Shown piece after piece: positions 1 to 64,000 of a DNA stretch of 64,000 bases. Origin of the DNA: Sarea resinae (Eukaryota). The DNA is taken from NCBI GenBank assembly GCA_026026165.1, contig JAPEUD010000027.1, forward strand, positions 186,001 to 250,000, in the 5' to 3' direction. The stretch's first letter is position 1, and every line of letters begins with the position of its first letter. Below the pieces are notes generated by a model. It made no database searches and had not been told where the DNA came from. It saw nothing but the letters and a program-made list of their open reading frames with translations. A program made the translations under genes and the position numbers.

Positions 1-225
1 AAGCAAGTAAGCAAGTCAGCAAGCAGGCAAACAGCACACCCCCTGAACAAACGAATAAATGAATGAATAGACCAAGAAGAAAAGAGATGAAAGAACAACG
101 AGAGAAGAGACCCGAGAGAAGGAACCAAGCCAGCCTTATCCTTTTCCTTTCCTCTCCTCTCCTACCCGAACCTATCCCATCGTATCGTATCCTATCCTAT
201 CCTATCCCAATAATAACCAAAATCC

Positions 226-3033
226 CTACTCCCGATCCCACGGCCCTCGTCTCAGCCGATCGTCGAAACCGAGGAACACGTGAGAGAGCGAGACGGCGGG
301 ATCTCGGGCGCCGTGGTGTTCTTGTGGTGGTGGTGGCGGGTATGGGGAGGGGGAAAAGGACCGTGATTGTGAAGGCGAGGGCAAAGGCGAAGGGGATCGA
401 GGTCGAGAAGGGGATCGAGAAGGGGGTGATTTGCGAGCGATCAGCGGTAGGGGTAGCGGGGATAGGAGGCGCGGGTTGGGGATCGCGATTGGGATTGGCA
501 TTCCGTTTCGGTTTCGGTTTGGGTTTGATGGTGGTGGTGATGGAGCTGGAACTGGTAATGACGGTTGAGAGGTCCAGGGTGAGGGTACGGAAGACGAGGA
601 AGACGAGGAAGACGAGGAAGACGAGGAGAAAGAGGATGGGAAGGAGAAAGGGGACGGAGGAGGACGGCGGACGGTATGCCTGGTCCTACGCATGACGAAG
701 CTCACTTTCTTCGGGGGAAGAGCCGGACTGTCTCTCTTCTGGTTCGCGTGTACTGCTGGTGCTGCTGGTGCTGATTGTGCTGATTGTGCGTCTACTCGCA
801 TGGTTTCTTCGCAGTGTCCGACTAGACCTGGGATCTCGTCTGCGTCTTCAGCATCACCATTCTCCTCGTCTTCTACTTCCTCGTCGAAGATGGGGCCCTG
901 GTGATGTTGTCTTGCGCCTTGACGTCTTTCCTGCGTCTCGGTCCCTGCCTCTGTCTCTGACCCTGTTACTGTCTCCGGCACGAGCATGTCGTCTGTAGCG
1001 GCTGCCTCGGCGAAGATGGCGGGGATCAAGGACGAAAGGAACGCGGGACGGCGCCAAGGAGGCTCGGCTTCGCTACCTATAGGAGTCATGACCTTATTTT
1101 TCCTCTCAAGCGTCTTCGTTGCGGCTGTCGGGGTGGTGGCAGTAGTAGTAGTGGAAGGCGCAGCTGTAACATCAATCTCTCTTCTCCCGTCAATGAAGGT
1201 TTTCGACGCCGTCTTCTCTGAATGCATGGCATTATACTTCGACACCAGCGACGCTGTCTCTTCTTGCCCGTCTTCTTCCTTCGAACGAACATCCTCTCTC
1301 TTCACGATCGTCGTCCGGAGCGTTTTGACCGCCACGGCTACGGCGGCCGTCGAAGACCGGGATTGCGAATGGTTCGGGCGGTGGCGCTCTGCTGCATCGG
1401 GGCTCGGCTTGGCTTTGCTTGTAACCGGGGACGTAACCTCGCTGTTTACAGCCGCCACATCCTCATGATCCTGCTCCTCGATTCTCGTCGAAACATCCTG
1501 GAAGGAGACCTTCTTCTTCTTCGTCGTGGTAAGAGACGGCGAAGAGATAGAAGATGTCTCTGGCGAGGAGGACTTGGGGGAGAGAGAAGAAGGTTTCGTA
1601 TGGAAGATGTGGTCGTAGTAATAGTAGCCGTCCGCGTACGAAGTCGTGTCATGGTTTCTAGAGCGGTGCAGAGAAGAGATTGCCGGCGAGGTAGGAAGAC
1701 TTGCGGGAGAGGTAGTGGTCGCAGCCGCGGTGATGGCAGGTCCCTGGCTCCTCTTCTCGACGATGCAGTCCTTATCCGACCGCCCACGCTTGCGACATTC
1801 TTCGAGGATCGCGTCCATTTTCTCGTCCGAAGGCGCCTCAAACGTCTTCCTGAAGACACACTCCTTGTCCGGAATCCCTCGTTCGCGACATTTTTCCAGT
1901 GTCATGTCCATCTGTTCTCGGGTCGGGAGTCCCTGCATTTCTTCATCTGACAGGGTACTAAGCGCAGCGGTATATTCGGACATCATCGACGATTCGACCT
2001 GTCCGCCCCCAGACGACTGGGTGGGGACTAGCTCTATCGGAGAAGCAGACACGAGAGACGAAGGGTTCGAAGAAGCCGGCGTCTGAAGAACAGAGGTAGG
2101 CTCAGCCTCGTGACCTCGCCTGGTGATAATATGGCCATCGTGCCCGATGATTCCTATCATTTCCCCAATAGTTGTCTTGCGAGGAGATGGTGCAGGAGGT
2201 GTAAGACGCGCCATCTCTGCCCTCTTCCCGACAACACCGGGCCCATCAGCGAAGCCGTTCATCATAGCCGCGGTGCCGACGTGACCAAAACCACCCTGAT
2301 TCTTCGCGGATTCGATAAGTGCATTTTGCGCCGCCATGCCTTCTGCATCACCGTCACAGTCAACATCGGGACACATGTCGGCGATGATCTTGTAATAGTT
2401 CTTGTACTGATGCCAGTTCATCATGTGTGCCCGGTCACGGCAGCATTCCGTACCCTTATGCCAATGGTTCTTCTCAGGATGGTCCCAAGACGGTTGATGG
2501 TGTGGGTATCGGGGGACGACTGGGGAGCCTCCTGCTGATGCTGTCGTAGCGCTGTCGGTAGAAGCACAGTTGGAATCTGACGAGTTCAACGCGTTTGAAG
2601 GACATAGATCAGGCAATGCCGGTAGGATGATAAATGGATTATACATCACAATGGCTGGATAGATCAAAACCAAAATCTCATCGTCGGATTTGTTCGCCAG
2701 CGGTTCCGGAATAGCTGTCATTGGCAAATATACTAGGACAGGGGTTTCTGGTGCTGGATCCGGCGGTGCTGCAATGGTGATAATGGGGAAGGTCGCGTTG
2801 GTAGTATTGGCGGGACTCTGCTGATCACCTGCTGTGCGTTTCTCGATCGGTGCAGCAGAGGCACGACAGAACCAACACATTCTAGCCAATAAACGGGACG
2901 GCGAGAAATTTGGCTGAGAAACGGGGTCAATGACATGATGCGGGGGGACAGGGTAGACGTTGCGCGCAACGGTCGGTTGGAGGAGGAGGGTGAGGAAAGC
3001 GAAAAGGAGCGCGATGAAGAAGAGTCGCGCCAT
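226..3033 (-). CDS. Putative secreted, largely low-complexity 935-aa protein with multiple dibasic (KR/RR) sites; possible Kex2-processed precursor
   Basis: Uninterrupted 935-aa ORF. N-terminal signal peptide MARLFFIALLFAFLTLLLQPTVA; EKR, GKR, EKR, VKR and QKR sites; internal duplicated two-Cys module. No family recognised. Confidence 0.7.
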   Translation of the reverse strand: MARLFFIALLFAFLTLLLQPTVARNVYPVPPHHVIDPVSQPNFSPSRLLARMCWFCRASAAPIEKRTAGDQQSPANTTNATFPIITIAAPPDPAPETPVLVYLPMTAIPEPLANKSDDEILVLIYPAIVMYNPFIILPALPDLCPSNALNSSDSNCASTDSATTASAGGSPVVPRYPHHQPSWDHPEKNHWHKGTECCRDRAHMMNWHQYKNYYKIIADMCPDVDCDGDAEGMAAQNALIESAKNQGGFGHVGTAAMMNGFADGPGVVGKRAEMARLTPPAPSPRKTTIGEMIGIIGHDGHIITRRGHEAEPTSVLQTPASSNPSSLVSASPIELVPTQSSGGGQVESSMMSEYTAALSTLSDEEMQGLPTREQMDMTLEKCRERGIPDKECVFRKTFEAPSDEKMDAILEECRKRGRSDKDCIVEKRSQGPAITAAATTTSPASLPTSPAISSLHRSRNHDTTSYADGYYYYDHIFHTKPSSLSPKSSSPETSSISSPSLTTTKKKKVSFQDVSTRIEEQDHEDVAAVNSEVTSPVTSKAKPSPDAAERHRPNHSQSRSSTAAVAVAVKTLRTTIVKREDVRSKEEDGQEETASLVSKYNAMHSEKTASKTFIDGRREIDVTAAPSTTTTATTPTAATKTLERKNKVMTPIGSEAEPPWRRPAFLSSLIPAIFAEAAATDDMLVPETVTGSETEAGTETQERRQGARQHHQGPIFDEEVEDEENGDAEDADEIPGLVGHCEETMRVDAQSAQSAPAAPAVHANQKRDSPALPPKKVSFVMRRTRHTVRRPPPSPFSFPSSFSSSSSSSSSSSSSVPSPWTSQPSLPVPAPSPPPSNPNRNRNGMPIPIAIPNPRLLSPLPLPLIARKSPPSRSPSRPRSPSPLPSPSQSRSFSPSPYPPPPPQEHHGARDPAVSLSHVFLGFDDRLRRGPWDRE

Positions 3034-3823
3034 GTTGATTGAGAGACTTTTTGATGTTGGAGGTAAAGAGGTTGAACAAACAGCTAGTCAGTTCACCATA
3101 CTGGTGCTCGACTTGAGGATTGAACGAGCAGTAGAGACGAAAAAAACGATAGCTGAGAAGATGGCGGGAAACGGGTTGGTTTGCGCGAGAGGCGTGCACG
3201 TCTGCGCGAAAAGGGAGATGAAATCAGAAAGGTTTCCGAGAGCATAGGTCTCGGGATATCAATATATACAGCTCGGACGCTAATAACAGGACAAACACGC
3301 CCGGAATCAGAACCAAACCGTATTGGGTATTTGACATCCATAATAGCTGGCATCACTCATGACCAGACGCTGTCACATAGCAGATAACAGGTCCAGAACG
3401 GGTCTGGGCTGAGTAGCCAACACGGGCCAAATCCATTTGTGGATGGATGGACCACTCCAAATGCGGAAAGCGAACCTGAAGTATCGATGTTTACCATCGT
3501 GGTTTCCTGTGTGGTGAGAGGGGCGAGCAAAGATGGAAACCACGCTGCCTATTCGGGCCTCTGAATAGTATACCTTAGCATAACTCATACAACGATAGGA
3601 GGCTGCATGAATTCTTGATGCAGGACCAATAGCGAGACATGAACCGGAAAAGGTTACAAGATGAGCATTGATTTGTGTCAGTACCAGATAAAGTGCGCCG
3701 GACGTAACATCGATATACCAACCCACCCAGGTGTCCAATGCCTCACCAACACCATTTGCTCCTAGCCAGCACTTAGCGCCAGTTGCCTCTTCAATCATTT
3801 AATGTCTCGCTCAATCAACGCCG

Positions 3824-6800
3824 CTATTGTCCAGCCTTGGATATCCCGTTCTGTCCAACGGCCATTTTCTCCTTGGTGTCGCCAGTCACGCTAGACCACC
3901 ATTCCCTTAGCCCTCTTGCAAATCCCCGTTCCTCGGCGCCAAACTCCACTGGTGGGCCTCTGATTTGTATACCGGATCTTTTGAAGAGCGCCCAAGCACT
4001 TGAATTCGTAGAGAGCAACGAGACCTTGCGATTTTGGCTCTGCACTTTGAAGCTCCGTAGCAGAATCGCGTCTCCTGGATCGCAGGTAGGGAGCGCATTC
4101 TTGAAGGGCCGGAATATCTGTACGCGAATAGTGCTGGGGCAAGATGATGGATCGGCAATTAGTAGCGTTGTGTAGTAATCCTTGGGCCCAGTCTTCGCGC
4201 GCTCGACGGGAGCGGACGAGGTGACAATTGCCAGCACATCAACAATCAAGCCAAACTGGGAATGCAACGTGGGAATCGGAGCAAAATAGGACAAGGCGGT
4301 GCGAAGACCTCTAGACTGAGAGGAGGGAGGCGCTTGTAGCATCAAGTCTTCTGCCTTTGAGTTTTCTGTGATGTTGATGGGCAAGTGCGCTTCGGCTGCC
4401 TCGAAAGGAGCAGGCATTGTTGAGGGCCTATCAACTACATCCAGTGCTTGATCTTCCTCGTCCGAAGCTTCACTGCTCTCTGCTTCACTAGAGACATCGC
4501 TGTCCCTCAGAAAAAGTGACTTCTCAGTCGATTTTCGCGGTTCGAACCAAGGGCTTACTGAGCCACTGCTGATGAGATGAGCCGATGAGCTTCTTAATGC
4601 ACGTAGTCTTTCTCTCAGTGGCTGAGGTTGAGCAGTTCCAGAAGTAAGCACAGGTAGACTATCCGCCGGAGTTTGTGGGACATCAGGTAAGGCGAATGGA
4701 ATATCAATGTCTTCTCCTGAGAGTAGCGAATGCTGTTGAGTAACGATTTGCTGTGTCGCAGCTGGGGTAACGAGCTGATCGGGAAGAACATCGATTGAAG
4801 CATCTTTTTCCTCCTGCACATAGCTTGCGAGAGGTGGCGAGGATGGAAAAGAATGATCTTCTAGTAGTAGGCTGGGATAGATGACGTCGTCAGTAGAGAG
4901 TAAGGGCTCCTTTGACTCTGGCGGTTGGGAATCAACTCCTTCTGCTCCGTTGTCTCCCTCCTGTTTCTGGCCGTCTTCCACGCTTTCCTTTTCGATCTCT
5001 TTATGATCGATCGATACTTGCGTTTGAAAATAGAGTTCTGAAGACTGGACGACGTCCTGCAAATCATGGGCATTTTCAATCCAGGCTCCTGCCGGCTCAA
5101 GACCACCGTCCTTGCCATTTCCTTCTCTTTCTTCTTTGCTTTCTTCTTCCTTGTGTCCTGCAATGTCTGTCTCCTCATTTGATGGCTCAGGATGCGCAGT
5201 AGTATGTGAAGACTGAATTACTTCCTCCAGCTGTTGGGCGCTTTCAATCCAATCTCCTGCTGGCTCAATGCCTGTCATTTGCACCTCGCCGCTTTCTTCG
5301 TCTCCTTCGCTTTCTTCGTCTCCTTCGCTTTCTTCGTGCTCTTTCGATCCTTGAAGGTGAATATCAAGTTCTGAAGACTGATAACCCGAAATCACTTTAT
5401 GGAGTTGTTGGGGATCATCAATCCAAATGCCAGGAGGTTCGTTATCTTCCTCTTTTTTCTTCTCCTCTTCCTCGCTCAATTCGTAACTTTCTTCTTGCTT
5501 CTCCGATTCTTGAGATTGTGAGCTAGGTGTAATCTCTGCACCCGAAATTATCTCCTCTAATTGCTGTGCGTTCTCAATCCAAACTCCCGGTGGCTCGATC
5601 TCTTCTTCGAACCCCTTGTGACCTCCCTCGGACTTCCCTTCCCTCTTCACTTCATTTTCTTCCCCGCTTTCTTCCGCGCTTTCCTGAGCGGAACTCTCTG
5701 ATTGACTTGCGATTTCATCTAAATCAATGATTTCCAGAGTCCCTGATTTCCGAGAGGGTTCGTGTAATTCCTCTGAAATGCTCACGACTCCATTCTCCTC
5801 GGTAACTTCATGGGACGTCTTGACCGGAATTTCCTGCTCGTATACATCTTCATCCTCAGAGCTTTCAATGAGTCCTGGATCATGGGCTCCGATTTCAGGA
5901 GACGGACTCCATGGCAGTTCCTTTTGACTTTGTACCGCTAAAGGTAAGCTTTGTTCCATTACGTCGTCCTCATACTCAGCATCTTGATCGTCAGATGAAA
6001 TGAGTGGTCTCTTGATTTCATCCTTAGCTGGCGGCTTCACCAGTGCAGAGATCTGGCTTTGAATTTCATCTTCCGCTTCTGGTCTCTCCACTATGGAAAC
6101 CTGGCTTCTAATTTCATCCTCGGTTCCTGACTCTCCATCATTCGAGACATTTTCATCAGCGGCCTCATCCGAGTCATCGCCAGAGCTTTCGTCCGAAATT
6201 AGATGGACTACTTCTCCGACTCTATATGTCGTCTCCGGCTTTTGCTCCCCATGTTTCTCTGTACCAGTCGAGAAAGCTGCGTCTCCATTGCCACCATCGA
6301 GGCCGAAAATTGTTTCAATCTCAATCGGTTCTGAAAGCACGACTTCGGGTTCTCTTTCTTTACGATATTCGGCTCCCACGTCGTCAGATCCAGGGACCAA
6401 AAGCGTTTCAGAAACTGGAGAACCACCAATAGAAACAGCATCGCTCTCCTCCTGCTCTTGTATTTCCTCAAGAGCACCCGTATCTTCTTTGGGTTGTGAA
6501 AACATTGTACCATCAAGTCCGAATGGCGTTTCAGCTACATAAGGGCCACCTTCTCGCTTTTCCTGGATTTGGAGCAGAGGAGTGGCAGAGTACAGATCGC
6601 CCTCCTCGATTTGCTGATCCGTATGCTCAGACATTTCAGGTGATATTGATCTTTCATAGACATCTTCGGACTCACCCTCGGGAATTTCCAAGGGAAGCTG
6701 AGGATATGAAATTTGTTGGGTAACGGGGAACGTGGCCAGAGTCCTTTCCATAATAGGAGACACCAGAGGAAGTCCAGGCGATGCTAGTGGCTGTAGCTTT

Positions 6801-8037
6801 GGAGATGGGGGGACTCGATCCTGAATTTGCAGATCATGAGGCAAAGAAGTGGGTTCCCAGAGTCCCTCGCCCTCAGCGGCGGAGGGGGGTTGCAGTGGGG
6901 ATGAAGTGACGTGAATTTTAACTTCTGCTGGACCTGTAGGTCGAGGAGCCTCATCGTTATTTCTCAACTCAATCAGATTGGGAGAAAGACTAGGCTCAGG
7001 AAGCGTGTTCCCAATTTCGACTCTCTTTTCTACTATTGTCTCTCTTTCCCCTCCGGCCAACCTTGCTTTCATCACATCCTGGGCAGTATGCTGTTCGCTG
7101 TCTTCCTCTACTACGAGGTCGACTTGCGATTCGATCGTAGCTATATTGTTTTCGGTACTCTGCAATGCTTCGGGCTGCGAGGAGGCTATATCCTGCCTTT
7201 CCTCGCCAGGCTCCGAGCTGTCAACCGCAATCTCTTTTTCTGGGCTAGGCGTCCTATCCGCATATCTCCACTGGCCGCTCTGCCTTGAGAACTTCGTCCT
7301 CTTTCGACCTTTTCCCTCTACAAAACCATCTTCCTCTGCAAAGGGATCGTAACCCGCCTCGAAAAAGGATGTCGAGGAGAAACGCGAGGATTTGAGAAAT
7401 GCAGGAGACGCCCAGACTTCGGATGCTGGAACCACACCCGGTTGTGATCGATAAACCTTTGACTCATAGAAAGTGCGGGGTGAAAGTGGAGGCGTGACTG
7501 CGTGCGCCTCAGGCTCTGGGGACGGTGTTGGATGATCGATATTAATTCGAATTGGCTGCTGATGCCCACGAGTTACCTAGAAACCCTGAATTAATGCCTG
7601 CCCATGATATCCTATGTCCGAATCATGTGGTGTCCACCGACCTCAAGATTCAGTCGCTCTCCATATTTCAGCTCCCAATCTATTCCCTTGCCTGGAGTCT
7701 TCACAAGCGCGTCATCTTTGGTCCACTCCACACCCTCGAGGCTCAATGCTACCTCATCGCCAATGCCGATTCCGGATCTAGCAAAAGTCTTCGCGCTTGA
7801 CCCCTCGAATCGAACTCGAACCTGACCTCTTCTTCGTCTCAAGCGGAAATCGGGTTCCGCAAGTAAGACTGCAGCAGAGCGGCTGGATGAAGAATAGGGC
7901 CACACGAGTGAAACCACCGCAATGATCGACTTGGAATTGGGCTCTTCAATTGATGGATTCAACTTGGCGATTGGGACCGGAGAGGTTGGCTTCGATGCGC
8001 CTTCAGCCTGCGCCTGGTGGGGCCCTTGACTGTCCAT
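3824..8037 (-). CDS. Large (~1380 aa) protein with an N-terminal OB-fold-like domain, long acidic linker and C-terminal Pot1/Cdc13-type (Telo_bind) OB fold
   Basis: Exon 1 8037-7642, intron 7641-7577 (GT..TAG), exon 2 7576-3824 in frame with the 1203-aa ORF. The C-terminal VDVLAIV..GPKDYYTTLLIADPS..VQIFRP..LP..GDAILLRSFKV resembles Pot1 OB1. NLS-like GKGRKRTKF. Confidence 0.75.
5048..5596 (-). repeat. Four copies of a 17-aa coding motif EP[PA]GxWI[ED]xxxxLxx[IV][IV]
   Basis: EPPGVWIENAQQLEEII, EPPGIWIDDPQQLHKVI, EPAGDWIESAQQLEEVI and EPAGAWIENAHDLQDVV, spaced 156-174 nt apart. Confidence 0.9.
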
Positions 8038-9430
8038 GGTCGGATCCCGTTGACCTCGTCTTGAATATCATATCGAACAAGAAAGGTCCATTGAGGATGC
8101 GATGATGCTCTACCTCCAATAAATTGGCACAGTCACGACAGATGCCAGCATGCACGACCTTGACAGTGAGGAAGGCAAACTATCTCCAGTGATCGTCTCT
8201 CCGCGAGGGTAGAAGCATCAACCCACGTAAGGCACGAGCGTCGTCTTTCAGCTGAAGTCATTTACGAAGTACGAAGGAGTACATGGCCTGGTACGGCGAT
8301 CGACAACGCAATACTTAGCAGACCCTTCGCAGATCTATACGGTAGACTGCAGGCGGATCGTGAGCCGAAGCCTTTTGATGTCAGCAGTTGACGATAGATC
8401 TCTTTCGGACCGCATTTCTCCTGATGGCACTGCATCAGTGTTGTCCTATATATGGCTTTGCAGCGATACGTTAGCACGCGCGGAGGATCCAAGGTGCGAA
8501 TATAAACATTGGGCTAAAAACAGCAAAAAATAGATTTCTCTCTGTTTTGTCAATATTGTATTATTTACAGGATTCACCTCCTTTTGATTCTTTCCAGAAG
8601 AGAGTCAGGTCACTTAGATTAAGAGAATATCCGACATCATTTTCTACTCCTCTTCAAAGGTGCGTTCTGGGCACATGTGCTTCCTGTGTGCTAGAGACAC
8701 ACAAAGAGAGCGGGGGAAAGGAGGCTTCAGATTTCTTAGACTACTTCTTTATTTGCCTTGATTAATCCACGAAACTGGGTGGATGGGTGGTTGAACACTG
8801 TGCGCTATGCGATTAGAAAGATGGTTCAACGAGCCTGGCCTAGAAGACTGTACTAGACGGGCTGAGAAAAGATGATTGACGGCCCGCTGGTAAGTAAGAG
8901 TTCTAGTTGATCACGATGCCCGTCTCATAGCAAAGGAGCTTGCTGAAAAAAGGTTTACAGCTGCTTGTAGTACAAGGCGTAAATTTTCGCTGGTTGACTC
9001 CTCTGGGATTCCCCTCCCCGCCGCCGCCGCCCGATCTATGAATCTATGATCCACGCCGGCCCTTTTCCATGCCCACCGTTTCCGCCATGCAATACCCACA
9101 GGTCCCCCAAGGGGCCTAGCGGAAAACGACTGCGTTGATCTAAGATGATGAAGAAAATCGTCGTGAATACAAAAACGCGAAACAAGTCGCTTGATGACGC
9201 CCTTTTCAACTGAATCACCATACATGCAAAGCAAGCACTGCTGAATTGCCTCGCCGTCGAGGCTTCAAGCAGCTTTTGGAACACAAAAACGTTTTGCCTC
9301 CTCGGGGCTCAAAGAATTCGTACATGCCTTTTTCCAAAATTCAAAATCATCCGTTGATCGTGCGATTCCATACTGTACAGGTCTTTTGGAGCTAGACAGC
9401 CCTCAAAATGCTGAATGACTTTTCCCCTGG

Positions 9431-10646
9431 TCATGATGCTGAACTTTTCTGCCGATCAGGAGTGCTGTGTTCCTCGTTGCTTGGATGAACACGGCGCTTG
9501 TCGACGTGGTGATTATTTGGGCCGCTGCCCTTTTCGTGGCGAGCTTGATCAATGGCAGACCGCTGTGCTATACTATCGTCATGACTTTTCCAAACAATGT
9601 TAGTGTCCGGAGGGAATGCCAAGACCCGTTTGATAGTCTCCCTGGATGAATATTAGCACGCAAACGCTGTATAATGTTATTTAGCGAGGCGGGTACCTTA
9701 TCTTGATGTTCCGTCCACCATCAATTCTGGTCCACACACTGAGAACATCTTCTCCACTTCGAACGCTGAGAACTGCACCACAGACTTCCTCCCCAGCTTC
9801 AGCAAATTGGTCGCCCACGATAGCTAGCAGAAGATCCTCCCAGTAGCGATCAGCCACGCCTTTCTTCAGCCTAATGATCCATTTGCCGCCTCTCCTATTT
9901 TCTTTGTCCTCCCAAACGGGACGGACGCCTTTCTTGAAGACATGGTAATCGGATACTGACGGCAAGGACGAGGGGCGTTTGAGATGGCAGTACAATGTCC
10001 AGAATGACTGGACAGATGCAAACGACGCCAGTGCTATTGTGGACTTCTCATAGTCCGAGTATTTAGAAGTAGGAGGACGGTACCAGACGACCCAGGTGTA
10101 CTTCAGTGGATGCTCTGATTGATTCATGCTTGTATTGTGTTGGATCGAAGATGGGCTTTCTTGCTTAGGGTTGGGAACGGTCTCTTTCAAAAGATCTTTC
10201 TCCTTCTTTTCATTGGAAGGCGAGGGTGTCGACCCCGGACCCGCAGCGCTTCCAAAGTCTAGCGCATTTCCAGGAGACTTGGGTGTCTTCGCGGATCCGA
10301 AAGATGCGAAAGCACCTGATCCAAGTCCGAACGCGGACGACGCACCAGATGTCGGAGAAGATATGTTGGTGGTGCTCAATGGGGATATGGCATTGAACGG
10401 GTTTGATCGTCCATGCGAGGAGCTATCACCACCGAAACGTCGAGAGGATGAGTAATTACGAGTAGGATGATCGGAATTGTTGCTGTCGGGATTGGACATT
10501 GATAGCGAGAGCTTGCTGGAGCTGTCGTGTATGATTGTTAATTGTCAATAATGCTCGGCTGGTCCATCAGGGATGTGCGAGTGCGCTCCAATGAAAAGTG
10601 CATGTACTTACTTTGTGCGGCGCGTCCATAGATTGTTGGTATCCAT
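9431..10646 (-). CDS. Translation initiation factor 4E family protein, class II (4E-HP/eIF4E2-like)
   Basis: Exons 10646-10612 (MDTNNLWTRRTN), 10521-9697 and 9641-9431. Motifs HPLKYTWVVWYR, SDYEKS, FWTLY, PVWED, GGKW, CGAVLSVR. Tyr replaces Trp at the W43/W56-equivalent positions, as in class II members. Confidence 0.9.
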
Positions 10647-11441
10647 TGAGGGCAGAGATAGAATCAGAAGGGAAGGAAACAAAGGTCAGGAGAGGGTCTG
10701 AAGCTTGGTGATTCGGAAGGAGCGAACAAGCAGCGACAAGAAGAAAAGGAGGGAAGGGACGATTGTGTGCACTGTCACCAGTGCGCCACTGTGAGCTGAG
10801 GACTTTGAAGATTTAAATATTCGATCGAGGAAGCGACGGAGCAGGCAGTGAGAGGTCGAGTATCGAGAGCGGTTGTGACTTGGAGAGCAATAAATGCGGT
10901 AGGATGGGGAAGAGCGAGCGGTGAGTGGTGATGATTGGGTTATTGCTTTTGGTGTTCAGGTGCAGTGGTAGAGGTGGTGGTGGTGATGATAGGTTTAGGT
11001 AGGTAGGCAAGGTAGAGATGGATGGGTGTTTCCTGTGAAGAGAGCGAAGAGGGAAGCACCGTTCACCTGTACGGGACCAGGTACCCTCTCTCGCCTGGCG
11101 CACTACCTGGCATGCAGGTAAACTTCAGCGGGCACTATCAGAGCAGAGAAACTTCTATGCTCGTACCGTGTACCCCGAATGACGGTATCTCGCAACGCTT
11201 TCAGGTTCCCACCCCACTAGAGGATTAGCGCCCTTCTTCGATCCTCCTCCTCGCCTTCTCGCCTGCGTTTTCCCTTTCTTTTCTCCCTTCTACAACCAAG
11301 ACCACCAACTCAAATCATCGTCAGCTCGAACATTCATTTCTCAACTCAGCTGGCGACTCCGATGTGTGTGTCGAGAATGCCTTATACCCCTCTTATAAAA
11401 CCGTCATCAGGAGGGCCCCTCGTGCGGCTTCCCATGATCTG

Positions 11442-11659
11442 ATGATGACCTAAATACTGGGACATTCACGTTCTGGACAGCACCCGTGCCTTGCCTCATT
11501 GCCACCGGTGAGCAAGCCAGATCCTCTTTGTCTTCTCTGTCACCGTGTGGCTTCATGAAGAAACTCTTCAGCTCTGGTAAACCGAACAGCTCAGCCGCGG
11601 TTTACACTCTTGCTTTTTGCATGACGCTGGTCGAGCATGAGGTGAAAGGCAAAGTCTGA
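11442..11659 (+). ncRNA. Candidate large box C/D snoRNA (~220 nt), intron-encoded in a non-coding host transcript
   Basis: C box ATGATGA 11442-11448 and D box CTGA 11656-11659. Flanking complementary stems (gagggc 11411-16 / gccctc 11683-88; gtgcggc 11422-28 / gtcgcac 11670-76) and several internal hairpins. Lies in a putative intron from GTGTGT 11364 through CTGAC 11712 to TAG 11734. Confidence 0.6.
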
Positions 11660-11938
11660 TAGCACCCTCGTCGCACTCAATCGCCCTCTCAGTGTCTCAT
11701 AGCAAAGAAAGCTGACCACATCCTCGTGCCATAGTGTATGTAGTATAGAAATGGGCATCCTGGATTCTTTCAATAACGACTTCATATTCTCATCTACCTG
11801 ACCTGCTACTTTACATTCTACGTGATGTCTTATGCGTAACGACGAGATCCTTCAATCTATCTAACCAGGCATCCCAGGCTCGCAGGAACTATCTAATGCC
11901 TTGCTCCGTTCTATATGTCACCGCCTGCTCCAAGCTCG

Positions 11939-13617
11939 TCACAGAAGACTACTAGCGCTCTCGTTCTCCCTCTTCCACGCTTCGAAATCGAAACCCAATT
12001 CCTCCATCGTCCTGATATCATGTCTCGCCTCGCCCTTCTCCATGAATGCCTTCTTGATCGCCGGGAATCTTTCCCTTGTCCATCTCTCTTTCTCGTCCCA
12101 GAACGGTGGCAGCTTACCCAGGCCATTGTTATCCAAGCCCTTTCTTCGCTCAGCCTGTTCACTCCACTCCCTCAAGTCGTTGATATTGTCTGCATCAAGT
12201 GGGAACATGAGAGTGTGGTACTCTCTTCCGGCGCCTCGCTCATCGACCACTGAATCTTCCCAGGCTCCCATGGTACTCTGAGACGGTAGAGCCAGGCGAC
12301 CAGACCAGACGCGAGCCACAACAGCCGCTTGGGCTTCCGATGTTGGAAAGGGAATGACCTTCTGTGGAAGAGCGACGAATGCGAGAGTGGGATGATAGAT
12401 GTAGAAGATGTGCTTGTATACATGCTGAATGTGCGTCCCGTCTGAGACGGGAGGTGGCTCCAATGCTGGAATGAATGGCAAAGAGTACAGGTAACCGGTA
12501 CAGAAGACGATGGCATCTATGTCTTTCTCGATGTGACCATTCGCAAAACGTACCGATCTTTGATCTAGGATAAATTCAACTATCTCGGGGTATTCTTCCT
12601 TGTTTTGCTGCGGTCCGGGAGATAAATACGACGCTGATCTTTCCGAAGAAATCAAGGGCAGCTTGGAGACAGTGGATATCTGTGAACCAATATCCAAGCC
12701 AGATGCAGAGTTTCCTACGACTATGACTTTCTGCGCGAGTGTCAGAAAAAGTATATCATGAACCAGGGTATGACTGAGGTTTGGTTGAATAGCAAAAATG
12801 TCGTAGAAGTAGGCAGCCATCATGCAGTCATTGAGGAGATGTCATGCTAACCTTGTCTTTAAATGCGTCTGGGGTCCGGAAAGATTTCGAATGAGATACC
12901 ACACCCGGGTATCTCTTGTTCCATTCAGCAAGCCCTTGAATATCGGGAATATAGGGGACAGAATAATGGCCATTGGCGACGACCACTGCGTCATATACTT
13001 CTTCCTTCTCCTCTCCTGCTTGCAGATCGAGAGTCTTTACCAACCAAGTTTCCTGTCCCTCAGGAGCGCGGCTGGGCCTGACATCCAACACCTGAGTTTG
13101 GAATTTGATTAGATGTCGAACGTCTTTGGAGTATTCTTCGAGATATCCCGCGACAGTGTCATGTTTTGGGAATAATTGCGCCTCTTCTGGAAATGCTAGA
13201 TCGGAGAATCGCATGATGGTTTTAGGGATATTCGTCTCGAGGCGTTCATATAGCGGCGTTACGAAAGTTGCTTCTCTCTTATTTCCCTTCCCAACCGCTT
13301 CGTCTTCTGCACTACGCCATCTTGGCTTCTCGACAGGAGTATGAGGATCCGTCTGCGGGACCTTCTCTAGTCCGTCACCATTTTCTGGCGAGTATTTCCA
13401 GATGCCGGTTGGTGTGCTCTGCTGTTCAATGACGTCAATTTTCTCGAACGCCTTTTCTGCCAGCAGATATCTAATGTGCTGTTAGCTTTCAACTGCTCAA
13501 TAATTCTAGTAGGCCGTCGTGTACGTCCTGAGTCACCTACTTTGCGGCAGCTAGACCGGCAGGTCCTGCACCAATTACCGCGACTCTCTTGACATTGAAC
13601 TTCTGAATTGCGACCAT
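11939..13617 (-). CDS. FMO1: Flavin-containing (thiol-specific) monooxygenase, Fmo1-like
   Basis: Exon 1 MVAIQKFNVKRVAVIGAGPAGLAAAK (FAD GxGxxG), then YERLETN, DAVVVANGHY, FMO fingerprint-like YPGVVSHSKSF, NADPH motif VVGNSASGLD and CTGY. Two introns. Confidence 0.85.
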
Positions 13618-14767
13618 GATTCGATGTATGACGCTTAATAGAGGCACTCCGGGTAGAGTCTATAGGTATGCAATATCACGAGAGGAAATCTAAGACTGGC
13701 CGCCCGAGCTTGATATATATACGGAAGATGTCTTCAACTCCCAATATGAGAGTCAAGACTCAGCTGATTTAATGGCGGCCGTCCCCGCCCATCTATCTGC
13801 AAATGACTCTGATAGATCCGTGGCTCGGTATCGCGCAATCGCGCAATCGTCTACTAAGGATTGAGGGTAGGCCTAAAGGTGAAAAGGCTGAACTACTTCA
13901 GGTAAGCCGGCATCCGACAGCGGCCGAACCCTAGAGCCTTTGCCGAATATAGGTATATACAGGTATCTCTCGACGGGTGCGATTTCCCTCCGACATACAT
14001 TTTGACTCCAGATGGCTTTGTCGCAACTAAGGTAGACAGTGGAGGCTGACGAGTGAGGGTCTGAGAAGGCTCACGTTCAGGCTATTTGCAAACCAGGTCG
14101 GACCAGGCATGGGTGCAGCGGGATGATTAAGAGATTGGTATGAAGGAGAGATGACCCATGGGTAAGGTAGTGGGAGCACCCTTCATACGGATCTCATCTC
14201 GTCCCTGCGGCGCATCGATACTTGTTATGAGAAGGCTGAATCAACACCATTGACCATGGCTTCATGGCGGTTTGCTTTCTCCGGCGATGGTAGAATGTGA
14301 TTCGTAGCCCATAGAGCGTCGTCCATAGTACTTTGTTTTCGCCGTTATCTGCTCTCAGGGCTGTCTGTATTGCGTATGCAGCCGAGTCATAATTGGAACG
14401 TATCGATTCGTACTTTGTTCAGCAAGTAGTGATTGGATCTGCATTGCGTTCTGGCCCAGTTGGCGATAGAGTCGTTGCCCCCCGACAAGCGACGATGCGC
14501 CAAGACAGTCGTGCAGCAGCAGGGTATCGATGCGTGAAGGGGAGGACAAGCTGGAAGACAATCAGATATCCACCTGAGTAGACTGTACTGAACTTCACAT
14601 CTGAGGTATGCCAGAACGATTGAAGTTGAAGTGGTCACCGCTGTGGATTCCTTTCCACCCGAAATACTAGAGAAGCCCGTACCCAAAGCCTTCCTTACCC
14701 TTACCCGCCAGCTGCTGCGCATGCCCTCAGCCCTGATGCCCTCAGGTCTTCTCAGCTGGCTCCCCCA

Positions 14768-17700
14768 ATGTCCGGCAACAGTCCCGGAAAAGGCATGTTT
14801 TCGAAGTTGACAGGATTCTTGAGCTCCAGAGCCGGCGTGACGAATGACAGCCAGGTCGGTACGAACTGTGTCCCGATTGATCTCATCGATTGAAGAGCGC
14901 CATCTTCGTGTCGCTCGGCAAATTCCACGTCTAACGATGAGATGTTTCTAGGCAAGCCACGGTGAATATCAGACCGTGGAGGCATCGATAGCGGCTCTTT
15001 CACCGTATGGGAGTCGGCGTGCCCTCACTAGAAGGTGAAGTTTCCTTTCCGACCTTGGATCGACTGCTGTTTGTCATGTTCTGAAGTGGCTCATGGATCT
15101 TACTTCTAGTGAGAGAAAGCTTCAATCTCGTCGACCAGAGCGGGGCATCTTCGAAAAGAGCGCGGACGAAAGGCGATTGTGTGGTGACTATGAGTACGAT
15201 ACCTTCTTGGTAGTTTGTGTGCGCCTCTCGAATGTGTCTGACGGCTTTGATAGAGTGCCATTAGATGCGGTTCCGATATCGACGCCGACTTCTCAATATC
15301 CAGACATGGCGAAGCCAGTAAGTTGGTTTCTCGCACGGTCATGTTGCTTGCCACTTACTCTCTCGCTCTCTTGGAACAGCCCGGCCAAGCATTTCAGCCC
15401 AGAAACACCCTCTCGCAAGCCGGCAGATTTACGACCGGGTCGGAAGGTTTCCAAAAAAATCAGTCGCCCAAGAGAGGCCATACAACTGACCAAAAGCCTG
15501 CTCCAAATCCTGCAAGTCACGCTATCTTACAGCCAAATAAAACGTTCGACCTCCACGCGAGTCAAGATCTGCAGCCAAGGAAGAGGATGAAATGGAGTCA
15601 TTCGCCATCCGAAGACGACTTTCTTGAACTCAAGGGAGACCCTATCGGCGGGTTCGAACATGTTGTTCGACGCGTTCAACCTAGTGATACGCCCTCAATC
15701 AATAGTCAAGGTTCTGCCATGATAAAACCCCTTCAACATGGGATGAGCAACCCCTCTGAGTACCATAAAGTCGAAAATACGGTCTCCGTGCCATCATCAC
15801 GACGAAAGCGTCGGCGATATTACACTATCGGTCAGAATGGAACAACTTCCAGGCTTCGCCCAAATCAGTCTTCATCTTCTCGTCCACATCTTCGTCGCCC
15901 TTCCAATCTAATAGAAATCTCAGAGGATGAAGACTCTCAATCAAGGACAATGAATGGGCAAGATTTTGATTCAGACCCACCTGAAGTGTATGGCGATCAT
16001 TCTAGTCGGAAATTTCACGGCACAGACTCGATCGAGCATGCAGAGCGCCAGAAGCCAAAATCTAGCATGAGCAGTTTCCAACAGCCATCCAAGAACAGTA
16101 AAGACCGCTTCAATACGACCGGCGATGGCCTGCCAGAGGCCCCTCGCGGCTCTCGTTCGAAGCCCGAGAGAAAGCCTCATGTCGAGGTCGATCTTACTGA
16201 GGGTGGGGAACAGAACATATCGAATTTTCCATCCCCTCCTCTGCGACATAAGTTTGTTCGGGACGATGATGAGACGCAAGCTAGTCCTGACGAACTACAT
16301 ACTGGTACGACTTTCGGAGCTCATGGTAGGGAGATATCGCCTACTTTACCCCCTCTTTTAGACCGGCGGAAGGATGAGTCCTTACGGCGCGGCCTGCTAC
16401 GACATGTGACACCTCCAGATCATGACCAAGGTCTATCCAAGAGCGACATTCAGATGACGGAATTTGTGAGCTCCGGCAAAATACCAACACAACGTCATGT
16501 TCCCGCAAAACCTCCTAGCTCCACCAAAGCTGTGAAGAATCCCAAAAAGTCTTCTTATCCGCTGAAGACCTTTAGCCGAGGAGGGAAGACCATTCACGAA
16601 TGCACCCTTAACATACAGATGGATGGAACATTCATTTTTGACAATTTGGACGATGACCTCATCGCAGAGTCCAGACTGCTTGGAGAGCTGCAGGTTCACC
16701 CGGTCCAAATACGGCAGCTTTGCAAAGTGCTTTGGGCGAACGGGGGCTGTAAACTTCGTCTGGAAACATCGAAGATTGGCACAATCGATCACCGCATTGA
16801 TATTGAGACTCGTTCGGAAAAGGTTGCGTCTGACCTGATAATAGATCTGGAAAGCCGAGAGAGTAGTTGCAAAGTGGTCATGAAGACGAAGTACGTACAT
16901 CCTCAAGAGCGAGTTTGTGATTGACCTAATTTTTTCAGGGATGAAATGGACCGAATCTTTTCGAAGACTGCTTCGGAATTGGCTTCTTTCAAAAACCAGA
17001 ACGGCCATACATCGTCAGACGCCCTTGAATTGAAGCTTTTTGAAAATAGGCAGATACGTGTCGGAGCGAAAGTGGGGGAGAAGAAGAAGTCGCAAAAGCC
17101 ATCAGAAGCCAGACCAGCGGAACGTCTCCAGCCTGCGACTGGCGTATCTCGCGAGTCCTCACAAAACCGTACGAGACTGCGCGAAGGATTGCGCAACGAT
17201 CGGGATGAGATTGCTGAGCCTCTCCATAACACTCGCCAACGAACGCGATCTACGGCTGCTATAACCAGTTTACGGCAGTCATCATCTCCCACGCGAGTAG
17301 TCCGCGAAGAAGAGAAGTTTTCAAAGCGAGTGGGCCTAGGCCCGCCCTGGCACAAGTACGCGGGACTCCCTAGAATTCAAATTCTTTTGCTAATTTGTTC
17401 GCCAGACCGCTTGTCTATCCACCAGAAGGCCCTAAGAAGGTCACTGTTGAATATTTTGACCTCTTGCGTTTGGATGAGGGCGAGTTCCTTAATGATAATT
17501 TAATCTCCTTCTACCTTCGGTTCGTCATAGTGATTCATCTCTCAATTGATTACCGCTAATTTTGCTAGCTATTTGGAGTATAAGATAGAACAGACGTGCC
17601 CCGAAAAAGCCAAGAAGATGTACTTCTTCAATACCTATTTTTATGCTAGCCTGACCAAGACTGCGAACGGGAGGCGGGGCTTCAATTATGAAGCCGTACA

Positions 17701-19189
17701 ACGATGGACTTCGAAAGTAGATATCTTCAACTACGAGTTCGTAGTCGTACCGATCAATGAATGGTAAGGCGTCCATCGTCGCGCGCTTGGGCAGAGCTAA
17801 TGATTGATCAAGTTCTCATTGGTACCTCGCAATCATAGCGAATTTACCGAACGTCGAGAGGAATCTGCACAAATCGAGCCCATTCTCGAGCCCAGGCTCC
17901 TCACAGATAATTTCCCTTGATGGTGCAGCCGATGTGATAGATCCAGAGCAGGATCTAGTCCCTGATTCAGTTTCCGACTCTGACGTGGGTCGGAAAACGG
18001 CTAGCGAAGTCAACGGAGCTGAGGGACAAGTCAGTCAATCATCTCTAGACAAGACCCGATCGAGGCTCTCTCCGGGAACAGAGCTCGTCCAAGAGTCTAG
18101 AGGAAATATTGAACAAGAGGCAGCCGAAGAATGGCCCTCTGAAGCCGAAGCGGAACCGCCTGCAAATCAGAAAGGCTCCAATTTTCACGTCGACGCGATT
18201 GGTTCTTCGCCAGAAGTTGAGATCGAACTTGCCGCACAATCAAAAGCGCACGAAGCTCAGGCCAAGACTCCTTCGACTAGCAGAAAGAAGAAGTGCATTA
18301 GAAAGAGTCCTGCACTAAAGAAATATCCTAAGCATGAGTAAGTCGCTCCCAGAGAGGGCCCGAGATGCCTTACTGATGTTCGCGACGCTTCAACAGGCCG
18401 ATCGTGATGATTCTTGACTCTCTTGGACTCCCCCACTCGCAAACAGTAAAGAACCTCAAGCAATACGTAAGTGAGGAAGGCAAAGCGAAACGGCAACTAG
18501 AAGTTTCCATTGCCCACGGCATGACAGCCAAGGAAATACCCCTGCAGGACAACTTTTGCGACTGCGGCCTATATCTCCTAGGTTATGTGGTCAAGTTTCT
18601 CGAGGATCCGCGACAGTTTGCCAACAAGATCCTTAGACGCAAGATGGACGAGAAACGCGACTGGCCTGAGTTCAATGCTAGTAGGATGCGTGAAAGTATT
18701 CGGACTCTTCTGTTTACTCTACACAATGAGCAGAAAATCCACGTATCGCCGAAGAGAAAGAAGTCCAACCGTTTCCTGGAGGGAAGCAAGGTTCCACCAA
18801 CGCGGAAAAACTCAACCACAGTCTCTACCATGTCTGAAGCTTTGCCGGACGAGGCCGCAACGAGTGCGGTTGACGAGCCGCGCGGCGAAAATGGAAAGGA
18901 AATGATCAACCTAGCCAAACCGGCCGTATCTCCACGTGGTCCAACTTCGCCTCCTGGGGACAGTGTAAATGTCGTGCAACCGGTGGAGAGAGATGATATC
19001 GAGAGCTTGAGCTCTGATCCTGATCAGGACATGCTCGAGCAGCCAACATCAGCATCGACTCCCCCCAAACAGCTCGAACGAAGCTCAAGATTATCAGAGC
19101 AAAATCTGAACATGAGTCGGAGAAAGCACAGAATCTCATTTCGAGACAGTTCGGATCCTATTGTGACGTCTGCTGATAATTCAGACTGA
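14768..19189 (+). CDS. ULP2: Ulp1-family (C48) SUMO-specific protease, Ulp2-like; 5' exons uncertain
   Basis: Spliced motifs LRLDEGEFLNDNLISFYL, YFFNTYFY, VQRWTSKVDIF, VPINE-(S)HWYLAII, ILDSLG and PLQDNFCDCGLYLL (His/Asp/Cys triad). Long disordered N-terminus (ORF 15323-16924). The start codon is tentative. Confidence 0.85.
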
Positions 19190-19871
19190 GACTTTTCTCT
19201 CATTCGCTTGTCATAGTTGCCGCTGCAACCGGAGGCTTCGTACGTATTCGATACCAAGAAATTTATCGACCCAGCGGCTCGGTTTCCCTCCCAATTCTAC
19301 GACATGCTATCTTTGTTTCCTTGTGTTTTTCTTTCATACATTTTGGAAGGCGTCATTCGAGCATGGAATTATCAATCAACAATTCACAAACAAAGGAGGG
19401 GGCGTGGGTGCATGCATTGCATAGCCAAAGGCGTTATACACACCGGGGTTGATCGATCGATCGATCGGTGTTTGCGGTTGCGGGAGAAAGCATGCGGGCA
19501 TAGTATAGAAGCGATGGATTTGAATCATACTCTGGATTTCCTCCCTTTCTCTCTTTTCCTTGATCTCAATCAGCGTGTCTATTTCTGACTTTCTTCTCCT
19601 CTGTTTTGCACTGGCGGTCTTCTTCTTCATCTTCTCAGCCGATCGACTGCTGGCTAGGGGGGGGACTGAGTGGCGAATGCCTAGACAATGAAAGGGAAGT
19701 CCAGGGGGTAAAGGGTGGAGGAGAAGCCTCTTTGGTTTTTCTTGTCGTGCAGTGATATCCTATGAAATCGAATATGTGGACGAGATTTGCTCTGCTATGA
19801 TATGCCGTGATATGCTACATGTGCTATGACATGTTATAATAGACCATACGAAGTGCTTAATTGTGCCGGGG

Positions 19872-21741
19872 CTACATATCTCCTCCCCTTTGACCCTTGA
19901 GCTCTTGGGCCGGGGAATCGGCCATGGCCTCCCGCAACATCGGGGCCACCTGTTTCCTGCTCGCCGAGGTGTTGAGCTGTTTATATGTGTATATGTATGC
20001 GCGTGTGCCGTGTGGGCTGGAAGACGTGATTTCTTCTGCTCCATCCCCACCACCACCAGCACCACCGTCTTTGTCGCCGCGATTATCACGGCCCCGGCTC
20101 CCACTGCCACGTTCACGTTCACTTCCACTTCTGTTCTTACCCTTATTTCGATCATTGTTCTGATCGTTATCGTAGTCCACAAGGCCCAGCTCCGCGGCGG
20201 CACTATATTGCGTGACGAATCTCTCGACGGCCGATTGGCCAGGGGGCGTGCGTGCTAGGAGCAGGATCTCGCGCTGGAAGGTTGTTGGCTTTGCTGTTGT
20301 TGCTGATGAGGTGGGCTTATCTTCTCCTCTGCTGGGGTTGGGGGAAGCGGTTTGAGATGTGGTGGTATTAGTGGTGGTGCCGGTGTCATTGCTGTTCTCC
20401 TCTTCTTCAGGACAAGGCACCGATGCGGCGGTCATGATGGCGTAGAGGTCCAGATCGCGCGACGCAGCGAACGAGCCGAGAGGGCCTTTCAGGTACTTTT
20501 CCATCTCCACGGGGGTCTGCCGCCTTTCGTCCGGCTGTCCTTCCTGCTGTTCCGTGCGGGCGGAACCCAACGACGAGGGTTTTTCTTCCTCGACGGCGGC
20601 CTTGTCGCGGAGGAAGTCGAGCGGGCGCACCACGGAGCTGATCCCTAGCTTGGCACCGCTTTCTTTCCAGCCCTTGTAGTCCTTCTCGAGAATTTCGGCT
20701 AGGTGCAGGTTGCTGATGTCGTGTTTGGCGCTGTCGATGGCTTCGAAGAGAGCGGTGCTGTTGAATTCGGGAGGGGCGGAGGAGGTGCGTTGTTGATCGT
20801 CTTCTTGCTGTCGGCGGTGGTGGTGGAGGGTGGGGCTGGAGTGGATTTTGGAGAGCAGGTAGGATACCGCGGCCGAGTCGTGCGGGGTCACTTTCTGAGT
20901 CGCGGTTAGGTTGGTGGTGTCGATGAGGATCGAGGCTAGGGCAAGAGTGGCGAGGTGCGCGTCTATAGCGCTGTTGATGTTGTTGTCCGGAGGTGAAGGA
21001 GAAGAAGAACAGGTGGTGGCGGTGGAGGCGGAGGTGGATGACAAGAGATCCCACTCCGGCCGTAGGAAATTGGTAACGAGACTCGAACAGCTACCCGCGG
21101 GCGTGATGATCGTAGGCTCTACCTCTATCTCTTCCCCCTTTACCTCATTCTTCCGCTCGTCAACATGGTGATCCACAATTCCCACCACCCTGCCACCATA
21201 CACCTGTCCCAACCACCCCGTCATCACGTTATGATCCACCAGCACCCATCGCGTGCGCGCAGGGGGCAGTGCCGCTGCGATGTGCTCCCTAGGCGGCAGA
21301 TCGTCCAGCGTCAGGAGAAGGTCGGCATCGAGGTCGGCGCGGGGCAGCAGGGCCAGGAACTCAGGTCGGAGCGTTATGGAATGATGCGAGGGGACGTTGA
21401 GGAGGGGGATGTAGAGCTTGCTTTCCCTTGTCTCTGAGGACCGCGTGTGGGGTGCAGAAGAGGGAGAGGACGATGAGGAGGCTGATGACGGGGCGTAGGT
21501 GCGGATGTACGCATACAGTAGACTCGAAGTCAGGGAGTCAAGATCTGGAACTCGTCTTAGCTTGGAGTCATCCTTATCTCCACAGGATACAATCGAGTGA
21601 AAGCAGAGCAGAAGAACAGAACAGACCGGCGGATTCATTCCCGATCACGAAAGTAACCTTTTCTTTCCGCTCAATGGCAGCCTTCAATCCAGTCCTAGCC
21701 TGGACCAAAAAGCTACGCAGAGAGGTGCGTGGGAGAGGCAT
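19872..21741 (-). CDS. PPX1: Exopolyphosphatase (DHH/DHHA2, Ppx1/Prune family)
   Basis: Exon 1 ends VIGNESA, then an intron, then DLDS. Motifs LVDHN, IVDHH, GSCSSLV, ILIDT, KDYK and C-terminal SRKQVAP. Confidence 0.9.
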
Positions 21742-22271
21742 AACCTGCTCGGGACGTCCGGGTGGACAACGTTGCTTGAAGATTCGAGAAAGGGAGTTTA
21801 TAGAATGATATGGAGGGGGATGGGGGGTGACATCAGCGGGGACACATCAACAAAAGGCGCTTGCCTCACCGCCTTCTTTTTCTGCCGATCGCCGTGACGA
21901 CAAATCAACAACAGCAAGGGGCACGTATGGCGAAAGACGGTTATATATCCACGACCGAGATATCTACTATGTTTGCTTCATTGTACATCTTGCTCCGGGA
22001 CACGTATTGACAGTGAGCTTCAGATTACTTCTATTACATCCAGTAGCCTTTGAATGCGAATGCGAATGTGAATGCGAAAGATGGTACGACCAACCGAAAG
22101 CCTTCCCGTTATGAAAGCGCACCATGCACATAACACCATCCCAAACTAAATGAAATCAAGCTCCACCATACGACAAAGAGCGCCAAAACGTTCGCTTTTC
22201 CGGAAATAAAGACTGATGGTATATCCGATCCAAGCTCATTCTCCAGCAGATACGGCAACCTTGAAAGCAAC

Positions 22272-25200
22272 CTAAACACAACACCATTCGCCCCAGACGC
22301 ACCACCGAGCGCTCCGATCGGCGAGTACCAAACCCCTCCAAACGCCCTTCTCTCCGATCTTGATGATCGTCTCCCAAACACCGCCATCAGCCATCTCACC
22401 GCCACCAGGCCCTGTCATAGAGGCCGTGTGGTCTGATTTGCGCATCAGACGTAGGATCTTGCCGCTGGGTGCCTGGATGGCTAATTTAGCCGGCTTCGTC
22501 GACGTGGTCGCCGGTACGGATGACGAAGGGTGATGAGAGACACCGGAATTCGAAGAGGAGTAGTGTGTACTGAACGTTGGCCTGCTGTTGGCGAAGGAGG
22601 ACGTCGTGGGCACAGAGCTGGTACTCGTGCTTGCCATGGACATAGCAGAGGTAGGTCGCGGCGATGTAGCGCCGGGGTTTGGAGATGTGATACCAGGGAG
22701 AGAAGAAGGATGCTGCCGGACGGCAAAGACGAAGGTATTGTTCACAGCTAGACGAGCGCATTGGGGTTGCACGACGTAGAGGTCGTGTCGCTGGGCGTGA
22801 GGGGTGGGGTGTCGGATCAAGAAGTCATACGCGGGGTTTTCTCCTGTGTGGGTTATGGGGACGGCGAAGGCGAGAGGGTGCGGGTTGTCTTTAATAGAGT
22901 GCTGAGGAAGATTGAATGTGTCAGCAGAAGGTAAAACCAAGGTAAAAAATATCTAATGCCGATGAAATAGACAACTGGCGCAAACGTACCATTAAACCTC
23001 TCTTTCCAGCATAGACCTTCAAGATCCCGTGTCCCTCATCACCCGGTAACAGCGCCTTCACTGTATACCGTTTCTGACCACCCACCCACTCCGCTTGGGC
23101 CAATGCTCTCTTCTTGATCACGTCTCCGCTCTCGAAGAGATCGGCATCCGTATCTTGCTTAAAGCTCATGGCCTCGACCTCGGCAACGCACTCGACATCG
23201 GGAGCAACATAGAATTGAAGATGCACAAGCTCAAGCTGCTCAATTCGAAGAAGACTGGTATCATAGTCTACCATCTGTAGGCCGTTCTTGAAGAAGGGAG
23301 GGCAGGCACATGGGAGCGCTAGAAGGCTATCCGGTGCTATTGGCGGACAGATGTGCTGTTGTTCTGGAATCAGTGGGATGTGGCTGTAGCAGATTTCTGT
23401 CGGACGAGCGAGAAACCACCAGAACTCCGCCGTTTGTGAATTGGCGCTCGAGTAGAGGCTTCGTTTGGGGTTGGTTGGGCTTGCCAGTGAACAGTCCATG
23501 ACGCGCCATTCGCCGTCGACCAAAACAGCATTCCACCAATGATTCGGTCGCTCTGCACTGTCAAGTTCGAGCATCTCTCCAGGCGTTTTGAGATATCCCT
23601 GAACGACCTCTGCGTGTAAGCCTACAGCAGTGCACATCTCCATCACTAACACCGCCACCTCTTTCGCGCATCCTCTCTTGGCTTGAATCACCCTCCTCGC
23701 GTCGATGTCGCCCTCAAAATCTTCCTCCCACGCAATTTTCTCACTGACCCACGTGAAGATTGCTCGGAGCCTCTGAGCGTCGCTTCGGTACGGTCTACAG
23801 ACATGGCCTTGAGCCAAACTTGTAGGATTCGTCATGGCCGGTAGGCTATTGATAAATCTCGCGTTCTTATCCACCATGGCGAAATTCACAGCCAGAAAAT
23901 TCGTTGGGTCTGATACTGGCAATCCATCAATGCCCTCGTCCCCATCCGTCGACTCAAAGAGAGCGTCGACTGGGTTGATAACCGGGTAGTCCATCATTTG
24001 ACATCTCTCCACCCTCTCAACCCGTTCATTCTTGCTCAACGAGTTGGAGCGATTCACGTCTCGGCGGACCTGTACCCATTCGCCGCCACCTCCACCAAGA
24101 CCCATCTCCCTAGCCGCACTACTACTCGGACCAGACATTACACCATTAGGCAGTCTGCTCTTTTGCGGAAGTGGAGGTCCCATGCTTTGTCCAGGGGCGA
24201 TGCTGGTACGTGCACTGGCAGCACCCGTTTTTGCTGATTCGATGATCTTCTTGAAGAAACCACTTTTCTTAGCTTTTGGGGCCACCAGTCCTCCAAATAC
24301 CCCACCCGGCTCGGCCACACTTCCAGCCCAGTCTGCTTGGGAAGAGCTTGCACCAGATCTTGAACCTTCATGAAAGGTGATTCCTTTAGACGCCAAGGCT
24401 GGCCTCTCAAAGACCGATCGTCCGCCATCAGCCGTATCAGGACGATTCCGCGATCGCAATTCCATCACACTCGTTGGTCGGGCCTGGCTGACGTCAGTCA
24501 AGCCTCTTCTCCTTGCGAGACTACCGGCACTGGTTGCGCTGAAGGCGCCAGCAGACTGGCCGCTCATGATGCTTTGGCTCGTCAACTGCGTGCTGTTACT
24601 ACTATTAGTAGCGGTGCTCTGTACTCCACTGGATGAGCTTGTGGCATTTGATTTGATGGTAAAGGTGCGTCCGAGCATTTCCCTGCCAAGTTCGTACGCG
24701 GATTTGCGGTTTTTAAGGCGTCGCCTCTGAGATCCCTGCGAATCCACGCTCCCGTTTCCGGGTCGATCTCTGCTGAGGGAAGAATGTGGCCTACTATTCA
24801 GAGATGTATGTGGCCTTGGTTGATACGAAAGACTTTTCGGCGGAGGTGCAGGAGGAATGTCCGACGGATCGTCCACGGTTTCGTCAGGAAGGAACAGCTC
24901 GTCTTGAGGTCCAGGCCCTCGCTGTTGGCTCCTCAGGTGAGATTCCATTCGCTCAGTATATTTTGTGAACTGTGGTGGCTCTTCCTCATAGCTATCATAG
25001 CTGTTGTACTCGCCGTCCATAGTCTCGTCATCTTCAACATCAGCTCCAATGCCCAGAGACGTTCGAGGTCTTCGGTGCCGATGAACAGAGGCATTATGGT
25101 AGACCTCGTCAAACGCCTCTGGGGACCATGGATCCATCGATGTTCGCGGCCGTCCCGCGGATGGCGAATCTTGGGATATGCCCATGCCTTGTAATGAAGA

Positions 25201-26093
25201 CATCACGTCTTCCATTGCATTCCTGAGGGGAGATGGCGTATGACCGGATGGCGCTGGTGATGGTGGAATGGGAGATGGCCCTCTGGAAACCGAGAGGCCG
25301 TTTGGATATTCGTCGGGATTGGGAGACTGAACTGCTGAAGGATTGTAGGTGACGCGGTGAGGTGGTGGGGCAGGGGGTGGCGGCGAAGAACCATAGTCTT
25401 GATATTGGTCTGGTGAAGGGCCTCTTGAGCGAGAGTATTGCCTAATTGGCGGAGCCGGCGAAGGAGCCCTAGAGCCGTAAGGCACTTGATCGTTTGAAAA
25501 GGACGGTCGATGAGTTGGGCGATGATTTGAACGAAATGAGCCGTTTGTGGATGGTACGTGACCCGTTGAGAAAGACGGTCGATGAGTTGGCCGATGAGTC
25601 GATCGGACTGAGCCATTGGCCTGACTCGGCGAGGATTCCCTGGTCTTCATTTCCAGTTCTCTTGCCGCTGCGGCAGGGTTTGGCGATACGGCTCGAGAGT
25701 ATGCCTGAAAGGGTTTTCTGAACGTCTTGGCCTTCTTTGGTGTACTCGCCGCCGCCATACCACCACTCCCATTTCTGATTGGCATCGGACTCACGCCTCG
25801 ACTCTTAGGCTCGAAGCTTGCATCGAGCACCTTCACAAAGTTCGACGGAAACGTCCCAACCATACGCTTATCCCGTCGCAAGCGCCCAGTCCACCATGAC
25901 CCGTCACCAGCATTGAGGCATTCTATCAGGTCGCCTTCCACGAACCCAAGATCATGCTTATTCTGCGATGATAATGTCAGTGCTTTGTTTCTGGGCTCGA
26001 ACAGCTTGCAAAGTTTCATACCTCTCCACCCCAAGAGTACACCGCCCTGACCCAACATGGGAAGCGCGTTGGTAAGGGTGAGGCTGATGCCAT
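22272..26093 (-). CDS. CYK3: Cytokinesis protein Cyk3 (N-terminal SH3 + transglutaminase-like domain)
   Basis: Exon 1 MASASPLPTRFPCWVRAVYSWGGE; SH3 DLGFVEGDLIECLNAGDGSWW..FPSNFV; TGase-like GYLK..NHWWNAV..DCSLA; last exon HSIKDNPHPLA..GEWCCV. Confidence 0.9.
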
Positions 26094-26408
26094 GTTGGCT
26101 TCGACGATGGCGCGTAGACGGCTGTTAGCAGGTGAAGTGTCGAGTCATACGGGGTCTCCTTGTTAACGCGTCGCTCTGCCTCCAATCCGAGTCGAGATAT
26201 CGGAAGACTGGCCGTGTAGCAATTGGTTCCTAGTGTGAATGATGGGTAGCTCTCCGGCTTGAGCAGCTGAAGGAAGGACGGCGCAAAGCTGCAATTGGGG
26301 GGGGAATAGAATCAATAGGTGAGAGGGGAGCGGCGAGCGTAGGCAGTCCCCAGGACTACTAGTAGACGAGGCTGCAGACCAGGGCAGGTCTGGGTGAGGT
26401 AAGGGCTA

Positions 26409-26448
26409 AGGGCAAAATGGGCAAAATGGGCAAAATGGGCAAAAGGGC
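26409..26448. repeat. Tandem 9-mer (GGGCAAAAT)n, ~4 copies
   Basis: gggcaaaat gggcaaaat gggcaaaat gggcaaaa seen directly, upstream of CYK3. Confidence 0.85.
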
Positions 26449-26697
26449 CAAAGTGAGGTGTCAAATGTTCCGGTTTGGATGTTTGTTTACTTCGCCAAGT
26501 CACACAGAGCCTAGAGCTTGCTCGCTCGCTACGGCGCTCGCTACTCCGCTCACGGACCGTTACCCGCTCACGTTCCCTGTCGTCGGCTCTCGACACTGCT
26601 TATCGATAGCAAGGCCAACACAACGCCAAACAAATGCATCTTCAAACAGAATCAATTCTCGATAATATCATCATCACCCTGCGATCCAGTACAATTA

Positions 26698-28285
26698 TCA
26701 GAGCTCGCCGAATAGGTCGTCTTCCAGTTCCTTCACGTGCCTCGACTGCTTCCCGATCTCCGCCGTACTCAAGACACCCTTCTCACAGATGTAGCAATCG
26801 ATATACTTGGCCGGCACCCACTCGAAATACACATTCTTCACCGTCACTCTCCCGTCACCCAGGAACTTCTTCTTTTCCTTCTCATCCAACGGCCAGGCCT
26901 CGGTGAGTTCAGACCTGTCATTCTCTTCCTCGACGTGCTCCGACGTCTTCCCCGGACCCGCCACCTTTTCCACTTCGGTTAGAGCCAGAACGCGGACGTC
27001 CTTGTTCGACTCCTTGGCAAGGAGAGCGGCCGCGAGACTACCGGTCTTGTTGCTCACGTCTCCAGCTTCCGAGATACGGTCGGCGCCGATGATGACGATG
27101 TCTGCGTCTCTGGCTAGGATGCCTGCGCTGACGTCTGAAGCCACCTCGACATGGATTCTCTCAGCAATGCTGTACTCTTCTCCAAGCTCCTCGAGGAAAG
27201 AAGAAATGAAACTGACACCTTCAAAAAGAGGGCGAGACTCCATCACCTTGAGAACCACTTTCAAGTTGGGATCCTCTTTCAGTGCCCTGGTGAGACATTG
27301 CCGGACAGTCGACGATGATGAGACGGTCAGAATATGAATAGGCCCATCTTTACGGTTTCTGGATAGATACGATCTGAACTGGTCAGCCAGATGGAGTCCA
27401 CTTTGGTCCCTTTCATGAATAGCGTCTGTTAAACACCGTTCAGCGGTCTCCTTGAAGTCAGCCAATTTCACGCCCGAATCAAGCGGTTGAGCCCCCTTGA
27501 TGGCGTCCAGGGCGCTCAACACGGCGTAATTAATCGCGGCACCCATACTCAGTCTGCCATTCGTAGCGAGATGCCATCCCGCAAGCCTCAAGCCCGTCCA
27601 GAAAGAGTCGACATCTGTAGCATAAGCCAAATCGTCTCCCTGAACCACCTTCAGGAGCGTCTGCACCGCTTTCGTAGCTAGGACTCGGGCTCCGCTCGAA
27701 TGATCTTGCTGTAGATCCTTCAGCCCGGCTGCAGTGTCTTTGCCAACGACCGATCTATATAAACTCATAGTCAGGTGAGGCACGGTCTCAAAGTCCTTGA
27801 CCTCTGCAGGAGGCACGAATCGCGACTCGGTGTGCTCCCAGTCGATGACAACATCTTTCGCACCTGGCTTCAGCTCAAAGGCAAAGGGATATATCGTCCA
27901 TTCGGTATCATACGAGTCGTCCACAATCGAGAAGGGCTTGCCGGCACGTAGGAGGGTCAGATCGTTGGCATTCAGATTCGTCTCTTCCTCGATTTCGCGT
28001 TTTGCCGCCGCGAGAGGATCCTTGTCGTCCAACTCAATCGAGCCCGAACATGCCGCCCATTTTCCTCTGCGCGAAAGTACCATCTATATCAGTGCTGTTT
28101 CGGCGATGCATCTGCAGATACATGGAGCGGGCAGCCTACTTGTACGTATGCACCTTGTCACTTCGCTTGAAAATCACCACCTTGAAGCCTTTCGGATCGT
28201 CCGGCGGCGTACAGATGAACGAAGACACGACCCTCCTCTTCCTCCTCTCGGGATGAGAGCCGGAGTCCGTTTGCACCGCCGACAT
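26698..28285 (-). CDS. Nudix hydrolase fused to an eIF2B-alpha / sugar-phosphate isomerase (IF-2B) fold
   Basis: Exon 1 28285-28140, intron 28139-28067, exon 2 to 26698. Nudix box GSIELDDKDPLAAAKREIEEETNL. IF-2B motifs SGARVLA, RLSM, ESRPLFEG, IGADRI, NKTGS and NVYFEWVP. Confidence 0.85.
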
Positions 28286-28870
28286 GGTGGAAAATGGCGT
28301 CGTTGCTGTCAAGGAGAACGATGGTGGGGCTGGTCGAGTCGGCGGAAAGCGAGATCCGGGCTTATCGATAACGCGAGAATGACGTGAGGCCGGAATACTT
28401 TTGGCGCTCAACTGGGCTGGATCTAGAGGATTGTGAAGAGCTGAGATCGGTCGAGAAGGAACAATGTTTCGCAGCCTGCATGCTACTGCGGTTGTGCGCA
28501 ATGTGCGGGATCGCATTGGGAACTTGGGGGTGCAGCGATCGGGCAATGGTAAGATGATGCAGTGGTGCAGTGGGATGGGGGATGGCGGATGGCTACCTCC
28601 ACTGATCTATCGATATACTCGGCCTCCCTCGCCATGGAAGATCCGGCACGTTAGTGCGGATCTTAGATCTTTGAGATGGGGAACACCATCGACTCTCAGG
28701 CGAATCCGTCAACATTTAATTCCTTCAGTTGATGATTGAATGCTACTGACGGAAGATCAGCCCGTGATCGTTCCATCCATGCTTCTAAAACGACCATCTT
28801 GAAATGGCACCGCCAACACAGCGTAGTGGTGTGCTTCTCTCAGAGCGAAAATGAACCCTCCACGGATTGC

Positions 28871-29663
28871 TCATACAGCACTGCCGAGCACCTCCTTAGA
28901 CTTCTCCTCCTTCAACTGATTTGTGATGCTCCCGTTCCAGCCTCTCCCGCCCGTAGGATCACCGCCTTGAGCTCGAACGGCGTCATCAACCTCTGTGTTC
29001 GAGTCAGCCATCTCCCAACTCTCATCCAGCATAAAGGCACAAACCCAGGATAGAAGGCCTACCAGCGAATTCGTCATCCTCCCCCACCCATCTCCTGATC
29101 TTCTCCTTCTGGAACTCCGAAAAGTCCCACTCTTCCTCCTCCAACTTATCTTTGCCCTCGATCCAGATGTAAGTGTCTGCTTCCACCTCCTCGCCCTCGA
29201 CGTTGCCTTCGCCGGTTTCGTCTCCCACCGCGGTCAATATGCGGACGGGGACCTTCTTGCGCGTGTACTCGTCGCCCTCGAAGATATCGAGCTTCCAGAG
29301 ATCTCCCTGGGTCAGGCCGGTGACATAGGTTCCGCGGACGCTGTCACCTTCGATGCGTGTGATGGCGGGATAGTCGCAGTGACGGACCTTGCGTCTGCAG
29401 AAGTCGTGGAGGATGGCAGGCTTGATGACCAGGTGTGCCGTCGTTCCCGGAGGCGGCCTCGAGTCACCGTAGCAGACGCGATACAGGACTTGCGGCGCCA
29501 TCTAGCCCGGATTCAAGAGTCAGTGTACAATAGGTATCGAGGCAGTTGTCCGCGACGCACCAAAGTACCTGTGGTCACCGTGTCAGCTTGGCCCTATCGT
29601 GCTCGGCCTGTCATCCCTCTGTAGGTGAAGCTTACCATAGAAGAAAGCGCAGCGATCCCCCAT
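28871..29663 (-). CDS. AIG2-like / gamma-glutamylcyclotransferase family protein
   Basis: Exons 29663-29636, microexon 29568-29561, 29501-29063 and 28992-28871 reconstruct FFYGTLM..DYPAI..LDIFEGDEYTR. Confidence 0.85.
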
Positions 29664-30169
29664 CCTGACGATGGTGTTGAATCTCACGGCTGGATGTGAA
29701 GATGGAGAGACAAGACAAGAGCAGCGGAGAGGAGCAGAGAGGAGGCTGATTCCCGGAACGGGATCGCCCTTTGTCTCGGTCAAGCTCCGCTCAATCTCAG
29801 AGTCACTGGCCTTGTTGCGAGTTAAATGAAAGGCGGCGGATGAGGGCCGGACGCGGGCGCCTTTGATCTCCGTTATCGATAAGCGAAATAGCACAATCGA
29901 CTACCTGCGGATATGTACTCCGAGTACACACGGGAATAATCCGTGAAATTATCCCCAATATCCCCAGGCCAAACACCACACACCCCGAACGCCAAACATC
30001 AACACCAAACATCAACACCAAGGACACGATATTCCTTCCCCTCGTAATCCCTATTTACTCTCAAATCAACCCAGAACATCCTCCAATGCGGTGATTCCAT
30101 TCATCCTCTCAGCCTCGTCACTTGCAACCCTTCCGGAACGCAGCAGGCGCTCGCAGCTCGCCCAGCACA

Positions 30170-31199
30170 ATGGGCCTCTTGATCAAACTCGTCACCTCGA
30201 TATCGCCCATATTGTATGCAGTCTCCCGTGTCTCTGCCTGCCGCCATCCAGCCAATTGGACGGCTTCTGTGGTGCATCGCTAACGGAGATCAATGGCAGT
30301 CTCGTCGCGTCGCCCGTGCTCAGCTACTCGGACCAAATATGGAGCATCCGAAAGACGCGGTCCTCGCAGGGCTTCTCTCTTGATATCCCATTGATCATGC
30401 TGGTCGCCTCGCTCCTCCGGTATGCATTCTCGTCCTCCCCCTTTTTGTGCTCCTCCCTATCCTCCACCCCACCGACCCCACTGGCAAACCCAACTGACAG
30501 CCCCTCAGAATCGCCTACTACCCCGGCGTGCACTACGACACCTCTCTCCTAATACAATCCCTCCTGATGGTGATCATGCAACTGATCCTCCTCAAATCGG
30601 CGCTGGACTTCCGGCCGCCACCGCCCTCCCTCTCCCACACCCCCTTCGCGGACCACCACCACCACAAAATCCCGACGACGTCGCCCTCCTCGCTCACCAT
30701 TCCGCGACCCTTCAACTTCTGGCGCTGGCCGCACCAAAGGCCCTACTGGACCTTCCTCAGCTACCTCACCATCTCGCTCCTCGCCGGGCACTACTTCATC
30801 TCGCCCCTCCTGCCCGGCACGTACTTCAGCACGCTGGGCTACCTCGGCCTCGGCATCGAAGCCACGCTGCCGATCCCGCAAGTGCTGTCCAACTACGGCG
30901 CCAAATCGTGCCGCGGCTTCCGCTTCTCCGTGCTGGCCAACTGGCTCGGCGGCGACCTCATGAAGATGATCTTCTTCTTCTTCGCCGAGTCCACCATCAC
31001 CTGGGCCTTTAAGCTCTGCGGCCTCTTCCAGTTCGCCTGCGACCTCTGCCTCGGCTACCAGTACTGGCTCTTCGGCGACGGCTCCGACCCCATCTTGCAT
31101 GCGAACAGCCCTGGTCTGGCAGGCGTCGACATGGCTGCTGCGGGCTCCGGCGTGGGCGTGGGTGCAGGCCCCGGCGGCAAGGAGGCCAGGTTCATGTAG
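30170..31199 (+). CDS. ANY1: PQ-loop membrane protein (Any1/PQLC1-like)
   Basis: Spliced SPVLSYSDQI..SQGFSLDIP, LLIQS, IEATLPIPQVLSNY..GFRFSVLANWLGGD..QFACD, with several TM segments. Two introns. Confidence 0.8.
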
Positions 31200-31795
31200 T
31201 TTAATGAATTGGCGGGATCGAGAGGCGGTACTACTACCCACGGGAAACGAAAACCCGAGACATGGAGGAGCGCCGGGGAAGGGGGGAGAAGGGCATCCAC
31301 CTATTGTATACAGAAACAGCACTCTTATAGCTCCGGTCAGGTCCCGTCTCGTCTCGTTTCATCTCGTCTCTTCACCTCCACCCCCACCCCCACCCGCTTC
31401 CCTTCTTCCCTTACCAGCTAGCTGGCCGGGTCAGCGGACGACAACAACAACAGCAGCAGCAGCAGCAGCAGTACCCACATAATTTCCCCTTCTAATTTTT
31501 CCCTCTTCCCTTTTCATTTCCTCTTTTTGGGGGGTTTTGGATCGCATGCTATAGAATAGATGAGAAGCCATGCATGTATATCATATATCTTCCCATTATT
31601 TTTCGGGGGGAAAAGTAGGTAGGGCAGGTAGGGTAGGGTCGGTAGTCAGGGGAAAACGGAGAACGAACGAACGAACGAACGTACGAACATACGTATGTAT
31701 CCAATCGAACGAAATCATCTGTATCCACTATGAATCTATCTATTCTATTCTATGTAGTCTTCATATCTCAAATCTCAATCTCGGTATCTCTATAC

Positions 31796-31796
<1 letters not shown>

Positions 31797-31830
<34 letters not shown>
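31797..31830. repeat. Poly-C homopolymer (~34 nt) within a microsatellite-rich convergent intergenic region
   Basis: Direct observation; nearby (gca)n, (aacg)n and (aaaag)n tracts. Confidence 0.95.
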
Positions 31831-31914
31831 ACTTCCCTCATTCATCTCCGTAAGCACCTCAGAAAAAAGAAAAGAAAAGAAAAGAAAATTCACGACACCC
31901 TCTCCACGACCCCG

Positions 31915-33810
31915 CTATCCAGCAGCAGCAGCGTCTCTGTTTCCGTTTCCGCCTCCACCTCCATCTCCGCCTGCCCCTCGCCTTCCCTTTCCTCCACCTC
32001 CTTTGTCTCCCCTGCCCCCTTCAGCACCACCAGCAACAGCAGCAGCAGTAGCAGCAGCAGCACTAGCAATCCCATCCAGCCTCCCAAAGACCCTCTTATT
32101 AATCCTGCCCGACATCCCACCCTCCACCATCCCACCCGCCCCGCCCGTCCCGCTACCGCCCGCACGCTCCCCAGTAACCTGATAGCCCCTCCTGCGCGGA
32201 CCTAGCGCGTTGGCGGATCCCAAGCCCATGGGCAGATCGGCCGCGTACACGGCGCGGAAACGGCGGGTTTCGTGGTCGAAGGCGGTGGTATCTTCACCAG
32301 CGACGGCGGTATCAATGGGGCCCGTGGCGGCGAGAGATGCGCGCACGCCGGCGAAGAACCGGCTCAGCTGCGCGTGGTTGTGCAGTTGCAGGAGGGTCCA
32401 GGCGAGCATCTCGCGCGCGTGCAGGAGGTGGTGCAGGTAGGCGGTGCTGTAGGTCGTGCAGGTGTGGCAGGTGCAGGTGGGCGAGAGGGGGAACGGGGAC
32501 GTGGCGTGTGGAGGTGGTTGTGGTTGTGAGGAGGGATCTGGGCTAGTGGTGGTGGTGTTGGAAAAGGAGGAGGGCGGGGGGGAGGCGGCCCAGAGGTCTG
32601 TGCCCAGTGGTAATTTGCTCTCCTCGGAAGACGAAAGAGAAGAAGGCGCGGGGAATTCAAATGTCAGCGCGATCCCGGCGTCCGTGGCCGTCGTGAGAAA
32701 CGGGACCATGCATACGTCGACGCCGAGCGCGATCTGGTGCAGAAGGTCATGCGGAGTTTGCGGGGCGCAGAGCGCGAGCCGGGGGAGGTGAGATAGGGTC
32801 GTTGGGAGCAATGGGATGACGGAGGGCGTGGCGAGAGTGAGGCCCGAGATGTGCGGGAGGAGGCCGTCGGAGGAAGGTGGGGAAGAGAGGGTGGAGAGGT
32901 AGAGAGATTGCTTTCCGAGGTCGATGGGGAGGATGGGCGCGAAGATCAGCGGCTTGGGGTTGGAGGAGGTGGTGTGGCGGGGCATTGCGTCGATGCCATC
33001 GCCGCCATTGTCGTCGTTTTCTCCTTCTGGTTTGTCTTCGCCATTTACAGCTTCAACCATCTCACACATCCACTTCTCGGTCCGATACCCCATCTTATCC
33101 ACCCGCTTCCAACTACTGCGCACCCCGTCCGCCACCAGGTCCGCCATGCCTACCACGATATCCGGGCGCAGGCTGCTCGTCGCATTGGCGTAGTCGGTCG
33201 CACTCAACGTTTTGAAGCCTACAGACGTCAGGATTGCAACGCCGTCGTCAGAGTTGGATCCAGGACACGGAATCGGCGGCACGCGGCGCGGGCCGAGGAC
33301 GAGGAGCGCTTCTTCCTGCAGCGCGATGAATGCGCGTAGCGCAGACGCTGACGGCTCGTGGGCGGACATGGAAGCGGCGAAATTCAGCAGCGGGGGGGTC
33401 TCGCGGGGAGATTTCTCTATGACTGGCTCGGTGGGAACAGCAAGTTAGCTGGGGGATTGGGAGAGCGCTTTTTTGGCTTGTTTGTTTGCTTTTGCATTTG
33501 CTTGCTTGTTGGATGAATCCTTGGATCGTGTGAGAAGCAGCAATGAAAGTTAATACTCACAATCTTCGAGCGCTACGTATACCCCGCTGATATCCGTATG
33601 GCGCCTCATAAGATCATGCGCCAGATGCGGCACGACGCCGCGTGAGGTATTGGCGATGAAATGCGGCGTCTGGATGGATTTACGCCCCGGTACCAAAAGT
33701 CTGCCGAGGCGCGCCTGCGAGGCGTCCGCCGTCAGCGCTGGACTCTTGAGGATGGAGAAGATCATCTCCTCGGGTAGCGTAGCAGTGGTGCCGTTTTCCC
33801 CTTCCGCCAT
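31915..33810 (-). CDS. QTRT2: Queuine tRNA-ribosyltransferase accessory subunit (QTRT2/Qtr2)
   Basis: RLGRL..TPHFIANTSRGVVPHL, GVDV, Zn site CTCHTC..YLHHLLHAREML..LHN. One intron at ~33557-33420. Confidence 0.85.
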
Positions 33811-33979
33811 GATCTAGGGAGAGACGGAAAGGTAGGTGGGCGGCGGGTTGATCGGTGAAACTCGGACGAAATAGGAGCGTGTTGATCGATACAAATTGGT
33901 AGTTGGGATGAAGTTCAAGATCTGAGGATCCAGGGCGCCGATTGCAGATCTGATCGGATTAGATCCGATATGATATGAT

Positions 33980-34044
33980 ACGCGGGCTGTTCGGAAAAGC
34001 ACTTCCCCACGCGTCTCCCACCGAGGTTTCGCGTGGGGTCGCGA
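33980..34044. promoter_or_regulatory. MCB/SCB-like CGCG-core cluster in the QTRT2-CDC8 divergent promoter
   Basis: ACGCGG 33980, ACGCGT 34009-34014, TTTCGCGT 34027-34034 and TCGCGA 34039, upstream of the thymidylate kinase gene. Confidence 0.5.
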
Positions 34045-34151
34045 GCGACTGGGAGGCGCATGAGAAGAGCCTCGCAAGATCACAAACTACCAACGTGATC
34101 GTTGCTCAAGAGTCTTGTTGCCTTCAAAGGTCATTTTCCTGTTTCCCTACC

Positions 34152-34954
34152 ATGGTTTCATCATCAGAACGGGGTCCACGGGGCATGCTCATCGTACTCG
34201 AGGGACTGGACAAAGCGGGCAAAACGACGCAATGCGCACGACTGGCGCAGAACCTCACCGCGCATGGCTCCAACGTGAAGACGACGCGATTCCCAAGTGA
34301 GCAACTGCGCTTCGAAGTGTTTATTTCGCCATGAGCTTTACTAATGCCCCTGAAAGATCGAGCGACTACTATCGGACAGATGATCAATCGCTATCTCGAG
34401 GGCAGGACGGAGCAGGAAGACCACGCCATCCATCTGTTATTCACGGCGAACAGGTGGGAAGCGGCGTGAGTATTTGCAATTGACTAATTCCGTAATGGTG
34501 TTCTGATATGAGATACAGCGAACAGATCAAGGCGTGGATAGCTGATGGCCACATCGTCATCATCGACCGATACTACTATTCCGGCTGCGTCTACTCTGCC
34601 GCCAAACAGAACAAAGATCTCGACCTCAATTGGGCCCGCCAACCCGAGGTTGGCTTGCCAAGACCAGATTTTTGTATCTTCCTCGATATCTCGGCCGAGG
34701 ATGCTGCAAAAAGAGGCGGGTATGGAGGTGAGAAATACGAGAACAAGAGCATGCAGAGTAGAATCCGGGAACTTTACAAGCAGTTGCTAGAGTCACCAGA
34801 TGGAGACGATTTTGTGGTCATCAATGCTGGGAAGACCACCGAGGACGTGGAGAAGGAGATGCTTAACGCTGTGATAGAACGCATGCAGCGGAACAACTTT
34901 CTCTCTCCTCTGCGGCAAGTCCTTCCGTGGCCATCTTTAGATGTTAGGTCATAA
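34152..34954 (+). CDS. CDC8: Thymidylate kinase
   Basis: P-loop LEGLDKAGKTTQ, RFP|DRATTIG, HLLFTANRWE, IDRYYYSG, PEVGLPRPD and GGEKYE. Two introns. Confidence 0.95.
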
Positions 34955-35432
34955 GCTGCTACTGGAAAACTACGTGACACACCTCTATCTATCGCCCCTG
35001 AAGGAAGCGGATTCCGTCTATATACATGGTCCTCAATCTAGGCGGCATCTGAAAGGTACAATCTAGTATCGCTCCCATTTAATCCACTGCAATGGTCATT
35101 GACAGCTTTTAGTCCATGGTGGCATTTCTCGCCGGAAGTCTAAGCTTGGCAATTGAGGAATAGTCAATTACGCCTCGGCCTATCCGGTCGGTCAAATTCG
35201 AAGTAATGTAGCCACTTCCAGCGTCTCTGGGAGACCATCAATGTATAGAAGCCAAATGGCCAACAGCACGACCAGAAGCATGGCTACAATGATCCTTCGA
35301 ATGGCACAGAACAAAACAGAAGCAATGGTTTGGATGCGAGAACCACGGAACTGTGGGGAAGAACCCTGGAATAGAAGCGTCCTTAATAGAAGTCCTTCAT
35401 GAGATAATATCCAATATTACATGCCGATAAAT

Positions 35433-37017
35433 TCAATCGACCTCATCGCAATCGCTGTCTTCTATGACAATATGTGAGGCCGGCTGAGGCCCTCTTCGAC
35501 GCTTACTGGGTGTGGTTACGGGGGACATTTCGGACGCCGCGCTCGTAACGGATATAGCATCATCGTCATCGTTTTCCCTGTATACCCAATCGTCGTCGTC
35601 TTCCGTGACGCCTTCGGCGTACTTCGCCGCCCGAAGGAATTGGTCTTCAGTCAACTCGCTTAAGCTTATATCCAAGGCATCCTCATCGCCGGAGTCTGTA
35701 TGCTGCGTAACAGACGCTTTCTTCTTCGCTCCGGTCTTGGTTCTTCTTTCTCTTGGCTTCTTCATAATCTTCGCAACTTCCTTTTCTCCTCGTGTCCGAA
35801 GGGCGAGTTCTTTCACAAGATCGGCCCATCTCAATTTTGTTTGACATCCCGGACAATGTCCCTCAGTAGGTACGACGGCCCCTTTGACTTCCTCTTCCTC
35901 GAGAAATCGTGAAGCAAGGCAGGTCAGGTGAGAGGCAGTCCGGCAGTGGTCCTGGGTACAGACGAGCGCGAGGCCACCCTTCGATTCGATGCGGTTGCTG
36001 CAAACTTTGCAGTTCACTCCCTCGCCCTCTGCCAGTAAGGAGAGACTCTTCTCTAGATGCGGCTTTAAACCTCCGTATCCTACGTCAAGACTGCGAAGCA
36101 CCTGCTGTTCTACCGTAGCCTCATCTTGTTTCCCTATTGATTGACTGCTTGGTGGAGCTTCTTGAAAATTTTGGCCATTTTGCGGCTCCTGTCCTAGCTC
36201 TAGAGAAATGGCAATACCTTCCCTGATCTGGCCATCAACCCTCTCACTCCATCTCTCCCACACCCTGAAAACATCCTGTGAGAAGAAACGAACAGCAAGT
36301 GGCCAGCGCGAGAAGGTATGTGCGCGAAGCAGAAGATGAAGATTTCCTAGATGGTCCGTGAGACTGGTGCGTGGTCGAGCAGGTCGCTTCCGCGATCGCC
36401 CGGTCTTCGGGGAGATACGGACGGTCTTCCGCGGTGTCGTGATTCGCTCCTCCGTCGAGATATGCCTTGTCAGATGGGAGTTCTGCCAGGCCCATCTGTC
36501 GATATGTCAGATTTCAATTACGCCGACCAAGAAATTCCCATCATATGGAGCAGTGCTGAAGTGGGGGTTTGCTTGTCGCATGGAGGATGGCAGCTCAAAT
36601 GCAAAACAACGAGTAAACTCAAGCAGAGGAAAATATCATCAAAAGATGCTGAGAGGCACTATCTCTAATCGATGAATGAGGCAGCTCGTTCTTTTCGAGA
36701 AAGCATAAAGCAGGGTAGTCACGTCGGCGGAATGTGCGTAAACAAAAGCAACAACATCAGTGAAAGAAGGCAAGCAATTCAGCTTACTCGAATTGCAGAG
36801 CAGCAACATTGGAGGGAAATCCCGTCACAATGCACGTCATCTCCCAAGGCCGCAGAGTGCTCTTCGACGTTCGGACGGCTCCTCCCTTGGCGAGGCCATT
36901 GTGCTGGTTCAGTCGCCGCACGGGATTTGGCGTTGAGCCGATGTACAAGCTCGAATGGCGCACGGTCGAACGCAGCAGGTAGCAGCAGTAGAAGGCGGGA
37001 ATCGGTTTCACATCCAT
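35433..37017 (-). CDS. SLX1: Structure-specific endonuclease catalytic subunit Slx1 (GIY-YIG + RING-like)
   Basis: [43 protein letters not shown], then C-terminal CKVC..CTQDHC..HLTC..CPGC. One ~290-nt intron. Confidence 0.95.
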
Positions 37018-37579
37018 CTGGTCCGCATGGTCAGCATCACCGTTGAGGATTCACCATCAACGGCCCATGCCAGCTGGATGAGGCCAATGATCAGGTTAAG
37101 AGATTGTGAGGCGTTGTTGTGTTCTGAGGATGAGTACCGTCACGGTCCAGAATCTAAGAAACCAGGTACCATGAATGTAGGAGATACTCGTACCTGAGAG
37201 ATGTTCAGTCGCGAAGGGTGGCCAGAAGTTTGAATACGGAGTACAACGTACTTCAGTACAAAGTACCCTTCCACGCACCTGGACTTAGGTAAGTGTCGGG
37301 TGCCTTATCATTCAAGCCTCTGGCCAGGGACTGTACTCTGTACTCCATACTTCATACTTCAGTCCCGTAGGTAACGAGCCGGATCCATGATGCCGCTTCC
37401 TCCTGCAGGGATCCCGACGAACAACATACAGTACCGTCCCTTCCCTCGACATGCAGTCGGAAACCGGCATTGTCTACGGTCATGTGAGAAGTATGGAACA
37501 TGTCAAGGTGTGATCTCTACGTAAAGCACGACGAAGTTTATGTGCTATCACTACGATCGCGGCATACTTGTGAATCGTC

Positions 37580-37880
37580 CCGAGTCATTGAGTGATTAGA
37601 AGCGTTACACATTCTATATCGTCAATGGAGATACGGGGTCGACAACGAGACGGCCGTCTCCCCGAGGTCCAGTAGTAAGGTATTCAAGGGGGCAGCGATT
37701 TTAGAAGCATGCTCAGCGTAGTTCAGCATGGCAAAAGTATCCGGACGAGCAATCTGCACAACTGCGGAGTTTCCTAACGGGAATTCCATTCGTAGGCAGG
37801 CATTGAAGGCTCCAGAAATCGGCGAAAGGAGCTCCACCTCACTGCAACGCCCATAGGGGATTTGATGATCAAGTGGCCAG
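37580..37880 (-). pseudogene. Possible decayed fragment of an APH/phosphotransferase (kinase-like) gene
   Basis: SGAFNACLRMEFPLGNSAVVQIARP..AMLNYAEHASKIAAP..PYL resembles the fungal APH-family N-lobe. It is followed by a stop and an apparent frameshift; no C-lobe found. Confidence 0.3.
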
Positions 37881-40108
37881 GAGTCATGAATGAGTGTCTC
37901 TCTCAAGATGCTGGGCTAGACAGGCATCGTCAGGGGCTTCACTCTTCTCCCAGGCAACATTGTCGAACGGCATGCGTGCCCGTATGTTGGTTGATAGGCG
38001 GCTGCGATAGAAAGACGCAAGGACTGCAATCGAACGTCAAAGACCGATTATCAAACAGTCGTCGATAGTGGATAGATCATGTGATGGATCAAAAGTACTC
38101 GTAGGCTACACTGTTCCTCCGATTCAATCGACTATTGTCTGTTCATTGCCCCTCTTCTTGGATTCGCCTCTGGCACCACCGGTATTTTGCTTCCTATGCA
38201 TCATGATCACTCGTCGTGCGCGTGCCTCGACCAAGGCAGATGGGCCATCGGGGCCGGCAGGGTGGCACTGCAGGCAAGGGAATCTCTGACCTCGCGAACC
38301 TACTACAACCATTCTCTTTGCTAGAGATGTCTCAGGCGTCAATTGTTTTTCGACTCCTGATTTGACGTCAAAATGAGCGCAGTGGTATGTGAATGTTTAC
38401 CGGCTGTCATTGACTTTTAAGAAGCGCAGTGGAAGATGTCAACATGGAAGGAGCACGGCAGGATTAAACTCGGACAATAATCGACGAAAAGGAGAGCCCA
38501 AAGTTGGTACGGTGCCCATCTGGACCAATTCGATAAAGGCGATCCTTCTCCGGTTTCAGTCGAGCCGGGTCCCTTGGCTGCTGATTGGCCGATCTGGACG
38601 GTGTCCCATCGGAATGCCTTTCAATGCGGCCACGTCAAGGATTGATGGAGGTTTGCCTCGGCGCCCTTTGCCGCACATGGTCGTCGAGATCAAGACAACC
38701 TGCCCTACAGCTGCTTCTGTCTCTCTGATAGAAAATGGATGCCGGGTTCCCTCGAGCCTCTGAGCACTTGCTGAGGTACGAACACCTTGTCCGGTAAGGC
38801 AGCTGGAGGTCAGGCCCAGTGCGCCGACAGATAGGTACCTTCACTGTAGGTAGTGGAGGTACCTAGCCCTACGCCCATAGCGTGGAGGCAGTGGAGTACT
38901 TCATGCCTTACTCTGCGCCGGATAAAGACTACCTTACCTACCTTACTCTACGACAGTAATGGGACCAGGTACCTACAGTAGTAGTACCCAGGTACCTACC
39001 ATATCTAAGGTACCCTACCTTGGTCGAGAGCATTGGAAGGCCGTTGAGGTGTATTGATCCAGTCTGACGGGAAGTACTTTGCCTTGCATGCAGTCACGTA
39101 CGGAGTACTTCAGATCCCTCCCACCGTCTAGTCGTATCTAAAGTCACTCGTAGGTATCTACTCCGGTACTTCAGTAGAGTTGTCGGCAAGTACCTACCCA
39201 TCGCTGCCTCTTGCCTCTTCCCTTCTTCTCGACTCGCTCTCCAGCTGTGCTGAGGTAGGTACCTATCAAATGGATCCTGCTCACCTTGCCGCATTGAACG
39301 TAGCAGGTCGAGGTAGCTTCTTCGGTGAGCTGCCGCATCGCTCTCTATCAACTGGCCTGCTACTGCTGTACTGCTACCACCACTACTACTCAGAGTACTC
39401 ACTCTGTCTTGCCTGGCCTGCCATACTGCGTACGCTTGTTCCCCAGTAAATGGAAAGTCTGCCCTGCCCTTTGCCCATCCCATCCCATCCCATCCCATCC
39501 CATCCATCCCATCCCATACCTGGCCTTGCCATACCTTGCCTTGCCTTAGTATCTGCCCGTTATTCACCAATCCTCAATCCTCTACCAGATACTGCCCCAT
39601 CACTCTCGCTCCCCCCCATCCATCACTGGCCACTGATCTTACCCTGCCTATGAACCTGACCTACCTGACCTTCCTGACCTTCCTTGTGCGAACTTCAGTC
39701 ATTATTGTGCCATTCTCGTCTCCCACACTCGATCGGAATTTCGACAATAATCCCGCCGCGATATCGACCTCTGAGTCGGCCGTCCACTGACCGAGGATAA
39801 CTGAGGATTGACTGGACGTTGCTACTGGAATGTTTTCGGCCTCGTTCGTTGGCGTGCGATGAACAGGCGAGCACTGGGTGCGAGCCATTCACTCACTCAC
39901 TATTCTATTCACCACGCTGTCGGATCAGCCGCATTGTGTATATGTTGCCCGGCCTCGAGCTTCGTCTCCATCCGTCTGCTCTGAACGAATCATACACCGA
40001 TTTACCGAATCTCTTTGAATCTCCTCGACTCGGCGACGCTCTGGGTTGTGGTGGAAGATCCGTCCTCTTTTCTCTCGGCGGCATACGTCCGCACAAATCC
40101 CATCCAAG

Positions 40109-43100
40109 ATGGTCGTCCCTCCTTCCACGGCGGCTTCATCGACCGCGACAACGACCGCCCGAGCTTCGCCCGCACAGGGCGCTTCCTCTGGGGCCCGAGG
40201 CAAGAAGTCAGGGAGCCATACGCCAACCACGAACGGCCATCAGACATCCACCACCAATAATGCTTCCATCCCTCTGAGTGCACGGAAATCGGCGCCGCTA
40301 GAATTGTCAAGCGTTGAACGTAGGGGCCAGCCGCTGACCGGCCGAGAAGTGACGAAAAGGTCCCGCCCGTATGGGCTGCAGGAAGCCCCTACTTATAGGC
40401 CGACTGCCGAAGAATTCAAGGACCCGATGGAATATATGAGAAAGATCGCACCGGAGGGTATTAAATATGGCATTGTCAAAGTCATACCGCCCGAGGGCTG
40501 GGACCCGGACTTTGCTATTGACACAGAGGTGTGTACCATGGAATTCTTCGCGATCGACGTCCTTTGGCCTTCACAAGATGTCCCATTGTGTCACCAGCAA
40601 TTTTCCTAAGTTTAATACATTTCATCACTGACCGACTTTCTCTTAGCAATTTCACTTTCGCACCCGAAGACAAGAGCTTAATTCTGTTGATGGAGGTAAA
40701 TCGAGGGATGGCCATTTTTCGCTATTGAGACATCTACTAAAGTACTGAATAGGCACCCGAACCAATTTGAACTATCTAGATCAACTCGCAAAGTTTCACA
40801 AGCAGCATGGCACGAATCTCAACCGTTTCCCGAGCGTCGACAAGCGGCCACTCGATCTCTATAAATTGAAAAAGGCGGTCGAAACTCGAGGTGGATTCGA
40901 CAAGGTTTGCAAACTGAAAAAGTGGGCAGAGATCGGAAGAGACCTGGGATACAGCGGCAAGATCATGTCGTCACTCTCAACATCGCTCAAGAATTCATAC
41001 CAGAAATGGCTTCATCCGTATGAGGAATATTTGCGAGTCGCGAAACCAGGCGTACAACAGCAGCTCGAGTTCGAGTACGGTGGCCCTTTGACGCCTTCGC
41101 CCGCGAACTCACCCATGAAAAGATCTGTTCAGCACACGCCATCCAGTCTTCGAGGGGAGTCTCCTGCGATGCGTGCCTCTGCCGCACTCAATGCGTCGAT
41201 GAAGGATGTAGATGACGGCGAGAAGAGCACGCCGGTGGCGGAGCCGCCTCAAGCCGTTAGTACGTCGGGGTTCACAGCCGTCAATGCGGGCGGGTTCACG
41301 CCCGTCAATCTCTCACCAGCGTCATTCGCCGCTGTCAATACATCAAACGGGACCAAACGGGAGTCCGAAAATGATCTTACGCCCCCGCGACGGTTGAATG
41401 GGACGCCTTCGAACCTGTCTAAGAGCTCGACCGAGAATCGGCCCGCAGGGACCGCAGGGACGAATTCCGCACCGAAAATGAATGGTCATAATCTCAAGCG
41501 TCAACTCAGTCAGGATAGCCTTGCACGAAATTCGCAAGGGGATAACGAAACTACAAATGGAGACGGTGACAACGGTGGCCGCCGAAGTAAGCGTCTTAAA
41601 AAAGGTACGTCCGCGAAGTCCGGTACCGTTGCAAGCGCGTGTGTCTATCGTATCTATTGAACAGCAGCCGGATCACGCCTTACCAAATGTGGGTGTCAGC
41701 GCTCTCCGGCTAATATTCCTTGCAGAAGCGAGTGCACCCACTGTAATGGGATCGTACATGACCTTTCGTCCAACCACCCTTCGAATCCCGGGCGACAGCT
41801 CAGGAAAGCCCGGAGAGGTAATTGCATTTCTCACCGATGCAAGCAAGAGTTGTCTAACATCATTTTAGAAGTGCGAGACCTGTGGAAAGGGCGACGACCC
41901 CAAGTCGCTTTTATTATGCGATAGCTGCGAGAATGGCTATCATAAGTATTGTTTAGATCCTCCCATCAAGACTGTCCCTGATTACGACTGGCATTGTCCA
42001 AAATGCCTTGTCGGTACTGGCGAATTCGGATTCGAAGAAGGCGGGATTTACTCCTTGAAGCAGTTCCAAGAGAAAGCCCACAACTTCAAAGAAAATTACT
42101 TTCTTCCCAAAATGCCGTTCGATCCTGTATTGAATTGCAAGAGACCGGTCTCCGAAGACGATGTGGAGAGAGAGTTTTGGCGATTGGTGGAGAGTCTCAC
42201 CGAGACAGTCGAGGTGGAGTATGGCGCCGACGTTCATTCGACGACACACGGAAGCGGGTTTCCAACAATTGAGAGGCAGCCTCTGAACGAATACTCCACG
42301 GATCCTTGGAATCTAAACATACTGCCGTTGCACCCCGAATCTCTTTTTCGACATATCAAGTCCGATGTATCCGGCATGACTGTTCCATGGCTATATGTGG
42401 GCATGTGCTTCTCGACATTTTGCTGGCACAACGAAGACCACTACACTTATTCAGCAAATTATCAGCATTTTGGGGCGACAAAAACATGGTACGGGATACC
42501 TGGTGAGGACGCCGAGAAATTTGAGAATGCGATGCGTGAAGCTGTACCCGAGCTTTTCGAAACCCAACCAGATCTTCTATTCCAGCTTGTCACTCTGTTG
42601 CCCCCAGATCAACTCAAGAAAGCAGGCGTCAGGGTATACGCACTTGATCAAAGAGCTGGGCAGTTTGTCATCACTTTCCCACAGGCCTACCATGCCGGCT
42701 TCAACCACGGCTTTAACTTCAACGAGGCTGTGAACTTTGCTCCGCACGATTGGGAGCCTTGGGGAGAGACTGGGGTGGAACGACTACAGTCGTTTCGTCG
42801 ACAGCCGTGTTTCTCGCATGACGAGATGCTACTGACTGCTGCGGCACGGGATACGACAATAAAAACAGCAAAATGGCTCGCTCCGGCCTTGGAGAGGGTC
42901 AGGGATCGCGAGATTTCACAGCGTCAAGAGCTTGCCAAGCGATCAAAGGATGCTGATGAGCAGATTCGCAAAGCTGACGAGCCTGGAGCTCAGTCTGAAA
43001 CACGTCAGCTCGACTTTGAAGTGGACGAACAGGATGTGCCAGAAGACGAATACCAATGCAGCTTTTGCAAGGCATATAGCTATCTCTCACGATTTCAGTG

Positions 43101-45708
43101 CAACAAGACTTCAAAGGTCATGTGTTTGCTGCATGCTGGAAGCTACGAATGCTGCGATTCGAGCGAAGAGCATCGCCTGACCGGGAAAGATCATACTCTT
43201 CGCTACCGTATGACGGACGAAGCTTTGGATAGCATTGTCCAAAAGGTCATAGACCGAGCGAGGGTCCCCGAAGCCTGGACGGAAAAGTTGGAAAAGACAT
43301 TAGAGGACGGGCCAAAGCCGTCGCTGAAGACATTGAGGTCTCTGCTGAGTGAGGGGGAAAGGATTCCGTATGAGTTGCCTCAGCTAGCATCCCTCAAAGC
43401 ATTCGTTGATCGTTGTAATGACTGGGTTGAAGAAGCGACGAACTACATAACTAGGAAGCAGCAAAATCGCCGGAAGAACGAACGCGTCTGGCGGAAAGGC
43501 AGTACTGCGAAATTAGCCGAAATGGAGGAGCGTGACCGCGAACTACGAAAGGTTGAAAACGTACACAAGCTTCTCGCGGCCGCAGATGAGATTGGATTTG
43601 ACTGTCCCGAGATCACGACCCTACGAGAGCGTGCAGAGGCCATCGAGGAATTTCAGCGAAACGCGAAAGCCGCACTGTCAAACCCCACGATACATTCGAC
43701 ACAAGAGTTCGGAGATCTCGCGGAAGAGGGTAAAGGCTTCAACGTTGATATTCCCGAGGTCGAACAGCTCGAGAAGGTCGTCCAGCAGATGAAATGGAAC
43801 GATCAAGCGCGCGAAAGCAAAACCAGGTTTCACAGCTTACAGGAAGTCGGCGACTTGATCACTCAAGCTTCCGAAGTTGGCATTCCTGAGCACAACGAAC
43901 ATCTCATATTCCTCAAAGACCAAAAACAAGCCGGGGAACTTTGGGAGGCAAAGGCCAAGGAGCTCATGGCTGCCGAGATCGTGCACTATCCACAATTGGA
44001 GGCTCTGTCTGGTCAAGCTTCCTCGCTGCCAGTCTCGAGCGAGACACTCGCAGCTGTTGATGCTATCCTGACAAAGCAGAGAGAGGCTCATAAGCAAATC
44101 GTGTCTCTATATGAGCGGAGTAAGGATCCAGATTATCGAAACCGCCCCACGTACAAAGCTGTTAGGGAGGTCATGGAAGCCTTGGCTGAGCTCAACAGCA
44201 AACCGACTGGTACCATCGATCTCGAGAAGGAGCAGAAACGACACGAGGATTGGATGCGAAGAGGCAAAAAGCTCTTTGGTAAAGCCAATGCTCCTCTGCA
44301 TATCTTGAAGATGCACATGCAGGCTGTTGAGAGCCAGAATGAGCAGTGCTTTAGCCTAAACGATCGGCCAAGAACACCGGTTGAGCCCTCGTCTCGAGAG
44401 CACACACCAGATGATTCTCAGACGGTCGATGTTTCTGGTTCGAGCAAGGATGTGTTTTGCATATGTCGCAGACCAGAGGCGGGAATGATGATTGAATGCG
44501 AGCTGTGCCACGAATGGTGAGTCTAGATTCTGTTGTATACGCAAGCTTTGACTAATTTGTTTAGGTATCATGGCAAGTGTTTAAAGATTGCCCGAGGGAA
44601 GGTCAAGGAAGACGACAAATATACGTGTCCGATCTGCGATTGGCGCGTCAAAATTCCTCGAGATGCCGCTCGTCCTAAACTCGAAGATCTTCAGGACTGG
44701 CAAGCTGACATAGCCAATCTACCCTTCCAACCAGACGAAGAAGACGTTCTCGAGAGTATCATCAACACGGCTCAGGAATTCCGTGACTTTATGCGACCGT
44801 ACATTAACCCCATGATGACGACTCCTGAGGAGGTTATGACGCAAAGGTTCTATCTGCGGAAGATTGAAGGCGCTGAGATATTACTTGCCTACGAGACGAA
44901 CTTCTTTCGACAGGAATTACACAAGTGGGCACCCGTGGCTCCCGTGCCTCCGCCGATCCTCGAGCAGTCACGCTCGACGCGCAAGCCTCGACCCACGAAA
45001 CAACAGAAACTGATGGCGCAGCTTGGTATCGATAATCCAGATGATTTACCTCAGCATCTCCGAACGAAACAACACAACTTTGCCAAGCGCAAATCGAGCG
45101 AATCGCACGTCAAGCAACCTCCTCCACTCCAACCTGCACCAGGCCGTTCAGACACCCCTCTTAGTTTACCTCACTCTACTTCTACCGGTAATGCACCTAA
45201 CTCTCTACCTCCGCAAGCAGACCACCCGCCCTTTGCATACGATCCCCACTTCAACATGCCTAGCCCACATAACGATCCCAGCGCTTTTGCGCCAGGCAGT
45301 TCCTTATTCCATCGTTCGCCACCGGGTCTCGGCTCGCCCATCTTTGCTCCCTCTCCCCGCCCTGGCGCTGGCCCAGGTCTTGATCCCTCACTCTTTGGCC
45401 CGCCATCTAGCGGCTACGGCCGGACCGACCACGAACATGTCGACAGTCCCATGGCTCATGCATATGGAAGCAGTCAAGGGAACAGCATGGTTCCAAATAT
45501 CGACTCGATTTTCGCTGAGATGACGAATGAGGATGCGGCGGATGGTTTGGGCTCGAGCCATGCCGGTGATGCACTGGCCATTTCTTCTGGCTCTGTTGAT
45601 GACGAACTCAACGGGGAGGATGGTGCCGGAGATGACCTCCACGACGGGAGTGGAGAGGGGAGTGCCAGTGGAAGCGGAAGGAGCTTGGAGGAGCAATACC
45701 TGAACTGA
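40109..45708 (+). CDS. kdmB: KDM5/JARID1-family H3K4 demethylase (JmjN-ARID-PHD-JmjC-C5HC2-PLU1-PHD), Lid2/KdmB
   Basis: JmjN APTYRPTAEEFKDP..YGIVKVIPP, ARID LDLYKL..KKWAEI, PHD CETC..CDSC..H..C..WHCPKC, JmjC FCWHNED..AYHAGFN (intact HxE..H) and a second PHD. Five introns. Confidence 0.95.
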
Positions 45709-46073
45709 TTTGCCGGCTATGGTGGTGGTATACGACGGCGACCACTAGCGTGGCCCGTATTCCATTCAATTTCTTTCTTTTGTCTCCCCCCTCTTTCTCT
45801 TCCTTTGGGGGAGTCAATCACCGGGCATCTTTACGGCGTTCGAATTCGAGGGTCCTGCGGCCTCGGAGAGGTCTTTGGGGCCGGGGTTTGGGGTCGGCCG
45901 GGGTTTCGGGTTCGAGAGTCCTTTGACATTTTCATACTATGGGCTTTTCTTTTCCTGTTCCCTTTATTTTCTCTTCTTTTTCTCCTTCCTCTCTAGGTGT
46001 CAGGTCGGTCCTGTCGGTCGGTTCGTTTCGGTCCGGCCCGGTCGGCTCCGTTGGTCTCGAATTGCATTGGCAT

Positions 46074-46430
46074 GGAACTGAACTGAATTGAATTGAACTG
46101 AAATGAAATGATGTCAAATGGAGTGAAACAGGGGGTTGGAATTGGGGAGTGGGCTGGAATGGGCGGGGTGTCTCGCAGGCTTTGCTCTCTAGCTACCTAG
46201 CTATGTACGATGAAAGGGCTGCAAGTGCAAATGCAAATGCAAATGCAAAATGCACAATGCAAAATGCAAAATGGGAACCGATGAGATGAGATGAGATCAA
46301 ATGAGATCAAACCAAATGGAAATCAAATTAACCAATTTTTTGAGCTGTGTTGAATTTGGAAGGGACTTCAATTTAAGTCATTTTGATTTGATTTGGGTTT
46401 GATTTGATTTGGCTAGATTTGGATTTGGTC
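46074..46430. repeat. Patchwork of short simple repeats: (GAAYT)n, (TGCAAA)n, (GAGAT)n, (GATTT)n
   Basis: Seen directly in the convergent kdmB/MTHFR 3' region. Confidence 0.8.
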
Positions 46431-47061
46431 ATGTTGATTCCTTTTTTCAACACAGACCCCCTGCACTGCCCTGCCCATCACATCCCATGCCATCCATCCA
46501 CCACACATATGAACCACCTATTGCGTAAATGCAGACAGATCTGTGTCATCGAAGAAAACGCCGACGCCCTCGCCGCCCCTCGCCGCCCCTCGCCGCCCCT
46601 CGCCACCGCTGTCGCTACCGCTATAGATAGATTGAGCTCTATACGGTAAAGTAAAGTAGGTACCCGCGGTATCCATCTATCCATCCATCTATCTACTAAC
46701 CTAGCCAGCCTTGTTGGACAGACCTAACGAGTTAAACAAACAAAGACCCCCTAGTGAAGAAGGGAAGGAAGGTAGGAAGAAAAGAGAATGTGGGAGGGGT
46801 GGGGGAGAGAGGGAAGGAAGAGGGAATGTGGAAAAGCCCATGATATGCACGCATGGATGCATGCATGGTATATGGATAGGCCTTTTATTGGCCCCCTTTT
46901 TTTTTTTGGGAGGGGGAGGGGGAATAGGTGGGGAAGGGTTTGGTGGCTGCACCGATCCGAGGACACTGACGACACTGACGACGCTGGCGTTCTTGCGTAC
47001 TGAGATATCGGATGTAGGATAGCAGACATCAGACAAACATCAGCCAGACATCAGACAGACA

Positions 47062-49526
47062 TCAGACACCGAGAACACTCCACAGCGCGCCCGGCTCGAC
47101 GTAGGCGTGGTGGATGACGTTGACGAGCCAGTAATCACGCTGGATGCCGCGCAGCAGGCGTCCCGACGCGCCGCCGCCGTACACATGGCTCCATTCGCTC
47201 CAGATGCTGAAGGCCTCTTCGGCCCAGGCGGCAAAGGAGACGGATTCGATTATCGTGGGGGTGATGATTCTGGTGGTTTGGAAAAGAGGGGGAGGACGTT
47301 AGTGGATTTTTCTTCTTTGTGGGTTGTGGGTTTTGGGTTGGTTTGAGGGGAGTCGGATTGGGTTGGGTTGGGTTGGGTTGGGTTGGAAGGTGATTTGTGG
47401 GCCCAATGGGGGTTGGGGGGGGGGGGGGGGGGTTTGTGGGATGGATAAGAAGGAGGGATGGGAGAATAACAATCTATGAGGGAATGGGGGAGGGAGGAGG
47501 TAGGAGGGAGAAGAATGAGGAAAATAAGACTGACTCTTTGCCCGGAAAAGCACCCCAGGTGACCGCATTCACGGCTTCTCTGTCCGACGAGGCAAAGTCG
47601 CCTGCACTGTTGACCGCGTAGTACGACACGTCGTCCAGCTCGCTCAGTTTCTTTTGGAGCGCCAGCCAGTCTTTGGCGGGGAGGAAGAGTTCGACGAATG
47701 CCTGTTCAGTCAGATCACGTATTAGCGCTGTATTTCTATTAGATGACGTGGACTTGCACCACTACTGCTTCGGTCGTCGTAATTGGCACGGCAGGGCGAT
47801 GCTAACCTTCTGAAACACAAACCCGTTCTTCGGACCCCAGCCGAAGACGGCATCGTTGCTCGGCACGCCGTTCACCGCCGGCTGGCTGGCTACCGTCCAC
47901 CACCCCTTGCGGTGCAGAGCCAGGAGCTCGTCACGGATGACGGCCGTTTCTTCGTTGAGGCCTTCTTCGCTCCAGGGGATGGCGTCGATCTCGCCGAGGA
48001 TGTGCCGGCTGAAGATGTTGGAGATGTCTTCGGGCGTCGTGGGGTGGCCCCAGAGTTTGATGGCCCGGGGAACGGAGACGTGAAGAGAGACACCGTAGCC
48101 GTCAATCTCGCCAAAAGCTTGATGTGGGAAGGTATGTTAGTTATTTTTGGGTGATATAAAAGAGCTTACGTACCTGGAGATCGAGCGTCTCCCCATCTGC
48201 CATTAGGAAAATCGTCCCACGTGGCCTCTCTACCTAACGATCCCTCTCCCTCTGATATCGCTAGTGTATTGGCACGCGAATTGATCTTCTCTTTCGGTAC
48301 GCCTGCTTCGTCTTCAAGCGCTTCACGGCTGGCGGTACTCGATATTGAAGGTCTGTCTACGACCACTCGATTATGCGGGGTTGAATTTGCAGAGGACAAT
48401 CTTCGTCGGTCTTTGACTGGCTTGTGATCCGTTCCGTTCGTCTCTTTGGTTCTATCGGCGAGGAGAAAACCTCCAGCATCATCGACTGCGACGCTGTCGC
48501 CACTCGGCGTTGGAGGTGGTATCAGATGGCATCTTTCCAGTATCAACGAGACTGCTTTCTCGAGGTTGAGAGTAAAGAAGTGAAAGCCTCGGGGCGCATC
48601 GGAGGAAGTATGTTTGATTCGGTCGACCATCTCGCTAAGAATATCAACGCCCACCTGCTTCACAGCTTCGTCGTCTCCCTTGATAGGTTCTATCCTATCC
48701 GCATACTCGGCCGGGATTTTCGCATGGCTCAATTTCGTCGTTCTCGTGAGGATCTGGTAACTCTGGATTGGCATCAATCCTGGAAGGATAGTCACATCCT
48801 TGAAGGCCCCTGACGGATGCGATCTCAGCGTAGCCTCATAGTCTCGGTAAGCTTCGACGTCGTAGAACAGCTGCGTGATGATAAAGTCGGCACCAGCCTT
48901 GGTTTTCTCCACCAGATACGGAAGGTCGCGCAAGGGGTCCTGAACTTTCGGATGCGATTCGTCGGCATGACCTTCTGGGTATCCAGCCACTCCGACGCAG
49001 AAATAATCCCCATACCGTTTCCGTATATATCTGACGAGATCCACGGCATAGTTGAACTCTTCATTGCTGTCACCTGCGAGCGGAGAATCCTCCTCTCGAT
49101 ATTCCTCGCTCCGTGGCGGGTCTCCCCGTAATGCCAAGATGTTGCGAATCCCTAAAGCCTTTGCTTCTTCCAGTGCGTCGTCTATCAGCGCCCGGTTCAT
49201 GTTGGTGCATGTGAGGTGGAGACATGTCGTCAATCCCAATTCCCTCTGGCAGATTTCGGCCAACTTCAGAGATTTCGTGGCCGTGCTTCCACCGGCGCCC
49301 CAGGTCACGGTTACGAATAAGGGTCTCAATGCTCGTGTCATGCGTTCCAGTCGGGCACGAAGGTTCATGGAGCCCTGTTTTGCAGAGCACGATATATTAG
49401 CCGCAGCTCGGCGCGGAATCGGAGTCAGAATTAGCGAACCATGGACGTTTTTGGAGGAAAGAACTCCAAAGAGAAGTAATTGGCATCTTTGGGCAGCGCC
49501 GCAATCTTGTCGGTGATTTTGTCCAT
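47062..49526 (-). CDS. MET12: Methylenetetrahydrofolate reductase (Met12-like paralog) with SAM-binding regulatory domain
   Basis: MDKITDKI..YFSLEFFPPKT, VTWGAGGS, HLTCTN, LALRGDPP, GYPEGH, ITQLFYD, HFFTLN, WDDFPNGRWGDARSP, SQPAVNG..GWGP..FQK, AVTWGAFPGKE|IITPT. Four introns. The MET12 versus MET13 assignment is tentative. Confidence 0.9.
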
Positions 49527-49786
49527 GACGGCGGAGAGAGAGTCGCCTCAGTCTCGGTGGCGATGAATGAGGTTGAGGGGTTGAGATGCTGAGATGGTGG
49601 GGTAGAGGTGGGATGGCGATGGTGATGGCATGGAGGTGGAGATGGAGCTATACCACTGTTTCGGTAATTCTTGTCCCCGTGTCATGTCGTGTGCCATCCA
49701 CATTCATCCAACACTGCGGTGTTATTCCATTGAACCTCGTCGAACCTCACGCAACATCATCGTGATCTATGGGAACTGTATATTGA

Positions 49787-50925
49787 ATGCCCGCCTACCT
49801 GGTTCCGAAACGATCAGGAGTGCATCGTTTTGCAGGTGAGCAACGTCTCCCCCAAGCTATCAAAACACCAAAACCATCCAGCTCTGACATCCATTGCCAC
49901 CAAACAACAACAGCCCTTGCACTTTTCCGCGCCCTCATAACCCAATGCACTTCTGCGCCTGCCATCCCCGATGACCGAAGACAAGCTCTGACCCGCCACA
50001 TCCGGGCCCAATTCCGCAAGAACAGAGAGCTGCAAAGCCCGCGCCTCCTCGCGCGTGCGTTCAAAGCCGGCTATGAAGTCAGTCCGGCGAGCCCATTGCC
50101 ACGCCCCAGACGAGAAACGACACCGCTGATATAAAACCTCCTTCATAGGCCGAAAGCATCCTCCACTCCTGCACAGAGTGCAATGATGCCGAAAGCAGAT
50201 CTCGCGTCCTGAATCTCCTGGACCAGATCGCCCCGTCCTGTCGTCTTCAGAAGAAAACACGATCACCACCACTACCGGCAGCAGCAGACACGCGAAAGCC
50301 TCCCCAGCCCTTCCGTCGCCCTGCTCCCTGGCCGGGCGCCACGCCCGTCCTGTCTCGCCCGCACCTCGAGCTCTCAGGCCGCCGCCATGTGCCCAAACTC
50401 GTCAACGCGAACGGCTTCCCCTTCCTACGGTTCAAGAAGCCGCAGTCGCCCTATTTGAGCCGCGTGCTGCGCGACAAGATCTTCCACCGCGTCAAGATCT
50501 TCGACCGCATGTACGCGTTCGAAGGGATGATCCTGCAGGCCGAGCGCGAGGATCAGTGGGATAATATCGTCAGAGACATGCATGGCGTCTCTGCGGGCCC
50601 CACGACGACAATCATAGGGAGAAGAGGAGCACGGGGCGGGGCCGGTGAACGAACTGGTCGGATTGGCCGAGGGCTCGACGATGAGCCTTCCTGGACCGCC
50701 GAGCTCAGGGAGGGCCACAAGGACTGCAAAAGTCAGCTTCACCGGCACACGGTCGAGGCGTCGCAGCTGGCGGCGAAGATGCAGGCGATTGTGGATCGAG
50801 AGGGGGAGCTGGCGGCGCAGGAGAGGATAGAGAGGAAGATGGCGAAGAATCAGGCTCGAAAAGATAGAAAGGCAAGGGAGAGAGAAGAGGGTGCTGGGGC
50901 ACCGGAAGATCTCCTTCGCCAGTGA
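49787..50925 (+). CDS. LYR-motif (Complex1_LYR-like) protein, probably mitochondrial
   Basis: Spliced HRFA|ALALFRALI..IRAQFRKNR..AFKAGYE, then LSGRRHVPKLVNANGFPFLRFKKPQ. Two introns. Confidence 0.7.
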
Positions 50926-51280
50926 AATATGGGAGGGATTCTGCTTACATATTACTGATATCTCGTCTCGATCCAAGTATCCGAATGTAGCGAGCATTGG
51001 TGGTCGATTTGCACACCAAGTTTTTCCATCTAAGATATCCCCTCCAGTTTTGTTTACAGACATCACTGGTATGGGTAAACGGGTCTTTCAAAAGCTTTTG
51101 TTAAGGGATTGGTACCGAGATATACCATCCCACACCAGCAATTCTCATTAGATCACCAGTGAACCCTTTTCTGCAGTGACCACATTTAAATCCTAATCGG
51201 TCAGGCCTAAGCGGAAATAAGAACAGAATAGATGGCCAGAACTCCAAGCCCATGCAAATATCCTCATGCATCAACCCCAG

Positions 51281-52349
51281 CTACGCCTCGACCTTCAGCC
51301 TCTCGACCTCAGCACCCAAAGCATCCTCACCGTCGCCATCCTCCTCATCCCCACCCTTACCCACGAACCCACCCTCCCACAGCTCCCTACCAGTCATCTT
51401 TCGCTCGGCAGCCGCCGCCGCCGCCGCCGCACCGGACGCGCCCTTCTTCCTCTTATCCTCACCCTCGCGCTCCTCCTTCCTTTTCCTCTCGTCCTCAGCC
51501 ATCTCGGCGAAGAAGGCGTCGCGCCACCGGAGGAACGACTCGCGCGTGACCCTCTCACCGTGGAACTTTGCGTTCTCGGCCTCCTCGGCCTTGCGCGCCT
51601 CCAGCTCGTGCACCTCCTGCGCCGCCGCCGCGCGCTCGGCCATCAGGCCCTCCGCACTGTCCTTGAGCGTGCTGACCAGCGTAAACACCATCGCCATCCC
51701 TAGGTTCTCTTCGGCTGCTGCGTGCAGCGCTGAGAGGAGGGTGGGCTTGTCGTGCGGTAGGTCGAGGAGCGGGATTTTGGCGGCGTTTGGCGGCAGCGAG
51801 ATGTCCAGGTCTGGCGCTGTGTCCGGGTAGTCGGAAGGGTAGGAGACGTGCAGAAGGAGCGTTGCTGCGGGTGGGCAGGGGAGGTTAGTATTGTAATTGC
51901 GCCAGTAGAGAGGGGGGAGCGCGCGAGGGGAATCCTGCGTAAGAGGTTGGATGTAATGTTGGTATTCTTGTTAGAAGGAGGTGGAGTATCATATCCGCTC
52001 TTATCCTGTCCCTTTTTACGTGTGTCTGCTGCGGACATGGGCGATCTGGAAATGCGCAATACTCACGGGTTTCGATTTCTTCCTCTTCGTCATTGTCATG
52101 GCTGTTCGGGGCCGTATCCAGCGTGATCGAGATCCGATATGCGGTTTCGGAGACATCTACACACCCACACATCGAACAGCAAGCGGTCAGCCCTAAGTCA
52201 TGCCATTCGATTCGAGCGTGAAGCTTAAGATGCGCCGCGCAGTAGTGATGGACTGGACTTGACTTGACTTGACTTGACTTACCCGTGATCTCGTCCGGAA
52301 AGATCGAGTCGAGGACTTCTCGCTCTTCCTTTTGCTCCTCGATCCCCAT
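51281..52349 (-). CDS. GIR2: RWD-domain protein Gir2/DFRP2
   Basis: EEQKEEREVLDSIFPDE, SYPSDYPDTAP, ENLGMAMVFTL, FHGERVTRESFLRWR and MTGRELWE. Two introns. Confidence 0.9.
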
Positions 52350-52832
52350 TGTGCTGGTCGGAGCAGGGCAAGCGGTGAATGTATCGGTGTCTGTATCGCT
52401 GAAACGATGATGGTCGTATTACTGTGATGCTTGGTGGGGCGATCTGGGATCGATCACGGTTGCGGTCTAGAGTCGAGACGGCGCCGTATGTAATGGATGA
52501 TGGAAGTACTGCCGCTGCCGGTCTTGCCGCCTTCCCCTCGGACGAGCCGATTGGGTGTCACGACGTAAGATCGAGCACGATATATTTCGCCATTTGCGTG
52601 CTCGTAAGCCTCAACTTCGCGGGGTTGGAAGACTGGGACATTCTATTCGGATATATTCAATATATACTGGCCGTCGTTCTCTACCCTTTCATTCAAGCCC
52701 TACCGCGCAGTCGCATCTCTTCAAGCCCTTCTATTACCCCTCCCCCCTCCCCCCTCCCCCCTCCCCCCTCCCCCACCAGCCGTTGGGACCATCGAGGGAA
52801 GAACGGGAGTTGGACTTGACGTTCATTTGGCC

Positions 52833-55289
52833 ATGGGGTTATTGTACGATTTGTGATTCTCGAGATGTTGGAGTCCCGACTGACTGCGCCTTCTCAGAGC
52901 GGTAGGAACCCCACTGGACTGGCCGGAGGCAAAGCAGTGCGCAAGCCATGTGCGCGAGTGGGGTATTGAGGTACAGACAAAGATCTCATAAGACTCGCCG
53001 ATCCAAGTGCTCACTTCGCTCTAGCAACTTCTCGCAGTATGGCGGAGAGCCAAAGGCAAGGAGCGCGATGCTCTGCTGTGGGGTGACGAGGTATGAGTGC
53101 GCTTTTCGCAAAGGTGACAGCCTCGCGATGTTGATCCGGTGCCCCACTTCAGATCGAGTACCTTGTCGTGGCCGTCGACGACGAACACAAAAAAGTCAGA
53201 CTGTCGTTAAGGCAGGCGGATATCCTGGCGGCTCTAGCCAAGGACGAGAGTCTGCAGCAACAGGGAGGATGCGTGCCAGACTTGCAGGAAGTCGAAAGGT
53301 AGGACCTTGAGTTCTCCAAGGACGTTCGTGCTCTAAATGTGCAAGCCACAGAAACGGAGACACTTTGCCTGTTTTCCACCCGGAGTTCGGTCGCTTTATG
53401 TTGGAGGCGACACCAGGCAAACCCTGGGGTATCGGCTTCAAGGATCTGTTGGATGTGGAGCCGAATATGAAATGGAGGTTCGTCGATGACTCTTGACTGA
53501 TATGTCTTGCTGATCATCTTCAGACGAATCATCGCCAAAGACCACATGACAGCGAATGAATTCCCCATCACCTTGACCACCTTTCCCAGATTAGGAGCAA
53601 AGGACGATTTTATAACACCTTATTACCCCCCCTCTGGTGAGAAACTGCGCTCGCAGTTCTTGCCCGATGAGATCGCAAACCCACATATCCGCTTCCCAAC
53701 ACTGGCTGCCAACATTCGGGCACGGAGGGGTCGTAAAGTGGAGATCAACGTCCCGATCTTCAAGGACGAAAAGACCCCCTGGCCTTTCCATGACCCTACG
53801 GTTGACTACGACCTGCACAAGTGGCCGGAAGACGACGATGTCCGGAATGGTGCTGCTAAAGAAGGCCACGTCTATATGGACGGCATGGCCTTTGGGATGG
53901 GCAGTTGCTGTTTGCAGATCACCTTTCAAGCGAAGAATATCACCGAGGGCCGGACCTTATACGATCAATTGAGTCCGCTGGGACCAATCCTCATGGCATT
54001 GACCGCCGCCACGCCAATATACAAAGGATTTCTGGTCGATACGGACGTACGATGGAACCAGATCAGCGCTTCTGTTGACGACCGGACGGCCGAAGAGCTG
54101 GGCGAGACCGTATTTTCTCCGTTCCAGTCCCAACATATCTAATACTAACAGACCACAATAGCCCCTGAAAAACGACCGCTGGCGCATCCCCAAATCCCGC
54201 TACGCCTCCAACTCGACCTACATCGCACTCGACCCGCGCCTCCGCAAAGAATACCTCGACCCGGACCTCGTCATCGACGAAGACGTAAAGGCGCGCCTCG
54301 TACAGGGAGGGATGGATCCGCTCCTAGCGACACACTTCGCACACCTCTTCATCCGTGACCCGATCGTCATCTTCTCCGAGGACCTTCAATCGCTCGACCT
54401 GAGCAAAACCGACCACTTCGAGAACCTGCAGTCGACGAACTGGCAGCACATGCGATTCAAGCCGCCGCCGGCCGACAACGAGAGTATCGGGTGGCGGGTC
54501 GAGTTCCGGCCGATGGAGATCCAGATGACGGATTTCGAGAACGCGGCCTTTGCGGTCTTCATGGTCTTGATCACGCGCGCCGTCCTGAGCTTCGATCTGA
54601 ACTTCTACATCCCCATCCAGAAGGTCACGGAGAACATGCAGACGGCGCACAAGCGGAACGCCGTCCTGGAGGAACGGTTCTGGTTCCGGAAGAATCCGTT
54701 TCCGGACCCTCAGCATCATCACAACAGCCGGACACCGACGCGGAACGGATCCGGCGCTTCGACGCCGCACATCAATGGCGAACACGACGACACGTTCGAC
54801 CCTGCGACAGCACCAGCAGATACCAACTTGCCGCCCGTCGAATCGGAATACACGCTCCTCACCATCAACGAGATCATCAACGGCCAATCCCCTTCCTCCT
54901 CCTCATCCTCATCCTCCACGACACCAGAAACCACCACCACCACACTCTTCCCCGGCCTCCTCCCCCTCCTCGACACCTACCTCAGCAGCATCAACATCCC
55001 GCTCTCGGACCGCTGCAAGCTGAACTCGTACCTGTCGCTGATCTCGCGCCGGGCCTCGGGCCAGCTCAAGACGCCGGCGACGTGGATCCGCGAGTTCGTG
55101 CGCGCGCACGACCGCTACGCCGGCGATAGCGTCGTCGGCCCCGAGCTCGAGTTCGATCTCGTCAAGGCCGTGACGGGCATCATGGACGGCTCGGTCGAGG
55201 CCGGCTTCGTCAGCCGGGAGGAGGACGAGGTGTTTGTTGCGGGTGGGGGTGCGCGCAAGAAGCATCCGGATGACGATTGTGGCGAGTAG
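52833..55289 (+). CDS. GSH1: Glutamate-cysteine ligase catalytic subunit
   Basis: MGLL|AVGTPLDW, LLWGDE|IEY, HPEFGRFMLEATPG, YMDGMAFGMGSCCLQ, IPKSRY, DHFENLQSTNWQHMRFKPP and GWRVEFRPME. Six introns. Confidence 0.95.
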
Positions 55290-55722
55290 AGCGGGGTCGG
55301 ATATATAGATAGACGGATAGAAAGTTAGAGAAACAAGCCCTTCCTCACTCGCCCATTGACGTTTCAGACTTTCTCAAATATGTCTCCAACTAGCCCCGAG
55401 AAAAAAAAAGGTTGTCTATAAACGGCGAACTCAACCACCAAAGTGACGGAACATTCTTCGATTTTTGATTTCAACGACCCATTTGACCCATTCATCATCG
55501 CCAAGGAACAGCGTGCTCTGGTCATCTATATGTAGTCGCGATCACCCCCCCGCCGGCGCAAAAAAAAAATCCCCCCCCCCCAAAAAAAACAACCTGTAAT
55601 GGACCCTTTCCCCCCAGCACATGCATGTGCCTCAACGACAAGACCACGGCGCTCTCGGCCATACAATCCAATCCAATCCGCTCCCACAACCCTGCCGTGT
55701 GCCAATACCCGCATTCACAGAG

Positions 55723-56714
55723 CTAAGACCTGCCTCGCCCCGAAGCCGCAATATCGTCCTTCAGCACCACATCCCCACCGTCCTTCCGACTGGCGTGGTG
55801 GCCATCTTTCGGCACAGCTTTCGGCCCGGCATCACGGCCAACGGGGTCTGAGCGAGCAGCCGCACCTCTCGGCACCGTCGCCGGCTTCGCTCTCGTGAAG
55901 AGTCGCCTGGCTGCCTTGGTGAAGGGGATGATGGAGATGCGGGCGAACCACGGCGTGGCCCAGACGCTGAAGACGAGTCGGACGGGCAGCAGGGCTTTGG
56001 TGATGGCGTAGGCGGTCGCGACTCTAGTGGAGTGGTCAGCTCTGGAAGCCTTTTTCTCTCCCTACATCCCTGCCTCCCTGCCTCCCTGCCTCCCTGCCTC
56101 TCTCGCCCTGCCTCCCTCCCTTCACGCGAGACCAACGACTCAAAAGGAGAAAGAAAATAGGATCAAGTACTCACTCCACAACAATCCTGACCCCGCCCTC
56201 GCCCCGTCCCCACCATTTTCCTCTAAAACCCCTCTTCTTCTTCCCATCCTCGCCCACGTCTCCCTCCTCCTCAATCCAGCCCTTCCGCCGGAAATAGTTC
56301 CCAAACTTCTCCACCCCGTCGCTGACCCACCGGCCCTCGCTGATGTAGGGGGGGAGGTAATTCGTATAGTGAAAGGCGGCCGCGAGCCCGAAGAGTGGGA
56401 TAATCGCCGTCAGCTCGTGCAGGAGGAGGAAGGACGTGATGTGCGTGAGGGGCGCCGTGCGCAGGGGATTCGTATAGCGATGCAGGAAGCGGGGGACTAG
56501 TGCGCGACACGGTGAGTATGATGCATAGGGGAAGAGAGGGGCATTGCGAGGACCTACGGCGGGCGAGGATTCGGTCTAGTCGAGACTGCGCCTGGCGCGC
56601 TGCTGAGGGGTGGACGTCGTCGGGCTTCGTGGAGAATAGTCGGCGACGACTTATTCGTGGAAGAGGGGAGGGGGAAAGTGGTGCTCGCGCATGGCGCAGC
56701 AGGATTCGATTCAT
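55723..56714 (-). CDS. MRX11: FLILHELTA-family mitochondrial protein (Mrx11-like)
   Basis: Arg/Leu/Ser-rich presequence. Spliced HITSFLLLHELTAIIPL and VVE|VATAYAITKALLPVRLVFSVWATPWFAR. Confidence 0.8.
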
Positions 56715-57166
56715 CGTGAGGGCATTGTATAGGCTCAAAATGTTGAAAGTGCTCTGTACACGAAAGGGCCGTCCTTTGTGATCGACGAAGTTGGGCGTGG
56801 AGCGTGGCTGATGCTTAGTCTACGACCGTGAAGCTTCGAGTTTCCCATCCCACGGTCCATGACGTTTCTCGCTTATACACCCCATGCGGCCATCAGATAC
56901 GAAGCCGCCCGGGCGATCGAGAAACGTCGGAAACGGACTCAATACATACGACCACGCGTTCCAAAGGGAAGAACTTGCGCATTGCTTTTGCTTCTGTGTG
57001 GGCTCTACAAGAAGTCATAGAGTAATGGAACAATGGGACGAGGGAATGACTATCCATCAATTCTTGCTCTATCCTTTTTTGTTTCTAACATAGTGTCATG
57101 ATGCTGATGATCCTCTAACAAGCAATTGCTCCGCAGAAGATGGACGTGGATTTCCTCTTCGGCCAT

Positions 57167-58011
57167 CTATGGCTTCTCGTAGATCCAGTCGAACGAGGTC
57201 GACTTGTAGGACACAACCTCATCCTTGTTGAACCACAGAGCGATCTCATTCTTGGCCGTCTCAACCGAGTCGGAGCCGTGGCAGACGTTACGGCCAACAT
57301 CCTGATTTCGCGTTAGAGGATAGCAGGTCATGGAGAAAAGCAAAACTTACGATGGCGAAGTCGCCACGGATGGTGCCGGGGGCAGAGGCGAGAGGGTTGG
57401 TGGCACCGAGGAGGACTAATAGGAATTGCCGGTCAGCATGCACGCCGGTGGACTCTCGATATCAGGTAATCTTACCACGGCCAGTCTTGACGGCGTCACG
57501 GCCTTCCCAGACCATGGCGCAGATAGGGCCGCTCAGCATGTCTGCGAGAACAATCAGTATTGAATCCTCGTCTCGTCCTCCAGCTAGTGGGCGGATGCAG
57601 CCAAGTGGGGTAGCGTACAGGTGATGAGACCGGGGAAGAAGGGCTTCTCAGCGAGGTCCTTGTAGTGCTTCTCGAGGTGCTCCTTGGAGGGGGTGACGAG
57701 CTTGATAGCCACGAGCTTGTAGCTACGGACGCCCCTTAGCTACTGGTTTTGTGGAAGAGAGGACCGTCATCCTTACCCGCGGTTCTCGAAGCGGCTGATG
57801 ATGGGAGCGATCAAGCCACGCTGTACCAGCTCGTCAGAGAAAATCCTTTGCAACGGGATACGCATGAAGCCTTGGGAATTGATTCGTACCTGGACGCCAT
57901 CAGGCTTGATAGCGATGAAACTGTCGTGGATGAAGATGGATTAGCTACACCGCCCATTGGTCCAATTGGCCGTGGACGGCACATTGCGACTCACGTCTGC
58001 TCGGATGCCAT
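57167..58011 (-). CDS. NDK1: Nucleoside diphosphate kinase (7 exons; absent from the ORF track)
   Basis: Exons give [59 protein letters not shown]..|[33 protein letters not shown]. Confidence 0.95.
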
Positions 58012-58659
58012 GTCGTCTGGGGGAAAGCTTTTGCTTTGCTTTTTGGACTTGTTGGAGGATGCTCTGGGTCTGAGGACTGAGATGTTTGAAGATTGGAAGG
58101 TCTTTGAGGGGGGGCGCTTGAAGGATTTGTACTTGGCGATTGAGTGCGTTGGTGGGGCACGATCCTTTGTTGGCGGGGGCCCCATCTCTGCGACTGCAGA
58201 CGGTCAAGCACGTGGTACAGATACTCTGTATCCCACACACTTATGGCCCATAACTAGGTACCCTCTACCCGTCAAACGACAAACGACATCTTGCCATCGC
58301 TACGGCGCGGTACGGGAGCATCGGGTCTTCACTCCACAACATCCCTATGGAGTACTTCGTCCATTGCTGAGCCTTCTCCTTCCTCCACGATCTCCTCCGC
58401 CATCCATCCATCTATCTTCAACGACTCTCCACTCCACTCCACTCTCCCCGCAAATCTATCCCTTCGCAACCCCAATCCTCTCGAATCGTCTACTGCGGAC
58501 TCTTCAAGTACGTCCTCTCTCATCAGCGCTTCATCGGCACGCCATCCAATTGACCATTCTCCAGCCCGCCCACATCCGATGCAGCACGAATAGATCCGGC
58601 CTTCACGCCTCCCTGCCCAGCCTGTCCGTGAAGGCCCCCCCAGCGCACATCAAGCGACG

Positions 58660-59094
58660 ATGGCGCCACCGCGTCTCCATCCGCGCTCCCGCCAGACGCT
58701 CTCCCTCTTCACCTCGACGCTGCTCCTGTCCTTCCTGATCGTCGGCATCCCACACGCCTTCCCCTGCCCCGTGCGACGAACCGACTACGCCGACGGCGAG
58801 ATGCCAGGCAGTGACGGGCAAACCCACCGGCGCAGACGCCGACGCCGACCATGCACAGCGGCCGATGGCGCAGACGCGGCCGATGGCGAGCTGGCGGACG
58901 GAGTGGCGCCGATGGGGCCGACGCAGCTGCGCCAGAGGGAATGTCCTGTGCCGAAGCCCAGGGGGCTCGTGGGCGAGATCTTGGGCTTCAAGCAGCTCGA
59001 CAAGGACGCCACGCCGATGCCGAAGGTCGTCATTGCGTCGTCGGGGCCACGGCCACTGCCTTCGACGACGAATTCCGGGTCAGATGGCGCTTGA
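58660..59094 (+). CDS. Small conserved fungal protein, Coa2-like (cytochrome c oxidase assembly)
   Basis: LHPRSR..SLFTSTLLLSFLIVGIPHAFPCP and CPVPKP..GEILGF; the hydrophobic segment plus PCP resembles yeast Coa2. Confidence 0.55.
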   Translation: MAPPRLHPRSRQTLSLFTSTLLLSFLIVGIPHAFPCPVRRTDYADGEMPGSDGQTHRRRRRRRPCTAADGADAADGELADGVAPMGPTQLRQRECPVPKPRGLVGEILGFKQLDKDATPMPKVVIASSGPRPLPSTTNSGSDGA

Positions 59095-59545
59095 TTTGAT
59101 GATGGGTCATGTTTTCGAAACCGAGGAGTTGTATTTCTGGCCGATGGGAGAACAGACGGAACAGCAAAGGGTGTGCGATCTGCTAGATTTGTACACGTAG
59201 TGCATATACAGACCGGGTGAGCGCTCACCTACGGCGCTATATTGGTCGATGGACGCGACCGGGAGCGGCGAGCATAAAGATAGGAGAGGGAAGACATTCA
59301 GGCATCATATACCCGGACACGACATTGTGTTCAGGTTGTTCATATATACATTGTACACACACTCTTCTTTGTACAGATCTTCTATGTCAAGACTTTTTAC
59401 CCAAACGCCTTTTAGAAAACATGCAACGAAAACAGTATGCATATGCCGGGCCGTCTCTCTTTCAAGGTCTCTTCCATACTTGCCAATCCGGTCTTCCTCC
59501 TCAGTCTCTATACCCCAAACCATGTAATCACCTGCGTGGGTCCAT

Positions 59546-60391
59546 CTACCTCCCAAATATGCCAAACAGTCCGCCGCCCGCGCCGCCGGTCCCTCCGCGC
59601 TTCGCCTCATTCTCGATCCACTCCTTCAGGAATTTCGGATTCTTCATGTCCTCGACGCTGGTCACCTTCGTTGCCAGCTGGGCCTCTTGCCTCGAGAACG
59701 ACAACAGGGTCGGTATAGAGGTGATCTACTCAACCATCAGCATCGAGAATGGCATCGGCATCACAATGGACTGCAATCCACGTCTGCCCCCGTGAATTTG
59801 ACCGTAACTCTCTCGCACAGGAGAAAAGCAACACAAACGTACCATATAGCGCATGCCCAGGTCCCCAATGGTGACGGAATCGAGCTCGACCTCGGCAAAT
59901 GCCACACCGCCCTCCTTCTCGCCAACCCCATCGCGCTCCACCATCTCGCGCACCAGCGGTGCCACGACCCGGCACGAGGGGCACCAGGATGCGGTCCAGA
60001 ACGTGAGCAGCGGCGTATGGTTTGCGGAGGAGAGGAGCAGGAGCGAGGAGAACTCGTCTTCGTTGCGGACGCTGTTGGTGGTCTTGGTGTTCAGTGCGTG
60101 TTTGTGTGTGGTGGGGGGTTTGAGGCATAAGTGGTGATGGGTGGGGAGTGGTGGGGAGTGGGAAGTGGGCAGTGGGCAGTGAGGGTTTGACTCATAGGAT
60201 CATCTTGAGAACAGGAAGGGAAAGAGGGAGACGGACGAAGTGAAGACCCGATTTGGAATCGCTAGACGGGTGGAGGTGTGGAATTTCTGTGCCGAGGACG
60301 ATGGCAAGATGTTGAGACGAGATGAAGCTTTGGAAGTCGGTATTGATCGCCGAGCAGAACATCGCGAGACATGTCTCAATGGCAAGGCCAT
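59546..60391 (-). CDS. Thioredoxin-like protein with mitochondrial presequence (WCPSC)
   Basis: Presequence MALPLRHVSRCSARRS..; spliced NRVFTS|VRNEDEF..FWTASWCPSCRVVAP..RYM|ITSIPTL. Confidence 0.8.
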
Positions 60392-60649
60392 GATGATTGC
60401 AATTCAATCCAACCCGATCGGACTCTCCCAACGGCCTGACAGTGTAAATAAATGACTTGGTTTGGAGATTGTCGATTGGTGTTTCTGCGGTGTCGAGTTC
60501 GATGACGAGAGTGCTCCGGAGTATGCCCGAGCGCGGTTACGCGGTTCCGCGGTTCCTCTCGCCTGGCCAGCCAGTCCTGCAAGCGAGGGCGGTCGAGATG
60601 TGTGGACTTCCCATCTCGAATCCATTCCCGCTCTCTGCTTCTCCATATC

Positions 60650-61627
60650 ATGATAGATATGGACACCGAAGCCGCCCGAATGGTCCACGAATGGAGACCC
60701 CTAGACTACCTCCAGAGCTGTGACGGCGTCGACTTCGCCCTCCTGATCCTCAACCAGCCCATTGTAGATCTGCCCGTCTTCGAGAGACTCTGGCAGCACT
60801 GTAAGCGCTCTTGACGTCAAATCAAGCCAATTGGACTAACATCGAACGCGGGAGACTGGCAGCGCGATTTAGGATATGCGCTGATGGAGGGGGCAACCGC
60901 CTTTACGATCTGTTTCGGACTTCAGAGGACCGCAATCGTCACTCGCAGTTTGTACGTATCACAGCATTAGACACCTGGCTTCGCGTGCGCGCGCAGAAGC
61001 AGGACCCGTTCTGATAGCCAGAAATCACAGCTTCCAGATGCCATCCACGGGGATCTCGACTCTCTCCGCCCCGACGCAGAAGCCTTCTACGCCGCGCGCG
61101 GCGTCGACATCAAAAGGGACCCCGACCAATACTCCACCGACCTCCACAAATGCCTGCGCCTGATCAGCCAGGTGCAAGACCAATTCGGCGTCGCCGACGC
61201 GGGCCAGACTCCTCCACTCGACGTCGTGATCCTCGGCGGTCTAGGCGGCCGCGTCGACCAGGGCTTCTCTCAGATCCACCATCTGTACATGGCGAGTCGG
61301 GATCGCATGCTCCTGATCGGGAAATGTCTCTTGTTCTCCGAGGAGAGTATATCGTTCCTGTTGCAAAAGGGCCGGAACCTCATCCACGTGCCGCTGGCGA
61401 AGGGATATCTGACCGAGAATATCGGCATCCTACCTGTGGGACGCCCGGCCGTCATCACCACGCGAGGAATGGAGTGGGATGTTGAGGACTGGGTGACGGA
61501 GTTTGGAGGCCAGCTCAGCACCAGCAATCACATCCGCGCTGACATCATCGAGATCGACGCCAACGAGAGGGTGCTCTTTACGGTAGAGCGATCAAGCTTG
61601 TTGCCCAGGTGTCCTTGCAACGCTTGA
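60650..61627 (+). CDS. THI80: Thiamine pyrophosphokinase
   Basis: ALLILNQPI, ICADGGGNRL, IHGDLDS, DQYSTDLHK, LGGLGGRVDQ, TRGMEWDV and STSN. Two introns. Confidence 0.92.
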
Positions 61628-62793
61628 GCTCGAGCAACGCGCCATTGCGAACGTGGTCAGGCCGATTTAAGGAGCGACTCGGCCGAGATCCTCCCTCGAT
61701 GCGACTCCCTATCACCACGAAAAGGCGACAAGGCGACACCCGTCCGTCGGCTATGTATGCTACACACGGTCCAGTAGAAAGAGAGCAAGACTGGCGGCGG
61801 CAGTGAAACCTCAAGCGGTCATGGCATCGCGCGTAAGCTGACGACTCGAGGAGGGGGCAATCCTGCAATACTGACAGTATCAGTCAACATCTCAGACGAT
61901 ATTCCAGACACTTCTGGATGCATCGCTCAGGAGAGAGGGGCGCTTGGGTGTTCAAGAGGCCAAGACTAGGCACGTACGAGCGGGAGGGAGGAAGAGCGAC
62001 AAGGGCAGAACCTAGAGGCGACAGCTCCGCAGCCCGGGAAGACCTACTAGAAGACGCCGGGCCCACGAGCCCCCGGAGGATCTGAAGGTAGAAGAGCACA
62101 AGAGGCCTAACTAAAGAGCACCCCTCACTCGTATCCGAGAGCCCCTTCCCGCAGTTCCAAGGACTCGAAATGTATAATAGCACCACCCTCGAGTTGCAGA
62201 GAGAGAGTGAAAAAAAGCGCCTCTCACAACGTCTCCGTCTCTTCAAAACCGAGCGGAAAATCCCCTTTGCAAATCCATGCCTGATCTGGCCTGACCTGAC
62301 CTGACTTGACCTGACCTGACCTTTGTCGCGCGATCTGAACCCTCGATGCTATGCACGTGCATATTCTGGTCTTCGAGCTCGCTGATCTGTGTATGGCTGG
62401 AGGTAGATAGGTCGGTGACGGGTTCTAGGGGGGCTGCTCATACTACGAGTGGGGGAGAGAAAATGTCCGTTCTAGGGAGTCTATTGATATATTCGTGCTA
62501 TTGCGCCAGATCTATGAAAGGAGAAGAAAAGATAAGATGATGATGATGATGAAGAAGGGTATGTGTAGATACGTCTAGATGCCACAGATGCTCCCTTATT
62601 TTGGACCAATGCCTGAACGCCCCATCCCCAATGCATGCTGCGAAGATATAATTCCAAAACGTGACCGACCAAAGTCATGAAAAACAAAGAAAAGAAAGAC
62701 AGACAGAGACATAAAGGGGGGGAAGATGCCGGAACTTTTTTTTCCCCAAAACCAAACCGACTTTTGCAAAATGCTTTTAGAGTCCGCTTCCGT

Positions 62794-64000
62794 CTAGAAG
62801 TCCATGCCGTCTAAGAAGGTGAAGAGATTGGTATGCAGAATGTTCAAAGCCCTGTCGGCGTCTCGCTCTTCTATAACGCACGATATGTTGATCTCGCTTG
62901 CGCCTGTGACACGAATTAAAATACAGAACAGCGTTGGTGGGGGGGGCGGGATGGTTCGCGCGCAGACTTACCCTGGGAGATCATCTCTATATTCACATTA
63001 TTCTCCCCGAGCGTAGAAAACATCTTTCCCGCAATGCCCATCATATTCTTCATCTGCTTGCCCACGAGGCTCAAGATCGCCATGTCGGGTAACACGTCCA
63101 CGGTGCCATAGGCTCTTAATTCGCCGATCGCGCCAAAGAGGTTCTCGTCCCGAATTCTGAGCTCGCTTTCTTCACCGCCACTGAGGAGAGCGGCTTCGGA
63201 ATGCAATGCCATGGACACGTGGACTTCGCTGGTAGATATGAGATCCACAGACAACTCCCATTTGTCGAGGATCGAGAAGATCTTTGCAAAGAATCCGTGT
63301 GACAGAGAACGCTTGTTGGAGTGGACGTTGACAACAAGGATCTGGTGTTTGATTGTGACCGCTGTAGGCCGTTTAGGCCGTTGGTCCTGCGATAGAACGG
63401 TAGAGCTTCTAGTCCTGAAGAGCTTCGGATCGTGCCCAGGGGCGGCGGGATTCAATTCGGCGGGCGAGTCTGGGAAGATGATTGTACCATCCCCTCGAGG
63501 GTTTATGACGTTCTTTATTCGTATAGGTATTCGTGCGCGGATGACTTGTTCCATGGTGAATGGGTGGATAACCTCAGAGCCATAGAAAGTCAATTCCGCT
63601 GCTTCGGCGGGGGTGATAGTGGACAGAAGTCGTGCTGTTGGCACTTTCCTCGGATCGGCGGTAAATATCCCATCAACTTCCTTCCAGACCTGCAACTCCT
63701 GCGCCTTGATGCCCACCGCCACCAGTGCTGCACATAGATCGGTATATCCACGCCCTATTTTATCCAAAAGACCTCCTGGAACTGTACCGAAATAGCCCGT
63801 GATCACTGGCACTTTGTCCCCACACGCCTGTATCCTCCGCGCCAGTGCGTTGGCCAAATCCCCGTAGAAGCTCTGATCCAGGCCGTGAGCAACCTTAAAG
63901 TCGATGATCTCAGATAAGTCGACAAACTCCGCGTCGACTCCTCTGTCTCTCAGAAGCGCAGTCATGAACCGACAGCTGAGCTTCTCGCCCTTACTTATGA
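62794..64000 (-). CDS. HOM3: Aspartokinase (3' part; 5' end beyond the window)
   Basis: KGEKLS, GRGYTDL, WKEVDGIFTADPRKVP, EAAELTFYGSEVIHP; ACT domains VDLISTSEVHVS and NIEMISQG|ASEINISCVI. Confidence 0.95.

What the first reader, a model, noticed from the sequence alone, without database searches (positions are those of the whole stretch)
11364..11734. Hidden non-coding gene: large structured box C/D RNA inside the intron of a non-coding host transcript
Seen: in the gap without a credible ORF between eIF4E2 and FMO1, a pyrimidine-rich promoter-like tract (~11230-11290) precedes a donor GTGTGT (11364), branch point CTGAC (11712) and acceptor TAG (11734). Inside are a C box ATGATGA (11442) and a D box CTGA (11656-59), 75 nt before the 3' splice site. 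External stems gagggc/gccctc and gtgcggc/gtcgcac bring the boxes together. Internal hairpins include gtaaaccg/cggtttac (11577-84/11598-605), tgaaga/tcttca, ttgctttt/aaaggcaa and ccaga/tctgg. Known: fungal snoRNAs often sit in introns of non-coding hosts at about this spacing, and typical methylation guides are under ~120 nt. At ~220 nt with a hairpin just upstream of the D box, this looks like an atypical (chaperone, acetylation-guide or orphan) snoRNA. I could not match it from memory to U3, U14, snR190, snR4 or snR45.
Basis: partly seen in the sequence, partly recalled or inferred. Interest (0 to 1): 0.8.

Follow-up and report, generated by a model that had tools for sequence, protein, structure and literature searches.

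The report
Two small nucleolar RNAs, not one
The supposed single large box C/D RNA is better read as two conserved neighbouring guide RNA genes, an H/ACA RNA for two ribosomal pseudouridines and a normal-sized box C/D RNA that probably targets the U5 spliceosomal RNA.

Summary
The pattern alone (C box, D box, flanking stem) is common: 16 cases in this window against 5.4 in shuffles.

Three distinct metagenomic relatives and an Rfam sub-threshold match present in 4 of 4 sequences (snR42) show that 11300-11467 is an H/ACA snoRNA.
- The "GTGTGT donor" is the 3' strand of its 5' lower stem.
- The invariant GGGACATTC is lower stem, ACA box and 3' tail.
- Its two pockets fit two uridines of large-subunit rRNA.

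The D box belongs to a separate box C/D RNA of about 105-130 nt (about 11545-11676). It has its own C, D' and C' boxes. Both of its conserved antisense elements match the universal U5 loop I motif.

An RNA-library contig runs unspliced across both proposed splice sites. The donor is absent in 2 of 4 sequences.

The genes are real, conserved and not in Rfam above threshold. They are new members of known kinds. The U5 target is an inference, because no U5 sequence from this fungus could be obtained.

The parts
11230..11290 (+). CT-rich tract, a likely core-promoter region of the snoRNA transcription unit
   Evidence: Read directly. A CT-rich tract lies at the same aligned place in all relatives. 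Promoter function is an inference.
11300..11467 (+). H/ACA snoRNA (snR42-like), about 168 nt: hairpin, H box, hairpin, ACA
   Evidence: Rfam snR42 sub-threshold match at the same place in 4 of 4 sequences: 19.4, 39, 27.8 and 24.4 bits, against a gathering score of 61. MFE folds give hairpin-hinge-hairpin. 89.2% of 120 cells are paired, against 24-53% with slid partners.
11300..11307 (+). 5' hairpin, lower stem, 5' strand (GACCACCA)
   Evidence: Pairs with 11363-11372 in the MFE fold. L095 has GGCCATCT / AGATGGCC at the same aligned place.
11308..11317 (+). 5' pocket, 5' strand (ACTCAAATCA)
   Evidence: 9 bp to GATTTGAGT of a fungal 25S in 3 of 4 sequences.
11318..11356 (+). 5' hairpin upper stem TCGTCAGCT 11318-26 / AGCTGGCGA 11348-56, with loop
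   Evidence: 9 pairs, 94.4% of cells paired.
11357..11362 (+). 5' pocket, 3' strand (CTCCGA)
   Evidence: 5 bp to TCGGA next to the target U in 4 of 4 sequences.
11363..11372 (+). 5' hairpin, lower stem, 3' strand (TGTGTGTGTC).
11374..11379 (+). H box AGAATG (AGA conserved; L034 AGATGA, L095 AGACCA, L025 AGAAGG)
   Evidence: Alignment. The variability of position 6 of the H box is as stated in PMC5824354 (passage read).
11388..11390 (+). 3' hairpin, lower stem, 5' strand (CCC)
   Evidence: Pairs with GGG 11459-61. The fourth pair is U-A in 2 sequences, A-U in 1 and unpaired in the window.
11391..11401 (+). 3' pocket, 5' strand (TCTTATAAAAC)
   Evidence: TAAAAC pairs with GTTTTA of LSU rRNA, 6 bp in 4 of 4 sequences.
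11402..11447 (+). 3' hairpin upper stem 11402-11 / 11438-47 and apical stem 11414-19 / 11424-29.
   Evidence: Upper stem: 10 pairs, 90% of cells paired. The 5' strand varies CATCATC / CATCGTC / CATTGTC against an invariant GATGATG, and all changes are wobble-compatible. The snR42 consensus carries the same ugauGAC here.
11448..11458 (+). 3' pocket, 3' strand (ACCTAAATACT)
   Evidence: ACC(TG) pairs with (CA)GGT, 3-5 bp in 4 of 4 sequences. There are 14 nt between the upper stem and ACA.
11459..11467 (+). GGG (lower stem), ACA box 11462-64, 3-nt tail TTC
   Evidence: Invariant in the window, 3 relatives and a second RNA-library contig. Similarity ends right after TTC.
11468..11544 (+). Variable spacer with a species-specific hairpin (window: CTTGCCTCA 11490-98 / TGAGCAAG 11509-16)
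   Evidence: Not alignable between relatives. L034 is about 60 nt longer here.
11545..11676 (+). Box C/D RNA, about 105 nt from C box to D box and about 130 nt with the outer stem GTGTGGC 11545-51 / GTCGCAC 11670-76
   Evidence: The RNA-library contig has no difference from the window up to 11681.
11555..11561 (+). C box ATGAAGA (L034 ATGAAGA, L095 ATGAACT, L025 ATGACGG)
   Evidence: Only TGA is invariant.
11573..11581 (+). D' antisense element TCTGGTAAA
   Evidence: TCTGGTA is invariant. GGTAAA pairs with UUUACC of the U5 loop I motif. The fifth base upstream of D' is G in 4 of 4 sequences.
11582..11585 (+). D' box CCGA (CTGA in L095 and L025, CCTA in L034)
11589..11636 (+). C'/D' stem GCTCAGCC 11589-96 / GGTCGAGC 11629-36 with an internal variable loop
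   Evidence: RNAalifold pairs 257-264 with 300-307. Most cells are kept, with one-sided G-U changes.
11637..11643 (+). C' box ATGAGGT (GTGAAGT in L095, TTGAAGC in L025)
11643..11651 (+). Second antisense element TGAAAGGCA (AAGGC invariant)
   Evidence: 6-9 bp to UGCCUU(UUA) of the U5 loop I motif in 4 of 4 sequences.
11656..11659 (+). D box CTGA
   Evidence: GTCTGA is invariant in 4 of 4 sequences.
11677..11762 (+). 3' trailer of the precursor.
   Evidence: Covered by the collinear contig. All of that contig's differences from the window lie at 11682 or beyond.

Best explanation
The gap between the eIF4E and FMO genes holds a short + strand transcription unit with two snoRNAs in tandem.

1. 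An H/ACA snoRNA of about 168 nt (11300-11467) of the snR42 family.
- Its 3' pocket is set to pseudouridylate the LSU rRNA uridine in GAGACAGGU-U-A-GUUUUACCC. This is the site of yeast snR42, 25S U2975 by recalled numbering.
- Its 5' pocket is set for the uridine in CUCGGA-U-G-GAUUUGAGUA, about 25S 756 in a Hypocreales-like rDNA and 776 in yeast numbering as recalled.

2. After a variable spacer, a box C/D RNA of normal size (about 11545-11676).
- Its D' antisense element places the conserved C of U5 snRNA loop I (human C45) at the fifth position upstream of D', so that Nop1/fibrillarin would 2'-O-methylate it.
- Its second conserved element (AAGGCA) pairs with the other half of the same loop, as an accessory or second guide.

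Both RNAs would be cut out of one unspliced precursor by trimming to the snoRNP boundaries.

Shown here: the conservation, the folds, the box layout, the complementarity to rRNA fetched with tools and to the published U5 loop motif, and cover by a collinear RNA-library contig.

Inferred: the promoter, the mature ends, separation into two RNAs, and the modifications themselves.
For: L095 and L037 are the same sequence, so there are 3 distinct relatives.

H/ACA RNA:
- Rfam snR42 matches at the same place in 4 of 4 sequences: E = 0.014, 7.6e-8, 1.4e-4 and 1.4e-3. The alignment covers the whole 3' hairpin.
- My four-helix structure pairs 89.2% of 120 cells, against 24-53% when the partners are slid. 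3 of 30 pairs have changes on both sides. 0 of 500 shuffles reach the paired percentage and 5 of 500 reach the covariation score.
- Single-sequence MFE folds give hairpin-hinge-hairpin.
- ACA plus 3 nt marks the exact end of similarity in the window, the 3 relatives and a second RNA contig.
- There are 14 nt from the upper stem to ACA.
- Pocket complementarity: 6 + 3-5 bp in 4 of 4 sequences for the 3' pocket, and 9 + 5 bp in 3 of 4 for the 5' pocket.

C/D RNA:
- GTCTGA, TCTGGTA, AAGGC and the C'/D' stem are invariant, and the rest varies.
- C-to-D length is 105-108 nt in 3 of 4 sequences. The script stopped at an earlier GTCTGA in L095.
- The G at position 5 upstream of D' is present in 4 of 4 sequences.
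- The D' guide pairs 6 bp to the loop motif in 3 of 4 sequences (5 bp in L095). The second element pairs 6-9 bp in 4 of 4. The motif UGCCUUUUACY is from PMC6679479 (passages read).
- Cm45 is widespread in eukaryotic U5 but absent in S. cerevisiae (PMC5733568, passages read).

RNA library: a 438-nt contig is collinear over 11332-11762. It has no difference from the window before 11682, while the neighbouring FMO contig differs at 18 places in 384 nt.
Against: - All snR42 scores are below Rfam's gathering score (61 bits). The best is 39.
- There are only 4 distinct sequences. Two pairs of them are close kin, so covariation counts are small.
- The window's own 3' lower stem has only 3 clean pairs, and its H box ends in G.
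- Both sides of the 5' pocket leave one unpaired snoRNA base at the top. The distance to the H box is 17 nt in the window and L034 (15 in L095 and L025).
- L025 has lost the 5' pocket match (1 bp).
- The C box of the C/D RNA is degenerate: ATGAACT in L095 and ATGACGG in L025. D' is CCGA in the window and CCTA in L034.
- Terminal stems are weak outside the window (5 bp).
- The verified U5 pairing is only 6 bp plus 6-9 bp against an 11-nt motif. By my rough estimate, such a double match somewhere in about 6 kb of stable RNAs is not rare unless register and site are taken into account. The extension into stem Ic rests on a recalled yeast U5.
- The rRNA used comes from contaminant rDNA contigs in bacterial assemblies, not from this organism.
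- The contigs come from an RNA library that may hold DNA, and they give no strand or ends.
- Two features are not explained by the two-RNA model: a long-range complement GAGGGC(C) / G(G)CCCTC(G) of 6-8 bp in 4 of 4 sequences, and the perfect RUGAUGA.
Confidence: 0.7

Rival explanations
1. One reading: one long box C/D snoRNA running from ATGATGA (11442) to CTGA (11656), held by external stems. It may be a member of the orphan N. crassa CD53 family.
For: - A perfect RUGAUGA and a CUGA are invariant in 4 of 4 sequences.
- GAGGGC(C) upstream has a 6-8 bp complement downstream of the D box in 4 of 4 sequences: window GCCCTCT, L095 GGCCCTCG, L034 CCCTTG, L025 GCCTTC.
- PMC2780460 (table read) lists Nc CD53 as a 212-nt orphan, intergenic, seen by cDNA and northern blot.
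- PMC5824354 (passage read) says CD_53 is the only fungal C/D family of 200-300 nt and has no clear target.
- In this reading D', C' and D stay the same, so the U5 guide would still work.
Against: - The C box is paired within a hairpin that aligns to snR42, whose consensus carries the same ugauGAC.
- An ACA ends the conserved block 19 nt after it.
- No stem lies next to the two boxes.
- The 3' partners of GAGGGC sit at different distances from D (about 13-44 nt) and show only one-sided changes.
- The motif pattern alone is at chance level.
- The CD53 sequence sits in a PDF supplement I could not open, so identity is untested.
Confidence: 0.1
2. The H/ACA RNA is real, but the downstream block is not a separate snoRNA. 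Either the two domains stay joined as one compound H/ACA-C/D RNA of about 380 nt, or the block is a processing or termination element.
For: - One contig covers both parts.
- The long-range complement GAGGGCC / GGCCCTC could tie the domains together.
- The C box of the C/D part is weak in L095 and L025.
- Compound C/D-H/ACA guides for U5 exist in animals: U85, in PMC5733568 (passages read).
Against: - The spacer is free to vary in sequence and length, with +60 nt in L034.
- The block has a full C-guide-D'-stem-C'-guide-D layout with 12-13 nt between C' and D.
- In U85, as I recall it, the H/ACA domain lies inside the C/D domain, not in front of it.
Confidence: 0.12
3. Both snoRNAs lie in an intron of a non-coding host. 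The transcript is spliced at 11364 / 11734 in this lineage, and the RNAs are released from the lariat.
For: - GTGTGT fits the fungal donor consensus GTRNGT (recalled).
- CTGAC lies 19 nt before TAG.
- GCTRAC aligns in the window, L034 and L095.
- Most N. crassa C/D snoRNAs are intronic, 45 of 55 (PMC2780460, passage read).
Against: - L095 and L025 have no GT at or near the aligned place.
- The GT repeat is the 3' strand of the H/ACA lower stem, so splicing there would cut the snoRNA in two.
- The only contig over the site is collinear, and no joint was reported. Contigs show presence, not absence.
Confidence: 0.05

Closest known systems
snR42 (Rfam RF01265), the yeast H/ACA snoRNA that guides 25S pseudouridine 2975 (site as recalled)
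   Same: - The 3' hairpin aligns base for base: lower stem, UAAAAC pocket strand, upper stem with ugauGAC, ACCUG pocket strand, ACA.
- Both have the same predicted LSU target sequence.
   Different: - Scores of 19-39 bits are under the 61-bit gathering score.
- The 5' hairpin is short: about 185 model positions are skipped.
- That hairpin carries a pocket for another LSU uridine.
- PMC5824354 (passage read) reports snR42 (HACA_33) as not found in Pezizomycotina.
snR80, the yeast H/ACA guide for 25S pseudouridine 776 (recalled, not tested)
   Same: The 5' pocket here fits the uridine in CUCGGA-U-G-GAUUUGAGUA. By the recalled 20-nt offset between N. crassa and yeast numbering, this is position 776.
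   Different: No Rfam match to an snR80 model at E up to 10 (window) or 5 (relatives). Here the pocket sits in the same RNA as the snR42-type pocket.
U85 / SCARNA10, the animal compound C/D-H/ACA guide for U5 Cm45 and pseudouridine 46
   Same: The predicted substrate and nucleotide are the same: the C of U5 loop I (PMC5733568, passages read). A C/D unit and an H/ACA unit are physically linked.
   Different: - No sequence match in Rfam.
- The domains lie in tandem with a free spacer.
- The H/ACA part looks rRNA-directed.
- Fungal loop I, if it ends in CC as in the recalled yeast U5, has no U46.
Nc CD53 / CD_53, an orphan 200-300-nt box C/D family of Pezizomycotina
   Same: That matches the published description (PMC2780460 table; PMC5824354 passages).
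   Different: My reading splits the locus into two RNAs. If CD53 is this locus, its 'C box' would be the H/ACA stem.

Membership tests
Box H/ACA snoRNA (class) | Hairpin-hinge-hairpin-tail fold | tested here: met
   MFE folds of 4 of 4 sequences. 89.2% of 120 cells are paired in four helices, against 24-53% when slid.
Box H/ACA snoRNA (class) | H box ANANNA in the hinge | tested here: inconclusive
   AGA is conserved in 4 of 4 sequences. The sixth base is A in 2 (L034, L095) and G in 2 (window, L025).
Box H/ACA snoRNA (class) | ACA three bases from the 3' end | tested here: inconclusive
   ACA at 11462-64 is invariant, and similarity ends exactly 3 nt later. The mature 3' end itself was not measured.
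Box H/ACA snoRNA (class) | Bipartite pocket around an unpaired U-N, 14-16 nt from the H or ACA box | tested here: met
   3' pocket: 6 + 3-5 bp in 4 of 4 sequences, 14 nt to ACA. 5' pocket: 9 + 5 bp in 3 of 4 sequences, 15 nt (L095, L025) or 17 nt (window, L034) to the H box.
Box H/ACA snoRNA (class) | Binding of Cbf5, Nhp2, Nop10 and Gar1, and pseudouridine at the target | not testable with these tools
   Needs RIP and pseudouridine mapping.
Rfam snR42 (RF01265) | Score at or above the curated gathering score (61 bits) | tested here: not met
   19.4, 39.0, 27.8 and 24.4 bits. 33.9 bits on the hairpin alone.
Rfam snR42 (RF01265) | Same guide pocket and target as yeast snR42 | tested here: met
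   The pocket strands align to the model consensus. They pair with CAGGU-UA-GUUUUA in two LSU rRNAs fetched here. The position number 2975 is recalled.
Box C/D snoRNA (class) | Box C RUGAUGA near the 5' end | tested here: inconclusive
   ATGAAGA in the window and L034, ATGAACT in L095, ATGACGG in L025. Only UGA is invariant.
Box C/D snoRNA (class) | Box D CUGA near the 3' end | tested here: met
   GTCTGA is invariant in 4 of 4 sequences.
Box C/D snoRNA (class) | Terminal stem joining the two ends | tested here: inconclusive
   7 bp GTGTGGC / GTCGCAC in the window. Only 5-bp candidates in the 3 relatives.
Box C/D snoRNA (class) | Internal D' and C' boxes brought together, with 10-21-nt guide spaces | tested here: met
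   D' is CTGA in 2 sequences, CCGA in 1 and CCTA in 1. C' is TGA(A/G)G in 4 of 4. The conserved stem GCTCAGCC / GGTYGAGC lies between them. The C'-to-D space is 12-13 nt.
Box C/D snoRNA (class) | Antisense element ending next to D or D', with the target base opposite position 5 | tested here: inconclusive
   6 bp to the published U5 loop motif, with G at position 5 opposite the loop C in 4 of 4 sequences. The further 3-4 bp rest on a recalled yeast U5. No U5 of this fungus was available (one search found none).
Nc CD53 / CD_53 | Sequence similarity to the deposited N. crassa CD53 | not testable with these tools
Intron-hosted snoRNA | Conserved splice donor, branch point and acceptor around the snoRNA, and a spliced junction in RNA | tested here: not met
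   The donor is absent in 2 of 4 sequences. The donor bases pair within the H/ACA stem. The one contig over the site is collinear.
Acetylation guides snR4 / snR45 / U13 | Two antisense elements flanking the CCG of 18S h34 or h45 | tested here: not met
   No conserved pair of elements was found. The isolated hits (CCACCAACT in the window and L034; AGGCCTTGT in L034) are not shared.

The most novel reading that the evidence does not exclude
Filamentous ascomycetes keep the widespread 2'-O-methylation of the U5 loop I cytidine (human Cm45), which budding yeast lacks. They guide it with a hitherto unassigned box C/D RNA that is co-transcribed with the 'missing' Pezizomycotina snR42 orthologue. This tandem H/ACA-C/D unit may be what was catalogued as the orphan 200-300-nt CD_53 family, and it could be an evolutionary cousin of the animal compound U85 scaRNA.
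Probability: 0.3. Interest if true: 0.6.

Novelty: new member of a known kind. Interest (0 to 1): 0.45.

Why it matters
- It shows how box motifs alone can mislead. A UGAUGA inside an H/ACA stem and a true D box 215 nt away looked like one giant atypical snoRNA.
- It supplies a candidate for snR42, which the 2018 fungal snoRNA survey could not find in Pezizomycotina.
- It offers a testable guide for a spliceosomal U5 loop modification in fungi, and a possible explanation for an orphan family.
- None of this is a new kind of system.

Tried and rejected
- Rfam. There were 0 hits at gathering scores in the whole window. U3, U8, U14, snR190, snR4 and snR45 gave nothing at E up to 10.
- No genome is held for the window. 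No earlier notes exist.
- rRNA target search for one long C/D RNA. No antisense element of 10 bp or more is shared by all sequences.
- A 25S site (GACAGCAGGACG...CATGGAAGTCG). L025 scored 26.9 against a shuffle maximum of 19.9 +/- 1.3 (0 of 60 shuffles). At that site 1 of 60 shuffles matched L095, 23 of 60 the window and 46 of 60 L034. I dropped it as a family target. It remains unexplained for L025.
- My first composite rDNA reference was wrong beyond +1170, because L160 carries an insertion there. I rebuilt it.
- Acetylation-guide test on 18S h34 and h45: nothing conserved.
- Minus-strand C/D reading of the upstream block: the box degenerates in L025 and L034, and no rRNA match was found.
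- RNAalifold on the whole stretch gave a poor consensus that paired the boxes.
- Read laying. No contig lay on 10700-11331, 11763-11787 or 12172-12500, and no joint was reported. Contigs cannot show absence, so I draw nothing from this.
- The LSU family search on assemblies failed three times. An LR12 primer pattern found nothing. A U5 family search found nothing, also in the controls.
- Literature searches for a printed fungal U5 loop-plus-stem sequence found none.
- The supplements of PMC5824354 and PMC2780460 may hold the CD53 and HACA sequences, but could not be opened.
Full report
**Observation**

The flanking genes are an IF4E-domain gene (9681-10499, minus strand) and an FMO-like gene that ends at 11939 (minus strand). 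An Atlas look-up places the IF4E protein among Ascomycota clusters.

The motif pattern alone is weak evidence. A RUGAUGA followed within 60-320 nt by CUGA, with a flanking helix of at least 7 bp, occurs 16 times in this window. Twenty shuffles gave a mean of 5.4. The fold of the whole element is only 2.2 sd better than shuffles. Rfam finds nothing at gathering scores in the 64 kb.

**Relatives and RNA**

A metagenome scan used a pattern taken from the window. Only 4 of the 120 share more than the pattern itself. L095 and L037 are the same sequence, so there are three distinct relatives: L034, L095 and L025.

Their alignment shows sharply bounded conserved blocks:
- a long block from about 11298 to 11467, ending in GGGACATTC;
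- an unalignable spacer whose length varies;
- a second set of short invariant blocks: ATGA, TCTGGTA, GCTCAGCC, GGTYGAG, AAGGC and GTCTGA.

One public RNA-library run (a wood-decay metatranscriptome, kept as contigs) holds the stretch.
- A 438-nt contig is collinear with 11332-11762. It has no difference from the window before 11682.
- The contig over the neighbouring FMO 3' end differs at 18 of 384 places.
- A 90-nt contig from another organism matches 11399-11451 and then diverges, but keeps GGGACATTC.

Contigs give no strand, ends or level, and the library may hold DNA.

**The upstream block is an H/ACA snoRNA**

With relaxed thresholds, the only recurring Rfam match is snR42, an H/ACA family. 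It lies at the same place in all four sequences, at 19.4, 39.0, 27.8 and 24.4 bits. On the hairpin of L034 alone it scores 33.9 bits with E = 1.7e-7. All scores are under the 61-bit gathering score.

The alignment covers the whole 3' hairpin of the model: lower stem, UAAAAC pocket strand, upper stem, ACCUG pocket strand and lower stem. The ACA follows directly after the aligned stretch.

In window coordinates the parts are:

| Part | Coordinates |
|---|---|
| 5' lower stem | GACCACCA 11300-07 with TGTGTGTGTC 11363-72 |
| 5' pocket strands | 11308-17 and 11357-62 |
| 5' upper stem | 11318-26 / 11348-56 |
| H box AGAATG | 11374-79 |
| 3' lower stem | CCC 11388-90 / GGG 11459-61 |
| 3' pocket strands | 11391-401 and 11448-58 |
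| 3' upper stem | 11402-11 / 11438-47 |
| Apical stem | 11414-19 / 11424-29 |
| ACA box | 11462-64 |
| End of similarity | 11467 |

Single-sequence folds give this hairpin-hinge-hairpin shape. On a four-sequence alignment, 89.2% of 120 cells pair, against 24-53% with slid partners. Three of 30 pairs change on both sides. No shuffle of 500 reaches the paired percentage.

The lower stem of the 5' hairpin is GGCCATCT / AGATGGCC in L095 where the window has GACCACCA / TG.TGT.GTC.

- The 'C box' is the invariant 3' strand of the upper stem. Its partner varies CATCATC, CATCGTC and CATTGTC, each change wobble-compatible. The snR42 consensus carries the same ugauGAC.
- The 'donor' GTGTGT is a stem strand.
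- The invariant GGGACATTC is stem plus ACA plus tail.

**Targets of the H/ACA RNA**

No rRNA of this organism was available. I fetched eukaryotic rDNA that contaminates bacterial assemblies and annotated it with Rfam. One set is a Hypocreales-like fungus by its ITS, which is my reading.

- The 3' pocket pairs 6 + 3-5 bp around the U in GAGACAGGT-T-A-GTTTTACCC in 4 of 4 sequences. That rRNA sequence is identical in two distant LSU rRNAs. By my recalled numbering this is yeast 25S U2975, the snR42 site.
- The 5' pocket pairs 9 + 5 bp around the U in CTCGGA-T-G-GATTTGAGTA in 3 of 4 sequences and is lost in L025. This is about position 756 of the fungal 25S, or 776 in yeast numbering by the recalled 20-nt offset.
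- The distance from the upper stem to ACA is 14 nt. The distance to the H box is 15 nt in L095 and L025 and 17 nt in the window and L034.

The fungal snoRNA survey states that snR42 (HACA_33) cannot be found in Pezizomycotina (PMC5824354, passage read).

**The downstream block is a box C/D RNA of normal size**

The invariant D box (11656-59) has a nearer partner, ATGAAGA at 11555-61. Between them the layout is canonical:
- a guide space ending in the invariant TCTGGTAAA (11573-81);
- D' (CCGA in the window, CTGA in L095 and L025);
- a conserved stem GCTCAGCC / GGTCGAGC;
- C' (ATGAGGT);
- a 12-13-nt space holding the invariant AAGGC;
- the D box.

An outer stem GTGTGGC 11545-51 / GTCGCAC 11670-76 closes it in the window.

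There are weak points. Only TGA of the C box is invariant, and terminal stems are poor in the relatives.

**Target of the C/D RNA**

No rDNA match of 9 bp or more is shared between sequences. L034 and L025 each have private matches through non-conserved bases.

Both invariant elements fit the conserved U5 loop I motif UGCCUUUUACY (PMC6679479, passages read):
- GGTAAA pairs with UUUACC. This puts the loop C opposite the fifth base upstream of D' in 4 of 4 sequences.
- AAGGCA pairs with UGCCUU (6-9 bp in 4 of 4 sequences).

Together they cover the whole loop.

That C is Cm45 in human U5 and is guided there by the compound U85 scaRNA. The modification is widespread but missing in S. cerevisiae (PMC5733568, passages read).

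The further pairing of (C)TTC with the 3' strand of stem Ic rests on my recalled yeast U5 sequence, not on a tool result. No fungal U5 could be fetched. I put this target at a little over even odds.

**Intron and host**

The donor is absent in L095 and L025, and in the window it lies inside the H/ACA stem. The one contig over the site is collinear. A GCTRAC aligned in three sequences downstream remains a loose end.

The simplest reading is a short independent unit behind the CT-rich tract, processed at both ends and in the spacer. This is an inference.

**What stays unexplained**

- GAGGGC(C) in the H/ACA apical region has a 6-8 bp complement downstream of the D box in all four sequences.
- L025 carries a 12-18-nt complement to 25S in its spacer, well above shuffles.
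Its sequence could not be seen.

**Verdict**

These are real, conserved snoRNA genes, and new members of known kinds. The single large intronic C/D RNA is not supported.

Noticed in passing
L025:345-665 (minus strand), spacer just upstream of its C/D C box: A CGTCCTGCTGTC(GGGATG) stretch is complementary over 12-18 nt to a universally conserved 25S segment (GACAGCAGGACG). Next to that segment lies a site complementary to the H/ACA apical strand. The score was 26.9 against a shuffle maximum of 19.9 +/- 1.3. It is not shared by the window or L034.
   Followed up: partly
window 11410-11416 with 11683-11689, and the same places in L034, L095 and L025: There is a long-range complement between GAGGGC(C) inside the H/ACA 3' hairpin and a G(G)CCCTC(G)-like stretch downstream of the D box. 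It is 6-8 bp in all four sequences, at varying distance from the D box. It could be a precursor fold or chance.
   Followed up: partly
L160 (about +1178 from the ITS4 site): The Hypocreales-like 25S on this contig departs from its near-identical copies (L165, L182) right after GACAGCCGGACGG. This looks like an insertion, possibly a group I intron, in the LSU gene.
   Followed up: no
L121-L190 (genome contigs): More than 62 bacterial or MAG assemblies carry eukaryotic rDNA contigs. They include fungal, plant-like and yeast-like units, among them a nearly complete 8971-nt rDNA repeat in L187 and a full LSU in L190. This is contamination.
   Followed up: partly
L001-L120: About 110 of the 120 metagenome pattern hits share the same 30-nt match at 80% identity. 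They are mostly gut-metagenome contigs, so they appear to be one conserved bacterial gene that contains the pattern by chance.
   Followed up: no
window, e.g. 9145-9439(+), 16266-16562(+), 47261-47530(+), 7075-6876(-), 42674-42454(-): Fifteen other C-box/D-box pairs with flanking stems of 7-9 bp were listed by the chance-control script. None has an Rfam hit and none was examined further.
   Followed up: no
window 11712-11734 and aligned places in L034 and L095: A GCTRAC followed by AG 10-20 nt later aligns in three of four sequences downstream of the C/D RNA. It could be a remnant or real branch/acceptor, a termination signal, or chance.
   Followed up: partly
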